In this document: positions 1 to 64,000 of the stretch, piece by piece
How positions within the stretch are numbered: position 1 is the stretch's first letter
How the letters are laid out: each line of letters starts with the position of its first letter
NCBI GenBank assembly: GCA_965221905.1
Contig: OZ244922.1
Coordinates: 640,001-704,000 of the forward strand
Direction: 5' to 3'
Source: Chloroflexota bacterium
GTDB taxonomy: Bacteria; Chloroflexota; UBA11872; VXOZ01
Length of the DNA: 64,000 nt
The notes under the pieces: generated by a model
The model's database searches: none
Told to the model about the DNA's origin: nothing
What the model saw: only the letters and a program-made list of their open reading frames with translations
Translations under genes and position numbers: made by a program

Positions 1-903
1 AAGGAGCACCTGGAAAACGAGTGTCGGAAGGCGCTGATGGCCGTGCCCGGCGTACAGGCCGTGGAGATCGATACGCGGTCGGAAGTGGCCAAGCGCATGT
101 CCCCCGAATCGGCGGAATTCTTGACGGACGTGAAGAACGTGCTTTTCGTTGGGAGCGGTAAGGGTGGGGTCGGCAAGTCCACCACCGCCGTGAATCTGGC
201 AATCGCGCTGGCGCAGACCGGCGCTACGGTGGGGTTGCTGGACGCCGACGTCTACGGCCCGAATATCCCCATGATGATGGGATCGGAGGCGCAATTGCGG
301 GGCGCGGGCAGCAAGGTGATCCCCGCTGAGGCCTACGGCATTACGCTCATGTCCGCCGGATTCGTCATCAAGCCGGAACAGGCCATGATCTGGCGCGGGC
401 CAATTGTTCATCGTTTGCTCACGCAGTTTCTCAGTGACGTGCACTGGGGCGAGCGCGACTACCTGGTGGTGGACCTGCCGCCCGGCACCGGCGATGCGCC
501 TCTCAGCTTAGCGCAGTCCATCCCCGGCGCGGGCGCTGTGATTGTCTGCACCCCGCAGGACGTGGCCCTGGCCGACGCCCGCAAGGCCATCGGCATGTTC
601 CAACAACTGCGCGTGCCGATTTTGGGCATCGTGGAGAATATGAGCTACTTCCTCTGCCCCCGCTGCGACGAACGCACGGAAATCTTCAGCCACGGCGGCG
701 CGCGCCAAGCGGCTGAAGCGATGGGCGTGCCTTTCCTCGGCGAGGTGCCGCTAAACGTCGCCATCCGCGAAGGCGGCGACAACGGCAAGCCGATTACGGC
801 TATCCAACCCGACTCACCCCTGGCCGCCATCTACCGCGACGTCGCCGGCGCAGTAGCCCAACAAATCAGCATCGTCGGCCAAGAAGCGGTAGTAATCAAC
901 TAG
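1..903 (+). CDS. mrp: Mrp/NBP35 (ApbC) Fe-S cluster carrier ATPase, 5' end lies outside the window
   Basis: Deviant Walker A GKGGVGKST, DADVYGP, WRGP, DLPPGTGD and ENMSYFLCPRC motifs. The frame is open from base 1. Confidence 0.95.
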   Translation, partial: KEHLENECRKALMAVPGVQAVEIDTRSEVAKRMSPESAEFLTDVKNVLFVGSGKGGVGKSTTAVNLAIALAQTGATVGLLDADVYGPNIPMMMGSEAQLRGAGSKVIPAEAYGITLMSAGFVIKPEQAMIWRGPIVHRLLTQFLSDVHWGERDYLVVDLPPGTGDAPLSLAQSIPGAGAVIVCTPQDVALADARKAIGMFQQLRVPILGIVENMSYFLCPRCDERTEIFSHGGARQAAEAMGVPFLGEVPLNVAIREGGDNGKPITAIQPDSPLAAIYRDVAGAVAQQISIVGQEAVVIN

Positions 904-915
904 GGTCAGTTGACC

Positions 916-3828
916 TCAATCATCTAAATTCAATAGATCGAAGTAGCCCTTGCGCAGTAAGTTTTCACGGGCGCGGGTGGCATTACTCTTTGCGTATTCA
1001 TCGCCACTATCAAAGCCCGCTCGAATGATGCGCTTTGCTGTCTCAGTCCCAACATAGAAAGTAGAGTCATTGGGAGTGTCGGTTAGCTTTGCAAAACACT
1101 CAACCACCTTGGTCGTATGCCCTGGCAGCATCTCTTCCAAGGCTTTGGCAACTATCGAAACCGCCTGGAAAGTAGATCCTCTGGTAGCGTCCAAGACCCT
1201 TGAGAATGCGTTCAAGCGCCACTCTGCTTCCAGGCAATTGGCCTTTAGCAAAGCGGAGTAGTGAACTAATTCGTCAGAATCTCCTAATTCTAGCCGCCAT
1301 TCGAAGAATTCAACCAACCTACATTTCAAGTCTTCCGGCAAGTCCTCCTTTGTATTCTCAAGTTTGAGTCCAAGGTGGTCGACTAAGTTCGACCAGCGCT
1401 TGCGGTCGTGTTCCGTGCCCAAATAATAGCGCTCCAAGAGACTATCCTCACCTTTGAGCGGATACAAATCCCAAAGGTAATACATGAACAGATGCTGGCC
1501 GAGATAGTCTGAGAACTCTCTATCAGATTCGTCTCGTCCCTTGATTTTGGTCAACTGCTGGACTCCGAATTCGTAGTCCTTGCCAAGTTCTTCAAATGCC
1601 CGGACATTGGGGCCAAATCTACGTAAGTAACTGCCGAATGCCACCTGCCAGTCATCTGGCCTCTTCTGGGGAAAGATGTCTGACTTGTGATCCAGTGCCC
1701 AAGTTTCATCGAAACCAAGTAGACGTACGTAGTTTGCACCAAGGATTGCACGCTCCGGCAACGTCAGGGGTAAATCTCTCTCGATAGCGAAGCGCTTCAA
1801 TAGAACTGTCTTGACCTCGCCAAAGTCGGTGTCCGGGTCGATTCTCTGGAGCCAAAGACCGAATTCCATCAGGTACTCGAGTGCACGACTGCGAGTGTTG
1901 TTTATAGCTGTAGTGAGGTAATCATTGCTTCCAAAGAATTCTGGATTATCCTTGTCTAATCGCCAATCGAACTGTGTACACAGCATCTCAAGGAGTCCCG
2001 CCAAGCGCGCTTTAGCAATTATCGGCGCATTGACCTCCTTCTTTGTGCAGGTGTGTACGAGATGTCCTACTGCTTGGCGTGCTCTAGCCCAACTGGGATT
2101 GGACCTTGACTGTTCGCCACGACTAAAATCGTGCTCGTATTCTTGATCAGGATGCGAAAGCACCCATTCGCAGAATTCTAAACACTCGTCTAGTCTGACG
2201 AAGTCCTTTTCTTCTATGCGCTTCGCCATTCCTTCAATAATTGCCCGCACATAGATGGGACGTTCAATCCGATCCCGATTGTCCATCCAGAATCCGAATC
2301 GGTCAGAATTAGGCAGAATGCTCTCCATGAAAGCGGTTTGAAACGCCTCGGCCAGCCCTTCAATACTGATATCTACGAATGAACCGTCCTCGTCAACCTC
2401 GTAAGGTCGCTCTTCTTGCCAAGCATTTATGTAGTCAAGTATTCCCTGATCACTCTTAGCTGCGAGCTCCTGAGGTGAGATTGGACTTCCGCGCGAAATG
2501 GTTCTTGCCTCGGGTTCACTGACCGGGGAATAGTCTTCATCAGTAATCTGATTGTCTGCTTCAGCTTCTAGCTCTTGAAAGTAATTCAGGTATTTCCCAA
2601 AGAGAATGGAACCAAACGGTTTGAGTTGCATCCGATGAAAGTGGCGCTGACGCACCGCAAACAAGCTCTCAGTAAATCGTTCACCGTAGTGCTCCTTGAA
2701 AGCCTCCTTAGATGGTCCAAGGAGTATGTGGTCGAAGATTGATTTGCGCTCTTGTTCCGTCAGTAATTCTTCGCCAAAGTGCTCAATTGCGCTTTGTACC
2801 ATCAGGTGGAATTCATAGTGGTGTTCAGAACGCCGGTAGTCGTCGTGCGAGTTTATCATCTGTTGAATCCAAGGTTTGGTTTGCTCTGTCGGATAGTGCA
2901 CATAGAGATGTTGTCGTAGGCGCTTGAAGAGCTTCCACCGCTGCTTTCGAAGTCGTTCATCTAAGGCATCAATAGAATCCGGATCTTCTTCATATACTTG
3001 CTCGCAGGCAGAGGTCATCGTGTAGATGAGTAGCTCCTCGGGTTCGCCATAGCCCTCGTACTTGCCTCTGAGCCGTGGATACCAGACTTCAGAGTAGTCT
3101 TCGTCTCCGTCTCTTTCGATTAGATCTTGGTGCATGCCAAGATATGTCATCCTCGCCACGGCACTAATCAGGATGCAAGCTGTCTTGAACGGTTCCTTCT
3201 CGATTAGAGGCCGGATACCTCTAGTCAGTATTTCGCGGTAGTCCCAGCTCTCAAACCGCGGGACAGGTTCGAGATAGGTTAACAAGCCATCGGAATCTTC
3301 CTTGTATCGACTGCGCTTTTCGCTATCTTTGCGATCAGGCAAGAATCCGATTAATTTAGTTGCAAGCAAAAGTGCGGCGTCGGTTTCCTCTTCTGTCGTC
3401 CAGTAGGCTAACAGGCTCGAGTATCTGTGAGCCATGGTCTGAAATTCTAGCTCTGTATATTCGAGCATCTTGTCCTTGAGTCTTGCTGATTGTTTTCCAG
3501 GCAGCTCTAGTGCTATCTCCAACACAACGCTATAGATATTTGGGTTATCGACTCTTGGTATACCTGACAAGATCTCAACAACCTCTTCCGGACGGCACTT
3601 AGCGATATTCCTGAGATATTGAAGCTCTGGCCAAAAGGGGAATTGAACAGAACCGTCAGGGAGTGTAAGAGCGTTTGGGGGAGAAGTGAAGCAGCCGCGG
3701 TCAGAAAGTGGTTGAATCCACAAGGGATTGTTGAGACGCGAGAAGAAGAATTGCCGGTCAATTTCCCTCTTTGCCGACCCCAAGGCGCTGTCTACTGTTT
3801 CAGCTGTTGGTGTCTTCCAGGATTTCAT
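916..3828 (-). CDS. Large uncharacterised helical protein (970 aa), partner of the upstream 246 aa ORF; possible defence component
   Basis: Long ORF with visibly lower GC than its neighbours. N-terminal FFFSRLNNPLWIQPL...PP...WPELQYL motif. No P-loop seen. Overlaps the upstream ORF by 29 nt. Confidence 0.8.
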   Translation of the reverse strand: MKSWKTPTAETVDSALGSAKREIDRQFFFSRLNNPLWIQPLSDRGCFTSPPNALTLPDGSVQFPFWPELQYLRNIAKCRPEEVVEILSGIPRVDNPNIYSVVLEIALELPGKQSARLKDKMLEYTELEFQTMAHRYSSLLAYWTTEEETDAALLLATKLIGFLPDRKDSEKRSRYKEDSDGLLTYLEPVPRFESWDYREILTRGIRPLIEKEPFKTACILISAVARMTYLGMHQDLIERDGDEDYSEVWYPRLRGKYEGYGEPEELLIYTMTSACEQVYEEDPDSIDALDERLRKQRWKLFKRLRQHLYVHYPTEQTKPWIQQMINSHDDYRRSEHHYEFHLMVQSAIEHFGEELLTEQERKSIFDHILLGPSKEAFKEHYGERFTESLFAVRQRHFHRMQLKPFGSILFGKYLNYFQELEAEADNQITDEDYSPVSEPEARTISRGSPISPQELAAKSDQGILDYINAWQEERPYEVDEDGSFVDISIEGLAEAFQTAFMESILPNSDRFGFWMDNRDRIERPIYVRAIIEGMAKRIEEKDFVRLDECLEFCEWVLSHPDQEYEHDFSRGEQSRSNPSWARARQAVGHLVHTCTKKEVNAPIIAKARLAGLLEMLCTQFDWRLDKDNPEFFGSNDYLTTAINNTRSRALEYLMEFGLWLQRIDPDTDFGEVKTVLLKRFAIERDLPLTLPERAILGANYVRLLGFDETWALDHKSDIFPQKRPDDWQVAFGSYLRRFGPNVRAFEELGKDYEFGVQQLTKIKGRDESDREFSDYLGQHLFMYYLWDLYPLKGEDSLLERYYLGTEHDRKRWSNLVDHLGLKLENTKEDLPEDLKCRLVEFFEWRLELGDSDELVHYSALLKANCLEAEWRLNAFSRVLDATRGSTFQAVSIVAKALEEMLPGHTTKVVECFAKLTDTPNDSTFYVGTETAKRIIRAGFDSGDEYAKSNATRARENLLRKGYFDLLNLDD

Positions 3829-4540
3829 TCATCCCCTTTATTCGCTCATATGCGCTACTTGCTGCAGCGTATAGCATCGATTGAAGCGTTTTAAAGTGCT
3901 TTTCGGTCTTAAGTCGTTCTTCTGCGGAGAAGGGGCGTTTCCGGCAATGTGCGAACTTTACAAACCAACTTCTAGCCTCTTTCCACTCGTCCAATAGATT
4001 CCCAGGGATTCTGTCAATATCGTCATAGTCCAAGAATGTCCTAAAGAACAGGTAGTTGTTTAGGTCGTTCCTTTCGGCGCCGGTGTCATGTTCTACAAGC
4101 AGTTCCCTTACCTTTGCACAGGCTTCGAAGGTAACCAAGTGACCTCCCGCGTCATCGCTTTCTCCAAAGTCGCCTCTTGTGGAATTGATCCCGCGACCCC
4201 CCCATTCGTCCTTCCACTTTTTCTTTACGGTTTCAGTTAATTGCTTGTATTGCACTCGTCCCCCATCAGTGCCTGCAACAGTCCGAGCCAGATAGTTTGC
4301 GAAATCTCTTCCTACGTGAGCAATGATCGTAATGTAACCTGGGGTTTTGGCATTTAGGGAATGGATAGCCATTCCGTAGGCCTCCGCAAATACCGGCAGA
4401 TCTAACTCTTCGTTGATCCAGTTAAGAACGACCTGTTGTTTTCTTGTGAGATTGACGTTCGCCAAATTGCCGGTTCCTGTAGATATAGCCAAGTACGAGA
4501 TCAAACCAAGTCTTCTCTTCCAGGATATAATCGAACTCAA
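3800..4540 (-). CDS. Uncharacterised protein, possible HEPN-like nuclease (start may be the TTG at 4465)
   Basis: 246 aa ORF containing AHVGRD and WFVKFAH motifs, translationally coupled to the 970 aa ORF. Confidence 0.65.
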   Translation of the reverse strand: MSSIISWKRRLGLISYLAISTGTGNLANVNLTRKQQVVLNWINEELDLPVFAEAYGMAIHSLNAKTPGYITIIAHVGRDFANYLARTVAGTDGGRVQYKQLTETVKKKWKDEWGGRGINSTRGDFGESDDAGGHLVTFEACAKVRELLVEHDTGAERNDLNNYLFFRTFLDYDDIDRIPGNLLDEWKEARSWFVKFAHCRKRPFSAEERLKTEKHFKTLQSMLYAAASSAYERIKGMNEILEDTNS

Positions 4541-5347
4541 TTAACTCGCGCCGGATTTGCCGAGGAAGACTTGGGTGAGGATGTCGGTGGAGCGGATGGA
4601 TTCGGGGGTGCCGGTGAAGACGATGCGGCCTTTATCCAGCACGTAGGCGCGGTCTACTATGTCGAGGACGCCCTTGATGTTGTGCTCGACGATCACGATG
4701 GTCGTCTTGAGCCGTTCGCTGATTTCAGACACTCGCTCAAAGACCTCTTTGACGACGATAGGCGCGAGGCCCAGGGTCGGTTCATCCAGCAGGAGCACAT
4801 CGGGAGCCGCCATGAGGCCGCGGCCCAGGGCGAGCATCTGCTGCTGCCCGCCGGACATTTGGCTGGCCAGGTCGCGGCGCTTGCTCTGCAGGATGGGGAA
4901 GATCCGCATCACTTCGTCGAGACGGCGATTCTTTTCCGCCTTGTCTTTCAAGGAGAGGCAGCCCATCTCCAAGTTTTCCTCTATGGTGAGGTGCGTGAAG
5001 ACGCGCCTGCCCTGTGGGACGAAGGCAATGCCCTCTTTCACGATCTCATGGGTCTTTGCCGCCAGTCGCTTCCGCCGCCACAGGACCTCACCGGCCACGA
5101 CGGGCGCAAGACCCATGACGGCCTTGAGCACCGTAGACTTGCCGGCGCCGTTAGGGCCCATCACGGCCACGACCTCACCCTTGCTTACGCCCAACGAAAC
5201 CTCATCGAGAGCGACCACGGCCCCGTAGTGCACGGATATGCCGGAGAGCTCGAGGATCGGCGCGCCATTGGCGGCTGGGCCGTGCGCGTCGGCGGCAGCG
5301 GGCGGATTGGGGATCTGCGCTTCGGTTTTCTCTTCCGGTGTGTCCAT
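4541..5347 (-). CDS. livF: Branched-chain amino acid ABC transporter ATPase (LivF-like)
   Basis: GPNGAGKST, VPQGRRVF, MSGGQQQML, LLLDEPTLGLAP and VEHN motifs. Confidence 0.92.
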   Translation of the reverse strand: MDTPEEKTEAQIPNPPAAADAHGPAANGAPILELSGISVHYGAVVALDEVSLGVSKGEVVAVMGPNGAGKSTVLKAVMGLAPVVAGEVLWRRKRLAAKTHEIVKEGIAFVPQGRRVFTHLTIEENLEMGCLSLKDKAEKNRRLDEVMRIFPILQSKRRDLASQMSGGQQQMLALGRGLMAAPDVLLLDEPTLGLAPIVVKEVFERVSEISERLKTTIVIVEHNIKGVLDIVDRAYVLDKGRIVFTGTPESIRSTDILTQVFLGKSGAS

Positions 5348-5433
5348 TGGGTTGTCCTGCGTTGAAATCCACGGGCGCTCAGCCGGGGAACGCGGCTAGT
5401 AGCTCTTCAAGCTGTATTTGCTCTAATGGTACA

Positions 5434-5466
5434 CCCTCACCCTAGCCCTCTCCCTCATGGAGAGGG
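5434..5466. repeat. REP-like element, family A (CCCTCACCCTAGCCCTCTCCC...GGAGAGGG)
   Basis: CCCTCTCC/GGAGAGGG hairpin. A second copy lies at 15331-15361. Confidence 0.8.
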
Positions 5467-5665
5467 AACAGGATCGGAGCTTGGGATTCAACTAGGGCTA
5501 CGCATCTACCGTATCAGGAAATCGCCAGTATCAGGCACTTGTCAGCAATTTTCATAGAACACTTCTTGGCTATTGCTAGCTTCAGGTATCCGCCTGTATT
5601 CGGCACTTGCTACCACGATGTATCCACTAGCATCAAGATTCCGTCTGGATTGGGTCGATTCTGTT

Positions 5666-6427
5666 CTACACGCCCAAGTACGCGTCGATTACCTTCGGTC
5701 GGCTCAAGACCTCGTCGACGGCGCCTTCCGCGAGGAGGCTGCCGCTATCCAGGATGATAAGGTGGTCGGAAAGCTCGCGCACGATATCCATGTTGTGGGA
5801 GATGAAGACGATAGTGTCGCCTTGTTCCCGCATGCGGTTCATAATTCCTTTCACCTTCTCCACCATCTCGGGAAAGAGGCCGGCAAAGGGTTCATCGAAG
5901 AGGTAGATATCCGCCTCCATGGCCATGGCGCGGCCGATTTCCAGTAGTTTGCGCTGACCGTAGGACAGGTTCATGGCGAGGGCATCCCGCTTTTCCCACA
6001 GGCCGACAATGTCTAAAATGCCGCGCACCTTATCCCGTTGCACCGGCTTTACCCGCTCAAGCAGAGCGGGAAAGAGCCGACGCTCGGTCAAGACCACCAT
6101 GAGGTTATCCCACACGGTGACCTGGTCGAAGAGCCGTACCTCTTGAAACGTGCGGGTCAGGCCGTGGGCCGGGTTTTCGTGGGCTTTCACCACTTTCAGG
6201 CTGATACCGTCTATAACTACAATGCCTCCGTCCAGGGGCAGCACGCCGCTGAGGAGATTCACCAGCGTGGTCTTGCCCGATCCATTCGGCCCGGCGATGC
6301 TGGTTAAGCCCTTCTTGGGAATGGAAATGGAGAGCTTCCGCACCGCTCGCACGGCGCCAAAGTGTTTCGAGATACTATCCGTCTGTATGACGTAGTGGTC
6401 GTCGATTTTCTCTGAACCGGGTCTCAT
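5666..6427 (-). CDS. livG: Branched-chain amino acid ABC transporter ATPase (LivG-like)
   Basis: GPNGSGKTT, RTFQ, LSYGQRKLLEI and DEPFAG motifs. The ATG at 6427 overlaps the upstream stop (ATGA). Confidence 0.9.
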   Translation of the reverse strand: MRPGSEKIDDHYVIQTDSISKHFGAVRAVRKLSISIPKKGLTSIAGPNGSGKTTLVNLLSGVLPLDGGIVVIDGISLKVVKAHENPAHGLTRTFQEVRLFDQVTVWDNLMVVLTERRLFPALLERVKPVQRDKVRGILDIVGLWEKRDALAMNLSYGQRKLLEIGRAMAMEADIYLFDEPFAGLFPEMVEKVKGIMNRMREQGDTIVFISHNMDIVRELSDHLIILDSGSLLAEGAVDEVLSRPKVIDAYLGV

Positions 6428-7479
6428 AGCTTGTACCTCCCAACCAGGCCCTGGGGCCGGAAGAGCATCAGCAGCACTAACAGAATGCCCAGCACGACGA
6501 GCCGGGCCTGACCGACGTGAACGGTAGGCAGAAACGGCAGGAAGCGCATACCCTCTTCCAGCAGCACGAAGGCCATGGCGCCCAGCAGCGAGCCCCAGAT
6601 GGTGGCCAGCCCGCCGAGGATTACGATGGCAACGAGCAGCATGGATTCCAGGAGAATGAAAGAGTTTGGGTCTACGAAGGTCGTCCAACTCGCAAAGAGC
6701 CCGCCGGCCAGACCCGCCATCATAGCTGAAATGGTCCAGACCGCCAGCTTGTAGTGGGTGGTTTGGTAACCAAAGACCGCAATTGCTTCCTCGTCCTCAC
6801 GGATGGTGGTCAGTACCCGCCCAAATGACGATGTCACGATGAGCCAGGAAAGCAGCACGATGAATGCGAGAAACGCGAGGATGAACAGGAGGAACTCTAG
6901 CTCTCCGTCGAGCGTGAACCCGCCTATCGCAGGCCGGGCTACCTCATGAATGCCGAATGCGCCGCGGGTGAGGCCGCGCCAATTCAAGAAAACGTTGAAG
7001 CTGATGATAGCGAAGCCGAACGAAACAAGGACGTAGATATCGTCCCGAAACCGGTTGAAGACCACGCCTACGGCAATGGCAATGACCCCGGCGAGCAGTA
7101 CGCCCACAGGCAGCGCCGCAAAGAAGGGCCAACCAAAGGTAGGGATAGCCTCGGTGCGCAGTTGGTCGTACTCAGCTTTCGACGTGAGGATCGCGACCGT
7201 GTAGGCGCCGATGCCAAAGAAGCCGATGTGGCCCACTGAGAGTAGGCCGGTAAACCCCACAACGAGGTTCAGGCTGACTGCCAGAATCGCCCAGATCGCA
7301 AAGACGGTACCCACCGTGATGGCGAATCCGACTCCCTGCCACAGCATGAAACCAAGCGCCCACGCGATGATCAGCAGATTAGCCCACAGTTCCACATTGC
7401 TCTTGGCGGCTGCCAGGAATTCCTGTGGATTGCCAAGAAGCCGCGTGGGCTTTCCGCTGCTTTGTGTGTCCGGTTGCAT
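6424..7479 (-). CDS. livM: Branched-chain amino acid ABC transporter permease (LivM-like)
   Basis: SLNLVVGFTGLLSVGH, SSFGRVLTTIREDE, ILGGL and FRPQGL motifs; multiple TM segments. Confidence 0.9.
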   Translation of the reverse strand: MQPDTQSSGKPTRLLGNPQEFLAAAKSNVELWANLLIIAWALGFMLWQGVGFAITVGTVFAIWAILAVSLNLVVGFTGLLSVGHIGFFGIGAYTVAILTSKAEYDQLRTEAIPTFGWPFFAALPVGVLLAGVIAIAVGVVFNRFRDDIYVLVSFGFAIISFNVFLNWRGLTRGAFGIHEVARPAIGGFTLDGELEFLLFILAFLAFIVLLSWLIVTSSFGRVLTTIREDEEAIAVFGYQTTHYKLAVWTISAMMAGLAGGLFASWTTFVDPNSFILLESMLLVAIVILGGLATIWGSLLGAMAFVLLEEGMRFLPFLPTVHVGQARLVVLGILLVLLMLFRPQGLVGRYKL

Positions 7480-7485
7480 GCGCTT

Positions 7486-8835
7486 CTACTTCCTCGGCAA
7501 GAGGCCTTTGGGCCAGAACGATAGAAACAGAATCAAGAGTACGAAAGAGATGACGTCCCGCCACTCACCCGCCAAGTCCCAGATGCCGAATTGTTCGATC
7601 ATTCCCAGCACGAATCCGCCAACAATGGCGCCTTGCAGGTTGCCAATACCGCCGACCACGGACGCGATCCAGCCTTTTAGGAGGAGCAGCAGCCCCATCC
7701 GGGGTTGTATAGCCGTATCGTGACCGCTCAAGATACCAGCCAAAGCCGCATAGACTGCGCCGATGAAGAATACAACGGCGATCACTGTGGTGGTGTTTAT
7801 GCCCACCACCTTCGAGACCTCTTCATCGTCGCCGATGGCCCGCACCGCCTTGCCGAACGCGGTCTGCTTGAGCAAAAACTGCAAGAACAAGAAGCCCAAA
7901 AGCGCGACGCCGACGGTGAACATGTTGAAGCCTTTGATGCTCGCCCCGGCGATGGTCAATGGATCGCTGCCGAGGGCTTCAGGCAGGGGACGCGGCGTGC
8001 TCTCGAAAACTATGCTGGTAAAGGCGGTGATTGCCAGCAGGATGCCAAGCGTTGCAACCAACATGATCAGCGGCGACCGCGACCGTTCCCGCATGTACAC
8101 GTACAGGCCGCGGTAGAGGGCAAGGCCGACGACTCCCGCCAGGAAGCAGGAGACTCCCCAACTCAGATAGAGCTTCGAGTCGGGAGCATTGGCGATGAGA
8201 TAGCCGCAGTACGCTCCCAAAGCCGCTGCCGCAGCGCCGGTGACGCTGACAGCTGCCAGCAAGATGCGGCCGGCAACGATGCCTTGATAGGCCTGATACA
8301 GTGCCCAGGTCAGAGCTGCAGCCACCCCGATGCCGATCACGGGGCTAAGGGTGAGGTGCAAGTCTTTAGGATACGTAAGCACGAAGCCCGTGTAGACTCC
8401 TGCCCCAGCCGCGAGCACTCCGCCGACGCCATACAGAATGGATCGATTAACACGCGATCGAATGCGGGGATACATGCTTTCGTAGAGTGCCCAGGCCACG
8501 ACGCCGGCGGTCACTGCGGCGTAGAGGACGTTCACGAATACATTGTTCACCGCATACAGCCCGCCGAGGGTCTCTTGCGACCGCAGGTAGAATACGCCGT
8601 ATGCGCCCAGCGCAGCCGCCGCTCCATAGTACAGATCAAAGAACCAGACGGTGCTATAGACCAGAGTAAACCCCATCGCCAGCAGGGCGTACACCGCCCC
8701 CACAGACAAGCCGTTGAAGGCAAACTGCAGGGCTTGGTCGGGAGACTCGCTGATCTTCCAACCGACGTAGGCCGCAGCGGCCGCTGCTAGAACTATTGCC
8801 AGGAGGTTATTCAGGCTAGGACGTTGGGCAATCAA
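7486..8835 (-). CDS. livH: Branched-chain amino acid ABC transporter permease (LivH-like), extended by internal TM repeats
   Basis: NGLSVGAVYALLAMGFTLVY, T.FGKAVRA, VVGGIGN and PKGL motifs. At 449 aa it is longer than a typical LivH of about 300 aa. Confidence 0.85.
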   Translation of the reverse strand: MIAQRPSLNNLLAIVLAAAAAAYVGWKISESPDQALQFAFNGLSVGAVYALLAMGFTLVYSTVWFFDLYYGAAAALGAYGVFYLRSQETLGGLYAVNNVFVNVLYAAVTAGVVAWALYESMYPRIRSRVNRSILYGVGGVLAAGAGVYTGFVLTYPKDLHLTLSPVIGIGVAAALTWALYQAYQGIVAGRILLAAVSVTGAAAAALGAYCGYLIANAPDSKLYLSWGVSCFLAGVVGLALYRGLYVYMRERSRSPLIMLVATLGILLAITAFTSIVFESTPRPLPEALGSDPLTIAGASIKGFNMFTVGVALLGFLFLQFLLKQTAFGKAVRAIGDDEEVSKVVGINTTTVIAVVFFIGAVYAALAGILSGHDTAIQPRMGLLLLLKGWIASVVGGIGNLQGAIVGGFVLGMIEQFGIWDLAGEWRDVISFVLLILFLSFWPKGLLPRK

Positions 8836-9192
8836 GTGCGTTCTCTCTAAGCGGATTTTACGTAGGTGTAGTGGTCACACGGAACCTGACGTGCCGGTCT
8901 CTGCCAAAGGCTCCCTGACTAGCCGATTCAATTCTATGCGTGCAATGGCGATGTCGCGCCCGATGGTCAGTTCGTCCGGAGCGCTAGCCAACCCAATAGT
9001 ACAGGGAGCAAGTAGCCGCTTGCCCGGATACTTGCGGTTTCCGGCCAAAAAATGTCCAAAGGACGGTTGGCGTTGTGGCCGCTCAGCCTGCGCTTGCCGA
9101 AGTATAAAGGTGTGAAGGGTCCGGCAAGAGTTACGCGCGAGCGGCTCTCTTGCAGGCATGCTAGGCATCCTCATTGACGCTAGACGCTCCTC

Positions 9193-10395
9193 CTATTCGG
9201 TCGGCGCGCTCCCCAACACCTTGTAGCCGTGGTTTTCCGCCGTTCTCTCGGCAATGGGCAGGACCTCTACGACCAGTCTGGAGAGGCCCACCACCTCTCC
9301 GTCGGCGTCGAAGCTGTAGTCGTTGCCGATCGCGCCGCTCCAGGTAATCTCGTACATGCAGTCGCGGAAGCCGTCGGCGTCCTGGTCGTCGCCGGTTTGT
9401 TTGAGACATTCGGCGGCGATGTACACGTTATCATAGGCGGAACCGAGGTGCCACGGCAGCGTGACATAGTCGTAGCGTTCCCGGAAGTCGGCCAGGACCT
9501 CTTGGGCTTTCGCATTGTCGGGGTGCAGGTCCGCCGTGATCGCTTTCATCCCGGTGGCGTCGTCGCCGGCGATCTCCAACGATGTTGTGCCCACAGACAC
9601 CGTCTCGGCGTAGATGGGGCCTTGATAGCCTAACTCTCGCGCCTGCTTGATGATCACTCCGGCCGCAAACTCGGACTGCGGCGCTAGGTGAAGCGCATCC
9701 GGTTCATCGTCGAGCAGTTTGCTTAGTTGGGTCCGGAAGTCGGTAACGTCGGACGCGTACGTCTCCTGGGACACCACCTGTCCGCCCAGTTTAGTGAACT
9801 GACCTACCGTGGTGCGGCGTACGCCTTCGGCGTAGTCGGTGGCCTCGGTGATGGTGGCCAACCTGCGGACGCCGTCAGCCCACATCAGGTTACCGGTGGC
9901 GACACCGACCTCAACGTCGCTGATCTGGGTGCGAAAGATGTAGTCGCCCGCGTTGGCGATGTCCGGGCTGCTCGCCAGCCCTGAAAACAGAATAACCCCG
10001 TCGGCCTCCGCCAGCGGGGCAACTCCGAGCATGGCGCCGCTGCAGGAGGTTCCCAGGATGATCTTCACGCCATCTACGTCTGTCAGCTTTCGGTAAGCGG
10101 TGACCGCTTCCTTGGCGCTGCACTGGGAGTCCTCCACAATGAGTTCAAGCATCCGACCATCGATGCCGCCTGCGGCGTTGATTTCGTCCACGGCCATCTG
10201 CTTGGCGCGCACGGCCACATTGCCGTAGGTCTCGCCAGGGCCTGTGAGCGACTCCATCACGCCTATCCTAAAGGGCCCTTTTTCACCGCCTCGCGCGTCT
10301 TGCTCCGTGTCCGCGGCGGCGCAGCCAATGACAAGCAAAGCGAGCAGCCATAGCGCCCAGAGCCAAATAAACCGTTTCCACGATACGGGCCGCAT
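9193..10395 (-). CDS. ABC substrate-binding lipoprotein (LivJ/K-like), paralogue 2
   Basis: Lipobox VIGC; IGVMESLTG, AVDEINAAGGIDGR and YIFRT motifs. Confidence 0.9.
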   Translation of the reverse strand: MRPVSWKRFIWLWALWLLALLVIGCAAADTEQDARGGEKGPFRIGVMESLTGPGETYGNVAVRAKQMAVDEINAAGGIDGRMLELIVEDSQCSAKEAVTAYRKLTDVDGVKIILGTSCSGAMLGVAPLAEADGVILFSGLASSPDIANAGDYIFRTQISDVEVGVATGNLMWADGVRRLATITEATDYAEGVRRTTVGQFTKLGGQVVSQETYASDVTDFRTQLSKLLDDEPDALHLAPQSEFAAGVIIKQARELGYQGPIYAETVSVGTTSLEIAGDDATGMKAITADLHPDNAKAQEVLADFRERYDYVTLPWHLGSAYDNVYIAAECLKQTGDDQDADGFRDCMYEITWSGAIGNDYSFDADGEVVGLSRLVVEVLPIAERTAENHGYKVLGSAPTE

Positions 10396-10621
10396 TGCGC
10401 TCTTTTCTGTGAGGATACTCTAGGGTATCTAATCGGGTAGTTACTCTAACACCATTAGCGTCAATCCGGCAAGTATTCGGTAGAATATACTAACCCGGAA
10501 TACGAGCAGTCGAAAATGAATCTCAGGGAAGCAAGGTCGCTGCACAGACCTTTAGCGGTGATTGCGGAGCGCAGAGCGTCCACATGTTCTGCACGCAGTG
10601 GTCCAGGCTGACACGGAGAGC

Positions 10622-10682
10622 GCCAAACCGTTCTTGCTGAGTGAGCTTCGCGAAGTCCTTGTCGAAGCAAGAACGGTTTGGC
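10622..10682. repeat. REP-like family B hairpin with a perfect 17-bp inverted repeat
   Basis: GCCAAACCGTTCTTGCT...AGCAAGAACGGTTTGGC enclosing the TTGTCGAAG core. Relatives at about 9079-9102, 20487-20598, 26614-26639 and 30686-30737. Confidence 0.75.
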
Positions 10683-10775
10683 AAGCACTTCATCATGAGC
10701 GGTCTTGTGGTAAGTGCAAACCGCGCAATCCACGGGTGATCCGTAAACACACCGCAAATGCAATTTGCAGTGGCC

Positions 10776-11987
10776 TTACTCCGTCGGCGCGCTGCCGAGA
10801 ACCTTGTAGCCTTGGTTCTCCTCTGTCCGCTCGGCTACGGGCAAGACTTCCACCACCACGTTGGAAAGACCGACGACCTCGCCGTTCTCATCAAAGGTGT
10901 AATTCTCGCCGATAGCGCCGGTCCAGGTGATTGCGTATAGGCAGTCGCGCATGCCGTCAGCGTCTTGATCGTCATTAGTCTGCTTGAGGCACTCGGCGGT
11001 GATGTAAATGTCATCGTAGACCGAGCCTATGTACCAGGCCAGCGTCACGTAATCGTAGCGCGCCCGGAATTTGGCCAGCACTTCCTGGCCCTTGGCGTTG
11101 CTAGGTGAGATGTCCGGCAAGATGGCCTTGGTACCCGCGGCAGCATCACCGGCGATCTCAAGCGCCGTGGCCCCAACCGGCACGATGTCAGCATAGATTT
11201 GGCCCTCGAAGCCCAACTCACGCACCTGCTTGATGACAGTGCCGCCGGTGAACTCGGACTGGGCGGCGATGAGCAGGGCATCGGGATTCTCGCCAATCAG
11301 CTTCGTAAGCTGGGTCCTGAAGTCGGTGGTATCTGATCCGTAACGCTCCTCAGCAACCACGGTACCGCCGCGCTTTTCAAACTGCGCAACCGATGTGCGG
11401 CGCACACCTTCGGCGTAGTCGGTGGTCTCGGAGATGGTCGCCAAATTGCGGACGCCGTCCGCCCACATGACGTTGCCGGCGTCAATGCCCAACTGAGCGT
11501 CGTTCATCGACGTGCGGAAGATGTAGTCTCCCGCGTTGGCAATGTCCGGGCTCGTTGCTAAACCGGAGAAAAGGATCACACCGTCGGCTTCCGCCAAAGG
11601 CGCGGCGCCCAGCATCGCACTGCTGCAGGACGTGCCGAGAATGATCTTGACACCGTCAACGTCGGTCAGCTTGTTGTACGCCGTAATGGCGTCTTGCGCG
11701 GCGCACTTGGAATCCTCCACGATGAGTTCCAGCATGCGGCCGTTGATGCCGCCCGCGGCGTTTATCTCATCCACGGCCATCTGCTTCGCCTGCAAGGCCA
11801 CGCTGCCGTAGGTCTCGCCCGGGCCCGTGAGCGACTCCATCACGCCAATTCTAAAGGGTGCTTGGTCACCCTCTTGTATATCTTTGTCTTCGTCCGTGGC
11901 GCTATCGCCGCCACATGCAATGACCAGCGAGGCCAGTAGCGCCAGTGCTGCCAGCAAAATAGCTCTCTTCCAGTATAGAATTCGCAT
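10776..11987 (-). CDS. ABC substrate-binding lipoprotein (LivJ/K-like), paralogue 1
   Basis: GAGGAG RBS before the ATG at 11987; lipobox VIAC; highly similar to 9193-10395 with an identical C-terminus YKVLGSAPTE. Confidence 0.9.
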   Translation of the reverse strand: MRILYWKRAILLAALALLASLVIACGGDSATDEDKDIQEGDQAPFRIGVMESLTGPGETYGSVALQAKQMAVDEINAAGGINGRMLELIVEDSKCAAQDAITAYNKLTDVDGVKIILGTSCSSAMLGAAPLAEADGVILFSGLATSPDIANAGDYIFRTSMNDAQLGIDAGNVMWADGVRNLATISETTDYAEGVRRTSVAQFEKRGGTVVAEERYGSDTTDFRTQLTKLIGENPDALLIAAQSEFTGGTVIKQVRELGFEGQIYADIVPVGATALEIAGDAAAGTKAILPDISPSNAKGQEVLAKFRARYDYVTLAWYIGSVYDDIYITAECLKQTNDDQDADGMRDCLYAITWTGAIGENYTFDENGEVVGLSNVVVEVLPVAERTEENQGYKVLGSAPTE

Positions 11988-12313
11988 GGCACACTCCTCT
12001 CTGAGAATGCGTACGATACCCATATTGTAAGATACTGTAGCATGTTCCCGTCAATCCCGCAAGTAGGGGGAATGAAAACTGAGTTTGCGGTACGTGGTGG
12101 GGCACAGTTTCCACTTTCTTCATGGTGGCAGTTGGCGCTCAAATTCGGAGTGCAGCTAGATACGTCTGCGACTACCTGCTACAGAACAGGCGCACCATCT
12201 CAAACCAGGAGATGTCTCTGGGGAAACTAAAGTCAATATGGTCATGACCTGCGATACAGGTTAGCCTAATGCTATACTGCCGATAAGGGATGTAACCTAC
12301 TAAGGTAAGAGTC

Positions 12314-13618
12314 ATGATGGAAGAGACAGAATTCGGGCCTTCATTGACAAAGGTGTGGGCCAAGAACTTCCGCAGCATTGAATATGCAGAGCTTGAATTG
12401 GGGCCGCTGACAGTGCTGGTGGGACCCAATGCTTCTGGGAAGAGCAATTTGCTCGATCTATTGTGCTTCTTAGGTGACACAGCTCGTGAGGGTTTAGAAA
12501 CGGCGATTAGCCGACGAGGTGGGATAGAATCCATTGGGCGCAGGTCTCCGAGTGGAAGAATATTGGGTCCTGAGATTGGCTTTGAATACAGATCTCAGGA
12601 CGGGACATTGACTTACTCTTTTGCCTTGAACAGACGGCGTGATGGGGAGTATCAGGTCAAGCGGGAGATTGCTAGGCTAAAACCTTTGGAATCGGATGAT
12701 CTTCCACCGGAGTTCAAGATTACTAATGGACTTCTTACTAAGCCCAGTCTCAAGAGAGCATTGAGACTGATTAAAGAGAGCGGAGAGAAGAACGGTCACA
12801 CGGATATAATCAATCACCTTGTGAAGGATACGGGCCGCCAAGACCTCCAACTGTTGGCTCCGGAAGCCTTTAGACATACTTCGATGCTGGCATTTTACCT
12901 ACTTCAAACTGGCACAATGCAGTCCAGCCTTGGATTTCACTTGCACACCAATCTAGAGAGAGCAAGAGACTTTCTTGGCAAAGTTTGGATTTACCACATT
13001 TTCCCTAATCTACTTCGTAACCCTCAAAAAGTGGCGGAGAGCCATCCTATGGCGGCTGGCGGTGAGAATCTGGCGTCTGTCTTACAGGACATGAATCACA
13101 GTAAGGGTCGCTTCCTCCCGGACCTGAAAGATGCTTTGACCTTTGCGGTTCCTGGAGTCCGAGACATTAGAGTTAAGTCCGCTGGAAGTTACTATGTAGT
13201 GGAGATCAACCACGAGAGGGATGGGGGGACCGAAAAGGGTTCCTGGTTTGATCTATCTCATGAGTCGGACGGCACCATCCGGCTATTGGCTATGCTGACC
13301 GCTCTGTTTCAAGATCCTGCTCCATCACTGATTTGCCTCGAAGAGCCCGAATTAGCCATCCATCCTGGTGCAATGGCGGTCTTGTCAGACACCATGGTGG
13401 AAGCCTCGCTGCGCGGACAGGTACTGGTGGCTACCCACAGCCCCGACTTGATTGACCGCCTGCCCATTGAGAGTATTCGGGCGGTGACCACGGAAGATAG
13501 TGCCACCAGGGTGGGCATCATTGCAGATCATCAACTGAAGTCGGTTAAAGAGGATCTATTCTCGCCGGGAGAACTACACAGCATGGAAGGTCTGGAACCG
13601 GCAGCACTAGGAGAGTAG
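12314..13618 (+). CDS. AAA_21/ABC-type ATPase of a putative defence module
   Basis: KNFRSI, Walker A GPNASGKSN, signature ESDGT, Walker B LEEPELAIHP and ATHSP motifs. Confidence 0.88.
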   Translation: MMEETEFGPSLTKVWAKNFRSIEYAELELGPLTVLVGPNASGKSNLLDLLCFLGDTAREGLETAISRRGGIESIGRRSPSGRILGPEIGFEYRSQDGTLTYSFALNRRRDGEYQVKREIARLKPLESDDLPPEFKITNGLLTKPSLKRALRLIKESGEKNGHTDIINHLVKDTGRQDLQLLAPEAFRHTSMLAFYLLQTGTMQSSLGFHLHTNLERARDFLGKVWIYHIFPNLLRNPQKVAESHPMAAGGENLASVLQDMNHSKGRFLPDLKDALTFAVPGVRDIRVKSAGSYYVVEINHERDGGTEKGSWFDLSHESDGTIRLLAMLTALFQDPAPSLICLEEPELAIHPGAMAVLSDTMVEASLRGQVLVATHSPDLIDRLPIESIRAVTTEDSATRVGIIADHQLKSVKEDLFSPGELHSMEGLEPAALGE

Positions 13619-13622
13619 CAGT

Positions 13623-14219
13623 TTGATCACGATTGTACCTGTAGTTGAGGGCGATGGGGATGCTAGTGCACTGCCTGAGCTTCTGAATCGGATAATCTCT
13701 ACTAAGTTCAATCGGTACGACATCGTTGTGGCTGAAGGCAAAAGCAAGGTAGTCAAGGCAAACGGGCTAGATAAGCTAAAGAACAAGCTGGAAAAGTTCC
13801 TGCTACATGCACAGAACAAACCCAAGTGTGGAGCGATTCTGATCCTTGTGGATGCTGACTCTGAATGCCCGGTAACATTGGCCCAACATTTCTCCCAACG
13901 CTGTGAACAGATCGGCGCAAGATACCCCATACAGGTAGTGTGCGCTTATCGTACATACGAGTCTTGGTTCCTAGCCAGTTTGGAAACAATCAGAGGGAAT
14001 CATGGTATCGCGAGTGCCGCAGTACTACCTTGCGATGCTGAGAATGTACCAAGTCCCAAACAATGGCTCACGCGCCAAATGCCCGCTGGCCAGGCGTACA
14101 AGGAGACGACTCATCAAGCGTCCCTTAGCCAGAAGATAGATCTAGACCTGGCATATCGAAACTCCCGTTCTTTCCGCAGGCTATGTCACGCGATCGAACA
14201 ACTGCTTGAAGTCATGTAG
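13623..14219 (+). CDS. DUF4276-like TOPRIM-fold protein
   Basis: VVEGDGD, LVDAD, ESWFLA and SRSFRRL motifs; starts 4 nt after the ATPase. Confidence 0.8.
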   Translation: MITIVPVVEGDGDASALPELLNRIISTKFNRYDIVVAEGKSKVVKANGLDKLKNKLEKFLLHAQNKPKCGAILILVDADSECPVTLAQHFSQRCEQIGARYPIQVVCAYRTYESWFLASLETIRGNHGIASAAVLPCDAENVPSPKQWLTRQMPAGQAYKETTHQASLSQKIDLDLAYRNSRSFRRLCHAIEQLLEVM

Positions 14220-14444
14220 GCACCCTAGGCTAATTGAGTTGGCGGTGTCTGAATATGCTGAAGCGATTTCTCAATCGACAAGACTTCATGGGTGACGAAA
14301 TGTGTGCGATCCGGTTCCAGGGCTCTGGCATTGGAAATCCTGCCATGTGAGTCGATGTGGCTGGCCACTTACACATTCAAAATCGATTGATGCTCATGTG
14401 TTCTTGGCATTCAATTGGAAAACTCGGATCGATTCCACTCTTGT

Positions 14445-15257
14445 TTACTTGCTAGTCAAGTCGTTGAACGTCACCAGCAAGTCTTCCACGTGATTGCGGA
14501 CACTGCTGCGGTCTGCGCTGCAGACTAGGCACGTGAACGGGAATTCGCCGGTGGCGCGGAAGCGAGCGGCGTTGGGGTAGTGGAAGTCGCCGGTGTGGGT
14601 CATGAACTGGCCCCACCAGCCGTAGGTGAAGGCGGGGCCGGAGACCCGGCTGTTTGCGAGCCACTTCGGCGGAAAGAGCGACTGGAACGGCGGAAAGTTG
14701 TTGATCCAACTGCCGCATTGCACAATCTCAATGTCCGGCCGGTCCCGTTCCAGGTTGTCCAGGAGTTTTAAGAGCGATTGCGCCAGGGCGGGCATATCCC
14801 GGAAGGGCGACCGGGGTTGCAGCACGTTCGTGAAGTGAATGTGGACGACATCTTCTGCGTAGTCCCGGGAGAAGCAACTGTAGGGCGTGGGCGGAATGAC
14901 CTGCCCCGCACCCTCCCAGAGGTTGCCCTTGCGTTCCCCGGCGAGGCGTTCCTCCATAGTCGGGAGGAGCAGCGCGTAGGCGGCTTCTTCCAGCGCTTCG
15001 GTGGTCGCGTCGGCACGGTGATGATGGAATAGTTCCTTCAATTGGTCCACTAGCGCATTCCACTCGGGATCGGGGTGGCCTTGCGCAGGATGGTGTTTGC
15101 CGTCCCAGAGGTGCGTGCGCCGGCAAATATCGACGCGAGTAGTAATCAATTCCTCGAACGGGCGCTGCTCGGTTTGCAGCAGCCGATGCACGTACCAGAC
15201 CTTGAGTTTCACGCACTCGCGATCGTAGTTGCGCCGGATTTCTAGCCGTGTTGGCAT
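14445..15257 (-). CDS. Hypothetical protein (270 aa)
   Basis: ATG start with GGAG upstream and protein-like composition; no family recognised. Confidence 0.7.
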   Translation of the reverse strand: MPTRLEIRRNYDRECVKLKVWYVHRLLQTEQRPFEELITTRVDICRRTHLWDGKHHPAQGHPDPEWNALVDQLKELFHHHRADATTEALEEAAYALLLPTMEERLAGERKGNLWEGAGQVIPPTPYSCFSRDYAEDVVHIHFTNVLQPRSPFRDMPALAQSLLKLLDNLERDRPDIEIVQCGSWINNFPPFQSLFPPKWLANSRVSGPAFTYGWWGQFMTHTGDFHYPNAARFRATGEFPFTCLVCSADRSSVRNHVEDLLVTFNDLTSK

Positions 15258-15330
15258 TATTCAAACTCCTGGCGAAGGCTTTCGTGCGCTTCAGAGGCGG
15301 GTGAAAACACCCCGGAATGATAAAGGATTC

Positions 15331-15361
15331 CCCTCACCCTGCCCTCTCCCCAAGGAGAGGG
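15331..15361. repeat. REP-like element, family A, second copy
   Basis: CCCTCACCCTGCCCTCTCCCCAAGGAGAGGG matches 5434-5466. Confidence 0.8.
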
Positions 15362-15544
15362 TTTAAGATGAGACTACTTTTGCGCCTCAGGGGTATGGGA
15401 AGGATCTCCTGGTGGATGTTTGCATAGTCTCTTGACATACTTTGCGCGCCGCTTGGCGCTCGTTCTGCGCGGCTCAAGAGCGCACCTCTAGGCGCCGCAC
15501 TCTGCCAGTGACGCTTCTCGTGAGCGACGTGCTATCTACAACTT

Positions 15545-16513
15545 TCACGCTACGGTGACCGGCAAACCCGTCTCGATGGACTGCCGGGCCGCTCCGATGA
15601 GGCGCATTGCCTCCACGCCGTCTTCACCCGTGACGATTGGCGAGGCTTCGCTCGCCACGCAGTCGAGGAAGTGGCTGACTTCCAGATAGAAGCGGTCGTG
15701 GCCGCCGACGTCGGTCTCGACTCGTTCGGTAACGTGGTCCAGACTGAAGCGGCTGCGATTGGTGACGAAATCGATAACGATAGCGCCGCGTTCCCCGTAG
15801 ACTTCGACGCATTTCTCCGTGTGGGGCGACGACCAGCTTCCCTCCATCGTGCCCACCACGCCGTCCACACTCTGCGCCATGAAGACGACGGTATCGGTAC
15901 CGGTTATAGCCTGGGCGAGGGTCCCGCCCTTGGCGTAGATGCTCTTCATTTCTCCAACCAAGTACCGGAATAGATCGACATAATGCGGACCTGATTCCCA
16001 GAGGATGCCGCCGCCCCGAACGGGCTCCGCCAACCAGGTGCCGGCCATGAGTTCAACGCCTGCGAACCGGAGACGGAAGTGGTGCAGCGGGCCCAGCTTG
16101 CCGGTATCTATCCACTCCTTGGCTTTCGCAATCGGGGTATAGAAGCGGTTGCAGAAAGCGGTCATGAGAATGACGTTGGCGCTGCTGGCGGCGGCGACCA
16201 TGGCCTCGCCCTCGCTCACGCTCATGGCCAGAGGCTTCTCGCAGAGCACGTGCAGGCCGCGCGCCGCTGCGTGCTCGGTAATCTCGCGATGGGAGGGTGG
16301 CGGCGTACAAATGCTCACGGCATGCAGTTCCTCCGAGCGCAGCATGGCCGCATAGTCGGTGTATGCCTTGGTATCGTATTCCTGGGCGCGCGCCTCAGCC
16401 ACGGCCTGAATCGGATCGGCCACGGCCACGATTTGCGCCCCCTCGTTCGCGGCATAGCTGCGCAGGTGGGAGTGCGAAATGGCGCCACAACCGATTACGC
16501 CTACACGTACCAT
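15545..16513 (-). CDS. Gfo/Idh/MocA family oxidoreductase
   Basis: VGVIGCGAIS Rossmann motif, HVLCEKP, GGG.L...GPHYVD. Confidence 0.93.
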   Translation of the reverse strand: MVRVGVIGCGAISHSHLRSYAANEGAQIVAVADPIQAVAEARAQEYDTKAYTDYAAMLRSEELHAVSICTPPPSHREITEHAAARGLHVLCEKPLAMSVSEGEAMVAAASSANVILMTAFCNRFYTPIAKAKEWIDTGKLGPLHHFRLRFAGVELMAGTWLAEPVRGGGILWESGPHYVDLFRYLVGEMKSIYAKGGTLAQAITGTDTVVFMAQSVDGVVGTMEGSWSSPHTEKCVEVYGERGAIVIDFVTNRSRFSLDHVTERVETDVGGHDRFYLEVSHFLDCVASEASPIVTGEDGVEAMRLIGAARQSIETGLPVTVA

Positions 16514-16603
16514 GGTTTTGTCTTTCTCCGTAGTGTTGTGCTGGCTCGTATCTTGCGCGCTTGGAGTAAACTTCGCGTGCGTACTATTACAAGGTAGCTG
16601 CGT

Positions 16604-17353
16604 CTATTGCTTTCGACCCACCATCAGACGGGTGAGCAAGCCGAATTTTGCCGGTTCGAGGGCAAACGTCTCGCGAATCAGCGGCGGTGCGGCGGCGAAT
16701 AGCGCTCTCAGTTCGCTCACTTGAGCGGGCGGCGTCTGCTGCCGGGCTACCCAATCGTCGAACTCCAGCATCTTCAACCAGGTGTGTGTCACGGCAAAGC
16801 TGAGGCCCGCCTCCTGGAAGAATCGCTGCCACTCACTTTGGCTCCACTCGCGCACGTGGGAAGGATCGCGCAGCACTTCCACTTTGTTGATCCAGCGGTC
16901 CGCAGCAGGATCATCCGGCGAGGTATTGTCGACGACCAGCAGCCGACCGTCCGCGGTCAGGACGCGGGCAATTTCTTGCACGACGCGCGCCGGATTATGG
17001 AAGTGGTGTCCCGTGTAACGGCAGACGACCAAGGAAAAGGTCTCATCGGGAAACGGTAGGCGCTCGGCGTTGCCCACGCTTGCCTGGAAGTGCTCGATGC
17101 CGCGCTCGCGCGCGTTGCGGCAGGCTGCCTCAACCATCTGCGGCGTAATGTCGAGGCCGATGATGTGTCCCGCGCAGCGGGCCAGCGCGAAAGCAGCATG
17201 CCCTGCGCCGGTGCCAAGATCGAGAGCGCGGGCGTGCCGGCCGGGCCCGGCCTCCTCCACTAGCCAGACTAAGTCCTCGCCCTCCGCAAACACCGTGCTA
17301 TGGCTATAGGCTTCAGCCGCGCGGCCGAATTGTTTCTGAGTCTGCTGGTACAT
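16604..17353 (-). CDS. Class I SAM-dependent methyltransferase (Methyltransf_11)
   Basis: LDLGTGAG, AERLPFPDETF and RDPSHVR motifs. Confidence 0.92.
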   Translation of the reverse strand: MYQQTQKQFGRAAEAYSHSTVFAEGEDLVWLVEEAGPGRHARALDLGTGAGHAAFALARCAGHIIGLDITPQMVEAACRNARERGIEHFQASVGNAERLPFPDETFSLVVCRYTGHHFHNPARVVQEIARVLTADGRLLVVDNTSPDDPAADRWINKVEVLRDPSHVREWSQSEWQRFFQEAGLSFAVTHTWLKMLEFDDWVARQQTPPAQVSELRALFAAAPPLIRETFALEPAKFGLLTRLMVGRKQ

Positions 17354-17684
17354 AGTCTTGAACTTAGTCTACCTTCATCTTTAGGTCGGGTCTTTCCCAC
17401 GCCGCTCGACCGCGCGCTCCACGCCGGTGCTAATCGACGCCGCCAATTGCGCTCGCGGCAGTTGTAAAGGGACTGCCAATGGGGGTCAAGATGTCTGATT
17501 ATGAAACTCCTAGAATCTGCTAATCGCATAGTAAATGATGCGCCGTGCGCTGGGCAATGCGAACATGACACTGGTAAGGTGCTATGCTAGAATCGTGGCT
17601 TGGGTGAAGCGAAAAACACACCCTACGCCGGGCCGAAGCGGTGGTTACGAATATCAGCAACCTGTCAATAAGGAGTGGTTCTTG

Positions 17685-18182
17685 ATGCGATGGCGTTTAC
17701 GCGTTCCTTTGGCGCTCGTCGCGATTCTTTTCTCGATGGCATTGATAATTGGTTGTGGTGGTGAGGAAGAAGAAGCATGGAGTTGGGATGCAGAACCACC
17801 AACGCCAACGCCGGACAGAAGCATTATTGAGCCAGTTCCTACTCCATCCGGTCCGGTCGACCCTGAATCTATTGAAGTGATAGTGGACCTTAGCACAGGC
17901 GACGCCGAGCGCGGAGAAGAGCTCTTTGAGGAAAAGGGCTGTGTCGCCTGTCATAAGATTGCGGAAGACGGCCCCGGCGGCGAGGTTGGACCAGTGCTTG
18001 CAGGCATTGGCGATGTGGCGAACCGTCCCATGCTGGCCGCGGACATCGCGAACACACCGGAGAACATCTGGCGCTGGGTGCAATTCCCGCAGAAGATCAA
18101 GCCCGGCACGGAGATGGCGCCCCTGGGGATGGATGGCCAAGAGGCCGCTGACCTCGTGGCATATCTCCAAACATTGAAGTAG
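17685..18182 (+). CDS. Monohaem cytochrome c lipoprotein 1
   Basis: AAGGAG RBS, lipobox IIGC, Pro-rich linker, CVACH haem motif, GP.L.G, distal Met in KPGTEM. Confidence 0.88.
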   Translation: MRWRLRVPLALVAILFSMALIIGCGGEEEEAWSWDAEPPTPTPDRSIIEPVPTPSGPVDPESIEVIVDLSTGDAERGEELFEEKGCVACHKIAEDGPGGEVGPVLAGIGDVANRPMLAADIANTPENIWRWVQFPQKIKPGTEMAPLGMDGQEAADLVAYLQTLK

Positions 18183-18242
18183 GGAAGAAGGCAGGCTGTT
18201 GGCTGTCTCTCATGCGTCGGTACGTAAAGGGTGCAAGGCTTG

Positions 18243-18728
18243 ATGCATAAGCTTGCGCGCTTGGCTTTGGCGATCTTCGCGATTTTCCTCATGTCGGCAT
18301 TGGTCGCGGCTTGCTTCCCGTGGGATGGATCGGATTCGACGCCAGCGCCCACAGCGGAACCAGCGAGAGTTGCACCGGATGTTACTCCCACCCCTACGCC
18401 TCCCGAGGATATTCCGCCGCCGCCAGACGGCTATTTGGAGCGAGCGGACGAACGCAAGGGAGAGGAGCTCTTTGAAGAAAAGGGCTGTGTCGCCTGTCAT
18501 AAGATCGCGGAGGATGGCCCCGGCGGCGAGATTGGCCCTGTGCTTGCCGGCATTGGCGATGCGACGAACCGACCGATGCTGGCTGCAGACATAGCGAACA
18601 AGCCGGAGAATATCTGGCGCTGGATTCAGTTCCCGCAATTAATTAAGCCAGGTACGGAGATGGCGCCCCTAGGAATGGATGGGGAAGAAGCCGCTCACCT
18701 CGTGAAATACCTCTTGACGTTGAAGTAG
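18243..18728 (+). CDS. Monohaem cytochrome c lipoprotein 2
   Basis: Lipobox VAAC, CVACH; haem domain nearly identical to paralogue 1. Confidence 0.88.
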   Translation: MHKLARLALAIFAIFLMSALVAACFPWDGSDSTPAPTAEPARVAPDVTPTPTPPEDIPPPPDGYLERADERKGEELFEEKGCVACHKIAEDGPGGEIGPVLAGIGDATNRPMLAADIANKPENIWRWIQFPQLIKPGTEMAPLGMDGEEAAHLVKYLLTLK

Positions 18729-18767
18729 GGAGTAACGCACGCTGTTGGCTCACTCTCGCGTGTCGCA

Positions 18768-19346
18768 ATGCATAGGGAACGAGGAATGATGCGCGGACGG
18801 GTGCGCCTTGTCAAGGGTCTAGCGGGGGCCTTGCTTGCAGCGGCTCTTTTCGTGGGCTGCTTTCCATGGGATAGATCGGAGCCAACGCCAGTGCTTCCAA
18901 CGGCTCCGCCCGCGGCGACGAGCCCGGCGCCGACATCGACTGCCGAGCAAAGCGCAGCCAGTGAAACGGCAACGCCGGAGCAGACACCGACCCCTCGGCC
19001 TACCGCAATCATAGTTACGCGCACTCCCAGGCCGCTGCCCACCGTGCCGCCGGGCGTGCTGAGCCAAGGCGATGCGCGGCTGGGTCAAGAGCTCTTCGAG
19101 AGCAAAGGGTGCATCGCTTGCCATCAGATTCGGGGTGAAGGCGGCGACACCGGCCCGGCCCTCGACGGCATCGGCGATCGGTCGCGGCGGCCGATGCTGG
19201 CGGGCAGTCTTGATAATACGTCGGAGAATAAGTGGCGCTGGATTATAAATCCGCAACTCGTCAAGCCCGGTACGGCCATGTCTCCGCAGCCGCTCGATCC
19301 CGTAGAAGCTGCCCATCTGGTGGCATACTTGGAAACCTTGAGGTAG
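18768..19346 (+). CDS. Monohaem cytochrome c lipoprotein 3 (start may be 18786 or 18789)
   Basis: Lipobox FVGC, long PT-rich linker, CIACH, KPGTAM. Confidence 0.87.
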   Translation: MHRERGMMRGRVRLVKGLAGALLAAALFVGCFPWDRSEPTPVLPTAPPAATSPAPTSTAEQSAASETATPEQTPTPRPTAIIVTRTPRPLPTVPPGVLSQGDARLGQELFESKGCIACHQIRGEGGDTGPALDGIGDRSRRPMLAGSLDNTSENKWRWIINPQLVKPGTAMSPQPLDPVEAAHLVAYLETLR

Positions 19347-19472
19347 GCGGTAGGCCGCGTGGCCTCTTGCCCTTACAGTCGAGATGAGCATTAAATACAG
19401 GGATGGCCGATATACAGCCATCCCTGTGGTGATTAAGGTATTCAAGCAAGCTCTCATGAGTTAGAGACGCCT

Positions 19473-20336
19473 GTGGTTATCCACTGCTATGCCAAGATCA
19501 ACCTGACTCTGGAAATCCTCGGCAAGCGCGCCGACGGGTACCACGAGGTCCGCACGGTCATGCAGACCGTCGGTCTGGCGGACCGGCTGGAGGTATCGGC
19601 GGCGGCGGATCTCTCGTTCACGTGTTCCGACCCCGCCTTGGCGACGCCGGACAATCTCGTGTACCGCGCCGCACGACTGCTGCAAGCGGAGTACGCCGTG
19701 CGCACCGGTGCCGCGCTCAGGCTGGAAAAGCGCATTCCAGTGGCCGCCGGTTTGGGGGGCGGCAGCAGCGACGCGGCGGCTACTATTGTCGCTCTCAACC
19801 GGCTGTGGAATCTTCAACTATCCCTAACTGAACAGCGGCGGCTGGCAGCAGCGCTGGGTTCAGACGTGCCGTTCTTTCTCACGGGCGGGGCGTTGGCCAC
19901 CGGTCGGGGCGAACGCATTACACGGCTGCCGCCGCTGCCGCAGTACTGGGTCGTGCTCGTCCTGCTGCCGTGTGCGCTCAGCACGGCGGCGGTCTACCAA
20001 GCCGTGACCCCAGCGGACTACACCGCAGGCGTCACGACCGCAGACACCGTCGCCGCTGCCCAGCACGGCACACTGTCACCGCAAACCCGCTGGCACAACG
20101 CCCTTGCACGCCCCGCCCAGGCTCTGGCTCCGGGAATCGCAGCCGCAAAGAATGCCATGATTCAGGCCGGCGCCCCACACGCCCACGTATCCGGCAGCGG
20201 CCCGACGGTCTTCGCCATGTGCCAAGAGGAAGGTGCGGCGCGCACGCTCGCCGACCGCCTCCAGGAGCAGGGGCACAACGCCGAGATCGCCCCGTTCGTT
20301 CAGTCCGGTTGGGCTTGGGGCGAAGCGGGCGCGTAG
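19473..20336 (+). CDS. ispE: 4-diphosphocytidyl-2-C-methyl-D-erythritol kinase
   Basis: AKINLTL, DGYHE, KRIPVAAGLGGGSSDAA, GSDVPFF and SGSGPT motifs. Confidence 0.97.
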   Translation: MVIHCYAKINLTLEILGKRADGYHEVRTVMQTVGLADRLEVSAAADLSFTCSDPALATPDNLVYRAARLLQAEYAVRTGAALRLEKRIPVAAGLGGGSSDAAATIVALNRLWNLQLSLTEQRRLAAALGSDVPFFLTGGALATGRGERITRLPPLPQYWVVLVLLPCALSTAAVYQAVTPADYTAGVTTADTVAAAQHGTLSPQTRWHNALARPAQALAPGIAAAKNAMIQAGAPHAHVSGSGPTVFAMCQEEGAARTLADRLQEQGHNAEIAPFVQSGWAWGEAGA

Positions 20337-20770
20337 AACCGGGAGCCAGCGGGGCTAATGGGTACGCATGGTGGTACGGATGCTGCAGGGATAAGGATTC
20401 ACCAGCCAGGGTCTTTCGATTGCCGCATTAAACGGAGTGATGGGTTTGCATGGTCAGCAACCGAGCATCGTGCTGGGCTTGGCGATCGGTCGTGCTGAGG
20501 TGGCTATGCCCGGGTCCTGTCGAAGCAAGAACGGCCGTGTGCGCATATGCCGGAATTCACCCGTGCCGCGTTTCCCCTTCGACATGCTCAGGGCGATCAG
20601 GTTGGTGCATAGGGTGAGCAAGTATTTGCGTCTAGGGCGGACTGACGAAAGTGCGCAACGGAGCCTCCCAAGAGCAAGAGCGCATGACCCCTACCGCTAT
20701 GCGTCGGCGACTGCCGGTTTCTCGTGGCTTGTGGTACATTTGTCGGGAGCAAGTCAAAGGAGCGGCCAAG

Positions 20771-22165
20771 ATGAATGTCATCTGGATAGTTGCTGACACC
20801 TTCCGCAGGGACCACGTAGGCGCCTACGGCAATCCTACGATTCGAACGCCTTCTCTCGATGCGCTGGCGGCCAGGTCGGTCAGGTTCGACGGCCACTATG
20901 CTGCCGGCTTCCCGACCATGCCCACGCGAGCAGACCATCATACAGGGCGCTGGACGATGTCCTTCATGGGTTGGGAGCCCCTGCCTGCGGGAGTGAACAC
21001 TATTGCGGAAGTGCTGGCGGACCACGGCTATCATACGGCGGCATCGGTGGATACCCCCTACTATCTAAGGGACGGAATGAACTATGACCGGGGGTTTCAG
21101 TCCTTCTTCATGAACAGGGGCCAGGATACAATGTGGTCCCTCATCCCTCAGCCCGGCTATCACAATGAATCCCTCGACGTCCGCGCGGCTTGGCGCAACG
21201 AATCGGATCGGAATGCCCCGCGGACGTTCATGACCGCCATGCAGTGGTTGGAACGACACTACAAAGAGGACTTCTTTCTCTACATTGACACCTGGGATCC
21301 GCATGAACCTTGGGATGCGCCAGCTTACTATACAGAACTCTACTGGCCCGGATACGACGGTGAAGTGGTGCTCCCACTGTATGGAAACTGGCATCACGCG
21401 CCGGGCTACAGCGAGGAGCAGGTGCGGAAGGGTCACGCCACCTATTGTGGTGAAGTCACCATGGTCGACACGTGGCTGGGGTTCTTGCTGAAGGCCGTCG
21501 AGAACATGGGCCTGACGGACACAACTGCCATCATCTTCACCACAGACCACGGCTTCTGTTTTGGGGAGCATGGCGGCCTATTCGGCAAGATGCATGCGGA
21601 TACGTACCCGGACGGGAGCCTGCGGCCCTATGGCGAGCCGGGATCAACATGGACCCACTCTCCCCTCTACGAGGAGCTTGTCCACTTGCCGCTTCTGGTT
21701 TACGTGCCTGGCATATGCCCGGGAGTTTACAAAGGCCTTAGTTCCGCGGTCGACGTCATGCCATCCGTACTCGATCTGATGGGCATAGAGATTCCGGCCT
21801 ATGTCCAAGGCAGGTCCCTCGTGTCCGGGATGCAAGATACTGCACTGCCAGGACGGGAGTACGTAGTCAGCAGCATTCCCTTTGCCAACCCTGGCGATCC
21901 GGTTCAATCTGTTGACAGCTTGCTTCGTACCCTTTCGGACTACCCGGTGACCACCATCACGGCGGGAGAATGGAGCCTGCTCTATAGTCCGCAAGCCGGT
22001 CTATCGGAACTATACAATCTGAATTCCGATCCAAATCAGCTTGAGAGCATGATCGGAACGCATCGAGACGATGCCAGAGAAATTCATCGTTTCCTGGTTG
22101 ACTTTATGCACGAAACTAGCGTGCCGGAACGACTACTGCAGCCGCGTTTGGAACTTCGTGCTTAG
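20771..22165 (+). CDS. Sulfatase-fold (alkaline phosphatase superfamily) hydrolase
   Basis: NVIWIVADTFRRDH, RTPSLDALA, TMPTR at the nucleophile site, DPHEPW, TTDHG and ELYNL..DP motifs. Confidence 0.9.
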   Translation: MNVIWIVADTFRRDHVGAYGNPTIRTPSLDALAARSVRFDGHYAAGFPTMPTRADHHTGRWTMSFMGWEPLPAGVNTIAEVLADHGYHTAASVDTPYYLRDGMNYDRGFQSFFMNRGQDTMWSLIPQPGYHNESLDVRAAWRNESDRNAPRTFMTAMQWLERHYKEDFFLYIDTWDPHEPWDAPAYYTELYWPGYDGEVVLPLYGNWHHAPGYSEEQVRKGHATYCGEVTMVDTWLGFLLKAVENMGLTDTTAIIFTTDHGFCFGEHGGLFGKMHADTYPDGSLRPYGEPGSTWTHSPLYEELVHLPLLVYVPGICPGVYKGLSSAVDVMPSVLDLMGIEIPAYVQGRSLVSGMQDTALPGREYVVSSIPFANPGDPVQSVDSLLRTLSDYPVTTITAGEWSLLYSPQAGLSELYNLNSDPNQLESMIGTHRDDAREIHRFLVDFMHETSVPERLLQPRLELRA

Positions 22166-22339
22166 ATGCGTTGAAGTTCAAACCCCTTGCTATTCCGGTT
22201 CTGGCTGGGAAAGTCCGAAGGTAAGAGAGGTCTTTCCCAGTAGGACACCAGCATTCCGGCGGGCGGCGGCCGATATCCTGACCGCTCGTGAGGGCCGTCC
22301 GATAGGAAAGGAACGCTCGCACGCGACCGTCATTACAGT

Positions 22340-23890
22340 ATGAGGAAGCGATACGATCACATTGTCGTCGGGGCGGGTTCGGCAGGTGCGGTCTTGGCGG
22401 CCCGCTTGACTGAAGATCGTCACCGGTCGGTTCTGCTTCTCGAGGCCGGAGAGGACTATCCCACGCTGGATCGGATGCCGGATCCGTTGAAGTATGCCTA
22501 TGGGATCGGCACAACGCTCTGGGATAGCGGACACGCGTGGAATTTTCGCGCCAGGGCTACGGACCAAGCCCAGATAGATGTCCCGCGCGGCAAGGTCACC
22601 GGCGGTTCCAGCGCTATCAACGACGCCCAATTTCTGAGAGGAATGCCGGAGGATTTCGCGCGGTGGGCGGCGTGGGGGAACCCCGAATGGGAATTCGCAA
22701 AGGTCTTGCCCTACCTGAGAAAGTTAGAAGCGGACCAGGATTTCCAAAATGAATTCCATGGCTCGGACGGTCCTATCAGTTGCCGTCGGTATCGGCCTGA
22801 CGAATGGGGGCCGCAACAGCACGCCTTCTATCAGGCATGCCGAGACGCCGGTTTCCCCGACTGCCCGGACCACAATCACCCCAACGCCACCGGCGTTGGG
22901 CCTCTGGCTTTCAACATCGCCGGCCGCGTGCGGGTGAGTACGGCAATCGGCTACCTAAACCCCGCACGCACGCGACCGGGGTTGACCGTCAGACCCCACT
23001 GCCTCGTCCACCGGATCATCTTCGAAGGCAAGCGCGCGGTAGGGCTGCACGTGATCAACGGCCGTGAAGAGTTTTCCGTCTATGGCGAGGAAGTCATCCT
23101 CTGTGCCGGCGCTATCGGATCGCCACATATCCTTGCGCTGTCGGGTATTGGACCGGCGGCGCAGTTGCGGCAGTTGGGGATACCCATTGTGCAGGACCTT
23201 CCCGGCGTCGGGCGCAATCTCCGGGACCACCCGGATGTGCCAATGGCCTGGCGTACGCGTGAAGGATTCCCCTTGAACACCGACCAGGTCGCAACGGGCA
23301 CTGTCACCCTACGGTTTACGGCCTCGGGTTCGCCTTTCAAGAACGACTTGGTCATTTACATGGGCAACTACGCCGCGGCAAGGCCTATGCGAGGTTCGGA
23401 TCATCAGAATCCGGTAGGCATAGGGGTCAGCCTGTGCCTCTACTTGGCGTTGAGCCAGGGTGAACTCCGCATCCAATCTGACGACCCTAGGCATGCGCCT
23501 TACCTCGACTTTAACCTGCTGGACGACCCCTACGATCGTTCACGGCTCCGTGAAAGCCTCAGGACCTGCGCCGACCTGTTCAAGCATACGGCCTTCGGTG
23601 GGATAGTCGACGAGCGGTTTGCGCCCTCAGACGAAGTCCTGGATGACGACGATGCCCTGGATTCCTGGATGCAGCGAGAGGTGGTCACGGCCCACCACGT
23701 CTCGAGCACGTGCAAAATGGGGCCCGCAAACGACCCAATGGCTGTGGTGGACCAATACGGCAAGGTGCACGGCGTCGAGGGACTCCGCATCAGCGACGCA
23801 TCCATCATGCCCGATACGGTGCGGGCGAACCTTAACCATACCGTGATTGCGATAGCGGAGAAGGTGGCCGATTTCATCAAGGAAAGTTGA
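22340..23890 (+). CDS. GMC family oxidoreductase (choline dehydrogenase-like)
   Basis: VGAGSAG, PRGKVTGGSSAIN, GVGRNLRDH, TCKMG and DASIMP motifs. Confidence 0.93.
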   Translation: MRKRYDHIVVGAGSAGAVLAARLTEDRHRSVLLLEAGEDYPTLDRMPDPLKYAYGIGTTLWDSGHAWNFRARATDQAQIDVPRGKVTGGSSAINDAQFLRGMPEDFARWAAWGNPEWEFAKVLPYLRKLEADQDFQNEFHGSDGPISCRRYRPDEWGPQQHAFYQACRDAGFPDCPDHNHPNATGVGPLAFNIAGRVRVSTAIGYLNPARTRPGLTVRPHCLVHRIIFEGKRAVGLHVINGREEFSVYGEEVILCAGAIGSPHILALSGIGPAAQLRQLGIPIVQDLPGVGRNLRDHPDVPMAWRTREGFPLNTDQVATGTVTLRFTASGSPFKNDLVIYMGNYAAARPMRGSDHQNPVGIGVSLCLYLALSQGELRIQSDDPRHAPYLDFNLLDDPYDRSRLRESLRTCADLFKHTAFGGIVDERFAPSDEVLDDDDALDSWMQREVVTAHHVSSTCKMGPANDPMAVVDQYGKVHGVEGLRISDASIMPDTVRANLNHTVIAIAEKVADFIKES

Positions 23891-24112
23891 CTGCGCGGCG
23901 GGGTCCGGCATGTCTCAAAATGCTAAAATCTCCATCCAGGACAGCTGCGACCGCCGAGGCCGTAGGTTTCCGGTGGGACTAGCGACAGAAGCAGCGGCGA
24001 GCTCGCGGGTGGAATTGCCGCAGTCGGGGCTAGAGGATCACTCCGCTACCACTGCTGCCGGAGCACCGTGTCGTGCTCGTGCCGCGTACGACGGAGGATA
24101 CTCTAAGAGACG

Positions 24113-24757
24113 ATGAAAGCCTATCGCGCGTTGCGTGTTGCCACAGCCGTGCTCTTGACCGGCCTCTGTTTCCTCATTTCAACAGGGGTGACAAATGCTT
24201 GCTCGTGCGGGGACTTACCCTCCCCAGCCGTGGCATTGGGGCAATCTGCAAAAGTGTTCTCCGGGAAGGTCGTGCACGTAAGCGATGGCGGCGGCACGGA
24301 GAGAGAGCCCGCTCTGCTCAGCGGTTACATCTCGGTAGAGTTCGAAGTCTACGCAGTGTGGAAAGGCCCGGCCTATGCCACCATGTTCGTCGAGACGGCA
24401 TGGTGGAGTGGCAGTTGCGGGGTGGAATTCTATCTTGGACAAGAATGGCTGGTCTATTCCTATGACGGTGAAACCACGCACCCTTGCAGCCGCACACGTC
24501 CCTTGGAGCTGGCGCAGGCAGACATTAACGAACTTGGCGAGGGCCAAGTTCCTGTGCCGGGAACAATCGAGCCCTATCGACAGTCCGGTCACCGGATCGA
24601 GCGGACACGCACGCAGGCCGCCGTGGCCGACGCACCCACACCAGCGGCAAGCCCTTGGTGGGATTTCATTCCCGCGTGGCTGAACTTCGTACTCCTCATA
24701 GTTGTGGTGGTAGCAGTGCTGGGCTGGGTGCTGCGTGGGACCAGCCAGAAGGGCTAG
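24113..24757 (+). CDS. Exported, C-terminally membrane-anchored TIMP/NTR-like domain protein
   Basis: Signal peptide ending at A-CSC, then VFSGKV, VWKG, SCGVEF and CSRT motifs; C-terminal TM helix. Confidence 0.7.
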   Translation: MKAYRALRVATAVLLTGLCFLISTGVTNACSCGDLPSPAVALGQSAKVFSGKVVHVSDGGGTEREPALLSGYISVEFEVYAVWKGPAYATMFVETAWWSGSCGVEFYLGQEWLVYSYDGETTHPCSRTRPLELAQADINELGEGQVPVPGTIEPYRQSGHRIERTRTQAAVADAPTPAASPWWDFIPAWLNFVLLIVVVVAVLGWVLRGTSQKG

Positions 24758-24917
24758 GGCTGTCTCTGCGCCAGGCAGACCCTTGCGGCCCGGGCGGCCG
24801 GCCGCGGCATCAGCACGGCGATCGGCCCAGGCGCTAGTCCGCAGTACTCGCTAGCAGATGTCTAGAGTGACTATTGCAGACGAAGAGGCGCCTGGTCGCT
24901 ATTGAAAAACCGCTCGC

Positions 24918-25850
24918 CTATGCCCGAAACGGCTTGCCGGTGCGGCGGAGCTCCTTGGTGACGGCTACTTGGCAGGTGACGTACGCGCTCTCTGTCGGTC
25001 GGCCGCGGTGGTTCATGTCGCCGGCGGAATAGCCGGGGCGGGCGTCGCCGATGGTGCCGACGATGAGGTTGGCGTGTTCCGTGGTCGTATCGTAGCGGTC
25101 GGCGATGAGGCCCACCATATCCACCCACGCCGCGCGCACGGCATCCGTCCAGGTCCGGCCCTGACCGCTCGTGAGGTATTCATCGGCGCACTCGGCCACG
25201 TTCGTGGTCTCGACAACCGGGCTGGAGGTCGAGAAGCCCGGCGAGCGGTCTACTCTAATCTTCACGGCCGTGTCGATCTCTACGCCGGTGCCGGTGAGTT
25301 CGCCGTCCGACATGCGCGCGTGGGCGTCGGCCAGGGTGAGCAGGCCGCCGGGCTTCTGCGCGCGAATGTGCACGGTGCTGCCGGGGCGCGTTGAGTTGAA
25401 GTCCATGTTGCCGCCGTGGTCGATCTCATACGGGTCCACCGACTCCAACATCACCACTCCGACCATGGGGCGTTCCGGCACCACGAAGTCCGGCGGAAAG
25501 TGCACAAGTCCGTCGCGGACGGGCGCGATGAGGCGCACGCTGCCCCAGATGGGGCCGCCGTTGCGATAAAAGCCGTAGGGACCCACCTCCATATCCAGGA
25601 TTTCGATTGCCACCCAATCTCCCGGCTCGATGCCCTCGATGAAGAACGGCCCGCCCGGCCGTGAGTAGCGCGGCGTGCCGACTTCCATGACTGCGCCGGG
25701 CTTGAGTTCGCCTTTTATCTTCAGGTCCTGGTCGTGGCCGCCGACAGTCTCGATGACGACCGTCTCGCCCAATCGCAGAGTGCCTCGGAGTTGCCCACGT
25801 TCGGGATCGTTGGGCCCGCTGTAGTAGGGTGTACGGGTGAAGCGTCGCAT
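24918..25850 (-). CDS. Acetamidase/formamidase family protein
   Basis: GPFFIEGIEPGD, HGGNMD and DAHARMSDGELTGTGVE motifs; GGAGG before the ATG at 25850. Confidence 0.88.
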   Translation of the reverse strand: MRRFTRTPYYSGPNDPERGQLRGTLRLGETVVIETVGGHDQDLKIKGELKPGAVMEVGTPRYSRPGGPFFIEGIEPGDWVAIEILDMEVGPYGFYRNGGPIWGSVRLIAPVRDGLVHFPPDFVVPERPMVGVVMLESVDPYEIDHGGNMDFNSTRPGSTVHIRAQKPGGLLTLADAHARMSDGELTGTGVEIDTAVKIRVDRSPGFSTSSPVVETTNVAECADEYLTSGQGRTWTDAVRAAWVDMVGLIADRYDTTTEHANLIVGTIGDARPGYSAGDMNHRGRPTESAYVTCQVAVTKELRRTGKPFRA

Positions 25851-26061
25851 GCGAATCCTCCCGCTTGCGGTATTGTTCGGCCGCAATATGTGGTACTCAC
25901 TATGAGCGAAGCCGGCCGGAACTTCCTTATCCTACCTTAAATTTTATGCCGAACTAGGGTCTAGGGCTAGCCCTTTTGCGCCGATTCATAGGTACATTTA
26001 AGTAATCTGCTAAGTTACACGATTGGCAGACCGACATGGTCGTTCGCCAGCGCTAGTTTGC

Positions 26062-26091
26062 TTGACAGAAGCGGATTCTCCGCCCTATACT
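26062..26091 (+). promoter_or_regulatory. Sigma70-type promoter of tRNA-Val
   Basis: TTGACA-N18-TATACT about 85 nt upstream of the tRNA. Confidence 0.75.
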
Positions 26092-26174
26092 TACGGAAAT
26101 CTGTCAATGGCGCCAGAGGAGACCGACGAGTGACTCGATCAATTTGGAAGCCTGCGGGGCTTCTTTACCGTTAA

Positions 26175-26251
<77 letters not shown>

Positions 26252-26685
26252 AACTGGATAAAATCAAGAACTGTCACTTTGAGGTTCGTTCTGGACCTGT
26301 GATGGGTGTGCTGGAGAGGGCCGGGCCAGCCTCAATATCCCATACCAGCTATCTGAAGACCAGGGAATCGGACGGACGCACTGTTATGGTGAGGCATCGG
26401 CAGAGAAGCGGTGGAAGAGGCGAAATGTAGCGGCTGGTATTGGCTGGCGCTGTAATCGTACTGATATGCGATTGTCCAGAAGCTAAGTGCTCGCAGATTT
26501 GCAGGGAAGACCTGTCGCCTGTGCCACCCCTGGACTACCTCAAGATCAGGATCCGAAACTCACACTAGGTGGGCCTGCCCGCTCTCCATGCGCCATCGCC
26601 CCACTCGTTCAAATGGTTCGACAGGCTCACCACGAGCGGCAAGGGCAGGGGTTTGCCATGAGCGGTAAGGAGGATAGGCTCACCA

Positions 26686-27165
26686 TTGAAGAACGTGGTC
26701 AGACACTTCACCGCCACCGGGTTCGTTGTGCATGACGAGAGCGTCCTGCTGCACTGGCACCCAAAGGTCAAAGAGTGGCTGCCCCCAGGCGGCCACATCG
26801 AAGACAACGAGGACCCTGTCCAGGCCGTCCTGCGGGAGATACGGGAGGAGACGGGTCTGTCAGCCGAGATCGTGCCCACCGGGGTCGTCCTGGACCTGGA
26901 GCATCCGGTACCGGTCCACCCTCCGTTCACCATACTGGTGGAGAATATCCATGACCCGGTGGACGGGTATCACCAGCACATCGACATGATTTACTTCTGC
27001 CGGCTCCCAGGCGTACCCGGCCTGTTGAACGACGGTTGGATATGGGTGAGCAGATTGGACGTTGAAGCGAAGCTGCCTCTGGTCGCCGCTGGCGCTCCAG
27101 TCAAATCGCCTCCCGAAGATGTCCGCCTGCTGGCAATGAGGGCCTTAGACCTGGCCCCGATGTGA
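26686..27165 (+). CDS. NUDIX hydrolase
   Basis: Nudix box GGHIEDNEDPVQAVLREIREETGL. Confidence 0.92.
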   Translation: MKNVVRHFTATGFVVHDESVLLHWHPKVKEWLPPGGHIEDNEDPVQAVLREIREETGLSAEIVPTGVVLDLEHPVPVHPPFTILVENIHDPVDGYHQHIDMIYFCRLPGVPGLLNDGWIWVSRLDVEAKLPLVAAGAPVKSPPEDVRLLAMRALDLAPM

Positions 27166-27396
27166 CGTAGGCGCACCCGCTCATATGGTTCGACATCCCG
27201 GTAGCGATAGGAACTTGCGTTCCTCCCCCTGGTCACGCCACAATGCTTAGGTCAAGGGCCTAGGTAGGCCCACAGAGCCCCTAGCCACATCTCGAAGATG
27301 GTTCTGTCTTCCGTCAAAACAGGCCCATCTAGAGATGACATTCCGAGTCTCTCCTGACCAATTCAGCCGCGCAAAGCGGGGATTGAATTGAACGCA

Positions 27397-27882
27397 ATGG
27401 ACGAAAAGGCGTTCGAGAATTCAACGAAGGTCGCAAAGAAGACCTTCGCCAAGAAGGCTGGCGCAAAGACGGTCCTCCTCTCAGGCGGCAATCCTCAGAT
27501 CGCGAAGGCCGACGGCGACGCTCCCGTGCAGGCATACATCGCGGCCATGCCAGGCTGGAAGAGCGATCTTGGGCGCCGCCTCGACGCGGTCATTGTGCGC
27601 GAGGTGCCCAACGTGCGCAAGGCCGTGCGATGGAACTCGCCATTCTATGGCATCGAGGGCCAAGGTTGGTTCGTGAGTTACCACGTATTTGTTCAATACG
27701 TAAAGGTGACCTTCTTCCGAGGCGCGTCTCTAAGACCCGTTCCGCCCGGCTCAGGCAAAGATAAGGACGCACGCTGGATCGATATCCACGAGGGTGAATT
27801 CGACGAAGCGCAGATGGCCGAGTGGGTCAGGCAGGCGGCGGCCCTGCCCGGTTGGGATGGGTTCAGACATTCTGCAAGCTGA
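27397..27882 (+). CDS. DUF1801 (YdhG-like) domain protein
   Basis: LLSGGNPQIAKADGDAPVQAYIAAMPGWK, KAVRWNSPFYG and WVRQAAALPG motifs. Confidence 0.8.
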   Translation: MDEKAFENSTKVAKKTFAKKAGAKTVLLSGGNPQIAKADGDAPVQAYIAAMPGWKSDLGRRLDAVIVREVPNVRKAVRWNSPFYGIEGQGWFVSYHVFVQYVKVTFFRGASLRPVPPGSGKDKDARWIDIHEGEFDEAQMAEWVRQAAALPGWDGFRHSAS

Positions 27883-28174
27883 ATGCCGAATCGTCCAGGA
27901 GACCTATTGAAGGCTCTTTTGGCTTCTTCATCGGCGAGGAGGTGCGCGAACGTGCGCGGCAGTACGTGTCGTAGTATTCTCGGCCAAGTTGGGAGAGATT
28001 TGGAGGATACGATCTGGCGAGCCGGTCTTCCGAATTCGAGAATTCCTTTGAGGGCCCATATGGATCGCTTGACCGGCTCACCATATAGATGCCTCCCAGG
28101 GAGACGTTCGCGGTGCTGTACTCTTAGGCCCGTCGCAGCAGTGGGCGTTGGGCAATGTGGAGCAGGTGTAACTC

Positions 28175-29911
28175 ATGGCTGCAGTAAACGTCAACGACAA
28201 CGTCCGCTACGAACCCGATGAGAATCCTCCCCGCTTAGTTACCATTGGCTCCGGCGTTCAGGCTGCCATCTTGATTCTGGCGCCGGTAGTGCTGACCGTA
28301 GTTATCGTGTCTCGCATTGCCGGGCAGTCTGAAGGTTTCATAACGTGGGCCGTGTTTGCGGCATTGCTCGTTAGCGGGTCCACGACCATACTCCAGGCCG
28401 TTCGGGTCGGAAGGTTTGGCTCGGGGCACGTGCTGATGATGGGCACGTCGGGGGCCTTCATCGCCGTCTGCGTCGCGGCGCTTAAGCTCGCGGGCCCGGC
28501 CACAATGGCGAGCCTGATCGTTATATCATCGCTATTCCAGTTCTTGCTGGCGGCGCGACTCTCGCTGCTGCGCCGCATCTTTACGCCGATAGTTACGGGC
28601 ACCGTAATCATGCTGATCGCGGCCACGGTGATGCCGATTGTATTTGATTCGCTCAAGGTCGTGCCCGAAGGGTCGCCGGAGGCGGCCGCTCCGGTGGCGG
28701 CTCTGGTTACGCTGGTTATCGTAGCGGCGATGGTGGTGCGTGCGCCGCCGACCTGGCGGCTGTGGTCGCCAATCATCGCCATTGCCGCGGGTTGTCTTGT
28801 TTCCATACCCTTTGGCATCTACGACTTACAACAGGTACTGGATGCGCCATGGATCGGGGTGCCTTTCGACTCGTGGCCGGGCTTTGACGTTACCCCCGGC
28901 GTTGAGTTTTGGGCGTTGCTGCCCGCATTCGTCGTGGTTACCTTGGTTGGGGCTATCGAGACCATTGGGGACGGCGTGGCGATCCAGCGCGTCTCCCGCC
29001 GCAACCCCCGCGCTACGGACTTTCGCGTCGTGCAAGGCGCGCTCAATGCCGACGGCGTAGGCAATTTGCTCTCAGGCTTACTGGCAACCGTGCCGAATAC
29101 AACCTACTCATCCAGCATCTCTCTTGCCGAGGTCACCGGGGTCGCCGCACGGCGTGTGGGCGTGGTTATCGGTGTCATCTTTGTTGTCTTGGCTTTCTTC
29201 CCCAAAGTTGCCGCCTTGCTGATTGCTATTCCCGCTCCCGTGGCGGCTGCGTATATCACTGTGCTTGTCGTATTGCTCTTTGTGCAGGGCATGAGAATTG
29301 TCATCCAGGACGGCATGGACCACCGCAAGACTGTAGTTGTCGGTCTGTCATTTTGGGTTGGCGCGGGCTTTCAGAGCGGATGGATCTTTCCGGAATTGTT
29401 GGGTGAAGGGTTCATGGGCGTGCTGCTGAGCAACGGTATGACGGCGGGCGCTATCGTGGCGATTATTGTGATGGTGTTTATCGAGCTCACGCGCCCGCGG
29501 CGCAGGCGATTGCAGGTGGCGCTAGAGAGTGCTGCCCTGCCGAAGATCGAAGAATTCTTGTTGTCGTTCGCCTCCAAATGCAAATGGAACGACGCTTCGG
29601 CGGAAAGGCTCACCTCAGCCGGCGAAGAGACGCTGGCAATCCTATTGCAGGAGAGCGGCGGCGCTCAAGGCGGCGGGCGGCGGTTGACGGTCAACGCCCG
29701 TTTGGAAGGCAGCATGGCAGAGCTGGAATTCATGACGTCGCTGGAAGGCGAGAATGTGGAAGACTATCTGACGCACCTCAATGAGCTTCCGCCCGTGCCG
29801 GACGAACGCGAGGTGTCGTTCCGTTTGCTCTGGCACTATGCGTCCTCCGTGCGGCACCAGAAGTATCACGGGTTGGACATCATCACGGTGAACGTCGAGG
29901 GTTTGCGCTAG
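28175..29911 (+). CDS. NCS2 xanthine/uracil permease with a C-terminal degenerate HATPase-like domain
   Basis: GTSGAF, FTPIVTGTVI, ETIGD, ADG and PNTTYSS motifs, followed by a soluble tail of about 140 aa. Confidence 0.88.
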   Translation: MAAVNVNDNVRYEPDENPPRLVTIGSGVQAAILILAPVVLTVVIVSRIAGQSEGFITWAVFAALLVSGSTTILQAVRVGRFGSGHVLMMGTSGAFIAVCVAALKLAGPATMASLIVISSLFQFLLAARLSLLRRIFTPIVTGTVIMLIAATVMPIVFDSLKVVPEGSPEAAAPVAALVTLVIVAAMVVRAPPTWRLWSPIIAIAAGCLVSIPFGIYDLQQVLDAPWIGVPFDSWPGFDVTPGVEFWALLPAFVVVTLVGAIETIGDGVAIQRVSRRNPRATDFRVVQGALNADGVGNLLSGLLATVPNTTYSSSISLAEVTGVAARRVGVVIGVIFVVLAFFPKVAALLIAIPAPVAAAYITVLVVLLFVQGMRIVIQDGMDHRKTVVVGLSFWVGAGFQSGWIFPELLGEGFMGVLLSNGMTAGAIVAIIVMVFIELTRPRRRRLQVALESAALPKIEEFLLSFASKCKWNDASAERLTSAGEETLAILLQESGGAQGGGRRLTVNARLEGSMAELEFMTSLEGENVEDYLTHLNELPPVPDEREVSFRLLWHYASSVRHQKYHGLDIITVNVEGLR

Positions 29912-30027
29912 AGGCTCCCGGTAAAGGCTCGCGCTAGACACGCGCATCTTGTCCGCTCCGGGCATTTGGAAACATCATTCCGGCGAGCCTCACCTAAATC
30001 TTGGAGCGGACCAATTGTCGATGAGCC

Positions 30028-30601
30028 ATGCCCATTCAGATTGTCGAACAGTCCCCGGCTCTGCTGGGAAGCTACGGCGACATTCCCATCTCGTTCACCG
30101 TCGATTCGCAATATCAAGTCGAGGCCCTTGACCGAGGACGAGGCGGCTGGCGGCTTACGGTGGAGCGAGTAAGGCCGCCGTACGTTAGAGACTATGATGA
30201 AGGCGGCGAACGCCCTCTCCGGTGGCTGAAACGCTGGGAACTTGCGAATTGGGCGGTCCTGGCAGCCATGAGGAATGGGTCGCGGCTTGGCGGAGCCGTC
30301 GTCGCCTGGAATACGCCCGGCGTAGATATGCTGGAGGGACGCGACAATCTGGCGGTGCTTTGGGACGTACGCGTTCATCCGGACTACCGCAGAGAGGGTG
30401 TAGGCTCTCGATTGTTCCAACATGCCGCCGCATGGGCGCGGGGCCAAGAGATGTCGGCAACTCAAGATCGAGACGCAGAACATCAACGTGCGGGCGTGCA
30501 AGTTCTATGCCAAGCAGGGCTGCTATCTGGGGGCGGTACACCCCGGCGCTTACCCTGAGTTCCCCGATGAAGTCCAGCTACTCTGGTTTCTAGACCTCTA
30601 A
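30028..30601 (+). pseudogene. Streptothricin acetyltransferase-like GNAT with a 1-nt frameshift near 30440
   Basis: The first frame gives ...VHPDYRREGVGSRLF. Removing one G from the GGGG run near 30440 continues it as ARAKRCRQLKIETQNINVRACKFYAKQG...DEVQLLWFLDL-TAA (stop 30599-30601). Could be a sequencing error. Confidence 0.82.
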
Positions 30602-30763
30602 GAGGGTGTTTCCAAAGGTGTTGTCTGCACGAGTAACGTTCGCCCCCGTATCGTTTCGATACGCTGTATCGAGGTACGGGGCAGGCTCTGAGCTTGTCGA
30701 AGGGCAGTTCATACTTCGACAGGCTCAGCACGAACGGTTTTCATGGGCTTTGCAAACACCCTC
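30602..30763. mobile_element. 162-bp MITE with 16-bp terminal inverted repeats and a TAA target duplication (IS5-family-like)
   Basis: TAA|GAGGGTGTTTCCAAAG...CTTTGCAAACACCCTC|TAA, 15/16 match; no transposase inside; contains REP-B copies. Confidence 0.8.
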
Positions 30764-30940
30764 TAAGTGATTCCGCGCACACGCACTTTTCCGCTACCTA
30801 GAATCGGCTGCAGGACTGACCCCATTGCCGGACGCGCTCCGAATCTCGTGTTCAAGCTTGACGGACTTTTGCTGGCTCTGGGGGCAGATGCAAATTCTAG
30901 GCGGCACTCCAAAGCCTAACGAGCTACATCGGCCTTCACC

Positions 30941-31486
30941 TTACTCAACAGCGATCTCGGTGATGTCTTTCCAGCCGTAGGCCACCTCAATAATGTCTGT
31001 GCCGCCAATCGTGATGGTTTTTTGCTCGACGTACTCTCCTCCCATCAATTCGTAGAAATGGCGGGCCGGGTGATTGTCCTGGAGCACCCAAAGCAGCATT
31101 GAATCGAATCCGTTTGTAAGCAATTGCTGGGCCGCAGCCGAAAAGAGGAGACGGCCGACGCCCTTTCGCTGATGCTCTTCCAAGACGTAAATAGCGAATA
31201 TTTCTCCGCGGTAGAGCGGCTTACCTTCTCGTTCCGGGGCGCAATATGCGAAGCCAACTATCTCGCCCCCATCGGTCTCGGCAACAAGCATGCTTGCACC
31301 GGGTCGGTCTGCCGAGATGGCCTGGCTCCAATTTGACTCGCTATTGGCGTACGCGAGGTCGGCCAGGAAATCGGCCGGCAAGATCCCTGCATACGTGGTC
31401 CGCCACGTGTCTACGTGGACTCGTGCTATGGCGCCAGCATCCGTTGGGCCGGCCTCTCGGATGGTTATTTCCACGCCATTATTCAT
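30941..31486 (-). CDS. GNAT N-acetyltransferase
   Basis: HVDTWRTTYAGI, QRKGVG and LWVLQDN..ARHFYE motifs; ATGA overlap with the A2M stop. Confidence 0.92.
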   Translation of the reverse strand: MNNGVEITIREAGPTDAGAIARVHVDTWRTTYAGILPADFLADLAYANSESNWSQAISADRPGASMLVAETDGGEIVGFAYCAPEREGKPLYRGEIFAIYVLEEHQRKGVGRLLFSAAAQQLLTNGFDSMLLWVLQDNHPARHFYELMGGEYVEQKTITIGGTDIIEVAYGWKDITEIAVE

Positions 31487-34400
31487 TCCGTCACGGTCAA
31501 GGCGCCGCCGAGCGTTTCGCCGCGATGCTCAGGACGGTAATACGAGTAGACCTGGGAGACTACCTCTTTGGCCCGCACGGGGTATTTCGCTCGTGCTTGG
31601 AATGCAAAGGTGAATGTCTGCCCGGCCTGCATGGTGTCGATGTAGAGAATGACCTTGCGGCCTGCAATCTCGAAGCGCTTGAGGTTTTCGTATTCGTCGA
31701 CGAGGGCTGCCACCGTTTCACGCACCGGCTCAAAGCCTGTCGGCACGGCCACGTCGAGGACGACCATGCCGGCTTCGATCTGTTGGGGAGGCGTGAAGGT
31801 GATGGAGGCGGATACGGTAATGAGATCGTCAACCGCGACATGCTCGGTACCGTAATCCACAGTGATCTCAAACACGTCCGGTATTTCCGTTTGCCGCTCC
31901 GGCACGTTGTAGCGCAGGACCGATTGCAGGACCGCAGTACCTCTGCCGGCGGCTGTCATGACTACCGTGTTACCGAGCGGGACCTGCACGATCTGCATCA
32001 CCTCGGCGTTCTCCGGTGTGATGCGCACTTCTTTGCGCCATTCGCCGCTTGCCAGCACGACGGTCATATCGACGTTTGAGCCCACCTCTGCGGTGAAGGA
32101 CGCCAGGCCCTGGAGACTGACAACCGTATCTTGCGTCGAGTCGTAACCGCCCAGCGCATTGCGCTGTCCGACGAGCCACTTGGCCGCCTGGCCGGCATTT
32201 GCCAAGTCGTCATGCGCCAACAGGGTAAGCAGCGCGTAGCCGGTTGTCTCGATAGCGGCGCTGCGGTACCCGTGCCCGCCGCCCCAATTGAGCGCGCCAT
32301 TTGCATCCTCTTCAGCCATGGTCATGAGCTTGGCGTGGGCGTCTGCCGCCAGCGCGCTATCGGCAATTGCCAGCGCGTAAGCGACTATCGCCATGGTGTA
32401 GGGATCTTCTATGGCCTCCAGCTTGCCTTCTAGGTACTGGATCGCGGGAAAGGCTCCGTAGAAGGCCCCAAAGCTGGGACCGGCTTCCATGAGGGCAATC
32501 GCCACGTACGCCGTGAGGGCATCGCGCCCATGCAAGCCCCCAAGGAGACCTTGATTGTGGACGAAACCGACGCTCTCAAATGAACCGTCAGCCAATTGAT
32601 GTCGCTCGATCCAAGCTGCGGTACGTTCTAGAACCACGGGGTCGATATAGATAATCTCCCGCGACTCGGCAAAGGTCTTGAGGACGAATGACGTAAGCCA
32701 CAGGCTGCCCTCGGCGTCGCTGTCGCCGTAGGCGGAAAAACTGCCGTCACGCCGCTGGTACGTCATTTCCCGCTGATAGCCAACCAGCATGAGGTGTTCG
32801 GCCTTGGCCATGATTTCGGGCTTCAGTTGATCGGTCTCCTTCAGGTACCGCGTGACGAACACGTTCGGTGCGAAGAGAACCATGTTCTGCTCGCCGCAGC
32901 CGAAAGGCATTTGCAACAGCTTATCGAGGCCTTCGATGCTTTGCGTCATGAGGCTGCCCGTCAGCGCGATGTACGCGCGGCCGGAACCCGCGATGGCATC
33001 GGACGGCAGGTAGGGCAGGAATTCATGGTGGAATACACCGGTCAGCAGATGGTTGCCGACGATTTCAACCGGGATGCCCTCAGGTTCCACCTGCAGGTTC
33101 TTGATGACGGCGTCAGCCGCCTCTGTGCTGCGGGCGGTAATCTTGATGGGGTTACGGCCTAGTCCCGTGGGGCGAATCATGAACTCTACGCCGCCGATGT
33201 CATTGGCGTCAACCGTAACCGACTGCAGGGACTCGTCGAGCAGATCGAACCAATCGGCCTCCTCGATCTCGACGAAGAATTCCTGCGACGTTTCACGGTA
33301 ATTGAAGAGGGCAATCTTGACCGGCAGTTCCTCGCCGCGGATCGCGGAAACCGGCAAGTCAACGGTCAGGAAGAACGGCTGGAAGACGCGCAGTGTGCTG
33401 TCTCCCATACCCAAGCCGTGTTCCTTGGACATGCCTACGCCACGGAGCACCCACGTGGTGATACTGTCGGGGGCCGTAACCGGCAGGACGGCGCGGCCGT
33501 CTGCGTCCGTCTGGACGTCTTGCCAGATCCACGTCTCCGGGAAGAATTGGCGCACCCGCTGGACTTCCGCGAGGTTTTCTGAAGGGGCGGATTCGGCTTC
33601 TGCCATTTCCTCCTTCATCTCTGCCGCAGGCGCTTCTTCCATGGCTGGAGCGCTTGCGGCACCCCACGATTCGAACCAACTCCGCCGCCGCGGCGGCCGA
33701 TAAAGCCATCTGCCCTCCGGCACCTCCTTGTTCGTTAAGACGACCGCCCCGGCGGCAGCGAAGGTCTCGGAGGCGCCGCGCGTTTCAATCGTGTAGGAAA
33801 TATCTACGTCGTGGAGTTCAATTTGCGGCTGTTGGTAGAGCCGCTCAAGCTCATTGAAGATTTGCTGGAGATTGAGCCTGTTCTCGGCCAGAATGAATAC
33901 CGATCTGTCGACAGCCACGAGTCCGACCCGCGACTCTCCTTCTGTTTGGACGTTGACGTCAACCGGGTCTCCCGGCCTGACCTCCTCCGCGCTAAAGCCG
34001 ACCTGTACGTCGTGGGCATACGCCCCCTGGACGCTGAACGGCAGATAGTCGGCGGCGATCTCGTTATTCGGCAGAATCTGGTAGACGAGAATGCGGGATG
34101 ACGGCGCCATAAGTTCCGTTGCCGTGAAGGAAATGTCCGGGCTTGAAGCTACATCAGTAAATACCACGGCGCCTCTGGAAAGCACCTCGTAGTAGAAGTT
34201 GCGCGCTTCGCGCGTCGAATGGACGCGAAACTGCACCGCATCGCCAACAGCGATGTTGCCTTCAGTTACCTGCTCGACGTGGATGAAGTTGTCCGAAGGC
34301 GAGTGGCCCGACCGCAATACTAAGGACGTGTACGATCTACCCGCGCGCGCCTCAAGGCTCAAAGCGGCGGCAAATGCAGGCGCGGTGGCCTTTACGATGG

Positions 34401-35664
34401 CCTTGCCTCTTTCAGTCACAACTCGGATCGTCTCTGTTGATGCTTCCTGGAAGGCCTCGTTTAAGTAGGTGATGGTGATGGATACGTCGGTATCGACCGG
34501 CGTGCCGTCGGGAGTCTGGGCGATGATGAGGTATCCCATTGGCAAGCAGGGCTTGAGTATGCGGCTTTCCGGAATTACCTTGAGTGTTGCGGTTGCGGCC
34601 GCGACCGTGAGCAACTTCGATGTCTTCTGCTCATAGCCAGTGCTCTTCTCGCGGACGGTCACCTCGAGCGAGACGTTCCCTTGACCGCCGGACTGGGGAA
34701 TACCGGCCACGAATCGCACCGGCGGCAACTCGAAGGTAGTCTCGCCGTCAATAGGGCCGCTAAAGCGGGCATATTCCTCCCATCGGCCGACGTAGCGCGA
34801 TGCCACAATCTCGACCTCCCCCACCACCGGCTTGCCGAACGAGTATTCGCTAGCGACCGTACCGGTGATCGGTTCGTCGGCGAGCACCCAATCACGTTCG
34901 GTCGCAATACTGACCTCATACTTGGGCAGAACATACCGCTCGACGCGCACGTCAAGTTGGGTCTTCTGATCGCCCGCCAGCGCGGTGAGTTTCCACACGC
35001 CGAGGTTTGGCTCGACCGACAAGGGCATGTCAACAGTCACCATGCCATAGTCGTCGGTATCGACCTCTTTTCTAAAGACCTTGATGCCTTTGGCATCTTG
35101 CACTTCGATGGTCGCGGCAGAGGGCCAGGGCTTGAGTGCGGCGTCCAGAGTCATGAGACGTATGTGTACCGTCTGGCCGGGTTGGTAGATGGGCTTGTCG
35201 GTTTCAACGAAGAGGAGCAGACCGTCTACGACATCCACAAACGCTCTGCGCACTTCCGGCACATTGTCTACTCGCACTTCCACCTCGTACCGAGAGCGCT
35301 CAAGGCGCGGCACTGGGAGCATGACATTAGCCGTCCCCACCACTGTGGCGGTGATAGCTTGGACCGCAGTGCCACCGTCGAAGAGGGATACCCGCACGTT
35401 ACCGGAGGCGGGCCGGTCGCCGTTGAAGAGTGATATCGAAATCTGCTCGGTGTAGCCCCGGCGCAGCCTTTGCGGCACGACTGCGACGTAGCTGTCCGGC
35501 TTGAGGTTAAGGTCTACCACCCCGGCTTGCGGCAATATGCCGGTTGACGCGGTCTCCTGCGGGCACTTCTTATCAAGATATTTGATTACTTCCGGACCCT
35601 CGCCGCAGCTTGCTAGCGCCAGCATGAGGATTGCCATTAGGACGAAGGTCGTGAGCTTCCGCAT
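31483..35664 (-). CDS. Alpha-2-macroglobulin/thioester-containing lipoprotein
   Basis: Lipobox LASC; ETDKPIYQPG, YVLPKYEV, FPETWIW, PDSITTW, FQPFF, thioester GCGEQ (32887-32901), WLTSFV, STQDT and YSYYRP motifs. Confidence 0.95.
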   Translation of the reverse strand: MRKLTTFVLMAILMLALASCGEGPEVIKYLDKKCPQETASTGILPQAGVVDLNLKPDSYVAVVPQRLRRGYTEQISISLFNGDRPASGNVRVSLFDGGTAVQAITATVVGTANVMLPVPRLERSRYEVEVRVDNVPEVRRAFVDVVDGLLLFVETDKPIYQPGQTVHIRLMTLDAALKPWPSAATIEVQDAKGIKVFRKEVDTDDYGMVTVDMPLSVEPNLGVWKLTALAGDQKTQLDVRVERYVLPKYEVSIATERDWVLADEPITGTVASEYSFGKPVVGEVEIVASRYVGRWEEYARFSGPIDGETTFELPPVRFVAGIPQSGGQGNVSLEVTVREKSTGYEQKTSKLLTVAAATATLKVIPESRILKPCLPMGYLIIAQTPDGTPVDTDVSITITYLNEAFQEASTETIRVVTERGKAIVKATAPAFAAALSLEARAGRSYTSLVLRSGHSPSDNFIHVEQVTEGNIAVGDAVQFRVHSTREARNFYYEVLSRGAVVFTDVASSPDISFTATELMAPSSRILVYQILPNNEIAADYLPFSVQGAYAHDVQVGFSAEEVRPGDPVDVNVQTEGESRVGLVAVDRSVFILAENRLNLQQIFNELERLYQQPQIELHDVDISYTIETRGASETFAAAGAVVLTNKEVPEGRWLYRPPRRRSWFESWGAASAPAMEEAPAAEMKEEMAEAESAPSENLAEVQRVRQFFPETWIWQDVQTDADGRAVLPVTAPDSITTWVLRGVGMSKEHGLGMGDSTLRVFQPFFLTVDLPVSAIRGEELPVKIALFNYRETSQEFFVEIEEADWFDLLDESLQSVTVDANDIGGVEFMIRPTGLGRNPIKITARSTEAADAVIKNLQVEPEGIPVEIVGNHLLTGVFHHEFLPYLPSDAIAGSGRAYIALTGSLMTQSIEGLDKLLQMPFGCGEQNMVLFAPNVFVTRYLKETDQLKPEIMAKAEHLMLVGYQREMTYQRRDGSFSAYGDSDAEGSLWLTSFVLKTFAESREIIYIDPVVLERTAAWIERHQLADGSFESVGFVHNQGLLGGLHGRDALTAYVAIALMEAGPSFGAFYGAFPAIQYLEGKLEAIEDPYTMAIVAYALAIADSALAADAHAKLMTMAEEDANGALNWGGGHGYRSAAIETTGYALLTLLAHDDLANAGQAAKWLVGQRNALGGYDSTQDTVVSLQGLASFTAEVGSNVDMTVVLASGEWRKEVRITPENAEVMQIVQVPLGNTVVMTAAGRGTAVLQSVLRYNVPERQTEIPDVFEITVDYGTEHVAVDDLITVSASITFTPPQQIEAGMVVLDVAVPTGFEPVRETVAALVDEYENLKRFEIAGRKVILYIDTMQAGQTFTFAFQARAKYPVRAKEVVSQVYSYYRPEHRGETLGGALTVTE

Positions 35665-35988
35665 CGCACATCTACTCCCGAAACTCGGTGTGTATCCCAC
35701 TGCCTACGGTTAGGCTGGTTTCTAGCGCCGGAGGAATGCGTTGTGAGGCGCATTGACTGGATGAAACTTCGAATGGGTTTGCCAATTGTCCCAATGGTAG
35801 CTACAACAGGACCCGTGCACAAGCTTTGCGTTGGCCGCTAGACTCTGCAACGCAAGTAATCTGTGGGAAGACTCATGTCCTTGCCTGAGTGGTCCGTGGC
35901 CGAGGCGGCCTCATCCCGTCACTCCTCCACGTCCGCTCAAGACGTTAGGGTCGCTCACAACCGGCGCCCAGGGCAGCGAAATGAGGCG

Positions 35989-37605
35989 CTACCGATCCAA
36001 GAGCCGTTGGGCGATTTCCTTCGCCTCGTCGAGGCTCTTGACGAAGTGCGCGGTGGGCACCCGGTGCAGCACGTTGAGCGCCCGCAGAGTCGCGGCGGGC
36101 GGGCCGGTGAGGCCCATGATGATGCACTCGGTTTCCTCAGCGATAGCGCTATCGATCATTTGCTCGACCACCAGTGCGGCGCTGTCGTCTACGTAGACCG
36201 TATCGGAGAAGTCGAGAATCACGATCTCGTGGTCCCGGATGTCCACGCTGATGGTGTTGATCAGCTTGTTCGAGGAGGCGACGGAGAAGCTGCCTCTCAG
36301 CGCCACCAGGCCCACGCGCGCGGAGAATTCATCTGTCTCTTCCGCGCTTTCGTCACTCTCCAGGAAACTCTGGTCCAGCAGCGGCACCGAGACCACTCTA
36401 TCGAGTTCCAGGCGCTCGAACTGGCGTGCGCCGGCCATGCCGGCGGCAATCAGGCCGATGGCGACGGCGGTAACCAGGTCTACGAAGACGGTGAGCGCCA
36501 GGGTGATCAGCATGACGAGCAGGTGTTCGCGCTGCACGCGGTGAATCCGCAAGATGAATCGCCAATCGATGATGTCCCAGCCGACCTTCATCAGGATGCC
36601 GGCGAGCACCGCGTGGGGAATCGCCTCAACGTACTTGCCGAGACCCAACACGAGCGCCAGCAGGATTGCCGCCCGCAAGGCTCCCGATACTTGCGTCTGT
36701 CCGCCGGCGCGGATGTTCACCACCGTCCCCAGGGTGGCTCCGGCGCCCGGCAGGCCGCCGATAAATCCGGCTACTACGTTGCCGATCCCCTGGCCTACCA
36801 ACTCGCGGTTTGGGTTGTGACGAGTGCGGGTCATGGCATCGGCGATGAGGGAGGTAAGCAGGCTGTCGATGGAGCCGAGCAGCGCGAGGATCAATGCGGG
36901 TTCTATGGCTCTTACCAATAAGGAGAGAGAAAGCACGGGCAGCTCTATTTGCGGCAAACCGGTAGGTACCTCGCCAATCACCGGCGTGTTCGTCAACCAC
37001 AGTACGCCGAGCAGCGTACCGGCAACGAGGGCCGCCAATGTGGGAGGAAAATATCTCCGCAATTGCTGGGGCCACAACACGCCTACCGCGAGAGTCACTG
37101 CGGCAATGGCGAGCGCACTGAAGTTGGCGTTATTAATCGCGTTCGGCAAGGCCCGAACTACCCCAACCGGCCCGCCCGTGGCGCCGGTCGCGCCCAGGAA
37201 CGGCAGAGTCTGCAAGAGCATGATGATAATGCCGATGCCGGACATGAACCCGGAAATCACCGAATACGGCGTGAAGGCGACGAAGCGGCCGATGCGCATC
37301 ACGCCCAGCAGGATTTGTATGATGCCGGCCATGATAACGATGGTGAAGGCTTCGGCGAGGGTGTCGGCGTGGGTGGTGACGATAACCGCCATGGCCACGG
37401 CCATGGGGCCCGTGGGACCCGAGATTTGAGACCTCGTTCCGCCGAAAACCGTCGCGAAGAAGCCGACAGCAATTGCCCCGTAAATGCCGGCAAGCGCTCC
37501 CAGACCGGACGCCACACCGAAGGCCAACGCTACCGGCAGGCCCACCACGGCAGCGGTAATGCCGCCGAACAGGTCGCCCCGAAGTGTTTGAAGGTTGTAG
37601 GTCAC
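35989..37605 (-). CDS. SulP family inorganic anion transporter with STAS domain (BicA-like)
   Basis: GDLFGGITAAVVGLPVALAFG, QISGPTG, NRELVGQGIGN and C-terminal ILDFS..VYVDDS motifs. Confidence 0.92.
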   Translation of the reverse strand: MTYNLQTLRGDLFGGITAAVVGLPVALAFGVASGLGALAGIYGAIAVGFFATVFGGTRSQISGPTGPMAVAMAVIVTTHADTLAEAFTIVIMAGIIQILLGVMRIGRFVAFTPYSVISGFMSGIGIIIMLLQTLPFLGATGATGGPVGVVRALPNAINNANFSALAIAAVTLAVGVLWPQQLRRYFPPTLAALVAGTLLGVLWLTNTPVIGEVPTGLPQIELPVLSLSLLVRAIEPALILALLGSIDSLLTSLIADAMTRTRHNPNRELVGQGIGNVVAGFIGGLPGAGATLGTVVNIRAGGQTQVSGALRAAILLALVLGLGKYVEAIPHAVLAGILMKVGWDIIDWRFILRIHRVQREHLLVMLITLALTVFVDLVTAVAIGLIAAGMAGARQFERLELDRVVSVPLLDQSFLESDESAEETDEFSARVGLVALRGSFSVASSNKLINTISVDIRDHEIVILDFSDTVYVDDSAALVVEQMIDSAIAEETECIIMGLTGPPAATLRALNVLHRVPTAHFVKSLDEAKEIAQRLLDR

Positions 37606-38068
37606 TATGGCTCTTCCAAGAGAATTGAGCGGAGTGTGCTTACTGCAAATCCTTGGTAACCGGTCTGGCCGCAAGTCACCCAATGGGAAGGCGCGGCTGC
37701 TCGGATGTCTGCCGGGAGGTAGCAGTACCGCACGCTGCTGGGCCTTGCTGGCGGGCTCTCACGACTCTGCCGACGGCAGCTTCTCCAAGCGTTGGAAAAC
37801 GAATATTCAAAGGTCACTAAATATTCCACAGCGAGTAAAATGCTACCACAACAGAATTGGCACGTCCGGGCTAGTCCACCGACACGAGTCGCTCAGAATA
37901 AGACCCGTTTAGTGGGGCCGGCAAGAGGATTTCCCCATAGATCGACGGAACAAAGTGCAGGGTGGGTTAGCATCGTTCCGCGCTTGAGATTCGAGCGCCT
38001 CGTGCGCGCAGAGAAGCAAGAATTTAGCAGACTGGCGGCACCACGAGCGCGAGAAGAGAAAGACCGCG

Positions 38069-39094
38069 TCAGGCTTCGTGTTCCAAGTGCCGCAGTTGCT
38101 CGTCGTGCCCCACCAGCACAACCCTATCGCCCGATTCCATGATCGTTTGCTCATCCGGTGTGAGCAGCAACCTGCCGCCTAGCTTGCTTACCGCGAGCAC
38201 TCGCACTTGATGCCCTGTTTCTAGTCCGGCAATGGTTGCTCCCACGAGCATCGAACCGGGCGCGACGGCAATCTCGGCGATCCGAGGGCTGACGCGGGCG
38301 TGATCCACGACACTATCGAAGTAGTCTGCCGCGAGCGGCTTGACGGCAGAGAGCGCCATGCGCCGCCCACCGATGCGGTACGGCGTGACGACCCGATCTG
38401 CGCCCGCCAACCTGAGCTTATCTCTGGTTTCAACGGCATCAGCGCGCGCGACTATGGTGAGATTGGGGTTGATAGCGTTGGCGGTAAGGGTTATGAGGAC
38501 GTTGTCGCTGTCGCTGCCGGTGGCGGCGATGAGGCCCCGGGCACGTTCGATCCCCGCTTCGAGGAGGGTCGCATTGTGGGTGGCATCTTTGCAGATGGCC
38601 AGGAGACCGTCCTCCTCCGCAGCGGCTATGGCGGCATCAGTGCTGTCAACGACGACTACGTCCACGTCTTCACCTTGAATCGCGGCGGCGGCTTCACGGC
38701 CCACTCTGCCGAAACCACAGAGTATGAAATGCGCTTCCACCGCATCGATCTTCTTTTTCATTCGTCGCCTCCGCATGAATACTCTGAGTACCTCGTCCTC
38801 TACCACGGTCTGCACGGTCACGGTGAGAATGTAGAGCATCAGCCCGACACCGCCCAACATGATGAAGAGGTTGAAAACGCGACCGAGCGGTGAAAGGGGC
38901 TGCACCTCTTCATACCCTACCGTCGTCATGGTGAGCACCGTCATGTAGACGGCGTCGAAAAGGCTCCAGCCTTCGATCACCACGTAGCCCGTGGAGCCCA
39001 CCAGAAAGATGATAGCAAGCGCCAGCCCGCCGCGCGTGAGACGGCTCGCGGCAATTGCCGCTAGGATATCGTGTAGATGGTGTCTGATAGCCAC
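38069..39094 (-). CDS. Potassium channel protein with TrkA-N/TrkA-C (RCK) domains
   Basis: Two TM helices with a TTVGY filter, GFGRVG Rossmann motif and a C-terminal RCK_C domain. Confidence 0.92.
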   Translation of the reverse strand: MAIRHHLHDILAAIAASRLTRGGLALAIIFLVGSTGYVVIEGWSLFDAVYMTVLTMTTVGYEEVQPLSPLGRVFNLFIMLGGVGLMLYILTVTVQTVVEDEVLRVFMRRRRMKKKIDAVEAHFILCGFGRVGREAAAAIQGEDVDVVVVDSTDAAIAAAEEDGLLAICKDATHNATLLEAGIERARGLIAATGSDSDNVLITLTANAINPNLTIVARADAVETRDKLRLAGADRVVTPYRIGGRRMALSAVKPLAADYFDSVVDHARVSPRIAEIAVAPGSMLVGATIAGLETGHQVRVLAVSKLGGRLLLTPDEQTIMESGDRVVLVGHDEQLRHLEHEA

Positions 39095-39466
39095 GTTTAA
39101 TCTCTGGGGGCCTTAGCTGAGATTGGGAAACTGACGGTACAGAAAGGTGAGCCCTGCGCTTGGCTCTCAGCCGGAGATATTGGATCGAGTACTGCCTCCG
39201 CCCTTGCCGCGCACAATCGGCTCAAGCGAGCGGTGTTTCTAATTTACTCCAGCAATTCTAGCACACGCATGTGCGAGTGAATTTTCTCCAGATTGGGTGG
39301 CTCAAAGGAGCTAAACTCACTTGAAATCGAGCTAACTTGGAGAGAGTTCATTCGCGTGGTATGTTTCTGATAGTGGACTTTGACACGCGAATCTAAGCAG
39401 CCTGCCTGGTTTCCATGGGGTAGCGCGTAGCGGTTTACTATCGACAGGTTGGAGTTAGAACCAGCA

Positions 39467-39784
39467 ATGATGCTCAAACAAGAAGTCTTGGAAGACATTA
39501 TCAACAGAATTGTCGAGACTGTCCGACCAGAGAAGATAATTCTATTCGGCTCGGCCGCTCGCGGCGAGATGGGACCGAACAGCGACGTCGACTTGCTCAT
39601 AATCCGAAAGGGTGGACACTCGCGCAAATTGGTGGGGCAGATTTACCGCAACTTGCATGGCGTCGGTGCGGCAGTGGACGCCGTTATGGTCTCTCCCACG
39701 GACGTGGAGCGCTATAAAGACAGCCACGCGCTGATTATCAAACCGGCACTGGCGGAGGGAAGAGTCGTGTATGATGCCTCCTGA
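39467..39784 (+). CDS. Minimal nucleotidyltransferase (MNT) antitoxin
   Basis: LFGSAARGE..PNSDVDLL motif. Confidence 0.9.
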   Translation: MMLKQEVLEDIINRIVETVRPEKIILFGSAARGEMGPNSDVDLLIIRKGGHSRKLVGQIYRNLHGVGAAVDAVMVSPTDVERYKDSHALIIKPALAEGRVVYDAS

Positions 39785-40163
39785 ACGCTTCCCACCGGAT
39801 GACCCCAGGGAATGGCTGAACCGCGCCAAGAGCAATCTGGCAATGGCAATCAACCGAACCCCCGATGTCTATTTGGAGGACCTGTGCTTTGAGGCCCAAC
39901 AGGCGGCGGAGAAGGCTATTAAGGCCGTAATGATGATGCGCGGCATCGACTTCCCCTATGTGCATGACTTGGCTCGGCTGCTGTCTTTGCTCGAGGAAAC
40001 AGGGGAATCACTGCCGGAGATCGTTACACAGGCTGAGGAACTGACTCAATACGCTACGGCGACGCGCTATCCAACCCTCGAACAACCGGTTACCGAACGG
40101 GACTACAATGAAGCAATAAGGGTCGCCGAGGCCGTTGTTCGCTGGGCCGAGGGACTCGAATGA
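39771..40163 (+). CDS. HEPN domain protein
   Basis: CFEAQQAAEKAIKA, HDLARL and TRYP motifs; overlaps the MNT stop. Confidence 0.9.
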   Translation: MMPPERFPPDDPREWLNRAKSNLAMAINRTPDVYLEDLCFEAQQAAEKAIKAVMMMRGIDFPYVHDLARLLSLLEETGESLPEIVTQAEELTQYATATRYPTLEQPVTERDYNEAIRVAEAVVRWAEGLE

Positions 40164-40293
40164 CAAACTCTACAGTCTCCCCTCGGCGACTAGACTCTTG
40201 ACTGGGAATCTCGTGTGAAAACCCATATGCCGTGCAATTTGGTGATTGAGATGTGCTCTCCTTAGAGCATTGCAAATTCGTTTCCATCTTACG

Positions 40294-41616
40294 TCAGCAT
40301 TTTTCTTGGCCCAAGACCTTCATAAGCTCCCGCAACAACTGGTTGAACTGTCTCTTCAGCTCCTCCAAGTCTCGTCCCCTATGGTCCCAGCGAACATTCG
40401 CCGTGTTTATTGAGAAAGTCCACTGAGAGTCTTGGGCGTCGGCGCTACTCACAATTCGCATGACCGCTCCCTCATTCTGATTGCCCTGGAATCTCGAAAA
40501 ATAGACTAGTAACTCTGCGGAAATAGAGTGCAACTCATCTAGTTTGGTTTCGAAATCTAAGAGAGGCTGTAAGTTTTCTGAGCTGCTGCATACTTGAACT
40601 ATCTTATTCTCTCTGGTGTTTGCGTTGACACTTATCATCGTATTCACTTCACCAAAGACATCCAATAGACGATCGTTCTTGTCCATACAGTACTTGAAGA
40701 ACGGATGCAAGACGGACTCGACATACTCCTTTGCAAGAAATTCCCGATCCCTCGTGCTCATAAGAGATTGCTTGAAGAGTGCGATCTCTTTGTCGATGTC
40801 ATTGATGTCGTCGGTCAGTTCGCCACGGGCGGCCTTTAGATGAAGTTTGAGGGCATACTCACAACACTGCGCAATGTAGTTTATGAACTCAGTTAGGTCC
40901 TCAGTCTTGTCAGCCCCCTCGAGTCTGTTCAGGTACTCGTTTCGGTCGTCTTGCCGGATCAATGCCACTGTGAATCCGTGCTTGATGAGGATCATGTTCA
41001 TCAATAGGCGGGCCATGCGCCCGTTGCCATCATCGAAAGGGTGGATACGCACGAAGCTGTAGTGGAAGGTGGCGGCGATGATTATCGGGTGTTCGCCTTC
41101 ACGCTCCTTGGTTCTATACCAGGCAAGGAGGTCGGACATCGCTGGCTTTACTTGCTCAGGGGGTGTGAAGTAGTAGATCTCTCCGGTCGATGTCACGACG
41201 TTATTGGGTGTGGACTTATAGTCACCAAGTGATATCCTGCGCCTCACTCGTTTTCCGTCCGGGGTCATAGCCTCGGTTTCATAAGGTTCCTTCAGCAACA
41301 CGCTGTGGAGATTGCGGATGAAGACCCCGTTCAGCTCTAGGTCGTCTCTCACCGCAGCCTCAATCGCCTTTACCGCGTTGTCATGTCCTTCTATGTCTAA
41401 GTGGTCCCGCAATGGCTTCCCGTGAGCGGTAAGTCCGTGCAGGATGAGGCTACGGGTCTCTCCGAGCGTCAGTGAGTTGCCTTCGATGGCGTTGGAGTTA
41501 AAGTTCGCCTCGAGCCGCAGCTTCTGTTCAACCTGAGCAAGGACAGTTGGCGGCAGCGGACGCAGACTGTCCAGCTCTTCCTTCAGCTTCGTGATAGTCT
41601 CAAGGATGTTGGCCAT
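40294..41616 (-). CDS. Fic family protein with an N-terminal autoinhibitory motif and a C-terminal extension
   Basis: Canonical Fic motif HPFDDGNGRMAR and inhibitory motif SNAIEGN. Confidence 0.93.
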   Translation of the reverse strand: MANILETITKLKEELDSLRPLPPTVLAQVEQKLRLEANFNSNAIEGNSLTLGETRSLILHGLTAHGKPLRDHLDIEGHDNAVKAIEAAVRDDLELNGVFIRNLHSVLLKEPYETEAMTPDGKRVRRRISLGDYKSTPNNVVTSTGEIYYFTPPEQVKPAMSDLLAWYRTKEREGEHPIIIAATFHYSFVRIHPFDDGNGRMARLLMNMILIKHGFTVALIRQDDRNEYLNRLEGADKTEDLTEFINYIAQCCEYALKLHLKAARGELTDDINDIDKEIALFKQSLMSTRDREFLAKEYVESVLHPFFKYCMDKNDRLLDVFGEVNTMISVNANTRENKIVQVCSSSENLQPLLDFETKLDELHSISAELLVYFSRFQGNQNEGAVMRIVSSADAQDSQWTFSINTANVRWDHRGRDLEELKRQFNQLLRELMKVLGQEKC

Positions 41617-41926
41617 TTGACGTTCGATTCCCTCTTCCAAGGGTCGCGCCTGAAACTCGTGATTGCGAGCTTCTTGGAGCAGGTGTGACAACGGACTTTC
41701 AAGAAACTCTCAGTGCCTCCCAAGCCCTTGGATTCCATATCATTATAAGGCTTGATGAAGATGGTTCGCCCATTGAGACAAAGTACGGCGGCTGCCAGGG
41801 GCGGGGAGAGTTTGGGTTAAACCCTGTTGTGTTTCGCCGAATCAAGGGGCCAATTGAAGCCTTATTGACCCTAAGGATGGGTGATTAAGTACTACAATCT
41901 CTTCTTCTAACTTGCCCGTGCCAAAA

Positions 41927-42294
41927 GACAGCGGGCGCAGGTTGCAAACCTACGCTACCGGAGACAAGACACATGAATCGGCTAACTCTCAAGTGATGAT
42001 CGGTCGCGGAGGCGTAACGGCCCTTGGCGACAGTAGTGGGTCGGCGTCAAAAGTTTTGGATCGATATTGCTTTCGGCATGAGCAGGCTAAAAGACAGCGG
42101 GCGCAGGTTGCAAACCTGCGCTACCGGAGCCAAGAGACGCGAACCGGCTAACTGTAAGGTAATGACTAGTCCCGGTGGCCAAACGGCCCTCGGCGGCAGT
42201 TTTGTCTCGTTGTCACGAGTGTTAGATCGGTACCGGTTCCGGCATGCGCCGCCAGACGACAGCGGGCGCAGGTTGCAAACCTGCGCTACCGGAG
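41927..42294. repeat. Tandem array of three 37-bp GTAG-type REP cores (family C) at 166/165-bp spacing
   Basis: GACAGCGGGCGCAGGTTGCAAACCT(A/G)CGCTACCGGAG starts at 41927, 42093 and 42258; the two linkers are diverged homologues of each other. Confidence 0.88.
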
Positions 42295-42373
42295 TGGAAC
42301 CGATTCAAGCCGCTGTCTTTGCGCCGGCACCGTATTTGAGGTGGTGGCAGAGCGCAGTTAAATTGCCAGACGA

Positions 42374-43423
42374 TCAGCCCCCCTTGGCGCCGGTGATGTC
42401 GCGGCGTTGGAAGAGCCAGAACGTCAATGCGCCGAAGACGAGTGTGTAGGCGGCAAGCACAAGAACGGCGGGGAGCAATTCGGGCTGAGCCGCTTCGCTG
42501 CTGCCGTTGATCGAAATGGAGACCTCACCGTAGCTCGCTTGGAGCACGGTCGTGACGTTGGGGCTCAGCAAGTATTCGGAGATGCGCTGGAACCAGTCGA
42601 AGTTGTTGAGGATAGGAGAGGCCGTGGTCTCGATCAAGTAGTAGACCACGAAGGCGGTGATGCCCAGAGCCGTCGACGAGGTCAACGCCGTGGCGAGCAG
42701 CGCCAGCATCACATAGGGAAGAAAGCTAAGCAGCAGCGTTCCCATCTTGATTGGGACGTTGAGCCATTCTGCCGAGCCTTGCAGAGAGTCACCTTCCAGG
42801 CCGAACAGTCCTATGATGAGGCTGCTTAGCGCGACCGTAGCTGCGGCAACGACCAAGCCGGCCAGCGCTGTCACCATAAGCGCCAAAACCTTTGCCAGCA
42901 TGAACTGCCACCGACCCGTGCCCTTCGTCAGCACCGTCCGCAGCGTGCCCCAGCCGTACTCGCCCCCCAGCGCTGCCGCGGCCAGGATGCTGACGAGAAA
43001 GAACAGTGTGCCCTGCAACATCGTAAATGCCAAGAGGATGCTATTCGGCAGTAAGACCGCGTGGCGGGTAAAGTCGCGTACTTCCTCATAGCCTTCGCAT
43101 GATTTCCGGAACTCCTCGACACTCGCGAGGGCGCTATCGCGATGCCCGTCAGCGAGCTCTTCGATTCCCGGCGGAATGCGGTCTCCACGCACGTCCTTGC
43201 ACTTCCATTCCGCTTCGAAGACTGCTTCCTTGTTTTCGCCTTCGGTATCGCTCAATTGGATGCCATGTGTAGGCGAGAAGGGTTCGCTGCGATGCACCAC
43301 ATAGGCGCCCCATACTGCCGCCTGCATCAGGACTACAACTATTGCCAAGAGTACCCACGGCAACCAACGGCGGCGGACTTTGTGCCATTCCCAAACGGAG
43401 AGACGGAAGATGTGGGAGATCAC
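42374..43423 (-). CDS. ABC-2 type exporter permease
   Basis: EWHKVRR, GEYGWGTLRTVL and FQRRDI motifs; about six TM helices with an extracytoplasmic loop. Confidence 0.88.
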   Translation of the reverse strand: MISHIFRLSVWEWHKVRRRWLPWVLLAIVVVLMQAAVWGAYVVHRSEPFSPTHGIQLSDTEGENKEAVFEAEWKCKDVRGDRIPPGIEELADGHRDSALASVEEFRKSCEGYEEVRDFTRHAVLLPNSILLAFTMLQGTLFFLVSILAAAALGGEYGWGTLRTVLTKGTGRWQFMLAKVLALMVTALAGLVVAAATVALSSLIIGLFGLEGDSLQGSAEWLNVPIKMGTLLLSFLPYVMLALLATALTSSTALGITAFVVYYLIETTASPILNNFDWFQRISEYLLSPNVTTVLQASYGEVSISINGSSEAAQPELLPAVLVLAAYTLVFGALTFWLFQRRDITGAKGG

Positions 43424-44337
43424 TAGTCTTCTCCTTCCTCTGCGGTTATTTCAAGGAAGTAGCTCTCCAGGGATTCCTTGCCTGAGGTCATTTCTGTGAC
43501 ATAGATTTCGTCTTTACTGAGAGCGGCGCTCAACTCCGATGCGCGCTCAGGCGGCGCGGTGACAACCACAAACCCGTCTTCAATTCTCGCGTCCTCGACC
43601 CAATCCAATGCCGTGAGGACTTTGAGCGCTTGGTCGTTGTCGGTGGTGCGTAGGCGGATCTGCCCGCGCCCTTTGAGAAGATCAGCCACCGAACCCTGCG
43701 CGATTAGCTTTCCTTTGGAGAGAATCACCACGCTATCGCACACTTGTTCGACCTCATTGAGCAGGTGACTGGAAAGGAAGACTGTCCGGTCTTCCGTGCC
43801 GAGGCTGCGAATCAAGTCGCGAATCTCGGCCATGCCGGCGGGGTCCATGCCGTTGGTCGGTTCGTCCAGAAAGAGCAACTCAGGATCGCCTAGCAACGCA
43901 TAGGCCAGCCCCAGGCGCTGCTTCATGCCAAGGGAGTAGGTGTGAAAGCGGTCGTTACCCCGGTCGGCCAAACCCACCTTTTCGAGCAGGTCGTCGAGTT
44001 CCTGCGGTGTGCCTCGTCCCAATATGCCCTGGAAATAGGCGAGATTTCGGCGTCCGGAGAGGTACGGATAGAATGTCGGGGTCTCAACGATAGCGCCCAC
44101 GCGGCGCAGAGCCTCTTGATGGCGGGTGTGCGCGCCGAACAGGCGAAAACTTCCGGCGGTCGGCCGCGTGAGACCCAGCAGCATGCCCATGGTCGTGGTC
44201 TTGCCGGAACCGTTGGGACCCAGCAGACCGAAGACGTGCCCGCGCGGCACCGTCAACGAAAGATTATCCACGGCAACGATCTTGCCGAACCTCTTGGTCA
44301 GCCCTTCCGTTTGGATTACCGGACTAGCGTCCATCAT
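43423..44337 (-). CDS. ABC-2 type exporter ATPase (BcrA-like)
   Basis: GPNGSGKTT, YSLGMKQRL, LDEPTNGMDP and SSHLL motifs; GAGGAGG RBS. Confidence 0.93.
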   Translation of the reverse strand: MMDASPVIQTEGLTKRFGKIVAVDNLSLTVPRGHVFGLLGPNGSGKTTTMGMLLGLTRPTAGSFRLFGAHTRHQEALRRVGAIVETPTFYPYLSGRRNLAYFQGILGRGTPQELDDLLEKVGLADRGNDRFHTYSLGMKQRLGLAYALLGDPELLFLDEPTNGMDPAGMAEIRDLIRSLGTEDRTVFLSSHLLNEVEQVCDSVVILSKGKLIAQGSVADLLKGRGQIRLRTTDNDQALKVLTALDWVEDARIEDGFVVVTAPPERASELSAALSKDEIYVTEMTSGKESLESYFLEITAEEGED

Positions 44338-44791
44338 GCGCACCCTCCTCAAGTCCTAACGTGGAAGTGATTGCGCGCTTGGCGGCGTATACAACCTGAA
44401 CGCCCGGATACCTTCACGTTTGCCTCCTAACCTCTTGTTTAGAATTCCGACCCTCTCGACCAGTATAGAGTATGGTTTCACAACATGCAACTAAAATATT
44501 AGTAATATATGACTATATTCGGTAAAATATGGCGATTAATGTATTGTAGTGTTTCGTAAAGTTGAACATAAGACTTTACGTGTGCGCACTTCAATGAAAA
44601 CGCAAGCCGGGGGAAAGTGCACGTGAGTGCCCCTGGCTCGGTGACGTCATGCATCCGAGCACAGTCGCGGACACGCGGTGGCGGGTAGTAGGGGGATCCA
44701 TTAGGCGTTTGCATTGCGCCATACGAGGGAGCTTTCAGCTAACCAGCGGCGCCCAGAACCCGATCCAAGAATAGGCAGTGGTGAATGGCCG

Positions 44792-46363
44792 CTAACCCCG
44801 CTGCAGCGCTCGTCCCGGCCGCGCGCCGGTGGGGGCACTGTCTGTAATGATGGGCGTGCCGTTCACGAGCACGTGCTCGATGCCCACGGGGAACTGGCGG
44901 GGGTCATCGAAGGTAGAACGGTCGATGACGGTAGCCGGATCAAAGACCACGATGTCAGCGGCCATGCCGTTGCGGATGATGCCGCGGTCGTGCAAGCCGA
45001 AGCGCTGCGCCGGAAAGCCGGTGAAACGCCGAATCGCGTCTTCGAGTGTAAAGAGACCGAGCTCGCGGGTGTAGTGGCCGAGGTAGCGCGGATAGGTGCC
45101 GTAGGCGCGCGGGTGCGGTGAGCTTCCCATCATGATGGCATCGGTGGAACCCATGTGCGCAGGGTGTTTGATCACCGCCTGCACGTCAGCCTCATTGCCG
45201 AAGTGGAACGTGAAGCCGATATCCAGCGCGGTCTCATCGAGGAGTCTGAGCAGGAGCACGTCAGGCGCTTCGCCGCACTCGTCGGCGACGTCCGCCAAGC
45301 GGCGGCCCTCCCACTGCCTGTACTGCTCCAGCCCGATATGGGTGATCTGCATGCGGGCATAGAAATCTCGTTCCCGGCCCTGGATTTCGTCGAGGACTTG
45401 CGCCATTACGTTGGGTGAGCGCACGCGCGCCAGCATGGCTTTTGGACCATCAGCGCCCATCCAGAGCGGCAGCACGAACATGCCGGTGGTCGAGCCCGCG
45501 GGATAGCAGTACGCGTCGTAGGTAACGTCCAATCCCTCGGCGCGGGCTGAATCCACCAGCGCCAGCCGTTGGCTGCTCAGCCCCCAGGTGTGGATGCCGG
45601 AAATCAGGTAGTGGGCGATGTGTACCGGAATATCGGCCTGGCGTGCCACGTCCAGCGTCTCGTGCACCGGATCGAGAAACTGGTCCCCGAGATGGTAGCG
45701 CATGTGGGTGTTGTAGACCCCGCCGTATGCCGCTACGGCTTTGCTGATGGCGACGAGTTCCTCCAGCGTGCTAAAGACGTGCGGGTGGTACGAGAGGCCC
45801 GTAGCAAAACCCACGCAACCCTGTTCCATCGCCTCTGCAGCCAGACGCGCCATTTGCCTGAGGTCATCCTCCGTGGCGGCGCGATTTTCCCAGCCGATGA
45901 CCGCAAGCCGCAGCGCATTGTGCGGTACCTGGTAGGCGACGTTTACGGCTACTTTCCGGTCGAAGCGGTCCATGTATTCGGGAATGGTCTGCCAAGGCTC
46001 CACGTCCCGCGGCAGACCGCCGTTGATGGCGCGGTAAAGTTGCGTGGTCTCGCGCAAGTGTTTTGGCGACATCGGCGCGTAGCCAAGACCGTCGGAGCCG
46101 AGGATCTCGGTGGTAATGCCCTGCGCGACTTTGGGGGTATGGTCCGGTTCGCGCAGCAGAATCAGGTCGGAGTGATTGTGGACGTCAATGAAGCCGGGAC
46201 AAATCACTTTGCCTTTGGCATCAATCACGGCCTCTGCGTTGCTGGAATCCAAGCGTCCGACGGCGGCTATGCGCCCCTGGCTAATGCCCACGTCAGCGGC
46301 AAACCACGGGTTGCCGAGCCCGTCGATCACATGGCCGTTGCGAATTAGGAGGTCAAATGTCAT
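44792..46363 (-). CDS. N-acyl-D-amino acid deacylase family amidohydrolase
   Basis: PGFIDVHNHSD, HPRAYGTYPRYLG and ADIVVFDP motifs. Confidence 0.92.
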   Translation of the reverse strand: MTFDLLIRNGHVIDGLGNPWFAADVGISQGRIAAVGRLDSSNAEAVIDAKGKVICPGFIDVHNHSDLILLREPDHTPKVAQGITTEILGSDGLGYAPMSPKHLRETTQLYRAINGGLPRDVEPWQTIPEYMDRFDRKVAVNVAYQVPHNALRLAVIGWENRAATEDDLRQMARLAAEAMEQGCVGFATGLSYHPHVFSTLEELVAISKAVAAYGGVYNTHMRYHLGDQFLDPVHETLDVARQADIPVHIAHYLISGIHTWGLSSQRLALVDSARAEGLDVTYDAYCYPAGSTTGMFVLPLWMGADGPKAMLARVRSPNVMAQVLDEIQGRERDFYARMQITHIGLEQYRQWEGRRLADVADECGEAPDVLLLRLLDETALDIGFTFHFGNEADVQAVIKHPAHMGSTDAIMMGSSPHPRAYGTYPRYLGHYTRELGLFTLEDAIRRFTGFPAQRFGLHDRGIIRNGMAADIVVFDPATVIDRSTFDDPRQFPVGIEHVLVNGTPIITDSAPTGARPGRALQRG

Positions 46364-46440
46364 GGTAAACGCCTAGCGGCTGATAGTTTGACTATTGCTG
46401 CACTTCGCGGCGAAGGCGACCCACGAAAAGAGCGACCGGA

Positions 46441-46788
46441 CTACGCACGAGAGAGTAATTCCTTTGCTTCTAGCTCAGTTTCGTGCAGACCCTCGAGGAA
46501 GACCGCGTCCCGCATGACCAATTCGCGCGCGAAGGGCTTGATGCTACTCTCCGTGATCACGTCTACTTTCCGCTGAAAGTGAACGTTCAGGAAGTCTTGG
46601 AGTCCGAAGAAATTCTTGAGCGTGATTTTTCCACGCGGAATGTCCACAACGAAGTCAATGTCGCTGTCGGCACGTGCAGTGTTGCGGGCAACCGAGCCGA
46701 AAACCGCGATCCGGCGAACGCCAAACGACCGCAGCGTCGCACGTACTTTGAAGAGCTCTTCCAATACGTATTCTCGCGTGGGAATCAT
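46441..46788 (-). CDS. MNT antitoxin (MntA-like)
   Basis: VFGSVAR...DSDIDFVV and RKVDV motifs; ATGA overlap with the DUF86 gene. Confidence 0.88.
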   Translation of the reverse strand: MIPTREYVLEELFKVRATLRSFGVRRIAVFGSVARNTARADSDIDFVVDIPRGKITLKNFFGLQDFLNVHFQRKVDVITESSIKPFARELVMRDAVFLEGLHETELEAKELLSRA

Positions 46789-47132
46789 GGCGCGCTTCCC
46801 AGTATGTCCTCTAGTTGCTTCAAGAGACGCGGGGCATGCTCCCCTGCTGCCCGCCAGACGATTTCGTCTTCGGTAGTCATATACCCGTGAACTATGTGGT
46901 TGCGAATGCCAGTTACCTGGCGCCACGGCACATCCGGATGCTGTACTTTGAATTTGTTGGAAACATGTGTCGCCGCTTCGCCGACAATTTCTAGCGACCG
47001 TTCTGTAGCGAAGCGCAGCGGAAAATTGTCCGCAGCGGTGTATTGCTCCAAGGAAATGCCGGTAACCAGGGTCACGGCCTTCTGCGCGGCGTCCGCCATG
47101 TGGAGCAAGCGCGTTCTATCCTCCTCCGTCAT
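46785..47132 (-). CDS. DUF86/HepT-like HEPN ribonuclease toxin
   Basis: LEIVGEAA, PDVPW and the RX4HXY motif RNHIVHGY. Confidence 0.9.
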   Translation of the reverse strand: MTEEDRTRLLHMADAAQKAVTLVTGISLEQYTAADNFPLRFATERSLEIVGEAATHVSNKFKVQHPDVPWRQVTGIRNHIVHGYMTTEDEIVWRAAGEHAPRLLKQLEDILGSAP

Positions 47133-47236
47133 AACGTATATCCGGCCTAACCCTGTGACTTTCTGAGAACTGCGCTCACCTTCTTTAACAAGCATACCAT
47201 TCAGTAGCTGCGGCGCACCGTCATTGCCGAAAAGTG

Positions 47237-48214
47237 CTACGGCAAGTATCGCTTCGGAAACTTGGCGACTACGGTATAGTTCGGATCGACCACGTTGCCA
47301 ACGCGGGTGCGCCCCACCTGGGAGACAACTTGGAATGCTTCCCAGAGATCGAAGCCGTAGTCGCTGGCGAGCCAGCGGATAAGTTCCACGTGAGCGATGC
47401 GGTAGGCATCCATGAGGGGACGGGCGTTGCCCGCGGCCATAATCCACTCGTCATCCTCGAAGCGCGGCCAGCCGATTGGCTCGCCACCCTTGCAAACTTC
47501 GACCTCCACTTCCACTTCCGCAGTTGTTTCCAGCGCGACACCGCATAGCTCGCCATCGCCCTGGGCAGCGTGCACGTCGGCGAATTGGAGATAGGCGCCC
47601 TTAACAAACACCGGCAGGTAGACCGTCGTACCGGGCTGAGTCTCTACGCAGTCCATATTGCCGCCGTGGTTGGCGGATGAAAGTGTGCTGATGTGTTCGC
47701 CGAAGCGTGGAGCCACGCCGATGCAGCCGAGGAAAGGTTGACAAGGAATGGTGATGCTGCCGAGTTTGCTTTCGGGCAGTTCCAGCGTTGCCGTGTGACT
47801 TGCGTGGTCGAGTTCCCAGTGATAGTACTTCTGCGGCAGCGGTTCATTGAGACCGGTCGGCCCGCCGGGGTAGTCCTCCACGCCCAAGTTGCCAAAACCG
47901 GGATTGAAGCGCGAAAAGGCCCAACTGCGGTTCAGGTCTACGCGCCGGATGTGGACGCACAAGATGTCGCCGACTTCGGCCTCTTCCACGTAGTAAGGGC
48001 CGACCTGCGGGTTGGATTGGCGAAACTCGGTATCGGCACGGGCCTGACGCAATTCCTGCGGCAACTGCTCGCCGTTGCTGTCCCAATGGCCGGCGTCAAC
48101 TGTCTGCACTATCACCCGATCGCCCGAATGTATACGCAGCGCCGGTTCGTGCGGGGCGAACGTATAGTAATAGATGCTCGGTTCGTGTCGGTGTACGGTA
48201 GCCATGAAACGCAC
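47237..48214 (-). CDS. Acetamidase/formamidase family protein
   Basis: NPQVGPYYVEEAEVGD, HGGNMD and DVHAAQGDGELCGVALE motifs. Confidence 0.92.
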   Translation of the reverse strand: MRFMATVHRHEPSIYYYTFAPHEPALRIHSGDRVIVQTVDAGHWDSNGEQLPQELRQARADTEFRQSNPQVGPYYVEEAEVGDILCVHIRRVDLNRSWAFSRFNPGFGNLGVEDYPGGPTGLNEPLPQKYYHWELDHASHTATLELPESKLGSITIPCQPFLGCIGVAPRFGEHISTLSSANHGGNMDCVETQPGTTVYLPVFVKGAYLQFADVHAAQGDGELCGVALETTAEVEVEVEVCKGGEPIGWPRFEDDEWIMAAGNARPLMDAYRIAHVELIRWLASDYGFDLWEAFQVVSQVGRTRVGNVVDPNYTVVAKFPKRYLP

Positions 48215-48233
48215 CTTTCTCTGAAAATACAGG

Positions 48234-49928
48234 TCAGCCGCCCATGTGACGATACTCGTCTACGTCAATCTCAACCGCTACGAGCGCCGGTTGATTTAAC
48301 GCCAAGGCTTCCTGGAGCTTAGGCGCGCATTCGTCTTTACGCTGAATGTGTACGGCTGGCAGGTCGAATGCGGCTGCGAGCTTCAGGTAGTCAGTGTGCC
48401 CGAAGTCGTTCTCCCGTCCTTCATATCCACGCTCCTCCGATTTCATGCGGATTAGGGCCAGTGTGGAATCAACCAAGACAATTATCAGGAATGGCGCATC
48501 GCTCTGCGGCGCAAGACGCTTGACAGTTTCCAATTCACCGGCGTACATCAGCAGGCCGCCGTCACCGGTTACGCAGACCACAGGACGATCCGGATAGCAG
48601 AGCTTGGCAGCGAGGGCCGCCGGCACGCCGAAGCCCATGGTCGAAAGGCCGTTAGAGACCAGAAACGTTTGCGGTTGCGTGCTCTGCCACCATTGGCATG
48701 CAAGCAGCTTGTGCGACCCCACGTCGCAAGCAAAAACCGTCTCCGGCACTGTGAGCTCACGGAGCGCGGAAAGCAGAACTTGCGGGGCAACGGTTGACTT
48801 CGTCGAAGACGCCGACTTCGTCGAAGACGCCGACTTCGTCAAAGTCGCAGTGTCGCTGCCCGTGTGCTTGGGCGCGAGCCCCTGCCGAATCTTCTGGCGG
48901 CAGGCCGCTGCCGCGCGCGGCCCCCACTCTCCTTGGTGGGAGAGTTCCGGGGTGAGCATACGCACCGTTGCATCCAGGTCGCCAACCAGCACATAGTCCG
49001 CGCCAAAGGCGGAATCGACTTCGGTGTGCGCATGGACCGCAATCGTGGTCGCTTCCGTCTGCCAGGGATGGATGAAATCGGAGCCGTCAAGTCCGACCGC
49101 CAGGATGCAGTCAGCCTGATTGAGAAACTCATCAACGATTGTGTAGCCGTACACACTGTGGATACCGGCAAAGAGCGGGTGATCTTCGGGAAAGACCCCC
49201 TTACTCATGGGCATGTTGATCACCGGCGCGCCCCACTGTTCCGCCAGTGCGACGATAGACTCTTGTTCTAGTTGGTGGTTGGTCTCCAGGCCCAATACGA
49301 TCACCGGCGCATCGCAGGTAGTCAAGCGCGCAAGCGCCGTGTGTGGCAGGGGCGCCGCGTTCAGTATGCCGATGGGACGGGCCGGGATATGTAGCGGCGC
49401 GGCGTCCAACGTCCGGCGCGCCACGGCTGCAGGCAGCGCGAGGTGCACCGGGCCGGGACGTCCCTGGGCCGCTACCGCCCAGGCGTAGGCAAGCGCGTCC
49501 GCCACGTTGGCAGGTGTCAGGCGTACGTTCCACTTGGTGATGGGACGCAAGAGCTCCAGCAGAGGGACATTTTGGTGGGTAGCAAATTCGACAGTGGGGT
49601 CTTCGAAGTCGGCGGTGATGACAATGACCGGGACCCGTGCGAGAAACGCATCGGAAACGGCATTGATCATGTTCGTGGCGCCGGGACCCAAGGTCGTCAG
49701 GAAGACCGCCGGAGCGCCGGTAAGGAGGGCTGTATTCTGCGCTAAGAACGCGGCGGTGTTCTCGTGATGGACGAGCTGGAAATCTATCTCCTCCGCGTAA
49801 CAGGCATTGATGAGATCCACGTTCTCGCCGCCGGTTATGCCCCAAAAGCGTTGAATGCCCTGCTGACGGAGGAATCTGGCAATATACGCGGCGACAGTTT
49901 GGCTAGGAGGCTGTGGAATCGCAGTCAT
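48234..49928 (-). CDS. Thiamine pyrophosphate-dependent enzyme (acetolactate synthase-like)
   Basis: HHENTAAF, TLGPGATN, DVGSH, TMGFGVP and GDGG motifs; probable ATG at 49928. Confidence 0.9.
   Translation of the reverse strand: MTAIPQPPSQTVAAYIARFLRQQGIQRFWGITGGENVDLINACYAEEIDFQLVHHENTAAFLAQNTALLTGAPAVFLTTLGPGATNMINAVSDAFLARVPVIVITADFEDPTVEFATHQNVPLLELLRPITKWNVRLTPANVADALAYAWAVAAQGRPGPVHLALPAAVARRTLDAAPLHIPARPIGILNAAPLPHTALARLTTCDAPVIVLGLETNHQLEQESIVALAEQWGAPVINMPMSKGVFPEDHPLFAGIHSVYGYTIVDEFLNQADCILAVGLDGSDFIHPWQTEATTIAVHAHTEVDSAFGADYVLVGDLDATVRMLTPELSHQGEWGPRAAAACRQKIRQGLAPKHTGSDTATLTKSASSTKSASSTKSTVAPQVLLSALRELTVPETVFACDVGSHKLLACQWWQSTQPQTFLVSNGLSTMGFGVPAALAAKLCYPDRPVVCVTGDGGLLMYAGELETVKRLAPQSDAPFLIIVLVDSTLALIRMKSEERGYEGRENDFGHTDYLKLAAAFDLPAVHIQRKDECAPKLQEALALNQPALVAVEIDVDEYRHMGG
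48796..48848. repeat. In-frame 18-bp tandem repeat (about 3 units) inside the TPP enzyme gene
   Basis: GACTTCGTCGAAGACGCC twice plus a degenerate copy; encodes TKSASS-TKSASS-TKST. Confidence 0.9.
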
Positions 49929-50089
49929 GAGAGCAGGCAAGATGATGTATAAATAGTGAAGGAGACCTGCATTTAGCTTGCGCGTCGCCATGTGCATTGT
50001 CAACTTGAGGCAAGGTGCAGGGCTTGAGACAAGCTGCGGGAGGCGGTAGTATAGCTCTACAGCGTTTAATGAACTAAGGAGTGCAGTCT

Positions 50090-50542
50090 ATGCGTGTCGT
50101 CTTGCTCAAGGATGTGCCCGAATTGGGTCAGGCAGGCCAGGTAAAGGATGTTGCTGACGGCCATGCGCGCAACTACCTCATTCCTCGCGGCTTTGCACAA
50201 ATGGCGACCAAGGGCGCGGAGCGCTTGTGGGATGTACAGAAGGAGGCCACGGTACGGCGCGCTGCGACCGAGCGGCAGGAGGCCGCGGAAACCGCCGCCA
50301 AACTGAGCGGCGCGACCGTTGTGGTCACAGCGCGCGTCGGCGAACAGGACCGCCTCTATGGATCTGTTACCGGTCAACATATTGCCGAGGCCATCAAAGA
50401 ACAGACTGATTTCGAGATCGACCGGCATGCTCTTGAAATAGAGCAGCCGATTCGCGACCTGGGTACCTATACCGTTTCGATCAAGCTCGGACATGCCGTG
50501 GAAGCGGCGATTTCGGTGGAAGTGCAAAAAGAGGAAGTGTAA
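50090..50542 (+). CDS. rplI: 50S ribosomal protein L9
   Basis: MRVVLLKDV..LG..G.VKDVADGHARNYLIP and RLYGSVT motifs; AAGGAG RBS. Confidence 0.98.
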   Translation: MRVVLLKDVPELGQAGQVKDVADGHARNYLIPRGFAQMATKGAERLWDVQKEATVRRAATERQEAAETAAKLSGATVVVTARVGEQDRLYGSVTGQHIAEAIKEQTDFEIDRHALEIEQPIRDLGTYTVSIKLGHAVEAAISVEVQKEEV

Positions 50543-51916
50543 GTGGCGGCTGACTTCGTGGCAAACACCAATACTGAGCGCCTGCCCCCGCAGAACATCG
50601 AGGCGGAGCAAGCGGTATTGGGCAGCATGCTCATCGATTCTGAGGCCGTCGAGCGTGTCGCGCAGTTTCTTCAGCCTGAAGATTTCTACCGGCAGGCGCA
50701 CCAACACATCTTCCGTGCGGGGATCGCGCTGTACGAGCGCCGTGAGCCGAGGGACTTCGTGACCGTCTGCGATGAGCTGCAACGGATGCAGCAGCTTGAT
50801 GAGGTCGGCGGCGAGACTTACATTGCTTCTCTAGTCAATGTTACGCCAACGTCGGTGCACGCGGAACACTATGGGCACATCGTCGAACGCTGTGCGGTGA
50901 TGCGGCGCATCATCAGTGCCGCTAGCGAAATCGCTGCGATTGGCTACGATACGCAGCTCGACGTTGAAGATGCTTTGGATAGGGCGGAGCAAGTGCTCTT
51001 CGGTCTCGCCCGTCACGCCGCAGACCAAGACTTCGTGCATATTCGCCCCATAGTGGACGAATACTGGGAAAAGCTGACGGGTGCCCGGCACGGCGAACAG
51101 GCAGCGCCCGGCATTCGTTCGGGGTTCAAGGGCCTTGACCGCCTCACGGCCGGATTGCAACGATCGGATCTGATCATCATTGCCGGTCGGCCCTCCACCG
51201 GCAAGACCACTTTGGCACTTAACATTGCAAGTAAGCTCGCTATCATGGAGCCTAAAGTGCCGGTGGGCATCTTCAGCCTGGAGATGTCCGCCGAGCAGCT
51301 AGCGCAAAGGTTTCTCTGCATGCTCGCCCGTGTCGATTCTCACCGTCTCCGTTTGGGCGAACTGACCGACAGAGAATGGGAGAACCTGACCGGCACGGTT
51401 GGAGCTTTGACTGAGGCGCCGATCTACGTGGATGACAGCGGCTTTCTCAATTCCATGGACTTGCGCACGAAAGCGCGACGACTCCAAGCGAGAGCAAACA
51501 TCGGCCTGCTCGTCGTGGATTACCTGCAACTCATCCAAGGCCGCCGTGGCGGCGAAAACCGCGTGCAGGAAATCTCTGAGATATCCCGCTCGCTCAAGGC
51601 GCTGGCACGCGAACTCAATATTCCCGTGATCGCGCTCTCGCAGCTCTCACGCGCCGTGGAACAACGGGAGAATCACCGACCGATGCTCTCTGACCTGCGC
51701 GAATCGGGCGCCCTGGAACAAGACTCCGACTTGGTGATGTTCGTTTACCGCGACGAGATGTACGACGAGGATTCGCCCCGCAAGGGGGAGGCGGACATCA
51801 TCCTGGCCAAACACCGTAACGGGCCTACGGGAACGGTGACTCTAAAGTTCCTAAACCAGTATTTCGCGTTTGAAGATAAGCCGGAGCCGCAACAGACGAA
51901 CGGCGCGCCATTCTAA
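50543..51916 (+). CDS. dnaB: Replicative DNA helicase
   Basis: PPQNIEAEQAVLG, GRPSTGKT, FSLEM, VDYLQL, LSQLSR, DLRESGALEQD and KHRNGPTG motifs; no intein. Confidence 0.98.
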   Translation: MAADFVANTNTERLPPQNIEAEQAVLGSMLIDSEAVERVAQFLQPEDFYRQAHQHIFRAGIALYERREPRDFVTVCDELQRMQQLDEVGGETYIASLVNVTPTSVHAEHYGHIVERCAVMRRIISAASEIAAIGYDTQLDVEDALDRAEQVLFGLARHAADQDFVHIRPIVDEYWEKLTGARHGEQAAPGIRSGFKGLDRLTAGLQRSDLIIIAGRPSTGKTTLALNIASKLAIMEPKVPVGIFSLEMSAEQLAQRFLCMLARVDSHRLRLGELTDREWENLTGTVGALTEAPIYVDDSGFLNSMDLRTKARRLQARANIGLLVVDYLQLIQGRRGGENRVQEISEISRSLKALARELNIPVIALSQLSRAVEQRENHRPMLSDLRESGALEQDSDLVMFVYRDEMYDEDSPRKGEADIILAKHRNGPTGTVTLKFLNQYFAFEDKPEPQQTNGAPF

Positions 51917-52080
51917 CGGAGCCCGCGGCTGCGGTTTGCCGGCGCCGGTCAAGTGCGAAAGGTCTACAGCCAGGGTGCTTCGTGTGGTGGCAGTATGAAA
52001 AGAGTGCCCGGGCGAGTCCTACGTACGGTGGGCTGAATCCAACTTTCCAGGCCGCGTAGGACGACGGTAGGTTCCATTCC

Positions 52081-52875
52081 ATGAATACGATTCGCATTGG
52101 ACTCGCGCCACTGAGACAGCCGGATTCCGTGCTGCATGGCGTCGAGAAGATTGACGCTGTGCTCGCCGCGTGCGCGGACGAACAGGTTGGCATCGTTTGC
52201 TTTCCGGAGGCCTACCTGCCCGGGCTGCGCGGGGCGAGCTTCGACCTGCCGGCTGTAGATCAACCGGTTATGGAGGAGGCGCTCAAGCGCCTGCGCGCTG
52301 CCTGCCGCGCCCACCACGTAGCGGCGATTGTCGGGCTGGAGTGGGAGAGTGAACTGGGGCTAGAGAATCGCGCCGTGGTGATCTCCGCTGCCGGCCGCGT
52401 GCTGGGTTACCAGACGAAGAATCAAATCACACCGGGCGGCGAATCGAGAAACTACGTGCCGGACGGCAAGCGGCGGATCTTCCGCACCGCGGGAGCCGTA
52501 TTCGGCATCACTATCTGCCATGAAGGGTGGCGGTACCCGGAGACCGTACGCTGGCCGACCGTTCGCGGCGCGCGCATCGTCTTCCAACCGCAGGTCACCG
52601 GCAGCGACAAGCAAGGCAAGGCGCTCACCACGTGGGGCGAGTCTCTTTATGAAAAATCCATGCAATGCCGCGCCGCAGAGAATGCCATCTACTTTGCCAG
52701 TGTCAACCAGGCCATGCGCTACCAAAACTCCGCGACAAGCCTCATCGACCCCCAGGGCAACCTGATCGCGTCCGTTCCCTACGGCAAAGAGGACCTCCTC
52801 ATCGCCGACCTGGACTTGACCAAGGCGACGCGGTTCTACGCCCGCCGCTACAATCCGGCGTGGTATCCGGAATAG
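52081..52875 (+). CDS. Carbon-nitrogen hydrolase (nitrilase superfamily)
   Basis: FPE, K and ICHE catalytic triad motifs; RAAEN. Confidence 0.9.
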   Translation: MNTIRIGLAPLRQPDSVLHGVEKIDAVLAACADEQVGIVCFPEAYLPGLRGASFDLPAVDQPVMEEALKRLRAACRAHHVAAIVGLEWESELGLENRAVVISAAGRVLGYQTKNQITPGGESRNYVPDGKRRIFRTAGAVFGITICHEGWRYPETVRWPTVRGARIVFQPQVTGSDKQGKALTTWGESLYEKSMQCRAAENAIYFASVNQAMRYQNSATSLIDPQGNLIASVPYGKEDLLIADLDLTKATRFYARRYNPAWYPE

Positions 52876-52939
52876 GTCTTAGCAATACTGACTTGGCGAA
52901 TTACTTGCAGTTGACTGTCACTGAATGGGGGTAAAGAAG

Positions 52940-53212
52940 ATGGCCGCGCCAGCAAATCAATACAAGCCGGACTATGCAGTTCCGCCGGGCTGGGTATTGG
53001 CTGAATATCTTGAGACTAGAGGCATATCGCAGGCCGAATTTGCGCGCCGGTGCGGCTGCTCGCCCAAGCTCATCAGCGACATAATCGCCGGTGTGGCTCC
53101 TGTAAGCCTCGAGACCGCGCTGCTTTTTGAGAGAGTCTTAGGTCTCAAAGCATCCGTGTGGTTAGGGATAGAATCTGAATATCGGCTTCACCAAGAGCAA
53201 ACGGTCGGGTAG
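52940..53212 (+). CDS. HigA-like HTH antitoxin/regulator, orphan
   Basis: VPPGWVLAEYLE..GISQAEFARR...ETALLFERVLG...W motif. Confidence 0.85.
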   Translation: MAAPANQYKPDYAVPPGWVLAEYLETRGISQAEFARRCGCSPKLISDIIAGVAPVSLETALLFERVLGLKASVWLGIESEYRLHQEQTVG

Positions 53213-53255
53213 CTTGCTTTCGCCGACGGCAGGGGCGTGGTTTGGAAGCGCTTGT

Positions 53256-53741
53256 TTACGTAGTGCCCGTGAATCGCGGCAGGCCGGCTGCGGTGAGAAT
53301 GGCTTCCTCTTGCGCGCGCATCTTCATGTGGTCGGTTTCTACGGAATGAACGTGCCCAATGAGATGCAGGAAGCCGTGGACGAACAGGTAGGCGAGTTCG
53401 CGCTCCTCGCTATGGCCGTAGGCTGCGGCCTGCGCTTGGACGCGCGGCATGGAAATCGCAATGTCTCCCAGGCATTCTCCGCCGTCCGCCGGTAGCGCAG
53501 GTTTGAAACCTGCGTTCTCTAGCGAGGGATCGCGTTGGGGGAATGAGAGCACGTCCGTGGGGGCATTCTGGTGGCGGTAGGTGTGATTCAGCACCTTTAA
53601 GCGTGCATCGTCGGTAAGCAATACCGTGACCTCGACAGACGCGGGCGTGTTCGTAGCCGTGCAGGCTACCATGAAAACGCGCTCGAGCAGCGCGCGCTGG
53701 GCCGGACATTCAGCCATGTCTTCCCACAGGATCGTCAGCAT
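53256..53741 (-). CDS. ybeY: rRNA maturation endoribonuclease YbeY
   Basis: LNHTYR...PTDVLSF, LGDIAIS and HGFLHLIGHVH motifs. Confidence 0.95.
   Translation of the reverse strand: MLTILWEDMAECPAQRALLERVFMVACTATNTPASVEVTVLLTDDARLKVLNHTYRHQNAPTDVLSFPQRDPSLENAGFKPALPADGGECLGDIAISMPRVQAQAAAYGHSEERELAYLFVHGFLHLIGHVHSVETDHMKMRAQEEAILTAAGLPRFTGTT
53489..53514. repeat. REP family C copy inside the ybeY coding sequence
   Basis: CCGGTAGCGCAGGTTTGAAACCTGCG is 25/26 identical to the reverse complement of the core at 42093 and 42258. Confidence 0.82.
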
Positions 53742-54961
53742 GCCGCGTCTGATTGCGCGCCGCCGCGTCGGCGCCACGCCTGATGATAGACTGCCAAGAG
53801 TTTTGACGTGGCGCCGGACCAAGAACGCTCCTGCTCCGCCTTAGCGCGCAGCACGTGCCCCAACCGGCGACGGTGATCGATGTCATCCAGGAGCCCGCGC
53901 AACTTTTCAGCCAGGGACTCCGGATCGCCCACAGCCGCGTAGACGCCGTGTTCGCCGAGTATCTCCTGTGCCACCGGTGTCGCAAATGTCACCGTGGGCA
54001 GCCCGCAGGCCATGTAGTTGAGCAGCTTGCCGTTCCCTTCCGTCTCCGAGAGTTTCGGGGAAACGGCCACGTCGCCGATTGCCAAGTAATAGGGCGCCTC
54101 GGCGTAGGGGATGCGGCCGGGAAAGGTCGTATGCTCGGCGATGCCCATGCGCTGGGCGACGCTCTGGTAGTAGTGGTGTCCCGGGTATCCCATTATCAGA
54201 AAGTGGGTCTGCGGACGCACGGCGACGAGGGACTTGGCAGCCTGCAGCAGGTGTGAAATCCCCTGGTACTCCGCTAACAGGCCCAGAAAAACAACCACGT
54301 CGCGCTCCGGCGGGATCTCGAGATTGCGGCGGAGCGTAGCGGCTCTATCTGCCACGGCGGCATCCGTCCAACCCGGCTTGAACTTTGTGGGATCGACGCA
54401 ATCCGCCACCGTCGTCACACGTTCCGGTGAGATGGCAAAGTCGTCTACGAGCAAGTCCGCCGCGTTCGCTGAACTGGTGATGATATGGTCCGCAAAGCGA
54501 TTGATGGTCCGTTCGGCACGGTCGAGCAGGGGCAGCAGCGGACTGTTCTTCCTAAGGAAGTTGTGGTCGATCATCTCGCGGGTCAGGCTGCCTTGAAAAT
54601 CGAAGACGAGGGGGGATCGGGTGGCTTTGCTGACGATACTGCCGACGAGCGCGCCTTCGTGTAGATGCCCGTGCACGATGTCCACGGGACGCTTTCGGGC
54701 CCATGCCAGCGCGCGGGCGGCCAACAGGGCGTCGAAGTAGAGCTTGTGCCAGTGCGAGCCGACGCGTACATCGCCGTGCCAGGGAATGCGCGGGATCCGG
54801 ATCACCGACAGGCCGGGAGGCGTTGTACCCGTGTGGTAGGTAGCAACGGTGAGGTGGTGCCCCCGGGCCTGCAGGCCGCGCGCCTCCTCCAGAATGCGCA
54901 CATGGCAGCCGTAGTCGGCGAAGAACGAAGTGGGGGCAATCTTCAGGATGTGGTAGCCCAC
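53735..54961 (-). CDS. GT4 family glycosyltransferase
   Basis: GT-B fold with YQGI..LL and EGNGKLLNYMACGLPTV motifs. Confidence 0.9.
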   Translation of the reverse strand: MGYHILKIAPTSFFADYGCHVRILEEARGLQARGHHLTVATYHTGTTPPGLSVIRIPRIPWHGDVRVGSHWHKLYFDALLAARALAWARKRPVDIVHGHLHEGALVGSIVSKATRSPLVFDFQGSLTREMIDHNFLRKNSPLLPLLDRAERTINRFADHIITSSANAADLLVDDFAISPERVTTVADCVDPTKFKPGWTDAAVADRAATLRRNLEIPPERDVVVFLGLLAEYQGISHLLQAAKSLVAVRPQTHFLIMGYPGHHYYQSVAQRMGIAEHTTFPGRIPYAEAPYYLAIGDVAVSPKLSETEGNGKLLNYMACGLPTVTFATPVAQEILGEHGVYAAVGDPESLAEKLRGLLDDIDHRRRLGHVLRAKAEQERSWSGATSKLLAVYHQAWRRRGGAQSDAAC

Positions 54962-54964
54962 GGG

Positions 54965-55699
54965 TCAGCTCCGGGTCGGACGCGGTTCGCGCAAGAGGCG
55001 CCACCGCAGCCGCAACACCTCCCGGATTGCGCGCAAAATCACGCGTAGGCTGCCGCCGGTATTCTCGCCGGCGTGACGGGGCAGATGGCTGATGGAAACT
55101 TCCCCGACACGGAAACCGGCGCGCTTGGCTTGGACGAGAATCTCAATGTTGAAGACCGCGCCTGCCGCCTTTACATCGAGTGTGTCCACTACCTCGCGCC
55201 GAAAGATCTTGCAGCCGCAGTCCATGTCGTGCACCACGAACCCAAAGAGGGTGCGGTTGAGGAGGTTCCAAAGCAGCGCAAAGAACAAACGATGTGAGGG
55301 GTCTTTACGCTGAACGCGATGGCCGACCACGACGTCGTAGGAGTCCAGTGCCTTAAGCATCGGCACAATGTCGGCCGTGCGGTACTGTGAGTCGGAGTCG
55401 CGCCAGCCGACGATTTCCATCTTGGCAGTCTTCAGTCCTGTCCAAATAGCAGAACCGTAGCCGCGAATCGGCTGATGTATGAGCCGGACGCGCGCATTCT
55501 CTGACTGGAGCTGACGGACGATATCCGCCGTATTATCCGTGCTGTCATTGTCAACGACAATGACCTCGTAGTCCTGCGCGACCCGTCGCAGGGTTTGTAC
55601 ACAGTCGTCCACCGTAGATGCAATGTCGTCCGCCTCATTAAGCGCAGGCAGTACGAGGGAGACGGTCAATGCGGGCATCGCAGGTGTTTTTGTAGACAT
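54965..55699 (-). CDS. GT2 family (polyprenol-phosphate glycosyltransferase-like)
   Basis: VLPALNE, VDNDSTDNT, GYGSA, DSDSQY and DMDCG motifs. Confidence 0.9.
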   Translation of the reverse strand: MSTKTPAMPALTVSLVLPALNEADDIASTVDDCVQTLRRVAQDYEVIVVDNDSTDNTADIVRQLQSENARVRLIHQPIRGYGSAIWTGLKTAKMEIVGWRDSDSQYRTADIVPMLKALDSYDVVVGHRVQRKDPSHRLFFALLWNLLNRTLFGFVVHDMDCGCKIFRREVVDTLDVKAAGAVFNIEILVQAKRAGFRVGEVSISHLPRHAGENTGGSLRVILRAIREVLRLRWRLLREPRPTRS

Positions 55700-55896
55700 A
55701 AGTGAATTATACTACGCTTCCACTTCGAGGCAAATCACAAGAGAATTCTGTCGATCCGGTTCTTCTGTTCATCTCGGTGCTCATGGAGCGCATCTAATCC
55801 CATTGATATCGCGAAGGTTGTCGCAAGCCAAGGCCATGGCCGAACAGTTGGTTCCTCCGTGTGAGTGATTCTCAATTAGATGATGTGCCCATACGC

Positions 55897-57321
55897 CTAA
55901 TAGGCTCCCTTGCCGCGCAGCACGATCCAAATCGTCTTCCAAAGTATGATTAGATCGAGGAGCGGCGAATAGTTCTGGATATAGTATAGGTCGTACTGCA
56001 CGTTGTGATGCAGAGGCAGATCGCTCCTGCCGTTGATCTGCCACCAGCCCGTCATGCCCGGCGCCACGGCGAGGCGCTGGCGCTGCCACGGCTCATAGCG
56101 TTCAACCATCCACGGCAACTCCGGACGCGGCCCTACCAGGCTCATCTCTCCCTTGAGCACGTTGATGAGGTTGGGGAGTTCGTCCAAGCTCGTCCTACGC
56201 AGCAAGCGGCCCATACGCGTAACCCGCGAATCATCTCGAGGCTTGTACACTTCTTCCAGACGCGCCCCCTGGGCGATTTTTTCCTCGAACTGGCGTTCGG
56301 CGTCGGCGACCATCGTACGGAATTTGTTCATCATAAAGTGTCTGCCGTTTTCGCCGACGCGGCGCTGCCTGAAGATAACCGGGCCCGGAGAATCGAGCTT
56401 TGTAGCAAGCGCAATGACAATCATGAGCGGCGCCAACACGACAACCGCCAGGGTCGCAAGCACAAGATCGAACACACGTTTCACCACCCTGTCCAAGCCC
56501 GTAATGGCCGGATCGCGAATGCCGATGAGGGGGATGCCGTTCAGGTCTTCGACTTGGGCTCGTGCTGTTGCCAACTCAAGCAGATCGGGCACGATGCGCA
56601 CCCGCACGGGGAGCGCAGCCAGCATTTCCACGGCCGCAACCATCTGCTCGTGTTCTCTTGCAGAAAGAGCTATGATCACTTCTTCGACACGCTGATCTGC
56701 CACGAGCCGCGGCAGATCAGCCATTGTACCCAGAAGACGAATACTGTCGTCATCCGGCTTGTCGGCAGCATCGAGGCCGACGACACCGAGGGGCTGAAGG
56801 AACATCCAATGCCGCTCACGGAGTAATACAATGATCTCTCTTGCGATTTCACCGGTGCCGATTACGAGCACCGGCCGTTGTGCTTCCCAGTCCGCCAGCA
56901 CCGTACGGAGGACTAACCGCACTATCCACCGCAGGTTTACGAGCAACGCAAGGTTTATGGCATAGAAGTAAACGGTTATCAAGCGGGAAAAGAACTCATC
57001 GTAGAAGAAGAGGAAGGCGCTAAAGACCACGGTGGAGACGGTTACGGCGATGAGCAGGGATTGCACTTCCAGGAAGAAGCTATGGGCTCGTCGCTCATCG
57101 TAAACGCCGAAGTACCAGAGGAAGAAAGCCCAGATGAGCAGCGTCCCCACAAACACGCTGGGAGCGAGGAAAACTTGGCTGGAGGCAAACCCTGGATTGC
57201 CAAAGGGAACAGCCGGCAAGGTGCGCCGCAGCCAATCTGCCAGCGAGAGCGCGCCCATTGTTAGGAGCAGGTCGAGAATGAAAATCGTTGCGACGAACTG
57301 AAATCGCGACTGCTTAAGCAC
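55897..57321 (-). CDS. Priming sugar-phosphate transferase (WcaJ/CpsE-like)
   Basis: N-terminal TM helices; KRVFD, KFRTM, SLDELP, GEMSLVGPRPE and PGMTGWWQ motifs. Confidence 0.95.
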   Translation of the reverse strand: MLKQSRFQFVATIFILDLLLTMGALSLADWLRRTLPAVPFGNPGFASSQVFLAPSVFVGTLLIWAFFLWYFGVYDERRAHSFFLEVQSLLIAVTVSTVVFSAFLFFYDEFFSRLITVYFYAINLALLVNLRWIVRLVLRTVLADWEAQRPVLVIGTGEIAREIIVLLRERHWMFLQPLGVVGLDAADKPDDDSIRLLGTMADLPRLVADQRVEEVIIALSAREHEQMVAAVEMLAALPVRVRIVPDLLELATARAQVEDLNGIPLIGIRDPAITGLDRVVKRVFDLVLATLAVVVLAPLMIVIALATKLDSPGPVIFRQRRVGENGRHFMMNKFRTMVADAERQFEEKIAQGARLEEVYKPRDDSRVTRMGRLLRRTSLDELPNLINVLKGEMSLVGPRPELPWMVERYEPWQRQRLAVAPGMTGWWQINGRSDLPLHHNVQYDLYYIQNYSPLLDLIILWKTIWIVLRGKGAY

Positions 57322-57342
57322 AGATTCCGATACTCCTCTGCA

Positions 57343-58536
57343 TCAACCTGGCCGCCCTTCGCCCGCCGGCGGCGTATTGTGAAGAACGCTCAAGTAGAGT
57401 TCTCCGGTTAGGTCCAGCATACGCTGCTGGGAAAAACGAGTTTCCACAGCGTGCAATGCACTCTCTCCAAGCTCTTGTGCACGCGCGCTATTGCACAGTA
57501 GCTCATGGACGTGGGTTGCCAGTAACTCTACATCTCCAACGGGCGCAAGCATACCAGTTCTATTATGCTCCAGAATATCACTGGTGCCTACTGCGGCCGT
57601 TGCTACTATTGGCTTTGCCAATGCCATCGCTTCCAGGACACTGAACGGCATGCCTTCCCAGCGAGAGGTGAGCAGGAACACGTCAAGCAATCGTACTAAG
57701 CCGAGGGCGTCGGCGCGATAGCCGAGGAAGTGCACCTGTTCCGACAGGCCGAGCGCTGCTGCTTGGGCGCGAATGGCGCTCTCCTGCGGGCCGCCGTGAC
57801 CGATCCAAAGGAAGTGCGCGTCCGGCAGGCGAGCATGGAGGCGCTGAATGACCGCCAACGTGTCTTCCGGCGCTTTCTGAGGAATGAAGCGCGCGAGTGT
57901 GCCGACAAGCGGCGCGTTTTGCGGAATGCCGAATGCTGCACGGTCGGGCGAGTCTTGGGCGCGTTGCTGAACCTCGCGTGAATCCACGCCGTTCTCGATA
58001 AGGGTCACACGGTCCTCAGAGGCCAGCCCGTACTTGACCGCCACGTCGCGCTCAGAGGCTGAGAGCGCCACGAGCCGGTCGGTAAGGCGCCCGGCGAATC
58101 GCTCCAGACTCAGATAGAATTGCCGCCCTAAACCGGAACTGCCGAGGAAGTAGAAGCCCTGGGGGGAATGGACAATCTTCGCGCCGGTTGCCATGCGGCC
58201 CACGACTCTGCCCAGTATCCCGGCTTTCGAGCTATGGGTATGGATGATGTCGAATTGCCCGCGGCGGACGAGTCGGTAAAGGGTGCTCGCGGCACGCGCA
58301 TCTTGCCACGGCCGCACGGCGCGTATCATCGGCACCGGCAAAACCGGGATGCCGGCCTCGCGCAAGTCCGATACGAATGAGGTATCTCCTTGCGCCTCCG
58401 AGCGTACGAGAGGACAAGCCATTACTACGTCGAACGTTGAACTGTCCAGACCGGTGGCGAGGGTGTAACCGTGGCGCTTGGTGCCCCCTATGGTGGCCTC
58501 AAGAACGTGAAGCACACGCACGCGCTGCTGATTCAT
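57343..58536 (-). CDS. GT4 family glycosyltransferase
   Basis: HTHSSKAG and SRWEGMPFSVLEAMA motifs. Confidence 0.93.
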   Translation of the reverse strand: MNQQRVRVLHVLEATIGGTKRHGYTLATGLDSSTFDVVMACPLVRSEAQGDTSFVSDLREAGIPVLPVPMIRAVRPWQDARAASTLYRLVRRGQFDIIHTHSSKAGILGRVVGRMATGAKIVHSPQGFYFLGSSGLGRQFYLSLERFAGRLTDRLVALSASERDVAVKYGLASEDRVTLIENGVDSREVQQRAQDSPDRAAFGIPQNAPLVGTLARFIPQKAPEDTLAVIQRLHARLPDAHFLWIGHGGPQESAIRAQAAALGLSEQVHFLGYRADALGLVRLLDVFLLTSRWEGMPFSVLEAMALAKPIVATAAVGTSDILEHNRTGMLAPVGDVELLATHVHELLCNSARAQELGESALHAVETRFSQQRMLDLTGELYLSVLHNTPPAGEGRPG

Positions 58537-58749
58537 GAATGACTAGTCTGCGGTAGCGGTTTTCGTAGTTGCTGCAAGGGGCAAATCACGTCTGAGGCTA
58601 TGTGGGACAAGCCCTGTGAAACACTGTATTAGCATACCATACGGTGGGTCGCTTCACGCCGCAAGCAGGTGGGACTTAAGTATTCGACTGGTATTGGCAT
58701 GTTGATCAGGTAAGCTAAACGCTCGGCTTGGATGGAGATAAGCCGGGCG

Positions 58750-58870
58750 TTTGCAGTCTTGCAGCGCGAAGTCCGACAGCTTGTAACCGAGCCTACCTCT
58801 GCGAGCATATCGAGCTAGAGTTGCCACGAGAAGGTTGCACATCGGCCTTCAAATGGACTAGGACTAATCC
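58750..58870 (-). pseudogene. Decayed second copy of the FN3-like module of the upstream surface protein, in the same frame
   Basis: Reads SPFEGRCATFSWQL*LDMLAEVGSVTSCRTSRCK versus [34 protein letters not shown] in the 397 aa ORF; TAG at 58815-58817 aligns with Q. Confidence 0.7.
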
Positions 58871-58970
58871 CAAGTAGGAGGTTCAACCCAAATAAAGATC
58901 CATCTTTCCCATCCTCACGATCCTCCAGTAAAATATTGACCTTCGGCATATTCATTAACACCATCAGGAG

Positions 58971-60164
58971 TTACCTAGGGCTAAGGGCGTCCCATTCTTC
59001 AGGGGTAAGTGGGCGAAAACAGATCCAACTTCCATCTTCATAAATAGTACAATCTTCATCTTCAGGAGGAGTTGCCGGTGTTGGCGTTGGTTCCGGCGTT
59101 GGTAAAGGTGTCGGTATAGGCGTTGGTATGGGCGTTGGTATAGGCGTTGGTACCGGTGTTGGTATTGGTGTCGGTGTCGGGGTTGGTGGTGGTGGTGGCG
59201 GTGGGCCTACAGGCGTAGGCGTCGGAGTGGGTGTAGGGGTAGGCGTTGGAGTAGGTGTGGGTGTCAGCGTCGGTGTCGGGGTTGGTGGTGGTGGCGGTGG
59301 GCCTACAGGCGTCGGTGTCGGCGTCGGTGGTGGAGTTAGTGGCCCTGTAGGCGTCGGTGTCGGGGTTGGTGGTGGTGGTGGCGGTGGGCCTACAGGCGTC
59401 GGTGTAGGAGTGGGAGTTACGTTATCGATGGGAGTTTGACTCGAACCGTTTGCCGTGAGTGTAAGCGCGAGCGCGCTAACGCCCGCGGCATTCTTGGGCC
59501 TAATCTCATACTCATAGAGAACACCATCTTCAAGCCCGCACTGTTCATAGCTAGCGTCGGACACTGTTGCAAGCACGGAGAACGTATCTTCCCCGGAGAC
59601 TTCGGGCTTGCGACGCGAAATCTGATAGCCGGTAACCGCACTCGCCTCTTCAGTTGTGCTGTACTGGAATTCCCATGTGAAGCTAGCACACGGTCCCGGC
59701 CAAGGGCTACTGAAGGCAATTCCGGACGTAGGATTAGGAACAGAGCTACTTGTCGCTCGCGCAGTGGCAGGCTGAGGCGTCGGGGTTGCAGTCGGGGTTG
59801 AAATACCACCGCCAGGCGCGTAATCAGGCTCCCACGGGAAGCGCTCAGAATTCAGACGCTGCTGCAGGCCGTTGGGGCCGTTGATCCAGGTATGGTTGCC
59901 GTCGGTGAAAGCGGTGTGGTTGTCCGCATTACGCCAGACCAACAGCCCGCCGGTGGTGGCTTGTGTACTGTCTCCATTTTCGCTGAAATGCTCGTTTTCC
60001 AAGCATTCGCCCACAATTTCATGACCGATGAGGTCGCGCAGGGCCTTGAAGCCTAGGACGAACTCGCAATCAGCAGCTACAGCCGATGCAAGCGTAAGTG
60101 TTATAACGGCCAGCCCAAGCAAGAGTCCGATGAAGGCGCGTCGCAGGCGTATCGGCATTGACAT
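58971..60164 (-). CDS. Secreted surface protein: N-terminal CEFVLGF domain, FN3-like domain and long Pro/Thr-rich tail
   Basis: Signal peptide; W...VTGYQI...[23 protein letters not shown]3 pattern; (PT)n and poly-Pro tract at about 59075-59420. Confidence 0.85.
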
Positions 60165-60416
60165 TCCTTACTCTCCCTTGAGTGTATTGCCAGCTTTAGG
60201 ATACTACCATGGTTCTGCAATTCAAGATGCCACAGTACCACCGCTAATATAGAGGCAGCTACAAGTTGCGTCAATGCTGTGCCTTGCGGGTGTTGTGTTT
60301 ACTTAGGTATATAATTCCCAAGCAGGTTGATACAGTAACGACTGCATGCCGTTCTCACTTCTCCGGTGGCGCTAACAATGAATCAGTACGGTACTGCATA
60401 CGTCGGACGGGCCGGG

Positions 60417-61544
60417 CTAGCCCGGCCCGTCCGACGTACTGGTCCGCTTACTGCAGGCGGCGTAGACTGCTACGGTCTTTGCTACCATGGCGGCCGCACT
60501 GAAGTGCGCGTGTACACGAGCATGCCCGGCTTTACCCATCTGCCGAGCCCGCGCGGGGTCTCGGATAAGCTCCAGCAACGCGCCGGCCAAGGCGGCGGGA
60601 TCGTCGGGCGGGACGAGTAGCCCGGTTACGTTGTCTTCCACCACCTCGGGAATCGCGCTCACGCGTGTTGCCACGACCGGCTTTGCCGCAGCCATGGCTT
60701 CCAAGAAGACCAGGCCGAATCCCTCCCAACGCGAGGCGAGCACAAAGCCGTCGGCTTGGGCGAGAAGGCGGTCGACATCGTGGCGGACGCCAAGAAACCT
60801 GACGTTTTCCGTGACTCCGAGCTCCGCGCTTAGGCTATGCAACGACGAGCGATAGTCTTCTCCACCGTGTTGGGTATCGCCCGCAATCCACAGGGTAAAT
60901 CGGGGTTCCTCCTGCAGTACGCGGGCCGCGGCGTGAAGCAGGGCTTCATGACCCTTTTGGGGATCGAGCCGTCCGATGCTGATGAAATGTGGCTTGGACT
61001 CTGCCTCAATAGAGTCTTGTAGATCTGGAGGTGCATTCTGGGGCCAGACAATGCCATAAGGGATATGCACGATGCTCGTGGCGGGCACGCGGCCGTGAGC
61101 GCGCATGAATGTTCCGACGTGCTCCGAAATGACGACAATGCGGGAGTTTAGACGTGAGATCAGGCCGTGGACAACGCCAATTGCCGGATTCAGGAGCACA
61201 CGTTCGTCATTGTGCTTGGTACTGACAACAGGTACAGAAGCAAGCATGCCCGCCACTGCTCCCATGGCATCAGCCTTGAGGAGGTGAGTGTGGATAATCG
61301 CAAAGTTGCCCTCTTTGATGATGCGCAGCAGTTGCCAGAGGGCATGCGGTAGAGACGCTTTACCTAGCGGCACCTGGCGCACAGTCCCCACGAGTGGCGC
61401 GAGTTCCGGCCGCATCGCAGGGTCTTTGAAGAAGACGACGTCGCTTTCCCAGCCGTGCGCCGCGAGGCCCGTAACCAGGGTTTTCAGGTGATTCTGTGTG
61501 CCTCCAACCGCAAGCGAAGTGACAATGTGAAGAACCTTAGGCAT
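60417..61544 (-). CDS. GT4 family glycosyltransferase
   Basis: GRLDPQKG and SRWEGFGLVFLEAMA motifs. The ATG at 61544 has a TACAAT box 7 nt upstream, suggesting a leaderless mRNA. Confidence 0.92.
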   Translation of the reverse strand: MPKVLHIVTSLAVGGTQNHLKTLVTGLAAHGWESDVVFFKDPAMRPELAPLVGTVRQVPLGKASLPHALWQLLRIIKEGNFAIIHTHLLKADAMGAVAGMLASVPVVSTKHNDERVLLNPAIGVVHGLISRLNSRIVVISEHVGTFMRAHGRVPATSIVHIPYGIVWPQNAPPDLQDSIEAESKPHFISIGRLDPQKGHEALLHAAARVLQEEPRFTLWIAGDTQHGGEDYRSSLHSLSAELGVTENVRFLGVRHDVDRLLAQADGFVLASRWEGFGLVFLEAMAAAKPVVATRVSAIPEVVEDNVTGLLVPPDDPAALAGALLELIRDPARARQMGKAGHARVHAHFSAAAMVAKTVAVYAACSKRTSTSDGPG

Positions 61545-61698
61545 AGGCTGTATTGTAGCGTTAAGCGCCGGAGATGGGCCGTCTGTATGGCCACACCTCG
61601 CTGTCCGCAAGGACTTGAAAGAATTCCGCTTTCCGCCAGCAGGTTGCAACGCCCATGGGTGCTCGCCCTGAGAAGCGGCGACTGTGCGAGTCTTGGAT

Positions 61699-61736
61699 TA
61701 AAACCGACACCGGCCCTTGGGGGAAAGGGCCGGTGT
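61699..61736 (-). terminator. Intrinsic terminator closing the riboswitch-downstream transcript
   Basis: 12-bp stem ACACCGGCCCTT/AAGGGCCGGTGT followed on the minus strand by CGGTTTTAA. Confidence 0.75.
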
Positions 61737-61905
61737 GGGGTGGTGCGAACAGGAGGAGTATTCAGGAAGAAAGCAGAATCAACAATCCGAGTTGCTGAGA
61801 ATTAATGGGAATCCGTAGATGCCGCCATACGTTAGTTCATAGGCAAACAGGCGGCGTGGAAGTGCCGCAATAAGACGGGAAGAAGTGGGAATGCGGTCTG
61901 TTAAC
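61700..61905 (-). ncRNA. Candidate small RNA downstream of the c-di-AMP riboswitch
   Basis: No credible ORF; GCCGCC/GGCGGC stem; pyrimidine-rich UUUCUUCCUGAAUACUCCUCCUG tract immediately before the terminator. Confidence 0.55.
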
Positions 61906-61944
61906 AAAAAAAGAGCTTCCTTGGCTTTACCAGCCAAAAGCTCT
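61906..61944 (-). terminator. Riboswitch expression-platform terminator
   Basis: Minus strand reads AGAGCUUUUGGCU-GGUAA-AGCCAAGGAAGCUC followed by a U7 run. Confidence 0.8.
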
Positions 61945-62062
61945 CTCTATCGCCTACGAGGTTAGCTGTCGGGTTAGGGTGGAAAGAGTCACCCTCCGCA
62001 CGACGGCGGTTCACCCCAAAAGTGCCGGGTCCCCCGCTCCGATATCGGACTTGGCGCATTTC
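61945..62062 (-). promoter_or_regulatory. c-di-AMP (ydaO/yuaA) riboswitch aptamer
   Basis: Minus strand reads CGCCAAGUCCGAUAUCGGAGCGGGGGACCC...UUUUGGGGUGAA...AGGGUGACUCUUUCCACCCUAACCCGACAGCUAACCUCGUAGGCG, which carries the ydaO hallmark segments. Confidence 0.92.
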
Positions 62063-62074
62063 TTCAGTAACTAC

Positions 62075-62103
62075 AGGATACCATCGTTTTCGCATGAATG
62101 CAA
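62075..62103 (-). promoter_or_regulatory. Sigma70-type promoter driving the riboswitch
   Basis: TTGCAT-N17-TATCCT with an extended -10 TG; predicted start near 62068, just before the aptamer. Confidence 0.7.
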
Positions 62104-62221
62104 GGGCGAAATAGCGTAGTCGAGCCCAATAATTCAGATTTAATTCGCTTCGTAACGGTATCCAAGGCAAGAACGTGGGAATCTGCGTGCCGGTCGGGAC
62201 CCATCCGGTTCCGAAATGAGG

Positions 62222-63796
62222 CTAGCTGTCAAGATAGACCTGGCTTAGCCATGGTCGGGCGGTGGCTGAGAGTTGAACATCCCCCAGCCAAGGCTTGACG
62301 AGCAAGTAAGACTTGCTGTGCCACAAGGGGGTGACCGGTGCATCTGTTGCCACACGCTGCTCGATAGTAGAAATAGTTGCCAGTCGCCGGTCCCTGTTGC
62401 GCTCGCCACGTGCTTCCAGCAGGAGCGAGTCCACTTCTTGGCTGACGTAGCCGCTATAGTTCGACAAGCTGTTTGAACGGAAGAGCGGATCAAGCACAGC
62501 TATCGGGTCCGGAAAGTCGGCATGCCATGTGAAGAGAAAGAGCTGGTATGGATTATCTCGCCTGTCAAGATTGCTGACAAAGGTAGTCCAGGGCTCGCGC
62601 TGGATCCGAATGCGCGCGCCGAGATGTTGTTGAAACATGTTGGTCAGCGCTAAGACCTGCGGCGGCGCGGGACCGCGCGTGCCCGGCACGGTAAACGTAA
62701 TCTCCGGCAAATTGCCTACGTCGCCGTATCGAGAGTCAGCCAGGGCTTGTCGTGCCTTGGAGACATCGAAAGCTGCCGATGAACTCTCGCCGGATTGCGC
62801 CAGTGAAGGCAGGAGCAGCGAGTCGGCCTTGCCCACGGTTAGAGAGAATATCTGCTCGACGATGGCGGCACGATCGATAGCCATGGCGAAGGCTTGGCGC
62901 ACCCTCTCGTCATCGAAAGGCGGGATGCGGTTGTTCATAGCAAGATACGTCATGTCGAGGCCGTCGTAGACATTCAGGTCCTTATTCAGCGGATTGTTCC
63001 TATCGAGAACCAGCGGTATGTCGTTTGCGCCTACATAGAGAATGTCAAGCGTATCTTGCGCATACCGATCGAGCGAATCCGCATCGACGCCACCAGTGAT
63101 TTCTATGCGATCGAGCATCGGTTCGAAGCCATAGAAGTCTTCATTTCGGGCGAGGGTGAGCACTTTGCCGGGGACCCAGTCGACTACGGCAAATGGGCCG
63201 CTGCCCACCGGCGGAGCTGCTCCCACGATCCCTCCAGGTGGCTGGACATAGGTTAGGGGATGGGTCAGTCTTACCGCAAATGCAAGATCGGTTTCAGAAA
63301 GCTCGACCTCAAGGCTACGTGCATCGGTGGCGCGGATGCCGCTGATGTCTCTCGTTAGTCCGTTGCGGTAGGGGGATACGCCTGATATCTTGCCGAGAAG
63401 CCGGAGCGCCGCCGGCGATTCGATCTGTGGGTCGAGCACACGCTGCCACGTCTCCTTGAGGATTTCTGCCGTGAGCTTCTCTCCGTCATGAAAGCGAACG
63501 TCCGACCGCAAGGGAAATTGGTAGGTTCGACCGTCCGGAGAGATTGACCAACGCTGCGCTATGTCTGGAATTGGCTCGCCTTCAGCATTGAGCGTTACGA
63601 GACCGCTGTACATGTTCACGGCCAACTGCGCGTCCAGGTCGTTCTGCAGTGCCGACGGGTCGAGATCGTCAGGCAACGGCATTTGAATTCGCACAGTCCC
63701 GCCGGACCGATCGTCGCCGCAGGCCGCGAGCAACGGCATCAGCATTCCCATGAGAACGCCTGAAAATGCGCCTGCAAATAGGGTGCGGCGTTGCAC
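62222..63796 (-). CDS. Peptide/nickel ABC transporter substrate-binding lipoprotein (family 5)
   Basis: RR-containing signal and lipobox LAAC; W.ISPDGRTY.F.LR.DVRFHDG, PVGSGPF, PPFDDERVRQAF and W.ADFPDP motifs. Confidence 0.93.
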   Translation of the reverse strand: MQRRTLFAGAFSGVLMGMLMPLLAACGDDRSGGTVRIQMPLPDDLDPSALQNDLDAQLAVNMYSGLVTLNAEGEPIPDIAQRWSISPDGRTYQFPLRSDVRFHDGEKLTAEILKETWQRVLDPQIESPAALRLLGKISGVSPYRNGLTRDISGIRATDARSLEVELSETDLAFAVRLTHPLTYVQPPGGIVGAAPPVGSGPFAVVDWVPGKVLTLARNEDFYGFEPMLDRIEITGGVDADSLDRYAQDTLDILYVGANDIPLVLDRNNPLNKDLNVYDGLDMTYLAMNNRIPPFDDERVRQAFAMAIDRAAIVEQIFSLTVGKADSLLLPSLAQSGESSSAAFDVSKARQALADSRYGDVGNLPEITFTVPGTRGPAPPQVLALTNMFQQHLGARIRIQREPWTTFVSNLDRRDNPYQLFLFTWHADFPDPIAVLDPLFRSNSLSNYSGYVSQEVDSLLLEARGERNRDRRLATISTIEQRVATDAPVTPLWHSKSYLLVKPWLGDVQLSATARPWLSQVYLDS

Positions 63797-64000
63797 TAGT
63801 CGCTACTCCCCGTGCGTGTGTGCGTGGCCCGCCAAAACTCAGCTTGGCAGAAAGGCGCCAAAGGCGGCTCTCTTTCAGGGTGCATGCTTGTATGCGGCCA
63901 ACTGCTTTGCATGGTGTTTTCCCACTGAGAAGACGAGAACCTTCGTGTCACTCTCCTGCAAGAATGCCGTACCACACTTAAGACGAGATGAGACGAGGCG

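Follow-up and report, generated by a model that had tools for sequence, protein, structure and literature searches.

The c-di-AMP riboswitch described here seems to gate a conserved non-coding RNA rather than a protein-coding one. Such an arrangement is unusual for a c-di-AMP sensor RNA, and the regulation is putative. We read the locus as a self-contained, c-di-AMP-gated transcription unit of ~370 nt, in which a CU-rich tract near the 3' end serves as the effector and likely pairs with Shine-Dalgarno (SD) regions, a reading to which we give about even confidence. The unit lies on the minus strand of a 64,000-nt window of contig OZ244922.1, which belongs to a Chloroflexota genome of 3.52 Mb, and all coordinates refer to positions within this window. 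It consists, in order, of a promoter, a c-di-AMP aptamer, an intrinsic terminator (T1), a variable spacer, the CU-rich tract and a second terminator hairpin (T2). When the sequence was re-read, all of these elements were found on the minus strand where a preliminary description of the locus had placed them. That description had proposed a c-di-AMP-gated small RNA with an anti-SD seed; the aptamer, T1, the lack of a conserved ORF and the conservation of the tract and T2 agree with the proposal, whereas no extended target was found.

The aptamer (61936-62066) had been assigned to the ydaO class, and this was confirmed by the Rfam covariance model of the ydaO/yuaA family, RF00379, which matched with 96.5 bits (gathering score 38, E 1.9e-22) over positions 1-134 of 134. 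Its sequence and secondary structure place it within the RF00379 family, but its gene arrangement is atypical: a typical element is situated in the 5' UTR of the same-strand protein gene that it controls, and here no conserved ORF lies between T1 and T2 in any of the 16 loci compared in the genus. It is present in a single copy in the 3.52-Mb genome, which also encodes one protein with a diadenylate cyclase (DAC) domain (PF02457, 139 bits) and two CdAMP_rec proteins. No other Rfam family overlapped the locus at E <= 1 in searches of the window and two sister-family loci. The 256 nt located 3' of the aptamer fold with a z-score of -4.41, with 0 of 200 shuffled sequences folding equally well. 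A terminator scan counted 3 terminator-like sites, as compared to 1.0 +/- 1.0 in shuffles.

The putative promoter (62075-62103) consists of TTGCAT (62103-62098), a 17-nt spacer and the extended -10 element TGG-TATCCT (62083-62075). The combination TTGCAT-N17-TATCCT, as originally suggested, was not called by a consensus promoter scan, which returned 0 promoter-like sites, but TTGCA and TGGTAT blocks are conserved with constant spacing in each of the 16 genus loci, and the sister-family loci contain TTGACA-N17-TATAGA/TATAGT at the equivalent position. T1 (61906-61946) is located directly 3' of the aptamer and comprises a stem at about 61946-61913, followed by a run of seven U residues at 61912-61906. 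This U7 terminator, also noted previously, was recovered both in the MFE fold, which contains the full stem, and in the terminator scan, which lists an inner 8-bp stem. It is kept in all 16 genus loci with a pairwise identity of 0.79, and its placement directly past the aptamer is that of the expression platform of c-di-AMP riboswitches, which is the role presumed for it here. When the folded RNA is cut off ahead of the 3' arm of T1, the UUGGC of its 5' arm is predicted to pair with GCCAA in the P1 5' strand of the aptamer in 4 of 7 representatives, and this pairing is a possible antiterminator.

We compared the locus across the genus, for which 17 genomes including our own were available. A single aptamer was identified in 15 of the 16 other genomes, all 15 of which also have the tract; the remaining genome (G012) has neither, leaving 16 loci for comparison. 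The pairwise identity is 0.39 upstream of the unit, 0.87 in the aptamer, 0.79 in T1, 0.43 in the spacer, 0.94 in the tract and T2, and 0.29 in the next 100 nt. The 70-nt 3' module formed by the tract and T2, for which the identity of 0.94 spans 7 subclades, shows the strongest constraint at the locus, exceeding that of the aptamer. The search among relatives for an aptamer followed by a tract and a terminator, suggested in the preliminary description, revealed conservation of the arrangement, and covariation was seen in the T2 hairpin of the sister family.

The tract (UCCUGAAU(A/G)CUCCUCCUGUUCGCACCAC, 61740-61767 as conserved in the genus, with the CU tract read at 61772-61746 in our sequence) contains an invariant CUCCUCC core in the genus alignment, which is complementary to GGAGGAG. 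A 22-mer from the tract is found as an exact match in 15 of the 17 genus genomes, with 1 mismatch in G004 and no match in G012, and the tract is single-copy in our genome. The 3' end of the 16S rRNA in the same genome, GGAUCACCUCCUUUCU, is a canonical anti-SD sequence, and start sites are preceded by SD motifs more often than expected. The tract had been thought to be unpaired, which holds for our genome, where the predicted probability of CUCCUCCU being unpaired is 0.87, but not across the whole-transcript folds of 16 genus RNAs, in which the CUCCUCCU core is often paired, with values between 0.13 and 0.89 and no consistent partner. A consistent partner in cis was sought and rejected, with the MFE partners varying between the G-rich strand of the aptamer, the 5' arm of T1 and a local hairpin; a covariation test of the tract against such partners is impossible because both sides are invariant.

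T2 (61699-61739) was identified in the terminator scan immediately after the tract, in agreement with the second terminator reported earlier. It has a 12-bp stem at 61736-61707 with the tail CGGTTTTAAT, which can be extended to 61739-61704, and a short U run at 61703-61700. As the U run has only 3-4 U, some read-through into the glycosyltransferase genes is possible. Both T1 and T2 are conserved hairpins. For T2 in the genus, 95.7% of the cells are paired over 14 distinct sequences and all changes keep G-U pairs, while its sister-family homolog is 99.3% paired, with compensatory double changes in 7 of 14 pairs and a covariation score that was reached by 0 of 500 shuffles.

The sister family was searched separately and is not visible among the output of the phylum-wide sample. 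Its loci have the same layout as those of the genus, with an invariant CU tract of their own and a T2 hairpin. Of the 14 sister-family genomes, 11 have one copy of the tract with 0 mismatches, and the other three have neither tract nor aptamer. In the genus and the sister family together, the tract follows the aptamer motif at a distance of 165-456 nt in 26 of 27 loci; in the last one (G028), the aptamer was missed by the motif pattern, and the coordinates indicate a distance of about 500 nt from the aptamer to the tract. Among 401 sampled genomes elsewhere in the phylum, the sister-family tract yielded only 3-mismatch matches, at 16 places in 15 genomes, which is of the same order as the reversed control. 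A small zinc-finger-like ORF with a GGAG-type SD is located between T1 and the tract in 9 of the 11 sister-family loci, in which the aptamer is thus in the 5' UTR of a protein gene and the tract in its 3' UTR. The ORF is absent from the other two loci, where the tract is unchanged, and the tract is invariant in all three ORF-less lineages (our genus, g11 and g18). The presence of the ORF between T1 and the tract in most sister-family loci suggests that the non-coding form probably arose from the 3' end of an mRNA. The preliminary description had envisaged as contrary evidence that relatives have a protein gene at this place and that the segment is unconserved; this holds for the 9 ORF-containing loci and for the spacer of ~140 nt, but not for the 70-nt 3' module, which is conserved.

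The spacer (61768-61905) is a pyrimidine-rich segment of ~140 nt whose sole ATG-started ORFs are MN (61840-61832) and MAASTDSH (61828-61802), as had been stated before. No ORF of 40 or more amino acids at the locus has a conserved counterpart. Although the pairwise identity of the spacer is only 0.43 across the genus, the tract follows the aptamer motif at a steady distance of 210-224 nt. A conserved fold was considered for the spacer and discarded, given an alifold energy of -8.0 and z-scores of single sequences between -2.0 and +0.96. The GCCGCC/GGCGGC stem pointed out in the preliminary description does exist in the G000/G004/G005 subclade, but it is not conserved in the rest of the genus. 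The genus spacer has no similarity to the small ORF of the sister family, and a search for a homolog of this ORF in our genome yielded a best tblastn E of 0.003 over 29 aa. A decayed ORF was likewise rejected, as tblastn of the sister-family proteins against 16 spacers gave short matches only (best E 0.004, in a tiny database). One exception to the missing signal of a decayed ORF is a short resemblance immediately 5' of the tract, where the genus sequence GGATTGTTGATTCT resembles the end and stop of the sister-family ORF, ATGGATTGATTCT.

RNA that spans the aptamer and extends across T1 to the tract exists in environmental RNA samples. In total, contigs were recovered from four metatranscriptome runs in two studies (61728-62056, 61749-62009, 61798-62043 and 61743-62020), all of which bridge T1; they carry no strand information and no true ends, and they derive from relatives that are 90-99% alike rather than from our strain. 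Three of the contigs end near T2, at 61728, 61743 and 61749, and positions 61587-61709 and 62079-62160 were not covered in any of the four runs, which is a weak hint of transcript ends. A contig of run X19 ends at 61547. Transcripts reading through 61699 into the downstream GT4 gene had been named as the observation that would speak against a separate RNA; in the four runs, which represent strandless RNA from environmental relatives, no contig bridges T2.

We also searched for sites with which the tract could pair. In our genome, complements of at least 14 nt were found only at the locus itself and, as one 14-mer, within the hairpin arm. A search of five sister-family genomes for 14-mer complements, with at most 1 mismatch allowed, yielded only the loci themselves and matches on a par with the reversed control. 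For the cyclase gene and the two CdAMP_rec genes, the start regions were unremarkable, with ranks of 0.33-0.94 at the likely starts. Many of the top matches in the genome-wide target scans were dismissed as spurious G-rich frames. The best realistic start region was that of pspA, with an E of -31.8 versus a background of -14.6 +/- 4.1 (n=3157), which is barely beyond the extreme of 3157 tries, and not all orthologs retain the additional pairing predicted beyond the SD; pspA is a weak lead.

Four other explanations were weighed against the evidence. That the segment encodes a small peptide, either MAASTDSH or a 20-codon frame (MLLLFAPPHTGPFPQGPVSV) overlapping with the tract and T2 in some of the genomes, is extremely improbable. 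An ATG-started version of the 20-codon frame ends at a conserved TAA in 10 of 16 genomes, but its ATG is ATA in the other 6, our own included, the frame is broken by 1-nt indels in the hairpin loop in 3 of 16 (G006, G010, G011), no SD precedes it, and the changes in the hairpin keep pairing rather than codons. MAASTDSH, whose translation and conservation would have contradicted the preliminary description, lies within the unconserved spacer, and a conserved spacer peptide was rejected after an all-against-all blastp of 41 mini-ORFs, which produced weak matches only, traceable to conserved nucleotides. We also regard it as very unlikely that the tract belonged to the ancestral small-protein mRNA as a cis element, for instance a 3' UTR anti-SD motif acting on its own ribosome-binding site as in icaR, and persists in the genus as a relic that functions only in termination. 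Such an origin is in line with the sister family, where 9 of 11 loci have the tract in the 3' UTR of the small ORF, preceded by an SD of the GGAG type, and with the resemblance of GGATTGTTGATTCT to ATGGATTGATTCT just before the genus tract. A relic would, however, be expected to decay like the spacer (0.43), yet the tract and T2 are 0.94 identical over 7 subclades, the tract is invariant in all three ORF-less lineages, and the RNA is still present in the libraries, with contig depths of 9-36 versus 2-8 for the flanking genes, depth being a poor measure.

The ~370 nt could instead be a long cis leader of the glycosyltransferase genes, with T1 and T2 as attenuators in series and c-di-AMP controlling envelope polysaccharide, an explanation that we consider improbable. 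The locus is constantly located after an SBP_bac_5 gene and before glycosyltransferase genes, with a same-strand position upstream of either a GT4 or a GT2 gene in all 16 genus genomes. The short U run of T2 would permit such control, and ydaO elements usually control envelope functions, with cell-wall genes included among the known regulons in a published account (PMC7266159). But the gene past T2 varies between GT4, in 7 of 16 loci, and a GT2-type one in the other 9 (7 by ORF clustering and 2 by eye), the 7 clustered GT2 genes start 283-591 nt away and have a conserved TATACT-like box of their own, and the sequence beyond T2 is unconserved (0.29). In our genome, the GT4 gene (60417-61557 including its promoter box, minus strand; PF00534, PF13692, PF13439) lies outside the RNA unit, with its ATG at 61544 and a TACAAT box at 61557-61552, 7 nt ahead of the ATG. 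The box, which had been interpreted as being placed for a leaderless mRNA, was confirmed, and TACAAT-N7-ATG is conserved in all 7 genus loci with GT4. The genes after T2 in the sister family are unrelated (putative uracil-DNA-glycosylase-like, membrane protein and dehydrogenase-like, as named by eye), and no contig joins T2 to GT4 in the four runs though all bridge T1, which is a weak hint in the same direction. Finally, the unit may be riboswitch-gated and non-coding with the CU tract as a binding platform or sponge for a protein (candidates are factors that bind pyrimidine- or C-rich RNA, such as Rho, ribosomal protein S1 and KH-domain proteins) instead of a pairing seed, which we judge to be rather unlikely. 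The 26-45 invariant nucleotides are longer than a typical seed, and no extended complementary target was found. Rho-loading (rut) sites are C-rich, G-poor RNA, and the RNA past T1 is of this composition (C 71 and G 38 of 207 nt); a precedent is provided by EutX/Rli55, which is described as sequestering a protein. Against a protein platform, the core is the exact complement of the consensus SD in a host with a canonical anti-SD and enriched SD motifs, and a Rho-dependent site would not need an intrinsic-type hairpin directly after the tract.

Under the preferred reading of a riboswitch-gated RNA with a pairing effector, bound c-di-AMP would favor T1, by analogy with characterized c-di-AMP riboswitches, and yield a short RNA of ~160 nt without the tract. 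At low c-di-AMP, by the same analogy, the polymerase would read through T1 and produce the full-length RNA with the CU-rich effector. The effector would most likely pair, through CUCCUCC and GGAGGAG, with purine-rich SD regions of other mRNAs and lower their translation, and unlinked genes would thereby receive the low-c-di-AMP signal from the unit. Its probable ancestor is the riboswitch-controlled mRNA of a small zinc-finger-like protein, in which the module may already have formed the 3' untranslated end, with the ORF presumably lost in two sister-family genera as well as in our genus. In its widest form, which we put forward tentatively, this Chloroflexota lineage would possess a riboswitch-gated, trans-acting anti-SD riboregulator that broadcasts low c-di-AMP to many mRNAs and that evolved from the 3' UTR of a riboswitch-controlled small-protein mRNA as the ORF was lost on at least three occasions.

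Among known systems, the locus most resembles EutX/Rli55, the B12-riboswitch-containing small RNAs described for Enterococcus faecalis and Listeria monocytogenes, respectively. Both have a 5' aptamer and a terminator that chooses between a short RNA without effector and a full-length non-coding RNA, and the layout and conservation profile of our locus agree with a riboswitch terminator that truncates a non-coding RNA, the full-length form of which carries a conserved downstream effector. In EutX/Rli55, the presence of the ligand yields a truncated, inactive form, and the full-length non-coding RNA carries the effector. Their ligand is adenosylcobalamin rather than c-di-AMP, and their effector consists of paired ANTAR-binding hairpins that sequester EutV, in contrast to a linear CU tract with one hairpin in an uncultured member of the Chloroflexota. 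ANTAR hairpins and linkage to eut genes are lacking at our locus, which has SBP_bac_5 and glycosyltransferase genes as neighbors. It would work like the EutX/Rli55 kind but is no member of it, and the trans effect is putative. SreA and SreB, the Listeria SAM riboswitches that are reported to act in trans on the prfA mRNA, likewise represent riboswitch-derived RNA acting on an unlinked mRNA by base pairing, which is putative in the Chloroflexota. There, the terminated riboswitch itself acts in trans and still precedes its own genes, whereas the Chloroflexota unit has no gene and its presumed effector is located beyond T1 and would therefore be made only on read-through.

The RF00379 aptamer and the intrinsic terminator directly after it are shared with the canonical ydaO riboswitches of B. 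subtilis kimA/ydaO, B. thuringiensis kdp and S. coelicolor rpfA, which are described as OFF switches before protein genes; for the Streptomyces rpfA riboswitch, switching off occurs by premature termination (PMC13104608). Canonical ydaO elements precede genes for K+ or amino-acid transporters and cell-wall enzymes, whereas our locus has no ORF before the next terminator. S. coelicolor rpfA combines a riboswitch with a separate antisense RNA, Scr3097, and not with a riboswitch-gated RNA. As for the 3' module, a tract with complementarity to the SD and a terminator hairpin after it are also seen in RoxS/RsaE and FsrA of Gram-positive bacteria. Small RNAs of this type carry an unpaired pyrimidine- or C-rich motif directed against the SD, followed by an intrinsic terminator. 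They differ from our locus in having C-rich hairpin loops instead of one long linear tract, and a protein regulator instead of a riboswitch, and no homology to described anti-SD families in Rfam (RsaE/RoxS and others) was found at E <= 1. In the icaR mRNA of Staphylococcus aureus, an anti-SD motif in the 3' UTR pairs with the 5' UTR of the same molecule. The ORF-bearing version in the sister family similarly has a CU-rich anti-SD motif in the 3' UTR just ahead of the terminator, but unlike in icaR the motif is unchanged where the ORF is gone, and a purely intramolecular role is therefore insufficient.

Riboswitches are almost always taken as cis switches of the next ORF, as stated in one account (PMC7266159), and a 2026 review on small RNAs lists only the SAM-linked SreA/B and the B12-linked Rli55/EutX as riboswitch-linked small RNAs and mentions c-di-AMP 0 times. 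If our reading is true, the locus would for the first time connect a cyclic-dinucleotide riboswitch to a small RNA-type output, and the c-di-AMP regulon would reach past directly linked genes. The ORF-bearing and ORF-less versions would provide a natural series for an mRNA 3' end that becomes a stand-alone regulatory RNA, and "orphan" riboswitches without a downstream gene should not necessarily be annotated as decayed loci.

The aptamer on the minus strand (62066-61936) is, by its sequence, a regular member of RF00379: the match is complete (model positions 1-134 of 134; 96.5 bits, with a gathering score of 38; E = 1.9e-22), confirming the ydaO-yuaA assignment of the preliminary description. 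No other Rfam family was matched at E ≤ 1 at this locus or at two loci from the sister family, f3. The remaining elements listed in that description were likewise recovered on the minus strand: the terminator T1 (61946-61906; stem and U7 run, by terminator scan and folding), a spacer of about 140 nt in which the only ATG frames encode MN and MAASTDSH, a CU-rich tract read from the sequence (61772-61746), the terminator hairpin T2 (61739-61704; terminator scan, 12-15 bp, tail UUUU), and a GT4 gene (PF00534 and relatives in Pfam; start at 61544) with a TACAAT box 7 nt before its ATG. The 256 nt that follow the aptamer fold better than 200 of 200 shuffles (z = -4.41). A putative promoter was read from the sequence on the same strand (TTGCAT, 62103-62098; 17 nt; TGG-TATCCT, 62083-62075). 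The consensus scan called no promoter at the locus, and the call therefore rests on conservation, the TTGCA and TGGTAT blocks being kept at fixed spacing in the 16-locus alignment of the genus. The GCCGCC/GGCGGC stem that had been described in the spacer exists, but is confined to the subclade of the host genome (G000, G004 and G005).

A search of related genomes bore out the proposed association of aptamer and downstream module. Exactly one aptamer is present in 15 of the 16 other genomes of the genus, and these 15 also match the 256 nt that lie downstream of it, while genome G012 (97% complete) lacks both; the segment has no match in genomes of the other 10 genera sampled. Mean pairwise identity in the 16-locus alignment, with one representative for each of seven subclades, is 0.39 for the 40 nt upstream, 0.50 for the promoter, 0.87 for the aptamer, 0.79 for T1, 0.43 for the spacer, 0.94 for the tract with T2 and 0.29 for the next 100 nt, which places the 3' module of tract and T2 under stronger constraint than the domain that binds the ligand. 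In each of the 16 loci CUCCUC lies 210-224 nt from the aptamer motif, although the spacer diverges. In 14 distinct T2 sequences from the genus pairing stands at 95.7%, with one-sided changes at five pairs, G-U always being kept, and no two-sided changes. In the species collection the tract has exact matches in 13 records, all from Chloroflexota or Chloroflexi MAGs.

Class-wide, aptamers were found in 42 of 98 genomes, with high-scoring ones in 11 of the 14 f3 genomes. In all 11 f3 loci the aptamer is followed by a T1-like terminator, then by a tract that never varies, CUCUCUCCUUCCUUCUCCUCACUCGC, and a hairpin ending in a U run. Each of the 11 genomes has this tract once, with 0 mismatches; the three f3 genomes without it (72-85% complete) are also without the aptamer. 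The f3 hairpin is 99.3% paired, with compensatory double changes in 7 of 14 pairs and a covariation score reached by none of 500 shuffles. CUCCUC-N2-4-UCGC is common to the tracts of both groups, and the genes past T2 in f3 are unrelated to the glycosyltransferase genes found there in this genus.

Nine of the 11 f3 loci (g3, four from g7, g9, g17, g19 and g20) carry an ORF of 77-110 aa between T1 and the tract (L086:1723-2001, plus strand; L006:1082-1375, minus strand; L005, L014, L015, L085, L087, L089 and L090) that ends in ...WW.G..(Y/F)HC(P/A).C..DF......A..H.....HPVLRMD. A small protein family with a C2H2-like motif, WW.G..YHCP.C..DF...A..H.....HPVLRMD, is placed under c-di-AMP riboswitch control in f3. 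Its 39 relatives at E ≤ 2e-19 are all unnamed and have no Pfam domain, the few named sources being Chloroflexota; the ORF itself gave a sub-threshold match to DUF5810 only. It is absent from the g11 and g18 loci, where the gap between T1 and tract is only about 110 nt, and the host genome has no homologue. The sequence before the tract in g11 (..CTGGACTAAACC) is similar to the ORF end of g19 and g20, and that of this genus (GGATTGTTGATTCT) to ATGGATTGATTCT of g7. These resemblances are suggestive of ORF loss; tblastn of the spacers yielded no remnant.

Within the genus, a 20-codon frame spans the tract and T2 where the tract reads AUG. A peptide from this frame is disfavoured by AUA in place of AUG in 6 of 16 genomes, the host included, and by 1-nt indels in the hairpin loop that put it out of register in G006, G010 and G011. 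The 41 spacer mini-ORFs of the genus loci include no conserved peptide, nor does the spacer show a consensus fold (alifold -8.0); its folding energies are ordinary (z from -2.0 to +0.96).

RNA-library contigs from four metatranscriptome runs of two studies cover part of the locus; they are 90-99% alike and so come from relatives, and carry neither strand nor true ends. Cover extends over 61728-62056 in X16 (the whole of a 328-nt contig; depth 23), 61749-62009 in X17 (depth 36; unlike sequence at both contig ends), 61798-62043 in X18 (depth 9) and 61743-62020 in X19 (depth 15). Since T1 is bridged in all four runs, RNA reading through from aptamer to tract exists, or at least occurs in RNA libraries. 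Positions 61587-61709 and 62079-62160 are uncovered in every run, with both flanking genes covered at depth 2-8; such gaps are unlike uniform DNA carry-over, and give weak hints of the transcript limits.

All 16 genus loci have an SBP_bac_5 gene upstream, on the same strand. The next gene downstream is GT4 in seven loci, GT2 (PF00535; start 283-591 nt past T2) in seven others and GT2-like in G010 and G011. TACAAT-N7-ATG (61542-61557, minus strand, in the window) is common to the seven GT4 loci, and a TATACT-like box to the GT2 loci. The conserved box, together with an X19 contig that stops at 61547, 3 nt upstream of the ATG, suggests a leaderless GT4 mRNA. A GC-rich near-perfect palindrome (60389-60446, both strands) overlaps the GT4 stop (60417); it gave a sub-threshold mir-4018 match on either strand (E = 0.59 and 0.8) and is probably a bidirectional terminator rather than a miRNA. 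At 58971-60164 (minus strand) there is a 397-aa ORF with a signal-like N-terminus and long (PT)n/PPPPP low-complexity linkers. A 246-aa ORF with identical 5' context occurs at no fewer than six places in the genome (among them C1:637940, 218518, 1012256, 1302465, 2345105 and 2939236, which lie outside the window or just ahead of it), and another, distinct sequence, about 75 nt long (..TGTGGGGTGGT..), at nine or more; both are probably mobile or repeated elements.

OFF-switch behaviour is seen in c-di-AMP riboswitches outside Streptomyces. The Streptomyces rpfA riboswitch is described as an OFF switch in PMC13104608. By analogy with the family, c-di-AMP would favour T1; in a candidate antiterminator, GCCAA of the aptamer (P1 5' strand) would pair with UUGGC of the T1 5' arm, as predicted in 4 of 7 folds ending before the T1 3' arm. 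Low c-di-AMP would then yield a full-length RNA exposing CUCCUCC, the exact complement of GGAGGAG. The host genome (a single contig of 3.52 Mb, of which the window is C1:640001-704000) encodes one aptamer, one diadenylate-cyclase domain and two CdAMP_rec genes; its 16S rRNA ends in GGAUCACCUCCUUUCU, and it shows an enrichment of SD motifs ahead of starts, with GGAG preceding 655 of 2838 crude gene starts versus 126 at a control offset.

Apart from a single 14-mer in the hairpin arm, complements of at least 14 nt in the host genome were limited to the locus itself; in five f3 genomes, 14-mer complements with up to one mismatch comprised the loci themselves and control-level matches. Of the SD-bearing start regions scored (3157, from 2839 crude genes), the strongest realistic hit belongs to a PspA/IM30 gene (PF04012; C1:2031525-2032253, minus strand), for which the predicted energy is -31.8, compared with -14.6 ± 4.1 in the background, with pairing through CGAAC plus GGAGGAGUGU; the starts of the genes for the cyclase and the receptors showed nothing remarkable. 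PspA/IM30 orthologues (L113-L129) occur in 17 of 17 genus genomes at 87-98% protein identity, and the 5' region (..CCGAACCGGAGGAGUGUGA AUG) is well conserved too; the 13 orthologue starts read gave energies of -18.8 to -31.8, and pairing beyond the SD is not kept in every case. This best prediction is a weak lead. The tract core is unpaired with a probability of 0.13-0.89 in whole-transcript folds, with varying partners; given this variable accessibility and the lack of an extended target, a trans-acting anti-SD role is an inference. A serious rival is that the tract is a protein-binding element rather than a base-pairing seed, with which the C-rich, G-poor RNA after T1 (71 C versus 38 G in 207 nt) is consistent.

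Other contexts of the riboswitch were seen in the class. In f4 (L091:1034-1504, minus strand, and L088), two tandem genes come straight after the aptamer, the second read by eye only and the first encoding a cyclic-di-AMP receptor (PF06153; 53 bits), so that the messenger's riboswitch controls the messenger's own protein receptor. All nine g5 genomes have one aptamer each, followed in the five loci read by a sigma-70 family gene (L023:293-1372, minus strand; also L024-L028), a class of gene not usually found under this riboswitch; the one tested in Pfam has regions 1.2, 2, 3 and 4. G017, from genus g2, has eight c-di-AMP aptamers, several before solute-binding-protein-like ORFs (e.g., L021 and L030).

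A search of freely accessible papers, supplements aside, gave no description of a c-di-AMP riboswitch gating an sRNA. A 2026 sRNA review names SreA/SreB and Rli55/EutX as the sole sRNAs linked to riboswitches and does not mention c-di-AMP; EutX/Rli55 is the closest analogue in logic. The observation first made is thus confirmed, and its reading as a gated anti-SD sRNA finds partial support. What the analysis shows is the aptamer, a pair of conserved hairpins, a spacer without a conserved ORF, a 3' module under constraint and RNA-library contigs that bridge T1. The locus probably encodes a non-coding RNA that is gated by the riboswitch and carries a functional 3' module; the full account, in which this RNA also pairs with SD regions when c-di-AMP is low, has about an even chance of being correct. 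This arrangement is new for c-di-AMP as a ligand.
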